A stretch of 15,336 nucleotides of DNA, from contig JBBDRO010000104.1 in the NCBI GenBank assembly GCA_040905425.1, positions 1 to 15,336 on the forward strand, given 5' to 3'. The notes beneath the pieces were generated by a model. It was not told the DNA's origin and made no database searches. It saw only the letters and a program-made list of their open reading frames with translations. The position numbers were made by a program, and so were the translations under genes. Source of the DNA: Gemmatimonadota bacterium. GTDB taxonomy: Bacteria; Gemmatimonadota; Gemmatimonadetes; Longimicrobiales; RSA9. Below, one piece after another: positions 1 to 15,336 of this stretch. Numbering within the stretch: the stretch's first letter is position 1; each line of letters begins with the position of its first letter.

Positions 1-2
1 AG

Positions 3-89
3 GGCTTCAGCGTCTTCATCATGGGCTGGGGCGAGGCCGGCTTCGAGGCGGTGGAGATCGGGCGGGCCGCGGCGGGGCGGACCGACTGA
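3..89 (+). CDS. 3' end of a CDS entering from upstream (possibly HpcH/HpaI aldolase-like; family uncertain)
   Basis: Open frame from position 3 reads GFSVFIMGWGEAGFEAVEIGRAAAGRTD* with GC-rich third positions. Its TGA (87-89) overlaps the next ATG (TGATG). The family guess is from recall of similar C-termini only. Confidence 0.6.
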   Translation, partial: GFSVFIMGWGEAGFEAVEIGRAAAGRTD

Positions 90-340
90 TGCCGATCTAC
101 GAGTACGACTGCCAGGACTGCGGCCACCGTTTCGAGGCGCTGGTGCGGGGGGACGCCAAGCCGGCGTGCCCCGAATGCGCGAGCCAGCAGCTGGAGCGCC
201 ATTTCTCCCTGCCCACCGTGCAGTCCACGGGCACGCGGGGGCTGGCCATGAAGGCGGCCAGGAAGCGCGACGCCGCCCAGGGCAAGGACCGCATGCACGA
301 GCAGCTCCGCTACGAACAGACGCACGACCGGCACGGCTGA
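89..340 (+). CDS. FmdB-family zinc-ribbon protein (83 aa)
   Basis: Starts MPIYEYDCQDCGHRFE and contains CPECAS; two CxxC pairs in the typical FmdB/CxxC_CxxC_SSSS pattern. Start overlaps the upstream stop. Confidence 0.9.
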   Translation: MPIYEYDCQDCGHRFEALVRGDAKPACPECASQQLERHFSLPTVQSTGTRGLAMKAARKRDAAQGKDRMHEQLRYEQTHDRHG

Positions 341-424
341 GGCCGGGGCGCGCACCACGCGGGGTGGCCCGGCCGGCGGGGGGCGCCGCGGTGCGCGAGC
401 CTTCCCCGACGGTTCGCCGCCGGC

Positions 425-1405
425 CTAGCGCGCCGCGCCCCCCACCAGCAGCTCCATGTGCTGCTCGACCTGCCGCAGACCGCCTTCCCCCTGCCCCCAG
501 CCGATGCGGCCGTCGCCGTCGGCGTCCACGCCGCTGAGGAGCTGAGCGGTCAGCTGGCTCAGCTCATCGGCGAGCGGCGCCGCGTCCGCCGCGCTGGCCG
601 CGCCCTCGATACGCCGCACCAGCGCCAGCGCCCGTGCGGCCCGCTCGGCCGTGGCGTTGGCGGCCGTGACCACGTGCACGGCGTGCGTGCGGACGTGCTC
701 GGAGGCGCTCTCGTGCTGGGCCGCCAGCTCCGTGTGCGTGGCGATCGCCGCGGCGGCCCTGGCCACGCCGAAGCCGGCGCCGGGGCCGCGGCCGTCCTCC
801 GCCGGCTCGAGCGCGTGGGCCACGTGGCCCGCATGGGTCCGCATGGCCGCCAGGTCATCCGTGGCGGCGGCCAGCTCCGCGTGCTCGGCGGCCACGGTTG
901 CCTCGGCGAGCGCCGCCGCCAGCAGCCCCTGCCCGCCCGGCGTCCCCGCGAAGGCGTCCAGCACGTGGCCGATGTGAGGGTTGGCCGGCGCCCCGTCATC
1001 CGCCGTGTCCGCCGCGTCCGCCGCGTCCGCCGCCTCCTCCGGTTCCTCCTCCTCGATGCCCAGGACGGCGTTCAACGCGCGGCGCGCCGCCGCGTCCGTG
1101 CTGACCAGGAAGGTGAGGCGCGCGTAGCTCTCCTCCGAAAAGCCGTTGGCCTCGAGCACGGCGGCCACGTCCAGGCGCAGTTGCTCCTGCAGCGCCTCCA
1201 CGGCCTCCGGCTTCTTGTTGCGCGCCTCGGCGGCCTCCGCCTGGTAGGCGTCCCGCAGCTTGCCGATGGCCTGGTACGCCGTGGCGTAGGCCTCCAGCCG
1301 GGCGGAATCCACGGGGAGCGTCTGGGCGGCGGCGGCGGCGGGCAGCAGCAGGGCCGCCGCCAACAGGACGTACGGGCGGACGCGTGCAGGGAGGGACGCG
1401 CGCAT
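425..1405 (-). CDS. Secreted protein: signal peptide, DUF4168-like helical domain, acidic linker, His-rich C-terminal domain (326 aa)
   Basis: ATG at 1405 has GGAGG just upstream. Signal peptide MRASLPARVRPYVLLAAALLLPAAAAA-Q. The segment LEAYATAYQAI...VLEANGFSEESYARLTFLVSTD resembles DUF4168. The TTG start at 1471 in the ORF track overlaps the predicted -10 box and is unlikely. Confidence 0.75.
   Translation of the reverse strand: MRASLPARVRPYVLLAAALLLPAAAAAQTLPVDSARLEAYATAYQAIGKLRDAYQAEAAEARNKKPEAVEALQEQLRLDVAAVLEANGFSEESYARLTFLVSTDAAARRALNAVLGIEEEEPEEAADAADAADTADDGAPANPHIGHVLDAFAGTPGGQGLLAAALAEATVAAEHAELAAATDDLAAMRTHAGHVAHALEPAEDGRGPGAGFGVARAAAAIATHTELAAQHESASEHVRTHAVHVVTAANATAERAARALALVRRIEGAASAADAAPLADELSQLTAQLLSGVDADGDGRIGWGQGEGGLRQVEQHMELLVGGAAR
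999..1034. repeat. 4 x 9-bp coding tandem repeat (TCCGCCGyS) encoding the AAD/TAD linker
   Basis: tccgccgtg tccgccgcg tccgccgcg tccgccgcc read directly; translates on the minus strand to AAD-AAD-AAD-TAD. Confidence 0.8.
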
Positions 1406-1469
1406 GGAGCCTCCGGAGGTGCCCCGCCGCCGATCGGTGCGGCGCGGGGCGGGTGGATGGTGAAGACCC

Positions 1470-1499
1470 AAGTTAGGCGCCGGCAGGCGGCGCGATCAA
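1470..1499 (-). promoter_or_regulatory. Putative sigma70-type promoter TTGATC-N18-TAACTT for the DUF4168-like gene
   Basis: Minus strand reads TTGATC gcgccgcctgccggcgcc TAACTT in the intergenic gap, 64 nt upstream of the ATG; AT-rich hexamers stand out in this GC-rich context. Confidence 0.6.
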
Positions 1500-1510
1500 G
1501 GGGCGCGCCG

Positions 1511-3673
1511 CTACCTGCCCGGCCGGTACGCCCGCTCCAGGTTGGCCTCCACGTCCGCGCGGTAGAAGAACACGTCGCGCAGAAAGCCCATGGCGTAGTG
1601 CGCCGCCTGGTCGTTGAAGTGCGGGGAGGCGGGGTCGCCGCTCTCGCCGCCGGCGGAGACGGCGCGGGCCCGCACGCGGTCCCCGAACTCCACCACCGCC
1701 ACGAAGCTGTTGCCGCTGGTGCCGTACCAGCGCTTGGTGTTCGGGTAGGGGCGCGCGCCGAAGGAGGCCAGCGAGCCCCAGCGCGCCGAGGTGAAAGGCA
1801 CCGGGATGCTGTGCGCGTCGTCGTCGAAGTTGGGGCCGATCTCCGGGCTGATGCGCTGGAAGCGGTTGATCTCCCCCCAGGGCGTCTCCCAGGTGCCGAA
1901 TTCGGCGCTCAGCCGGTCGATGGCTGCCTCCAGGGCGTCCAGCGGCTGCGCGGCCGAGTTCCGCTCGCTGCCCCAGAAGATGGCCAGCGCGGTGGCCACG
2001 GAGCTCACGCCCCAGCGGTAGTCCCAGGCGCGCAGCACCCCGATGGGCGCGGCCAGCGCCGCGCGCCGGGGGCTCGAGGCGGGCAGCGCGTCGTAGGCAC
2101 CGATGAGCGCGGGCAGCGTCTCTTCGAAGGCGGGCAGGTAGCTGTCGTAGGCCAGCTCGATCAGCCCCTCCAGCGTGAAGTCATCCTTGCCGGGGAGCAG
2201 CATGAGCGCGTGCTTGCCGCGCGCGTTCTCGGTCTGATAGGTGTCCACGTAGGCCGGATAGTCCTCGCGCCGCGGGCTGTCGGGGCCGGCGGCCGACCAC
2301 GGGAAATTGTTCGTGTTGAACGCCCAGCCCACGGAGGGATTGATGGCGTTGGGGGTCTCCTCCAGCGCTAGCACGCCGCGGTACGCCGTGGCCGGGTCGC
2401 TTCCATCCACCGGCTCGCTCCAGTCGAAGCGCGGGTCCCGGCGCGGGATGTAGTTGGAGTGCAGGTAGGCAATGTTGCCGGCCGCGTCGGCGTAGAGCGT
2501 GTTGTTGGACGAGTTGGTGTGCAGCTCCATGATCTCCAGGTACGCGTCCAGGTCGGCGGCTTTGGTGCGCGCGTAGGACTGGATGAGCGCCTCGACGGGC
2601 TGCCACATGAGGCTCACCGAGAGCCAGCGCTCGCCCTCCCGCCCCACCACGGGGCCGCGGTGCGTGTGGTAGACCGTGAAGCTGCGTTCGGCCATGCCCG
2701 TGTCCGTGCGATACGGGATGGTGACGGCGCGCGCGCTCACCGGCCGCTCCTCCGCACCGTAGCGGTAGAACCAGCGCTCGCCGCGCCGCACGGGCGTCTC
2801 CAGGAACCAGTCGATGTTGTCCACGCCGCTCGAGGTGTGCATCCAGCCGGCCGTCTCGTTGAAGCCCTGGTAGATGAAGAACTGTCCCCAGGTCACGGCG
2901 CCGTAGGCGTTCAGCCCCTCCTGGCTCACCATCTGGAGCTCGGAGCGGAAGTAGAAGGAGGTGTGCGGGTTGATGAGCAGCAGGGCGTTGCCGTTCAGCG
3001 TGTTCTCCGGCGCGATGGAGATGCCGTTGGAGCCGCGCGGCTCCGGCTCGAATTCCAGGACACCGGACGCGGGCGCCTCCGCGGGCATCTCAGGGGCCGG
3101 CTCCGCGGGCGGCTCGTCCCCGTAAAAGGCCTCCAGCGTGCGCAGGTTGACGCGCTCGATGTCCCCACCGATGCTGCCCTCGGTGAAGGAGAGCGCCATC
3201 CACGGCTCGTAGCGCGGGATGCCCTCGGGCTCCACCTGGGGGTGCGTGTGCAGGTAGTAGTTCAGCCCGTCCGCGAAGGCGTCCATGAGGTCACGGAGCC
3301 AGGCGGGGCTGCGGGCGTACTGGGCCTGCAGGCTGTCCGGGTCGGCCCACAGGCGGGCGCGCAGGTCCCACCAGAGGGCGCGCTCGCCGTCCACGACCGC
3401 GGTGCGGCCCAGGGAGCGGCGGTAGTTGGCCGCCACGCGCGGGTAGTCATCCTCCGCCTGCGCGTACACCATGCCGAAGACGGCGTCCGCGTCCGTCCGC
3501 CCGTAGACGTGCGCGATGCCCCAGCGGTCCCGCTGGATGGTGACGTCGGCGGCCTGGGCCTCCCAGCGCGCGAGCTCGGCGGCGGAGGGCGCCTGGGCCG
3601 CGAGCGGTGGCGCGTGGTGCAGGAGGGCGGGCAGGGCAATGGCCAGAGCGGCCAGCGTGCGGATGCGGATCAT
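1511..3673 (-). CDS. Penicillin acylase family (Ntn-hydrolase) secreted amidase, 720 aa
   Basis: Signal peptide MIRIRTLAALAIALPALL...LAAQ. Alpha-subunit motif IQRDRWGIAHVYG...FGMVYAQAED. Beta-subunit start GSNG (catalytic Ser), LLLINPH, NTNN, C-terminal GGESGDPASPHFNDQA. The ORF-track extension to 4345 overlaps the permease in another frame. Confidence 0.93.
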   Translation of the reverse strand: MIRIRTLAALAIALPALLHHAPPLAAQAPSAAELARWEAQAADVTIQRDRWGIAHVYGRTDADAVFGMVYAQAEDDYPRVAANYRRSLGRTAVVDGERALWWDLRARLWADPDSLQAQYARSPAWLRDLMDAFADGLNYYLHTHPQVEPEGIPRYEPWMALSFTEGSIGGDIERVNLRTLEAFYGDEPPAEPAPEMPAEAPASGVLEFEPEPRGSNGISIAPENTLNGNALLLINPHTSFYFRSELQMVSQEGLNAYGAVTWGQFFIYQGFNETAGWMHTSSGVDNIDWFLETPVRRGERWFYRYGAEERPVSARAVTIPYRTDTGMAERSFTVYHTHRGPVVGREGERWLSVSLMWQPVEALIQSYARTKAADLDAYLEIMELHTNSSNNTLYADAAGNIAYLHSNYIPRRDPRFDWSEPVDGSDPATAYRGVLALEETPNAINPSVGWAFNTNNFPWSAAGPDSPRREDYPAYVDTYQTENARGKHALMLLPGKDDFTLEGLIELAYDSYLPAFEETLPALIGAYDALPASSPRRAALAAPIGVLRAWDYRWGVSSVATALAIFWGSERNSAAQPLDALEAAIDRLSAEFGTWETPWGEINRFQRISPEIGPNFDDDAHSIPVPFTSARWGSLASFGARPYPNTKRWYGTSGNSFVAVVEFGDRVRARAVSAGGESGDPASPHFNDQAAHYAMGFLRDVFFYRADVEANLERAYRPGR

Positions 3674-3725
3674 GGCTCGGCCTCTGCGCGCGAGGAGCAA
3701 CGGGTCCGGTCGGTCCGGATGGGGA

Positions 3726-3754
3726 AATCTGGCTGGCGGGGCGAGGGGATGCAA
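3726..3754 (-). promoter_or_regulatory. Possible promoter TTGCAT-N17-CAGATT for the acylase gene
   Basis: Minus strand reads TTGCAT cccctcgccccgccagc CAGATT, about 50 nt upstream of the ATG at 3673. The -10 box has C instead of T at its first position. Confidence 0.4.
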
Positions 3755-3783
3755 TCGAGCGGCGGCTCCGGCCCGACGGGCGC

Positions 3784-5007
3784 CTACTCGCCGCGCAGCG
3801 CCTCGATCGGGTCGAGCAGGGAGGCACGAAACGCGGGGTAGGCACCGAAGAAAGCGCTCACCAGCAACGCGAAGGAGAACGAGAGCGCCACGGAGAAGGG
3901 CTCCACCTGGATCGGCCAGTCGGTGGCCATGCCGATGCCGACCGCGCCGCCGAGCCCCAGCGCTACGCCCGTCAGTCCTCCGGCCATGCCGAGCATGGCG
4001 GCTTCGGTCAGGAACTGAGTACGCACGTCCCGCCGCCGCGCTCCCACGGCCAGCCGCAGGCCGATCTCCCGGGTACGCTCCCGCACTGTCATGAGCATGA
4101 CCGCCAGAATGCCCACGCCGCCCACCAGGAGGGAGACGGCCGCGATGCCGCCCACGAGGGTGGTGAAGGTGTCCCCGATCTCCTGGTGGGCCGCCATGAC
4201 CTCCACCTGGGTACGGAGCTCGAAGTCGTCGTCCGCGCCGGTCCGCTCCAGCCCATGTACGTCGCGCAGCAGCCAGCGCACCTGCTCCACGGCGCTCTCC
4301 AGTTGGTTGCCGTCCCGGGCACGCAGATAGATCCCACCGAGCCACGCCTGATTCATGACCCGGCGCAGGGCTGTGCGCAGGGGGATCATCACTACGTCAT
4401 CCTGGTCGGTACCGGAGGCATCGACCCCACGCGGCCGCAGCACGCCAATCACCTCGAAGGGCACGGTGCCGATCGAGACCCGCCGACCGACGGGCGTCAC
4501 GTCACCGAAGAGCGCCCGCGCCACGGCGGGGCCCAGTACCACGCTGCGCCCCGCCGTGAGTTCGTCCTGATCTGTGTAGAAGGTCCCCGCGGCCACGCTC
4601 ACATTGAGCACCCGCAGGACGTCCGGCGTGACGCCGAGGACAGTGGTCGTGGCGGACCTGCCGTCGGCGGTCAGAGGCATCCGCCGGCTGGACCAGGGAG
4701 CGCTCGCCAGGATCTGTGGTACCCCTTCGACAATGGCCTCGCCGTCCTGCGGGACGAGCGTCGTGACGGTGCCTCTCACCTGAGCCCGACCGGTACTTGA
4801 GCGGATCTGAGCGGGCGTCACCATAATGAGATCCGTGCCCATGGCCTCGATCCGGCGCATCACATCCTGCCGGGCGCCGTGACCCACCGCCACCATGGAT
4901 ATGACGGCGGACACACCCATGACGATGCCCAGGAGGGAGAGCGCCGTGCGCATCCGATGGGCGGCGAGCTGGCGCGCCGAGATGCGCAGCCCGCGCAGCA
5001 CCTTCAT
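3784..5007 (-). CDS. ABC transporter permease, MacB/FtsX family (407 aa)
   Basis: N-terminal RTALSLLGIVMGVSAV transmembrane helix, large periplasmic domain, C-terminal VRERTREIGLRLAVGA...QFLTEA...YPAFRASLLDPIEALR. Confidence 0.95.
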   Translation of the reverse strand: MKVLRGLRISARQLAAHRMRTALSLLGIVMGVSAVISMVAVGHGARQDVMRRIEAMGTDLIMVTPAQIRSSTGRAQVRGTVTTLVPQDGEAIVEGVPQILASAPWSSRRMPLTADGRSATTTVLGVTPDVLRVLNVSVAAGTFYTDQDELTAGRSVVLGPAVARALFGDVTPVGRRVSIGTVPFEVIGVLRPRGVDASGTDQDDVVMIPLRTALRRVMNQAWLGGIYLRARDGNQLESAVEQVRWLLRDVHGLERTGADDDFELRTQVEVMAAHQEIGDTFTTLVGGIAAVSLLVGGVGILAVMLMTVRERTREIGLRLAVGARRRDVRTQFLTEAAMLGMAGGLTGVALGLGGAVGIGMATDWPIQVEPFSVALSFSFALLVSAFFGAYPAFRASLLDPIEALRGE

Positions 5008-5017
5008 GGCGCGGCAC

Positions 5018-6247
5018 TCACGAGCGGAGAGCGTCCACGGGGGTCATCGCGGCCGCCCTGCCGGCGGGGTACGAGCCGGCCACGAGCCCCACCAGCGCGG
5101 CGAAGCCGATCCCCAGCATCAGCACGTGCCATGTGAGAAGGGCGGGCGTGCCGGTGAACCATTCCAGGACGCGATTGCCCAGGGCGCCAAGGAGGATGCC
5201 CCCCACGCCGCCCAGCACGGTCACCGCCACCGCTTCCACCAGGAACTGGCCACGGATGTGCCGGCCTCTTGCCCCGACCGCCTTGCGGAGGCCGATCTCG
5301 CCGCGGCGCTCGCCCACGGACAGCAACATGACGTTGGCTACCACCACGCCGCCGACCACCAGGGCAATGCCCGCCACGAGGATCAGGAAGAGGTTGAAGG
5401 TCCCCTGCATCTCCTCCACCATGCCCGTGACCTCGGTGGGGGTGGTGACCCGGAAGTCATCCTGGGTGCCCGGCGCGAGTCCATGCCGCTCGCGCAGGAG
5501 GGCAGCGATATCGGCGGCGGCGGGTTCCATGTCCGCGAGTGTGCGCACCCCCACTCGGACGCCCGAGAGGTAGTCCACGCCGGCCACCCGCCGCATATAG
5601 GTGCTGAGGGGCACGAAGACCCGGTTGTCCATGTCTCCGCCACCCGCGCTGGCCCCCTTTGCGAGCATGACCCCCGTGATTTCGAAGGGCACGCCCCCCA
5701 CCTGAATCACCTCCCCCATGGGGTCTTCGTCACCGAAGAGCGCCTGAGCCACGGTGGGCCCGATGGCCGCGGTCCGCGCCATGAGCTGGTCATCCTGATG
5801 CGTGATGAACGCGCCCCGCTCCACGTGCCAGTCCCACAGCTCCGCCCACTCGGGGGTCACCCCGAAGACGGGGGCCGCAAGGGTCTGGTCGCGCCACCGG
5901 ATCTCGGTCTGGCCGGCCCGCGCGAAGGGCGCCACACCCCGCACGCCGGCAACCTCCGCAAGGATGGCCTTGCCGTCATCGAGCTTCAGGGTGGCGGTCA
6001 CGGCATCGCCCGCCCCGCTGCCACCCATCCGGGTCTGATCCGTCGGCCCGCCGGCCCAGACCATCATGTTCTCCAGGCCGAAGACGCGCACCCGCTCCAT
6101 GATGCGCTCCCGCGCCCCCATGCCCGCGGACAGCACCACCGTGAGGACGGTGATGGCCACGGCGATGCCCGCCGCCATCAGGGCCGTGCGGAGGCGATTG
6201 CGATCGAGGGCCCGGAGCGCCTGGGCCACCATGCGCCGCGTCCTCAT
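5018..6247 (-). CDS. ABC transporter permease, MacB/FtsX family (409 aa)
   Basis: NRLRTALMAAGIAVAI; SVGERRGEIGLRKAVGA...QFLVEA...YPAGRAAAMTPVDALR. ATGA overlap with the ATPase stop. Confidence 0.95.
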   Translation of the reverse strand: MRTRRMVAQALRALDRNRLRTALMAAGIAVAITVLTVVLSAGMGARERIMERVRVFGLENMMVWAGGPTDQTRMGGSGAGDAVTATLKLDDGKAILAEVAGVRGVAPFARAGQTEIRWRDQTLAAPVFGVTPEWAELWDWHVERGAFITHQDDQLMARTAAIGPTVAQALFGDEDPMGEVIQVGGVPFEITGVMLAKGASAGGGDMDNRVFVPLSTYMRRVAGVDYLSGVRVGVRTLADMEPAAADIAALLRERHGLAPGTQDDFRVTTPTEVTGMVEEMQGTFNLFLILVAGIALVVGGVVVANVMLLSVGERRGEIGLRKAVGARGRHIRGQFLVEAVAVTVLGGVGGILLGALGNRVLEWFTGTPALLTWHVLMLGIGFAALVGLVAGSYPAGRAAAMTPVDALRS

Positions 6248-7011
6248 GGCCGGGCCTGGCCGGCTACGGCTGCCACGGCGGTGTCCGGCGCGGCGGTGTC
6301 CGGCGCGGCGGTGTCCGGCGCGGCGGTGTCCGCGGCAAGGCGGCCGTCCCGCACCGTGATGACGCGCCGGGCATACCCGGCCACCTCGGCGTCGTGGGTC
6401 ACGACCAACACGGTGCGGCCGCGGCGGTTCAGTTCCGCAAAAAGGGCCATGATTTCCTGGCTGGACGTGGAATCCAGGTTGCCCGTGGGCTCGTCGGCAA
6501 GGAGGATTTCGGGATCGTTGACGAGCGCGCGCGCAATGGCCACGCGCTGCTGCTGCCCCCCCGACAACTCGCCTGGATGGTGGTCGTAGCGGTCGGCCGG
6601 CAGACCCACGGTAGCAAGGGCAGCGCGGGCGGGGCCGGCCAGGTCCGTACGGTCGGTGTAGAGGAGCGGCAGCTCCACGTTCTCCAGCGCGGAGGTGCGC
6701 GGCAGGAGGTTGAAGCTCTGGAAGACGAAGCCCACCATGCGGCTCCGCACATCGGCGAGCGCGTCATGGCTCAGCCCGCTCACCTCGCGCCCGTCCAGCA
6801 AGACGCGCCCCGACGTGGGCTGGTCCAGGCACCCCAGGATGTTCATGAGGGTGGACTTGCCCGACCCCGAGGCTCCCACGAGCGCCACGAACTCGCCTTT
6901 CCGGATCTCCAGACTCACGTCCGAGAGGGCGGCCACGCGCACGCCGCCATCCTTCTCGAAGATCCTGGTCACATTGCTGGCCTGGATCAGCGGTCGTTCC
7001 ATGGTGTCCAT
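6244..7011 (-). CDS. ABC transporter ATP-binding protein, MacB/LolD type (255 aa; alternative start 7002)
   Basis: Walker A GASGSGKST, Q-loop FVFQSFNL, signature LSGGQQQRVAIARA, Walker B ILLADEPTGNLD, H-loop VTHD. Confidence 0.96.
   Translation of the reverse strand: MDTMERPLIQASNVTRIFEKDGGVRVAALSDVSLEIRKGEFVALVGASGSGKSTLMNILGCLDQPTSGRVLLDGREVSGLSHDALADVRSRMVGFVFQSFNLLPRTSALENVELPLLYTDRTDLAGPARAALATVGLPADRYDHHPGELSGGQQQRVAIARALVNDPEILLADEPTGNLDSTSSQEIMALFAELNRRGRTVLVVTHDAEVAGYARRVITVRDGRLAADTAAPDTAAPDTAAPDTAVAAVAGQARP
6276..6332. repeat. ~3.8 x 15-bp coding tandem repeat (CGGCGGTGTCCGGCG) giving a DTAAP tail on the ATPase
   Basis: Identical units at 6276, 6291 and 6306 plus a partial unit at 6321; protein reads DTAAP-DTAAP-DTAAP-DTAVA. 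Confidence 0.9.
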
Positions 7012-7012
7012 C

Positions 7013-8062
7013 CTATGAGGTGGGGAGCAGGATGCGTTCGCCCTCGGCCAGGCCCGCCGTGATCTCCGTCCAGCCGCTCTGCGTCCAACCCACCCGCACG
7101 CTCCGGCGCGTGGCTGTGCCGTCCACCAGCACCGTGACGAAACGCTCGGCTCGCTCGCGGCCCACCGCCACCGCGGGCACCGCCAGGACAGCCGCTCTGG
7201 GTTCGAGGACGATCGTCACCGCCGCCGTCATCTCCGGGCGGAGCTCCTGGCCCTTCCGGTCGATAATCCGCACGGTCACCACGTAATTGACCACGTTGTC
7301 CTGGATCACGGCCTTGGGGTAGATGGCCGTCACCTGGCCCGGAAATTCCTCGGCCGGGTAACTGTCCACGGAGAAGCGGACCGCCTGGCCCTCCCGGACG
7401 CGGCCGATGTCAGTCTCGTCCACGTAGGCCTGGAGCTCGAGACGCTCCAGATCGATGATGTTGACGAAGGTGGGAGAGGCAAAGCTGGCGGCCACCGTCT
7501 CGCCTTCCTGCGTGGCCACGGACGCAACTACCCCACTGATGGGAGCGGTGATGCGGGCGTAAGAGAGCTGTATGCGGGTGGATTCCAGGACGGCGCGGGC
7601 CAGCTTTTCCTGGGCCCTGGCCACCTCGAGGGCGGCACGGGCGGCGTCCACTTCCTGGCGGGAGACAAAGGACCGACTGCCCAGTGCCGCGAGATGCTCC
7701 AGGTTGGTGCTGGCCAGCTCGGCCTCCACCCGCGCCCGGTCCAGGGCGGCTTCGTTCTGGACCAGGCGGGCGCGGAACTCGGCGTCGTCGATCTCCGCGA
7801 TCACATCACCGGCCCGCACATGGTCGCCGATATTGGCGCGGAGGCGCCGCACCACTCCGGATACGCGCGACCCGACCTTCACCTCCGCGCCGACCATGGG
7901 CCGAACGACACCCATGGCCATGACGGTGGCGCTTATGTCCCTGCGGCTGACCGTGTAGACTTCGGGCGCCGTGCCCTCCGCCTGCCCGTCCCCGCCCAGC
8001 ACGAGCCAACCTCCGCCCGCCGCCACCAGCAGAGCCACACCGCCCACCCACCACCGACCCAT
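7013..8062 (-). CDS. Periplasmic adaptor (membrane fusion protein), MacA-like (349 aa)
   Basis: N-terminal membrane anchor. Lipoyl halves EVKVGSRVSGVV...GDHVRAGDVIAEID and ITAPISGVV...EGETV flank an alpha-hairpin. Also VDETDIGRVREGQ and LRPEMTA. Confidence 0.95.
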   Translation of the reverse strand: MGRWWVGGVALLVAAGGGWLVLGGDGQAEGTAPEVYTVSRRDISATVMAMGVVRPMVGAEVKVGSRVSGVVRRLRANIGDHVRAGDVIAEIDDAEFRARLVQNEAALDRARVEAELASTNLEHLAALGSRSFVSRQEVDAARAALEVARAQEKLARAVLESTRIQLSYARITAPISGVVASVATQEGETVAASFASPTFVNIIDLERLELQAYVDETDIGRVREGQAVRFSVDSYPAEEFPGQVTAIYPKAVIQDNVVNYVVTVRIIDRKGQELRPEMTAAVTIVLEPRAAVLAVPAVAVGRERAERFVTVLVDGTATRRSVRVGWTQSGWTEITAGLAEGERILLPTS

Positions 8063-8124
8063 GATCGCCGCTTCCCCGAGGAATCCCGCCTACTGTGGTA
8101 CAGAGGTGCGCGGGGGCGCGGACG

Positions 8125-8322
8125 TTAAGCCGAACCCGCCTGCGGCTGCTGCGCGGCCGGGACCCCGGAAGTATCCGCCGTCGCCTCCTCCTCCGCCGCG
8201 GCGTGCCGGCGCTGCACCAGATAGGTGGCCAGGAAGAGCAGCAGCACCACCACCACGGTGGCGGGGATGAGGCGGGGCAGGCGGATGCGGCGCCGCTGGC
8301 CGGGCGGGGCAGGTTCATTCAT
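8125..8322 (-). CDS. Small hypothetical single-pass membrane protein (65 aa)
   Basis: Basic N-terminus (RRRIRLPR), hydrophobic stretch LIPATVVVVLLLFLATYLV, polar tail. Fills the gap between csp and the adaptor gene in the same orientation; GGAGG 13 nt upstream. Confidence 0.55.
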   Translation of the reverse strand: MNEPAPPGQRRRIRLPRLIPATVVVVLLLFLATYLVQRRHAAAEEEATADTSGVPAAQQPQAGSA

Positions 8323-8349
8323 GCGGATAGCTCAACCTCCGGGCACGCC

Positions 8350-8379
8350 AAAGGGCTCCCCGGCGGGAGCCGGGGAGCC
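8350..8379 (-). terminator. Probable intrinsic terminator of the csp gene
   Basis: Perfect 11-bp stem GGCTCCCCGGC (8354-8364) / GCCGGGGAGCC (8369-8379) with a 4-nt loop, followed by CTTT on the minus strand, 26 nt after the csp stop. Confidence 0.7.
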
Positions 8380-8405
8380 ACTTCGAACGGCGACATTCTG
8401 GTTGG

Positions 8406-8621
8406 TTAGGCTTCCAGCCGCGTGACGTTCTCGGCGCGGGGGCCCTTCGTATCCTGAACGAGGTCGAACTCGACCCGCTCGCCTGGCGAGAGGGACTTGA
8501 AACCCGTACCCTCGATCGCGGAGTGGTGGACGAAAACGTCCTTGTCACCCTCGTCGGGCTTGATGAAGCCGAAGCCCTTGTCATCCATGAAGCGTTCCAC
8601 CGTGCCAGTCACTCGTGCCAT
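8406..8621 (-). CDS. csp: Cold-shock domain protein (71 aa)
   Basis: [20 protein letters not shown]...DVFVHHSAI...GFKSL...VEF...KGPRAENV, with RNP1 (KGFGFI) and RNP2 (VFVH). The ATG at 8621 gives the canonical length. Confidence 0.95.
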
Positions 8622-8781
8622 CTCGTCAACCCGTCCGTTCGAGTAGCTACTTACCTGCCCCACACATATGAGGCCTGCAAGCATCGTACTTGATCGCGCT
8701 GAGCGCAAGGCTCGGAGAAAAAAAACGTTGACCGGAGGGGGTTTTTCGGGTCAGGTGCGGACGGCTGGAAACGCGCGCGCA

Positions 8782-8820
8782 GCCGCACCCGGGCTGGCCC
8801 CGAGCGCCGCACCCGGGCTG
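8782..8820. repeat. Two 15-bp direct repeats GCCGCACCCGGGCTG in the divergent csp/DUF4389 intergenic region
   Basis: Exact copies at 8782-8796 and 8806-8820 (24-bp period). Confidence 0.75.
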
Positions 8821-8903
8821 CCGCCTAGTGAAACACACGCGTGGGGCCGCGCGTAGGGGCGTGCGTGAGGTTGATGGCCGGATGGCTACACCGGAGGTGA
8901 AGG

Positions 8904-9602
8904 ATGGCTGGGTTCGAGGACGAGATCGAGGACGAGGTCGAGGACCAGACAGTGGACGCGGTGCCCTATCCCGTGGCCGTGGACATCAAGGCCGCTACCC
9001 ACGAGCGGAACCGCCTCACGGCGGCCTTCCGCTTCTTCCTGGCCCTGCCGCACATCTTCCTGGTGGGCGGGCCGGTGGCCATGGTCTTTGCCACCGACTG
9101 GGGCTCGGACTCCCACCTGGAGTTCGGCTACGGCTCGGCCGGCCTGCTCGGCGCCGTGGCCGCCCTGGTGGCGGTGATTGCCTGGTGCTTCATTGTCTTC
9201 ACCACCCGCCACCCGGACGGGCTCTGGAAGCTGGCCGCCTTCTACCTGCGCTGGCGCGTGCGGGCCATTGCCTACATGACCCTGCTGCGTGACGAGTACC
9301 CCCCGTTCGGCGACGGCGAGTATCCCGCCGAACTGGTGCTCTCCATGCCGGAGGGCGAGCGTGACCGGGTGAGCGTCTTCTTCCGCCTCTTCCTGGCCAT
9401 TCCCCACCTCTTCATCCTGTGGTTCCTGAGCCTGGCGTGGGGCGTCACCACGGCCATTGCCTGGGTGGTGATCCTGCTGACGGGGCGCTACCCGGAAGGG
9501 CTCTACGGCTTTGCCATCGGCGTGCTGGCCTGGAGCATCCGCGTGGAGGCCTACCTGCTGCTGCTGCGCGACGAGTACCCGCCGTTCACGCTGCGCGCGT
9601 GA
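8904..9602 (+). CDS. DUF4389 domain membrane protein with two domain copies (232 aa)
   Basis: Strong RBS GGAGGTGA. Two repeats of R..v.FR.FLA.PH...FT/LTGR.P.GL...RV.AY..LLRDEYPPF. Confidence 0.9.
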   Translation: MAGFEDEIEDEVEDQTVDAVPYPVAVDIKAATHERNRLTAAFRFFLALPHIFLVGGPVAMVFATDWGSDSHLEFGYGSAGLLGAVAALVAVIAWCFIVFTTRHPDGLWKLAAFYLRWRVRAIAYMTLLRDEYPPFGDGEYPAELVLSMPEGERDRVSVFFRLFLAIPHLFILWFLSLAWGVTTAIAWVVILLTGRYPEGLYGFAIGVLAWSIRVEAYLLLLRDEYPPFTLRA

Positions 9603-9703
9603 GGTGAGGGGGGCGGCGCACGTGAGGTGAGGGCTGCGCGCGTGAGGTGAGGGTGGCGCGCGTGAGGTGAGGGTGGCGCGCGTGAGGTGAGGGTGGCGCG
9701 CGT
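9594..9703. repeat. Five-copy ~20-bp tandem repeat (CGCGCGTGAGGTGAGGGTGG) starting across the DUF4389 stop codon
   Basis: The core CGTGAGGTGAGGG occurs at 9598, 9621, 9641, 9661 and 9681; the last three units are identical. Confidence 0.95.
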
Positions 9704-9761
9704 CGCCGCGCACACCCGGCGCGGCAGCCCGCCCCCCGTTGTCCCGCGCGGCGCCCATGCC

Positions 9762-9929
9762 CTAGTGATGTGTCGCAGAAGTCACGTTGCATTCGGATCC
9801 GGCTGCATCCCAGCCAGCGTCGTTGCTCGTCGTCGGCATAGCTACGGCTATGCTCTCCTCCTCGCGCCTAGCTGGCCGGGCGCATCCGGCCCCTCGGTGC
9901 GACACGGGACTTCTGCGACACATCACTAG
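9762..9929. mobile_element. MITE-like element 1 (168 bp) with a perfect 22-bp terminal inverted repeat
   Basis: CTAGTGATGTGTCGCAGAAGTC (9762-9783) is the exact reverse complement of GACTTCTGCGACACATCACTAG (9908-9929). TA at both ends, no coding capacity, nested internal palindromes. Confidence 0.8.
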
Positions 9930-10089
9930 TGTACTGACCCACGAGTTCGCCGGCATTCGAAGCCCGCTGCATCCCACATCGCTGCGTTGCTCCTCCTCGA
10001 CGTAGCGCTGCTACGCCTTCGTCGTCGCGCCTTGCGCTGCGGGCGCATCGAACTTCTCGGTGCTCGCCGACTCATGGGTCAGTACACTA
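9927..10089. mobile_element. MITE-like element 2 (163 bp) with a 19/20 terminal inverted repeat, sharing a TA with element 1
   Basis: TAGTGTACTGACCCACGAGT (9927-9946) pairs with ACTCATGGGTCAGTACACTA (10070-10089) with one mismatch. The internal core 9953-10063 is colinear with 9789-9900 of element 1. Confidence 0.8.
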
Positions 10090-10093
10090 ACTT
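10088..10093 (+). promoter_or_regulatory. Putative -10 box TAACTT 7 nt upstream of the ATPase ATG (leaderless start)
   Basis: TAACTT ccgcgct ATG with no Shine-Dalgarno. The same hexamer appears in the predicted promoter at 1470-1475. Confidence 0.55.
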
Positions 10094-10100
10094 CCGCGCT

Positions 10101-11723
10101 ATGGGCCAGACGCGAGTAGACCTGCTGCACCTCCTGGAGGACCTCCGCGACGCCTATCCCGGCGCGCTGGAGGAGACCATCGTGGGCGAGACGGTGGCCA
10201 ACGCCCTCGACTCCGGTGCCGACCGCATCTCCTTCAGCGCCGATCCCGCCGCCGCCACGCTCACCATCGTGGACGACGGCGCCGGCATGTCGCGCGCCCA
10301 GCTGCGCCGCTTCCACGACCTGGCGGCTACCTCCAAGCGCCGGGGACGGGGGATCGGCTTCGCGGGCGTGGGGATCAAGCTGGCGCTGCTGGCGTGTGAG
10401 GACGTGGTCACGGAATCACGTCGCGGGCAGAAGTCGCTTGCAACTTCGTGGCGCCTGGCCTCGAAGCAGAAGGCACCGTGGTCGTGGGTGGACGCCCCGG
10501 GGCTGGTCGGCGGCGAGAGCGGCACCGCGGTGCGGCTGCGCCTGAGCAACGCGCTCGGCCCGCTGCTCGACCCCGGCTGGCTGGCCACCACCCTGCTGCG
10601 CAGCTTTGCCCCCCTCTTCGATCCCGCCTTCGATGACATCCTGGAGAGCGCCTACGGCCAGGGGGTGGTCTTCGAGGTGAACGGCCAGCGCGTGCCCCGG
10701 GCCTCCATGGCGCACCTGCGCATCCTGGGCGACGCGGGCATCACCGATCGCGCCGAGGTGGCGGCCCGCCTGCCGCGCAAGCGGAAGCCCTCCGCGCAGG
10801 GCTGGCTGGCGCGCGCCGACGCGCCGCTGCCGGAGGAGGAGCGCGGCGTGGCCGTGGCCACCCTGGGCAAGGTCATCAAGCGCGGCTGGGACTGGCTGGG
10901 CGTGGCGCCCACGGAGGCCGACCGCATCAGCGGGCTCATCGAGGCGCCCGGCCTGGCCGAGGCGCTCACCCTGAACAAGGGTGACTTCATCCGCACCGGC
11001 GCGCGCGGCGCCACCTACCTGGCCTATCGCAAGATCCTGCAGGAGGCCGTGAGCCAGCAGCTGGCGGCGTGGGGGGACGCGCCCGAGCCGAAGCCCGCCC
11101 GCCGCCCGCGCACGCGCCGCATGGAGAAGGACCTGGAGCGGGTGCTGGTGGACATGGCCGGAGACTTTCCGCTCATCGGTTCGCTGGTGGAGCGGCGCCG
11201 GGGCGGGCAGCGGCGCATTGCCTTCGGCGGGGGCGGGACGCCGGCGGACGGCTGGGCGCCGGGCGCGGCGCTCGAGACCACGCCCTCCCCGGATCCGGAC
11301 TCAAGCGACGGTCCCGCTTCACCCTCGCCGCCTGGCGATGCCGGCTCCGCGGACTCCGCCACATCCGCCGGCCCCGAGGGGCCGGGGTCCGCTCCGGACG
11401 GCGGAGCGGACGCCGCGCCTGCCGGCGCGGACGCCGGCGGCCTGCCCGAGCGCAAGGGCAGAAAGCAGCGCGGGCGCTACGGGCTGGAGATTGCCTTCGA
11501 GAGCCGCGGCCCCGACGCCGAACTGGCGCGCCTGGTGGAGTCCACCGTGCGGGTCAACGACGCCCACCCCGCCTACCGCCGGGCGCTGGCCGCCCGCTCC
11601 GACGGCTACCACATTGCGCTGGGCGTGGCCATGGCGCTGGCGCCGCTGGCCGCCGAGCCGGCGGCCGCGCACCGCTTCATCACGGCCTTCCTGCGGCGCT
11701 GGGGGGAGGCGGCGGAGGGGTGA
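10101..11723 (+). CDS. GHKL-fold ATPase (HATPase_c_3 / prokaryotic MORC-like), 540 aa
   Basis: Bergerat motifs ETVANALDSG, DDGAGM, SK...GFAGVGIK and GTAV, then an S5-like middle region, a P/S/A/G/D linker and a C-terminal VRVNDAHPAY module. The ORF-track extension to 9987 lies inside element 2. Confidence 0.88.
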   Translation: MGQTRVDLLHLLEDLRDAYPGALEETIVGETVANALDSGADRISFSADPAAATLTIVDDGAGMSRAQLRRFHDLAATSKRRGRGIGFAGVGIKLALLACEDVVTESRRGQKSLATSWRLASKQKAPWSWVDAPGLVGGESGTAVRLRLSNALGPLLDPGWLATTLLRSFAPLFDPAFDDILESAYGQGVVFEVNGQRVPRASMAHLRILGDAGITDRAEVAARLPRKRKPSAQGWLARADAPLPEEERGVAVATLGKVIKRGWDWLGVAPTEADRISGLIEAPGLAEALTLNKGDFIRTGARGATYLAYRKILQEAVSQQLAAWGDAPEPKPARRPRTRRMEKDLERVLVDMAGDFPLIGSLVERRRGGQRRIAFGGGGTPADGWAPGAALETTPSPDPDSSDGPASPSPPGDAGSADSATSAGPEGPGSAPDGGADAAPAGADAGGLPERKGRKQRGRYGLEIAFESRGPDAELARLVESTVRVNDAHPAYRRALAARSDGYHIALGVAMALAPLAAEPAAAHRFITAFLRRWGEAAEG

Positions 11724-12772
11724 GGACGCGCGCGTGCGTGGCCACGCTGCTGGGCGCGGGGCTGGCGGCGCTGGCAGCGGGCTGCGGCGTGCCGCACCCG
11801 TCGCCGGACGTCACCAGGATCACCGGGGCGCCGCTGCGCGCCGTGCTCATCAGTGACCTGAACGCCGCCTACGGGGCCACCGCCTATCCGGCGGAGGTCC
11901 ACCACGCCGTGCGCCACATCACCACCAGCTGGCGCCCCGACCTGGTGCTCGTGGCCGGGGACATGGTGGCGGGGCAATCCGCCGGCCTGTCTGACTCGAC
12001 CGTGCGTGCCATGTGGGATGCGTTCGACGCGGCGGTGGCGGCGCCGCTGCGCGCGGCGGGCATTCCGCTCGTGGTCACCATGGGCAACCACGACGCGTCC
12101 GCCTACCCGGCGCATGCGCGCGACCGTGCCCTGGCCGCCGCCTACTGGCGGGGCACACCGCCGCCGACCGCGCCGCTGCCCTTCGTGGAGCGCGAACACT
12201 ACCCGCTGCGCTACACGGTGGCCCGGGGTGACGTCTTCCTGGTGGCCTGGGACGCCACGCGCCAGGAGAGCGCCACCGACGCGGAGCTCCTGGACTGGCT
12301 GCGGCGCTCGCTCGCCAGCCCGGAGGCGCGGCGCGCGCGCCACCGCGTGGTGCTCGGCCATCTGCCGCTCTACGGCGTGGCCGAGGGGCGCAACCGACCG
12401 GGCGAGGTGCTGGCCGACGGGGACCGGCTGCGCCGGCAGCTCGAGGCGTGGGGCGCCACCCTCTACATCAGCGGCCACCACCATGCGTATTACCCCGGGC
12501 GCCGCGGCGGTCTGGAACTCCTGCATGCGGGGGCGGTAGGCAATGGGCCGCGGCAGCTGCTCGGCGCGCGCATGCCGCCCACCCGGACCGTGAGCGTGCT
12601 GGATTTCCTGCCGGACTCCCTGGCCGTCACCACCTACGCCATCGGCGCGGAGGCGGGCGCGCTGGAGCGGATTTCCCTGGAAGATCTGCCGCCGGTGGTG
12701 TGCGGGCACAGCGGCTGGGTGGGGCGGCGCGATCTGCCGGCGGTCGACACCGCCTGCGCGGCCAGCCGCTAG
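11720..12772 (+). CDS. Calcineurin-like metallophosphoesterase, predicted lipoprotein (350 aa)
   Basis: GTG start overlapping the ATPase TGA (GTGA), preceded by GGAG. Signal peptide ends LAAG-C. Motifs SDLN, GDMV, GNHD, GHLP, SGHHH. Confidence 0.88.
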   Translation: MRTRACVATLLGAGLAALAAGCGVPHPSPDVTRITGAPLRAVLISDLNAAYGATAYPAEVHHAVRHITTSWRPDLVLVAGDMVAGQSAGLSDSTVRAMWDAFDAAVAAPLRAAGIPLVVTMGNHDASAYPAHARDRALAAAYWRGTPPPTAPLPFVEREHYPLRYTVARGDVFLVAWDATRQESATDAELLDWLRRSLASPEARRARHRVVLGHLPLYGVAEGRNRPGEVLADGDRLRRQLEAWGATLYISGHHHAYYPGRRGGLELLHAGAVGNGPRQLLGARMPPTRTVSVLDFLPDSLAVTTYAIGAEAGALERISLEDLPPVVCGHSGWVGRRDLPAVDTACAASR

Positions 12773-12883
12773 GCCGCGGCGGAGGATGCGCGCCGCCCGG
12801 TGCCGGGCGGGCGAGCGGCCGGACGGGTCCGGACGGCCGGACGCCGAGCGGCACGACGGTGCGGCGCGCGGGGGCCGATTTGC

Positions 12884-12913
12884 TTGACCCCGCGCGACCG
12901 GCCGATACACCTT
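12884..12913 (+). promoter_or_regulatory. Possible promoter TTGACC-N18-CACCTT for the choice-of-anchor B gene
   Basis: Near-consensus -35 at 12884-12889 and a degenerate -10 at 12908-12913, about 55 nt upstream of the ATG. Confidence 0.35.
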
Positions 12914-12967
12914 GGACCCCTGGCGCCCATGCAATCCGCGCCACCCTCCACTTCTCGAGGAAACAGC

Positions 12968-15336
12968 ATGCAGCAGACCCGCATCCTGGCCGCCTGCGCG
13001 GCCGCCCTGATGGTGAGCGCCGCGGCCGCCACCGCGCAGGAGCCCAACTTCGGCCGCGCCATCGCGCTCACCGAGGCCGACCTCTTCATCGGGCAGCCGG
13101 TCAACTGGTACGGGCCCGGGGTGGTCTACACCTACGGGCTGGACGCCGCCGGCGGATGGCGGGAGCACCAGCGGCTCACGGCCGCGGACTCCTCCCGCAT
13201 GGATGACTTCGGGCGCGCGCTGGCGGTGGCGGGCAACACGCTGGTGGTGGGCGCGCCGCGCAAGCGGGACGGCGCGGGCGTGGCCTACGTCTTCGAGCGC
13301 GCCAGCGCGGACGGCACCTGGCGCCAGAGCGCCGTCATCGAGCCGCCCGCCGCGGGCGATCACACCGAGTACGCGGCGGCGCTGGCGCTCGTGGGCCAGG
13401 AGGAACTGCTCGTGGGCGCGCCCGCCGTGGACGGCACGGGCGTGGTCTACCACTACCGGCAGGGCGCCGACGGCGCCTGGTCACTGCGCGCCACGCTCCG
13501 GCCCCCCGCGGGCGCGGCCGGCTTCGGGCGGGCGCTGGCCCGGCAGGACGACTGGCTGCTCGTGGGCGCGCCGGACACCGATGACGGTGCCGGCCGGGTC
13601 TTCGCGGCGCAACGCGGCGTGGACGGCGCGTGGGGCCAGCCGGCCGCCGTGAACCTGCCCGGCCTGGAGGGCGGCGGGCGCGCCGGCATCGGCGCGGCCG
13701 TGCTGTTGGACGGGGCGCGGGCCTACGTGGGCGCCCCTGGCGCGGCCACCCTCTTCACCCTGGCGCGCGAGGCCGATGGGGGCTGGACGGCCACCGGCCA
13801 GCTGCAGCCCTTCGACGCCGCGCGCGGCACGCGCTTCGGCGCCGCCGTGGCCAGCGTGGCGGAGGAGCTGTGGGTGGGCGCGCCGGGCGTGAATCGAGCC
13901 AACGGTCGCTTATACAGGTTTGCGCCGGATGAAGACGGCGGGTGGCGGAGCGCCGTGCGCCTGGAGGCCGACTCGGCCGACGGTACCGCCTGGCCGTTCG
14001 GCTTCGGCTACGCCATGGCGGCGGCGGACGGGCGCGCGGTGGTGGGCATGCCCACGCGCGATTTCGGCGAGGGGCGCGCCGTGGTGATGGCCCGGGAGGG
14101 CGGCGCGTGGCGGGCCGCGCAGCAGCTCGAGGGGCGGATCTACGCCATCGGGGAAACGCTCGCGTCGGGGCAGCGCTGCCAGGAGGGGCGGCTGGAGGAG
14201 TTCCCGTGCGCCAACATCGAGGTGGTGTCCCATATGCCGATCAGCGAGCTGGGTGGCGCGCGCGGCGTGTGGGTGAACGACGTCTGGGGGTGGAGCGATC
14301 CCGAGACCGGCCGCGATTACGCACTGGTGGCGCGCCGGGACGGGGCCTCCTTCGTGGACGTGACGGACCCCACCGCGCCGCGCCTGGTGGGCAACCTGCC
14401 GCGCACGCAGGGCTCGCCGCCCTCGGTCTGGCGGGACATCAAGGTGCTCGGCAATCACGCCTACGTGGTGGCGGACGGCGCGGGCGCGCACGGCATGCAG
14501 ATCTTCGATCTCACGCGGCTGCGCGGCGTGACGGATCCGGCCACGGTGTTCGAGCCGGACGCCACCTACCGCGAGATCCACAGCGCGCACAACGTGGTGG
14601 CCGACACGGCCTCCGGCTTCCTCTACGTGGTGGGCGCCAACAGCGGCGGAGAGAGCTGCGGCGGCGGGCTGCACATGGTGGATGCACGCGAGCGCGAGAA
14701 CCCCACCTTCGCCGGCTGCTACAACGACCGCGCGGGCACGAACAGCCGCGGCTACACGCACGACGCGCAGTGCGTCACCTACCAGGGGCCCGACGCCGCC
14801 TACCGCGGCCGCGAGATCTGCGTGGGCTCCAACGAGACCGAGATCAACATTGCCGACGTCACGGACAAGGCCAACCCCGTCACCGTGGGCCGCAACAGCT
14901 ATCCCAACGTGGCCTACGCGCACCAGGGCTGGTTCGACGAGGAGCAGCGCTACTTCTACATGAACGACGAGCTGGACGAACTGTCCGGCAACGTGGCCGG
15001 CACGCGCACCATCGTCTGGGACCTGACGGAGCTGGAGGACCCGATCGTGGCGCACGAGTACATCGGCCCCGTGCGCGCGTCGGACCACAACCTCTACGTG
15101 GTGGGTGACAGGGTCTATCAGTCCAACTACGGCAGCGGGCTGCGCGTCCTGGACATCAGCGATCGCACCAACCCGCGCGAGGCGGCGTTCTTCGACAGCG
15201 CTCCCTACAACCAGGACGGGCCCGGACACAGCGCCACCGAGAGCGGCGCGTGGAGCAACTACCCGTTCTTCGAGAGCGGCATCGTGGTGTTCACCAGCGT
15301 GCGCGAAGGGCTCTTCATCGTGCGCGTGGTGGACGG
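12968..15336 (+). CDS. Secreted FG-GAP repeat + choice-of-anchor B family protein (partial, >789 aa; absent from the ORF track because no stop is in the window)
   Basis: GAGG RBS then MQQTRILAACAAALMVSAAAATA-Q. Repeated FGRALAV...LVVGAP...G.AYVFER units, then CQEG...FPC.NIEVVS, NDVWGWSDPETGRDYA, WRDIKV, YTHDAQC, YAHQGW, DHNLYV, GAWSNYPFF and EGLFIV. Start and end are in the same frame. Confidence 0.92.
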   Translation, partial: MQQTRILAACAAALMVSAAAATAQEPNFGRAIALTEADLFIGQPVNWYGPGVVYTYGLDAAGGWREHQRLTAADSSRMDDFGRALAVAGNTLVVGAPRKRDGAGVAYVFERASADGTWRQSAVIEPPAAGDHTEYAAALALVGQEELLVGAPAVDGTGVVYHYRQGADGAWSLRATLRPPAGAAGFGRALARQDDWLLVGAPDTDDGAGRVFAAQRGVDGAWGQPAAVNLPGLEGGGRAGIGAAVLLDGARAYVGAPGAATLFTLAREADGGWTATGQLQPFDAARGTRFGAAVASVAEELWVGAPGVNRANGRLYRFAPDEDGGWRSAVRLEADSADGTAWPFGFGYAMAAADGRAVVGMPTRDFGEGRAVVMAREGGAWRAAQQLEGRIYAIGETLASGQRCQEGRLEEFPCANIEVVSHMPISELGGARGVWVNDVWGWSDPETGRDYALVARRDGASFVDVTDPTAPRLVGNLPRTQGSPPSVWRDIKVLGNHAYVVADGAGAHGMQIFDLTRLRGVTDPATVFEPDATYREIHSAHNVVADTASGFLYVVGANSGGESCGGGLHMVDARERENPTFAGCYNDRAGTNSRGYTHDAQCVTYQGPDAAYRGREICVGSNETEINIADVTDKANPVTVGRNSYPNVAYAHQGWFDEEQRYFYMNDELDELSGNVAGTRTIVWDLTELEDPIVAHEYIGPVRASDHNLYVVGDRVYQSNYGSGLRVLDISDRTNPREAAFFDSAPYNQDGPGHSATESGAWSNYPFFESGIVVFTSVREGLFIVRVVD

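Follow-up and report, generated by a model that had tools for sequence, protein, structure and literature searches.

Two abutting IS630-type MITEs with different ends and a conserved hairpin core in a Gemmatimonadota genome

RESULTS

Two elements abut between two genes

The window (the whole stretch of DNA that was analysed, 15,336 nucleotides) is positions 1 to 15,336 of contig JBBDRO010000104.1, from a Gemmatimonadota bacterium (Longimicrobiales; assembly GCA_040905425.1) whose genome, G000, amounts to 4.12 Mb in 115 contigs, with 70.5% GC and 96.7% completeness. Flanked on one side by a DUF4389 gene (8904-9602) and on the other by a gene that begins at 10101 and encodes a HATPase_c_3 domain, two short elements, el1 and el2, lie in the order ...CC-TA-[el1]-TA-[el2]-TA-ACTT.... 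An earlier, sequence-only reading of the window had proposed this layout, and on inspection it proved correct. The features are as follows.

9763-9764, no strand: left TA of el1, presumed target duplication; flank C-TA-G
9765-9926, plus strand (model sense): el1, a 162-nt MITE of subfamily A; 6 full copies; 151.2 bits with covariance model R1
9765-9787, plus strand: left terminal inverted repeat of el1 (inverted repeat I1); shares 15 of 18 bases with the end of the insertion sequence at L288:501-1639
9789-9900, plus strand: core of el1, with blocks GCATTCG, CTGCATCCC, CGTTGC, the TAGC..GCTA tip, CGCGCCTAGC, GGGCGCATC and CTCGGTGC
9904-9926, plus strand: right terminal inverted repeat of el1 (inverted repeat I1), 96% complementary
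9927-9928, no strand: TA common to el1 and el2, the presumed right duplication of el1 and left duplication of el2
9929-10087, plus strand: el2, a 159-nt MITE; ends single-copy in the genome; 166.7 bits with R1
9929-9955, plus strand: left terminal inverted repeat of el2 (inverted repeat I2), 83% complementary
9953-10063, plus strand: core of el2, with blocks GCGTTGC (9984-9990), CGCGCCTTGC (10026-10035) and GGGCGCATC (10041-10049)
10061-10087, plus strand: right terminal inverted repeat of el2 (inverted repeat I2)
10088-10089, no strand: right TA of el2; flank C-TA-A

The arms of el1 measure 26 nt and are 96% complementary (9762-9787 and 9904-9929), and those of el2 measure 29 nt and are 83% complementary (9927-9955 and 10061-10089). 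Each element folds end to end into one long hairpin on both strands (-96.5 and -103.9 kcal/mol for el1, -78.5 and -96.9 kcal/mol for el2; RNA parameters), and the 112-nt alignment of the interiors (9789-9900 and 9953-10063) has 72.3% identity, so that the hairpins and the near-aligned interior blocks of the sequence-only reading both hold. Its statement that the ends differ needs to be softened: beyond TAGTG they are indeed different sets, but a count by eye finds agreement at about 13 of 25 positions, and they are thus not wholly unrelated. Just two open reading frames overlap el1 and el2, one of 80 aa with a GTG start and one that extends the neighboring gene's frame upstream, neither of which is plausible; the two are short, inverted-repeat-bounded elements devoid of coding capacity. 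A small peptide near the hairpin tip, prompted by triplet periodicity, was rejected by eye, because the classes differ in length by 11 nt and have no common frame. Motifs for sigma-54 and sigma-70 promoters, IHF, dif and attC were dropped after a check by eye only.

The el1/el2 junction is spanned into the downstream gene by a 1,261-nt contig from run X1 and a 1,259-nt contig from run X2. The product of that downstream gene (10101-11723) is a protein of 540 aa whose N terminus carries a HATPase_c_3 (GHKL ATPase) domain. The start codon is 12 nt past el2, and no Shine-Dalgarno-like sequence is visible. On the other side, a 20-nt unit (approximately GCGCGCGTGAGGTGAGGGCG) is repeated 5.4 times in tandem at 9593-9703, with 91% match. 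The array starts at the stop codon of the DUF4389 gene, and each unit holds TGA triplets.

Copies in the window's genome

The el1 type (subfamily A) is present in six full copies at different loci (C104, C88, two on C19, C5 and C103) that are 98.8 to 100% identical, and since further fragments sit at four contig ends (C6, C82, C67 and C68), its true copy number is higher than that counted. A second subfamily, B, about 87% identical to A, has three full copies (C61, C100 and C7) and several partial ones. The ends of A and B are separated by paired changes, present in both arms, which agrees with the earlier suggestion that the termini evolve in this manner. No second copy of the ends of el2 was found in this genome, and a distant-mode blastn search of plasmid and phage collections with el2 returned no match in either. 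At two loci (C8:53417-53543 and C31:37043-37157), the core occurs without recognizable matching ends.

Intact copies are flanked by TA, mostly as C-TA-G; all full copies of the el1 type have the flanks C-TA-G ... C-TA-G/N, and the recently active copies always have full ends and TA flanks. Only the flanks of el2 (CTA... and ...TAA) rule out a longer duplication than TA. From the flanks alone, mobility of el1 and el2 with a 2-bp target duplication would be predicted. No empty-site or single-element allele was recovered from the four metagenome runs X1 to X4, whose short Logan contigs break at the repeat.

Ends match those of IS630-family insertion sequences

The sequence-only reading had pointed to IS630-type elements on the basis of the TA flanks, and the ends bear this out: IS630-family elements of relatives have the termini TA-GTGTAGTG...CACTACAC-TA. 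One example, located by a pattern search within the family, is a TA-flanked insertion sequence of 1,139 bp in genome G014 (L288:501-1639), with ends TAGTGTAGTGTGGC(A/C)... and a 376-aa open reading frame containing DDE_3 and HTH_23/29/32 domains, the layout of the IS630 family. By manual count, 15 of the 18 bases after TA are identical between its end and that of el1. Its interior is nearly all coding and, as judged by eye without alignment, bears no likeness to the MITE core. The same insertion sequence is carried by G018, and in G027, an IS630-type element and a MITE have common TAGTGT(A/C)GTGTCC ends. We conclude that el1 and el2 are IS630-type MITEs.

In the window's 96.7%-complete assembly, there was no PF13358 match indicative of an intact IS630 transposase. 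The only IS630 trace is on contig C2 (ca. 60586-61230, minus strand), which starts with TAGTGTAGTG and is frameshifted and truncated; the remnant transposase frame has about 40% identity to the G014 element over residues 18 to 211. Repeats are often left unassembled, and the lack of a transposase in the assembly is therefore not proof of its absence. For the GCAGCCCGTGG class of ends (see below), no partner was found among the IS630 loci of G027.

The core is a covarying hairpin

We aligned 18 sequences from the same order, five of them from genomes flagged as unpublished (G015, G016 and G018). The alignment describes one long hairpin of 54 pairs, in which both sides have changed at 38 pairs, compared with 23.5 in shuffles, and 91.6% of cells are paired, compared with 73.0% in shuffles and 32 to 43% in slid controls. 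None of 500 shuffles reached the observed value for either paired cells or double changes, and within the long helix, double changes occur in 35 of 44 pairs. The hairpin pattern is thus confirmed as far above chance. Across 86 unique elements, the most conserved columns are CATCC, GCGTTGC, the TA..TA tip, GCGCCTTGC and GGCGC, and the least conserved are the ends.

The two strands are not equivalent. The reverse complement of the model sense is the more stable strand in 81 of 82 elements with RNA parameters (mean difference, 13.4 kcal/mol) and in 76 of 82 with DNA parameters. In the near-tip helix, where C-G to G-C swaps distinguish el1 from el2, the reverse-complement strand has tandem G-A/A-G mismatches and the model strand has pyrimidine-pyrimidine mismatches (all judged by eye). 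The model strand, for its part, has three conserved U-G pairs.

Such features could be expected of a structured RNA that serves the host or neighboring genes, as an mRNA 3′-end stabilizer, a processing site or a regulator, and that rides on MITEs. The strong covariation, the invariant asymmetric internal loops and the conserved U-G pairs all fit this reading, as does the position of many copies just after genes, where they would be cotranscribed. It is also the usual reading of Correia, ERIC and REP elements (see also PMC3733652). Nevertheless, we consider it quite unlikely here. The conserved U-G pairs are on one strand and the more stable fold is on the other; the comparison with Rfam that had been proposed as a check on the sequence-only reading gave no match for 9400-10400 (cmscan, both strands, E up to 1); and a scan revealed no promoter-like or terminator-like site at 9400-10300. 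Two further points against it, from mutations and from gene contexts, are given below.

The core is widespread

A covariance model, R1, was built from the 18-sequence alignment; its stems covary, and it finds matches across the order, in 62 of 151 genomes (22 of 50 in family f1, 35 of 50 in f2 and 4 of 50 in f3). A scan for a core pattern, with one genome per species, gave at least 122 stretches, 80 of them listed as loci. R1 confirms 70 of these 80 listed, pattern-selected loci, from records labeled with eight phyla (Acidobacteriota, with many Vicinamibacterales, Gemmatimonadota, Actinomycetota, Pseudomonadota, Desulfobacterota, Myxococcota, Planctomycetota and Kiritimatiellae), although labels of metagenome-assembled genomes may be wrong and the core pattern preselects for the core. 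Because both pattern and model weight the core, its conservation among the distant members is partly built into the search. Among the listed carriers is an isolate, Desulfosarcina variabilis, with 49% GC, and the loop blocks are fixed across genomes of 49% to 71% GC. One genome contains 133 exact matches to a 20-nt core pattern. The core is therefore not a local feature but a multiphylum superfamily with a very wide distribution.

A record labeled Azospira oryzae contains a core-only copy of about 100 nt (L073:288-390), directly 3′ of a TAA stop codon. An 8-nt stem (AAGGGGCA/TGCCCCTT) closes this copy instead of long transposon ends.

Ends and cores vary as separate modules

At least three or four classes of ends surround the core, beginning TA-GTG..., TA-GCAGCCCGTGG..., TA-AGGGCCCGCG... 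and TA-AGTAC.... Over 3,486 pairs of elements, mean identity is 0.65 for cores and 0.43 for ends, and the core is the more alike of the two in 94% of pairs. Rows of this comparison that involve window:9762-9929:- are an artifact, el1 having been aligned there in reverse, and are disregarded. The unusual claim of the sequence-only reading, that here the interior is kept while the ends drift, is thus upheld well beyond the two elements on which it was based. So is its proposal that the ends are swappable: in six pairs, cores that are at least 85% identical have ends at most 45% identical (in L113 and L106, for instance, 0.92 and 0.41), and the reverse discordance also occurs (ends 0.84 and core 0.58 in L108 and L126). 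The core of el2 itself is 90% identical to that of L002, from the unpublished genome G015, with ends only 42% identical. Ends and cores have probably been reshuffled between lineages.

Copies decay evenly, and shared variants avoid the core blocks in one genome

Private (singleton) mutations were counted apart from variants common to several copies. In G027, an exact 20-nt pattern identified 53 unique copies; with the pattern itself left out of the tally, singletons per nucleotide came to 0.32 to 0.33 in the ends, 0.40 to 0.46 in three conserved blocks of 11 to 23 nt, 0.60 in a fourth block of 5 nt, 0.58 in the variable stem and 0.36 in the tip. Shared variants per nucleotide were distributed quite differently (4.8 in the ends, 4.05 in the stem, 3.5 in the tip and 0.45 to 1.4 in the blocks), such that these lineage-level variants avoid the blocks some 4- to 10-fold. 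For 58 copies in G061, found by full-length BLAST, singletons ranged from 0.55 to 1.10 over all regions (0.55 to 0.72 in the core blocks and 0.64 to 0.83 in the ends). Shared variants per nucleotide in G061 came to 4.25 and 1.55 in the two ends, 6.45 in the left core block, 9.29 in the tip and 2.0 to 3.35 in the other blocks, and the contrast between core and ends is not clean.

Within the limits of small counts per region and of copies still intact enough to be found, copies in both genomes decay evenly after insertion. This argues against a host function at each site, and likewise against the structured-RNA reading: the core collects private mutations as frequently as the ends. The pattern of shared variants in G027, in turn, argues for selection on propagation. 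Together, these observations suggest that the core is kept by selection on spreading and not by per-site host function, although with respect to "function" the evidence says only that the core is kept in lineages that propagate.

Alternatively, the core might have no function at all, having spread horizontally from a recent common ancestor, with ends that diverge faster as they track their transposases and with arms that are kept by hairpin-templated repair. Horizontal spread of MITEs is known, paired end changes are expected from coevolution with transposases, and even decay after insertion is what this explanation would predict. Yet the stems have turned over repeatedly (the 35 of 44 double changes noted above) while the loop blocks stayed fixed over a wide range of GC content, and the shared variants of G027 avoid those very blocks. 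Moreover, the conserved bulges and mismatches speak against repair, because repair that restores pairing would erase them. We regard this explanation as very unlikely.

Probable insertion at CTAG and at stop codons

CTAG is about 12-fold underrepresented in the window's genome (884 sites versus approximately 11,000 expected from base composition), and 511 of the 884 sites (58%) are found where an open frame of 100 codons or more ends. When 113 element ends were examined, a coding-like frame reached 35 of them, and in 28 of these 35, the TA and the element's first base (G or A) were in stop-codon phase; the other two phases accounted for 4 and 3. (These figures supersede an earlier count with an unclean control, in which 23 of 128 ends were in this phase and the shifted phases gave 6 and 21.) An element that enters a TAG or TAA stop codon would rebuild the stop, and such landing would be harmless.

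Abutting pairs with a common TA are found elsewhere, as a same-type pair in G010 (L004) and as mixed-type pairs in G027 (L010/L230 and L244). The sequence-only reading had supposed that insertion is targeted to the end of a sibling. We find no need for this: CTAG is rare and is regenerated, as C-TA-G, at every element end, so that some elements should come to abut even if siblings are not recognized. By our own estimate, one abutting pair per ca. 20 insertions, with the elements supplying ca. 20 of the 884 CTAG sites, is not surprising.

Arrays, orientation and the possibility of a single-stranded route

In G027, near-identical units of the GCAGCCCGTGG class form tandem arrays of three to five units (L021:491-1345, L022:350-1095 and L023:349-875), with periods of 171, 249 and 174 nt, respectively; the arrays occupy the gap from a stop codon to the following start codon. 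The unit junctions read ...GGGCTG-G(G)-GCAGCC... and contain no TA, from which it follows that the arrays arose by amplification and not by repeated insertion. L022 and many other G027 loci (e.g., L249, L224 and L234) carry a long variant with an AT-rich insert of about 78 to 90 nt in the left arm. This insert contains two small palindromes (approximately GTAAAGACAACATTAC and ATGTATAGTATACAT), with GCTTCGCT on both sides, and may be a nested microelement or an operator- or promoter-like cassette.

Element orientation in G027 is regional: 24 plus and 3 minus at 1.42 to 3.6 Mb, 5 plus and 14 minus at 3.65 to 4.47 Mb, and 3 plus and 11 minus at 0 to 0.55 Mb. It agrees with the sign of the GC skew at 46 of 62 sites in G027 but at only 18 of 42 in G053 and 10 of 17 in the window's genome, and a replication-strand bias was rejected as a general property for this reason; a bias apparent in G061 was discarded as the product of an incomplete set of hits. 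A rule relative to neighboring genes fared no better. In tandem-gene contexts, co-oriented and opposed elements number 30 and 7 in G027 (arrays included), a bias not repeated in G053 (9 and 7) or in a sample of mixed genomes. In the latter, elements in same-sense tandem, opposite-sense, convergent and divergent contexts numbered 14, 19, 12 and 11, and this lack of preference relative to flanking genes is the second point against the structured-RNA reading.

Plain double-stranded cut-and-paste transposition does not predict the strand asymmetry or the regional orientation in G027. REP and REPIN elements are mobilized by RAYT transposases, and one might suppose that the core is likewise an independent small mobile hairpin, moving by a REP/REPIN-like single-strand route and captured by, or settled between, varied ends, in which case the IS630-type ends would be secondary shells. 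The strand asymmetry, the orientation in G027 and the TA-less arrays keep this explanation alive, and it would also account for the discordance between cores and ends and for the core-only copies (such as C8:53417-53543 and the Azospira copy after a stop codon). We nonetheless find it unlikely. Core-only copies may be mere decayed MITEs, recently active copies always come with full ends and TA flanks, the orientation pattern is absent from G053 and the window's genome, and the latter contains no RAYT-type gene (PF01797). The fit to GTAG/CGTC REPs, which are described as 20 to 40 bp long with 8- to 9-bp stems starting with A-T pairs (PMC3733652), is also poor.

DISCUSSION

We think it probable that el1 and el2 are MITEs moved by IS630-type transposases and composed of exchangeable ends and a conserved cis-acting hairpin core that aids propagation. 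On this explanation, both elements would be nonautonomous and would be moved in trans by IS630-family (Tc1/mariner-type) transposases, which would insert at TA, preferably within CTAG, and duplicate the TA. Because el2 is the old, unique element and el1 the young one, el1 was probably inserted beside a resident el2. The single-copy, diverged el2 would have landed first, at ...CC-TA-ACTT, where its left flank and first base would have made a new CTAG; the recently active el1 could then have entered this site, leaving one common TA. The outer module would be a class-specific pair of transposase-recognition ends. The inner module would be the hairpin core of about 110 nt, whose stems covary and whose internal-loop blocks (CATCC, GCGTTGC, GCGCCTTGC and GGCGC) are nearly invariant. 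Presumably, the core acts in cis to raise the element's chance of propagation, most likely when folded as a single strand or as a cruciform. We know of no aspect of IS630 transposition that requires an internal hairpin.

A bolder version, which we advance tentatively and consider less likely than not, would make the core a portable "propagation module," a structure of single-stranded DNA (or RNA) whose invariant bulges would be recognized by a factor present in many phyla. The module would boost or license the spread of any transposon ends around it and would have been swapped between end classes. If so, these elements would represent a new, modular class of nonautonomous element in bacteria, and the module may even be mobile by itself.

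Whichever version applies, the elements matter for annotation: they reach more than 100 copies in some genomes, land exactly on stop codons and break assemblies. The kind of element, an IS630-type MITE, is known. For the core, the literature searched, including passages of a MITE census (PMC11602168) and of a survey of GTAG/CGTC REPs (PMC3733652), gave no published description, although the supplementary MITE catalogues of the census might list members.

RUP of pneumococcus and the Correia elements are IS630-related bacterial MITEs. According to PMC11602168, ERIC belongs with them, as MITEEc1_IS630 in ISfinder. Like el1 and el2, these elements are about 100 to 170 nt long, flanked by TA, noncoding, multicopy and able to form a long hairpin; they often lie just 3′ of genes and are presumably moved in trans by an IS630/Tc1-mariner-type transposase. 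They differ in that ERIC, RUP and Correia are each confined to a genus or family and defined by their ends, whereas here one core is found with at least three to four end classes in eight phyla (going by record descriptions).

REP and REPIN elements offer a second comparison. They too are small palindromes after genes, sometimes nested in longer palindromes, and they form single-stranded hairpins with strand-specific unpaired tags; REPs carry a GTAG or CGTC tag (PMC3733652). However, REPs have no TA duplication, and the present core, at about 110 nt, has different conserved blocks. Size and layout do not fit (the tag was compared by eye), and no PF01797/Y1 match was found in the window's genome. 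We therefore do not place el1 and el2 among the REPs.

MITEs are usually regarded as passive deletion products defined by the ends that transposases recognize. The present family departs from that view: whereas its ends vary, its structured interior persists across phyla, and the mutation pattern suggests selection at the time of spreading. If confirmed, this would establish that a dedicated cis-acting module can be part of a bacterial MITE, and so compact a sequence might improve IS630/mariner-type vectors. A precedent for a role of the interior is the rice Stowaway MITE Ost35, which is likewise of the Tc1/mariner superfamily: with Osmar transposases, its interior enhances transposition (Yang et al. 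2009, in PMC3660474), and when its ends were experimentally replaced by those of a different element, activity was kept or increased (PMC3660474). Ost35 is eukaryotic, and its enhancer was demonstrated by experiment, whereas an enhancer role for the present core is one that we only infer; conversely, neither a covarying hairpin nor cross-phylum conservation is reported for Ost35. If the role of the core is confirmed, el1, el2 and their relatives would be a natural counterpart to the engineered Stowaway result.

Follow-up and report, generated by a model that had tools for sequence, protein, structure and literature searches.

Why the miniature repeats of bacteria are so often palindromic over their full length, and whether they are selected as DNA, as single-stranded DNA (ssDNA) or as RNA, has been a long-standing puzzle. 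It is raised here by a 15,336-nt stretch of DNA (NCBI GenBank assembly GCA_040905425.1, contig JBBDRO010000104.1; the whole stretch is referred to below as the window) from an uncultured Gemmatimonadota bacterium, a member of a phylum that is abundant in soil and little studied. An earlier note had described two short hairpins on its minus strand, in each of which GA dinucleotides face each other in a ladder, and had proposed that selection acts there on a strand-specific single strand rather than on the duplex. The question is therefore what the ladders belong to, and in which molecular form that larger unit is kept.

Neither ladder stands on its own; each is the tip, roughly the apical third, of one of two abutting palindromic repeats of about 160 bp, named E1 and E2 below. 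This context was absent from the earlier note on the ladders. The repeats, their ends and their neighbours are as follows.

9765..9926, minus strand (the GA-rich, structure-bearing strand): E1, a 162-bp full-length imperfect palindrome with ends 5'-GTG...CAC-3'
9929..10087, minus strand: E2, a same-orientation paralogue of E1, 159 bp, with ends 5'-GTG...CAC-3'
9762-9787 and 9904-9929: arms of the inverted repeat of E1, 26 nt, 96% complementary
9927-9955 and 10061-10089: arms of the inverted repeat of E2, 29 nt, 83%
9763..9764, no strand: TA at the left flank of E1, after C; reads ccC-TA-GTGATG
9927..9928, no strand: single TA at the junction of E1 and E2, shared by both; reads CATCAC-TA-GTGTAC
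10088..10089, no strand: TA to the right of E2, before A; reads GTACAC-TA-acttcc
8904-9602, plus strand: DUF4389 gene, left neighbour of the spacer that holds E1 and E2
10101 (annotated start ATG), plus strand: HATPase_c_3 gene, right neighbour of that spacer

Read directly from the sequence, the order is C-TA-[E1]-TA-[E2]-TA-A, and C-TA-A would be the empty site before insertion. Each element is bordered by TA at both ends, either as a target duplication or as the element's own terminal TA/CTAG, and the terminal stems are perfect over 22 bp. The two copies agree at 110 of 165 aligned columns (about 67% identity) and take up most of the 498 bp that separate two plus-strand genes, to both of which the GA-rich strand is antisense at this locus; no third copy is found anywhere in the 15-kb window. 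By their terminal inverted repeats (TIRs), GTG...CAC ends and TA flanks the elements are, by analogy, MITE-like or REPIN-like, and putatively mobile.

Re-reading of the sequence bore out how the earlier note had spelled the two ladders on the minus strand (9869 to 9821 in E1 and 10033 to 9985 in E2). Three 5'-GA-3'/5'-GA-3' face-offs with single pairs between them are present in each element, and aligning the two copies confirmed that the single pairs between the rungs change from G-C in E1 to C-G in E2 and that, in alignment columns 81-94, one A-U of the apical stem in one element is G-C in the other. The hairpins are laid out in the following way.

9825..9865, minus strand: E1 apical hairpin, ladder GC / GA.GA / G-C / GA.GA / G-C / GA.GA / bulged A
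9836-9853, minus strand: E1 apical cap, 7-bp stem GCATAGC/GCTATGC with loop CGTA
9989..10028, minus strand: E2 apical hairpin, ladder of the E1 type with both inter-rung pairs flipped to C-G
9999-10017, minus strand: E2 apical cap, 8-bp stem including one G.U, with loop AGC

In both elements the base of the ladder stem consists, on the minus strand, of two G-C/C-G pairs. The basal rung of E1 reads CGAG opposite CGAG, and at the other rungs one Watson-Crick pair stands between the GA tandems. With RNA parameters, the ladder is the minimum free energy fold of each 49-50-nt minus-strand piece, and the four pieces compare with their shuffled versions as listed here.

E1 piece, minus strand: -17.3 kcal/mol, z -3.45, shuffles as good 0/200
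E2 piece, minus strand: -17.9 kcal/mol, z -2.72, shuffles as good 2/200
E1 piece, plus strand: -15.4 kcal/mol, z -2.01, shuffles as good 9/200
E2 piece, plus strand: -12.7 kcal/mol, z -0.81, shuffles as good 44/200

When whole elements are folded, pairing probabilities are 0.93-1.00 for the GC GC base pairs and for the single pairs between the rungs, and 0.86 in E1 and 0.59 in E2 for the next pair outward of the ladder. With DNA energy parameters, a set which may lack terms for tandem GA, the ladder is predicted on neither the plus nor the minus strand. The G.A pairs of the ladder may adopt the sheared geometry, and a protein may be the putative partner of the ladder or its GA tracts.

The flipped pairs within the ladder turn out to be a small part of a larger pattern. 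A minus-strand consensus of E1 and E2 contains 58 pairs, in which all 116 of 116 cells are paired; 17 of these pairs differ between the copies on both sides, five differ on one side only, in each case with G.U as one of the two states, and no pair is lost. None of 500 column shuffles matched the pairing values of the real alignment, and when the 3' partners were slid by 1-3 columns, 23-41% of cells paired. Since every helix difference between the copies is compensated, and all 22 differing pairs, well beyond those of the ladder, remain paired, the ladder flips belong to a general rule and compensatory change is a property of the whole palindrome. By itself such change is no proof of a structured non-coding RNA (ncRNA). 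The outer stem takes a large share in it, with 7 of 21 pairs changed on both sides, and the internal loops are invariant. Each flip of polarity between the GA rungs could represent one event per pair. A flip/flop inversion of the hairpin was considered as the source of the swap and dropped, as the reverse complement turns GA into TC and leaves the G-C polarity as it was. At the DNA level this covariation rests on two copies; for the pairs between the GA rungs, the flips on which the earlier note relied are thus seen in E1 and E2 and gain partial support from six translated relatives described below.

Both strands of the whole elements fold far better than shuffled sequences, the minus strand better than the plus strand. 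The values obtained with RNA parameters are given below.

E1, whole element: minus strand -105.5 kcal/mol, z -10.6; plus strand -97.5 kcal/mol, z -9.0
E2, whole element: minus strand -98.1 kcal/mol, z -10.3; plus strand -79.5 kcal/mol, z -6.6
E1/E2 consensus: minus strand -96.95 kcal/mol with 58 pairs; plus strand -70.85 kcal/mol with 52 pairs

The difference is also visible in the kinds of mismatch. Between the arms of E1 on the minus strand there are 13 G.A mismatches and one C.T, a count that covers E1 only, since automatic arm alignment mis-registers the ladder in E2. Purines make up 71-82% of the unpaired minus-strand positions (37 of 52 in E1, 40 of 49 in E2). Six blocks, each 7-11 nt long, have not changed between two copies that are otherwise about 67% identical. 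Those on the 3' side are placed as follows.

9789..9824 in E1, minus strand: conserved 3'-side blocks GAGCAACG, TGGGATGCAGC and CGAATGC, identical in E2 at about 9954-9988

The conserved 5'-side blocks, GCACCGAG, GATGCGCCCG and AGGCGCGA, face them imperfectly, and the imperfections are themselves conserved: a CCGA/GAA loop that holds a fourth tandem G.A, and two G.U pairs. Helices that drift while asymmetric loops stay fixed are the pattern of a folded single strand. What the earlier note had made of G.U pairing as a mark of strand specificity carries little weight, with 11 G.U cells in the minus-strand consensus against 9 in the plus-strand consensus. Its broader proposal of selection on a strand-specific single strand draws support from the non-Watson-Crick features conserved on one strand, and loses the nearly symmetric G.U part. 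A strand-specific single-stranded role of the elements, as RNA or as ssDNA, is plausible, though judged from few copies.

Relatives of the elements were sought in several collections. Rfam gave no match at gathering score in the window, and at E <= 10 over 9550-10150 its only match was a chance one to mir-668 outside the elements. No match was found when 9755-10095 was compared with plasmids and phages by blastn, or when the relatives P0013 and P0016 were compared with plasmids by tblastn. A genome scan with TGGGATGCAGCNGGNTNCGAA, the block best conserved between E1 and E2, returned eight loci from a collection that evidently lacks the window's own genome; all eight are chance matches, because blastn and nhmmer align only 21-27 nt around the pattern. 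Two positions of the pattern vary within the family, as the translated relatives show, so that it was too strict and the scan gives no measure of the family's rarity; CGAATGCC and CACCGAG are looser anchor blocks. Comparison of the translated minus strand with 1.84 billion protein representatives by phmmer was more productive and gave five hits at E <= 0.001, four of which are derived from the element (P0013, P0014, P0016 and P0017). The remaining one, P0015 (1078 aa, E = 1.9e-6), is a translation of an unrelated tandem array and was dropped. A word search with residues 29-86 of P0013 added P0018, which is the same locus as P0013, and P0019; the corresponding search among shorter proteins gave no candidate, and a word search with the translation of the minus-strand open reading frame (ORF) of E1 among proteins of 30-97 aa gave no relative that shares words with it.

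In all, two copies were seen in the window and six as translations with different flanks, one locus being represented twice. The records of the six come from soil-type metagenomes, five of them derived from read sets and one from a JGI/IMG contig; read-set-derived records could be chimeric at repeats, and the flanks of the relatives are to be read with that in mind. As translations of ORFs, the relatives leave one third of their bases undetermined.

Back-translated to degenerate bases and laid on the structure of E1 and E2, the relatives agree with it to a large extent. Among pairs in which both bases are determined, 70 are paired and 11 unpaired in the register of the structure, and four are scored as incompatible; with partners slid by 1-3 columns, 30-46 are paired and 49-77 unpaired, and 21-41 are incompatible. 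In the frame of P0013 both arms of the ladder consist of Asp and Glu codons, which fix GA and give the third base as Y or R. In P0013, P0018 and P0014 the 5' arm is GAY GAY GAR and the 3' arm GAR GAR GAR, the polarity of E2. P0019 agrees with P0013 in the 5' arm; a different frame runs through its 3' arm, from which G follows at both inter-rung positions. The codons of P0016 are GAR GAR GGN ... ACN GAY GAR, the polarity of E1 with two rungs only. P0017, in the third frame, likewise has two rungs only and the polarity of E1, its first inter-rung pair being compatible with G-C and its second having R opposite T. Two rungs are thus kept in all six relatives and the third in four, or in eight and six, respectively, of the eight copies that include E1 and E2. 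The first inter-rung pair is G-C or R-Y in three of these eight copies and C-G or Y-R in five. P0019 further holds the tail of one element followed directly, in the same orientation, by a second element. It is a second, independent tandem, and by eye its junction has one codon where the window has CTA, which is the same junction as in the window.

On the reading that we favour, E1 and E2 are head-to-tail copies of a small, non-coding, TA-flanked repeat, palindromic over its full length, that belongs to an uncultured Gemmatimonadota bacterium and whose family resembles MITEs in its anatomy and REPINs in the way it evolves. The ladder forms the apical third of a hairpin of about 160 nt which the minus strand of each copy can adopt. 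A set of features, namely the three GA/GA rungs, the fourth tandem G.A of CCGA/GAA, the two G.U pairs and purine-rich bulges, is conserved on one strand, and the helices between them change freely while still pairing. As the conservation is asymmetric and confined to one strand and the paired helices drift freely, the family would be constrained as a folded single strand rather than as duplex DNA; as the constraint is family-wide and independent of locus, the element most likely requires the fold in order to propagate or to be processed. The ladder and the conserved purine loops may then offer a recognition surface to a protein. Two forms of the single strand, which we hold to be about equally likely, come into question: ssDNA on which an enzyme that recognises hairpins would act, and a transcript of the GA-rich strand. 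We lean, by somewhat more than an even chance, towards this account of a MITE-like family constrained as a folded single strand, with the ladder and purine loops as a recognition surface for propagation or processing and with ssDNA and RNA on an equal footing. Several points count against it: as DNA the family is represented by two copies, G.U pairs favour neither strand, DNA parameters do not yield the ladder, the GA-rich strand runs antisense to both neighbouring genes, and neither strand has a promoter-like or terminator-like site over 9400-10400. A bolder version is conceivable and quite unlikely in our estimate: an undescribed miniature mobile element of Gemmatimonadota, bounded by TIRs and flanked by TA, that moves as a folded single strand in the manner of ssDNA (HUH-type) or RNA-level elements, and in which a protein recognises a "(GA-N)3 ladder" and a kink-like CCGA/GAA loop.

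The account that competes most seriously is that E1 and E2 are ordinary duplex cut-and-paste MITEs, IS630/Tc1-mariner-like and TA-targeting, in which only the TIRs matter, the palindrome is kept by a fold-back origin or by hairpin-templated repair, and the ladder is an inherited accident. TIRs with TA on each flank are the classic signature of such elements and require no internal fold. IS630 prefers CTAG, and a target C-TA-A, as inferred here, together with a junction that recreates CTAG would explain tandem insertion both in the window and in P0019. Moreover, according to passages of one article, long stem-loop transcripts are general in known TA-flanked bacterial MITEs (PMC2229807). However, homogenisation of the arms should erase mismatches, and the asymmetric G.A, G.U and bulge positions are instead identical in copies that have diverged at roughly one third of the remaining positions; the outer stems, which a duplex-reading DDE transposase would be expected to recognise, differ, with 7 of 21 pairs changed on both sides, and the loops are invariant, which is the reverse of the usual MITE pattern; and the 13 G.A against one C.T mismatch in E1 speak against it as well. 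Such MITEs explain the ends and the tandems well, but neither the conserved asymmetric mismatches nor the variable terminal stems, and we regard them as a possible though unlikely explanation of the whole. We hold it improbable that the locus instead carries two tandem paralogous genes for a free-standing structured ncRNA, encoded on the minus strand and not mobile. Covarying helices, conserved loops, purine-rich unpaired positions and the better fold of the minus strand would all be expected of such genes, but perfect 22-bp terminal stems, TA flanks and identical GTG/CAC ends would not; nor would copies that lie in different sequence contexts in other records, or the independent tandem of P0019. 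No promoter-like or terminator-like site is found on either strand over 9400-10400, and no Rfam family was recovered apart from the chance miRNA match in the searches given above.

A coding function was weighed too: the elements might be a small ORF or, in the manner of the RPE of Rickettsia, a palindromic insert within a reading frame, and the GAG/GAC repeats would then spell Glu and Asp runs. ORFs that pass through the elements are present in protein collections, and GAGGAGGAG and GACGACGAG translate as EEE and DDE. Yet there is no common frame: E1, E2, P0013, P0017 and P0019 are open in different frames or are frame-shifted inside the element, and the frame in which P0013 is open is interrupted by a stop in E2, for which reasons we conclude that the elements are not coding. 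The exact E1 translation is without a word-sharing relative among proteins of 30-97 aa, and the peptide W-D-A-A is lost in P0013. A small peptide WDAAG.EC in the 3' half, where a Shine-Dalgarno-like GGAGG precedes an AUG, was rejected as a candidate since P0013 keeps neither its frame nor its Trp. The coding reading is in our judgement very improbable, and no more credit is due to the idea that E1 and E2 serve site-specific recombination in the manner of integron attC sites, which are read as ssDNA hairpins. In favour of it, the elements are imperfect palindromes with strand specificity, their size is about right, and their structure is better conserved than their sequence. The core sites of attC are RYYYAAC and GTTRRRY, however, and the elements end in CTAGTG and CACTAG with neither core; no cassette ORF lies between E1 and E2, and no integrase is among the genes of the window.

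If the preferred reading of a single-strand-constrained, MITE-like family is taken up again, its nearest likenesses among known repeats can be compared. Both elements are shorter than 300 bp (162 and 159 bp), share no common reading frame and carry TIRs (26 nt at 96% and 29 nt at 83%), as MITEs do. Correia/NEMIS of Neisseria, RUP of S. pneumoniae and ERIC/IRU of enterobacteria are described, in passages of the article cited above, as non-coding repeats of 100-170 bp with TIRs and TA termini, which form a long stem-loop over the whole element when transcribed and have orientation-dependent effects as RNA (PMC2229807). E1 and E2 are like them in size, non-coding nature, TIRs, TA flanks and long stem-loop. 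They differ from them in phylum, in showing no sequence similarity (blastn against plasmids and phages) and in having internal loops that are more conserved than the TIRs and asymmetric between the arms; our literature search found no report of a (GA-N)3 ladder in Correia/NEMIS, RUP or ERIC/IRU.

REPINs, symmetric hairpins of two inverted halves as E1 and E2 are, are mobilised by RAYT tyrosine transposases. Passages of one study report compensatory changes across their hairpin and an occurrence in ordered clusters, and propose that they act as "ssDNA or mRNA" (PMC3116915). Inverted halves with compensatory changes are also what E1 and E2 have (17 of 58 pairs changed on both sides, none broken). 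In REPs, according to another study, a palindrome of 20-40 bp is marked at one end by an unpaired tag, GTAG or CGTC (PMC3733652). Such an end tag is absent from E1 and E2, whose ends are CTAGTG...CACTAG and in which GTAG is confined to the apical stem of E2 and the apical loop of E1. REPINs moreover have conserved ends and a variable spacer, whereas the outer stem is variable in E1 and E2, and no RAYT gene lies within the 15-kb window.

The ladder itself recalls ssDNA hairpins built of CGAG blocks from a human promoter repeat, in which G:C pairs alternate with sheared tandem G:A pairs in a thermally stable, non-canonical form with a period of four, two G:C and two G:A (PMC10085684). By contrast, the ladder of E1 and E2 has a period of three, sits in a bacterial repeat and has mixed rung contexts (GGAG/CGAC), with CGAG opposite CGAG only at the basal rung of E1. 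Single-stranded elements of the IS200/IS605 type lack TIRs and have distinct left and right hairpins. These elements and their miniature derivatives resemble E1 and E2 in having strand-specific imperfect hairpins, which in IS200/IS605 are recognised as such. Insertion beside a short fixed sequence, as in IS200/IS605, would give tandems in the same orientation, and both tandems, that of the window and that of P0019, are of this kind; E1 and E2 differ in their long TIRs. As in kink-turns and loop E motifs, G.A/A.G tandems adjoin a helix in E1 and E2. The conserved GCA-CCGA-GG / CC-GAA-UGC loop is like a kink-turn in outline. In a canonical kink-turn one strand is bulged by 3 nt and its partner has no bulge; the loop here is 2+1. 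We know of no described kink-turn arrangement with three stacked rungs and single pairs between them.

The hairpin-repeat type is already known from REPINs and TA-flanked MITEs, and what is new is the E1/E2 variant. A literature search found no description of such repeats in Gemmatimonadota, and "Gemmatimonad" is absent from the main text of a MITE census whose elements are listed in supplements that may include the E1/E2 family (PMC11602168). The family lends itself unusually well to asking on which strand, and on which molecular form, selection acts, because asymmetric purine-only mismatches, including a regular G.A ladder, are kept as the helices drift in a compensatory manner. The ladder is short enough for direct NMR, melting or probing experiments. 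If it should prove incidental, E1 and E2 would represent an ordinary new MITE family.

Two observations concern the neighbouring genes. A link of the locus to defence systems through the downstream HATPase_c_3 and phosphoesterase genes was considered and is unsupported, PADLOC giving one weak match (E = 0.0033). Relatives of the window's proteins that are at least 90% identical carry the name "Gemmatimonadota bacterium", and one of them starts nine residues earlier than its counterpart in the window; as these extra nine residues translate the right terminal repeat of E2, that element is present in a near-identical genome as well.

The second of the two adjoining imperfect palindromes of about 160 bp (E1, 9765-9926; E2, 9929-10087) reaches close to the annotated start of the HATPase_c_3 gene downstream, and an ATG at 10074, within the right terminal repeat of E2, lies in the same frame as this gene, the annotated start of which is at 10101. 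The near-identical protein of a metagenome-assembled genome (P0003) is annotated from the upstream ATG, at 549 aa versus 540 aa for the protein in the window. Therefore, E2 may supply nine N-terminal codons of the HATPase_c_3 protein, or it may mislead gene callers. The elements and their surroundings contain the following features.

1511-8708, minus strand: penicillin amidase, two MacB-type permeases, ABC ATPase, HlyD-type adaptor and cold-shock protein genes
6276-6332: 15-nt tandem repeat CGGCGGTGTCCGGCG, 3.8 copies, 100% matches
9593-9703: 20-nt head-to-tail repeat, consensus GCGCGCGTGAGGTGAGGGCG, 5.4 copies, 91% matches
9795-9800: 6-bp palindrome GGATCC, E1 arm
9957-9962: 6-bp palindrome TTCGAA, E2 arm
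10101-12772: HATPase_c_3 protein gene and calcineurin-like phosphoesterase ORF

The N-terminus of the 540-aa HATPase_c_3 protein is a MutL/sacsin-like GHKL ATPase, and the calcineurin-like phosphoesterase ORF comes after its gene. A comparison of this pair with defence-system models returned nothing except one weak match (E = 0.0033).

Within the elements, GGATCC in E1 and TTCGAA in E2 occupy the equivalent arm position. Self-complementary tetranucleotides (CCGG, TGCA and TCGA) recur in both arms, and as a result the arms resemble direct repeats as well as inverted repeats. P0015, which was matched by a translated minus-strand element query, is not related to E1 and E2, and the query matched it only via low-complexity R/S-rich stretches; this 1078-aa "protein" of another record is a translated tandem array with a period of about 75 residues.

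Tandem repeats lie outside the elements in the window. The DUF4389 stop codon marks the start of the 20-nt array, which runs to within about 60 bp of E1; it is unlikely to be coding, because a period of 20 nt is not divisible by three. The 15-nt repeat lies within the 3′ end of the ABC ATPase ORF (6244-7011, minus strand), the exact translation of which was absent from the protein collection searched. The minus-strand genes upstream of the elements, taken together, form an unremarkable set.
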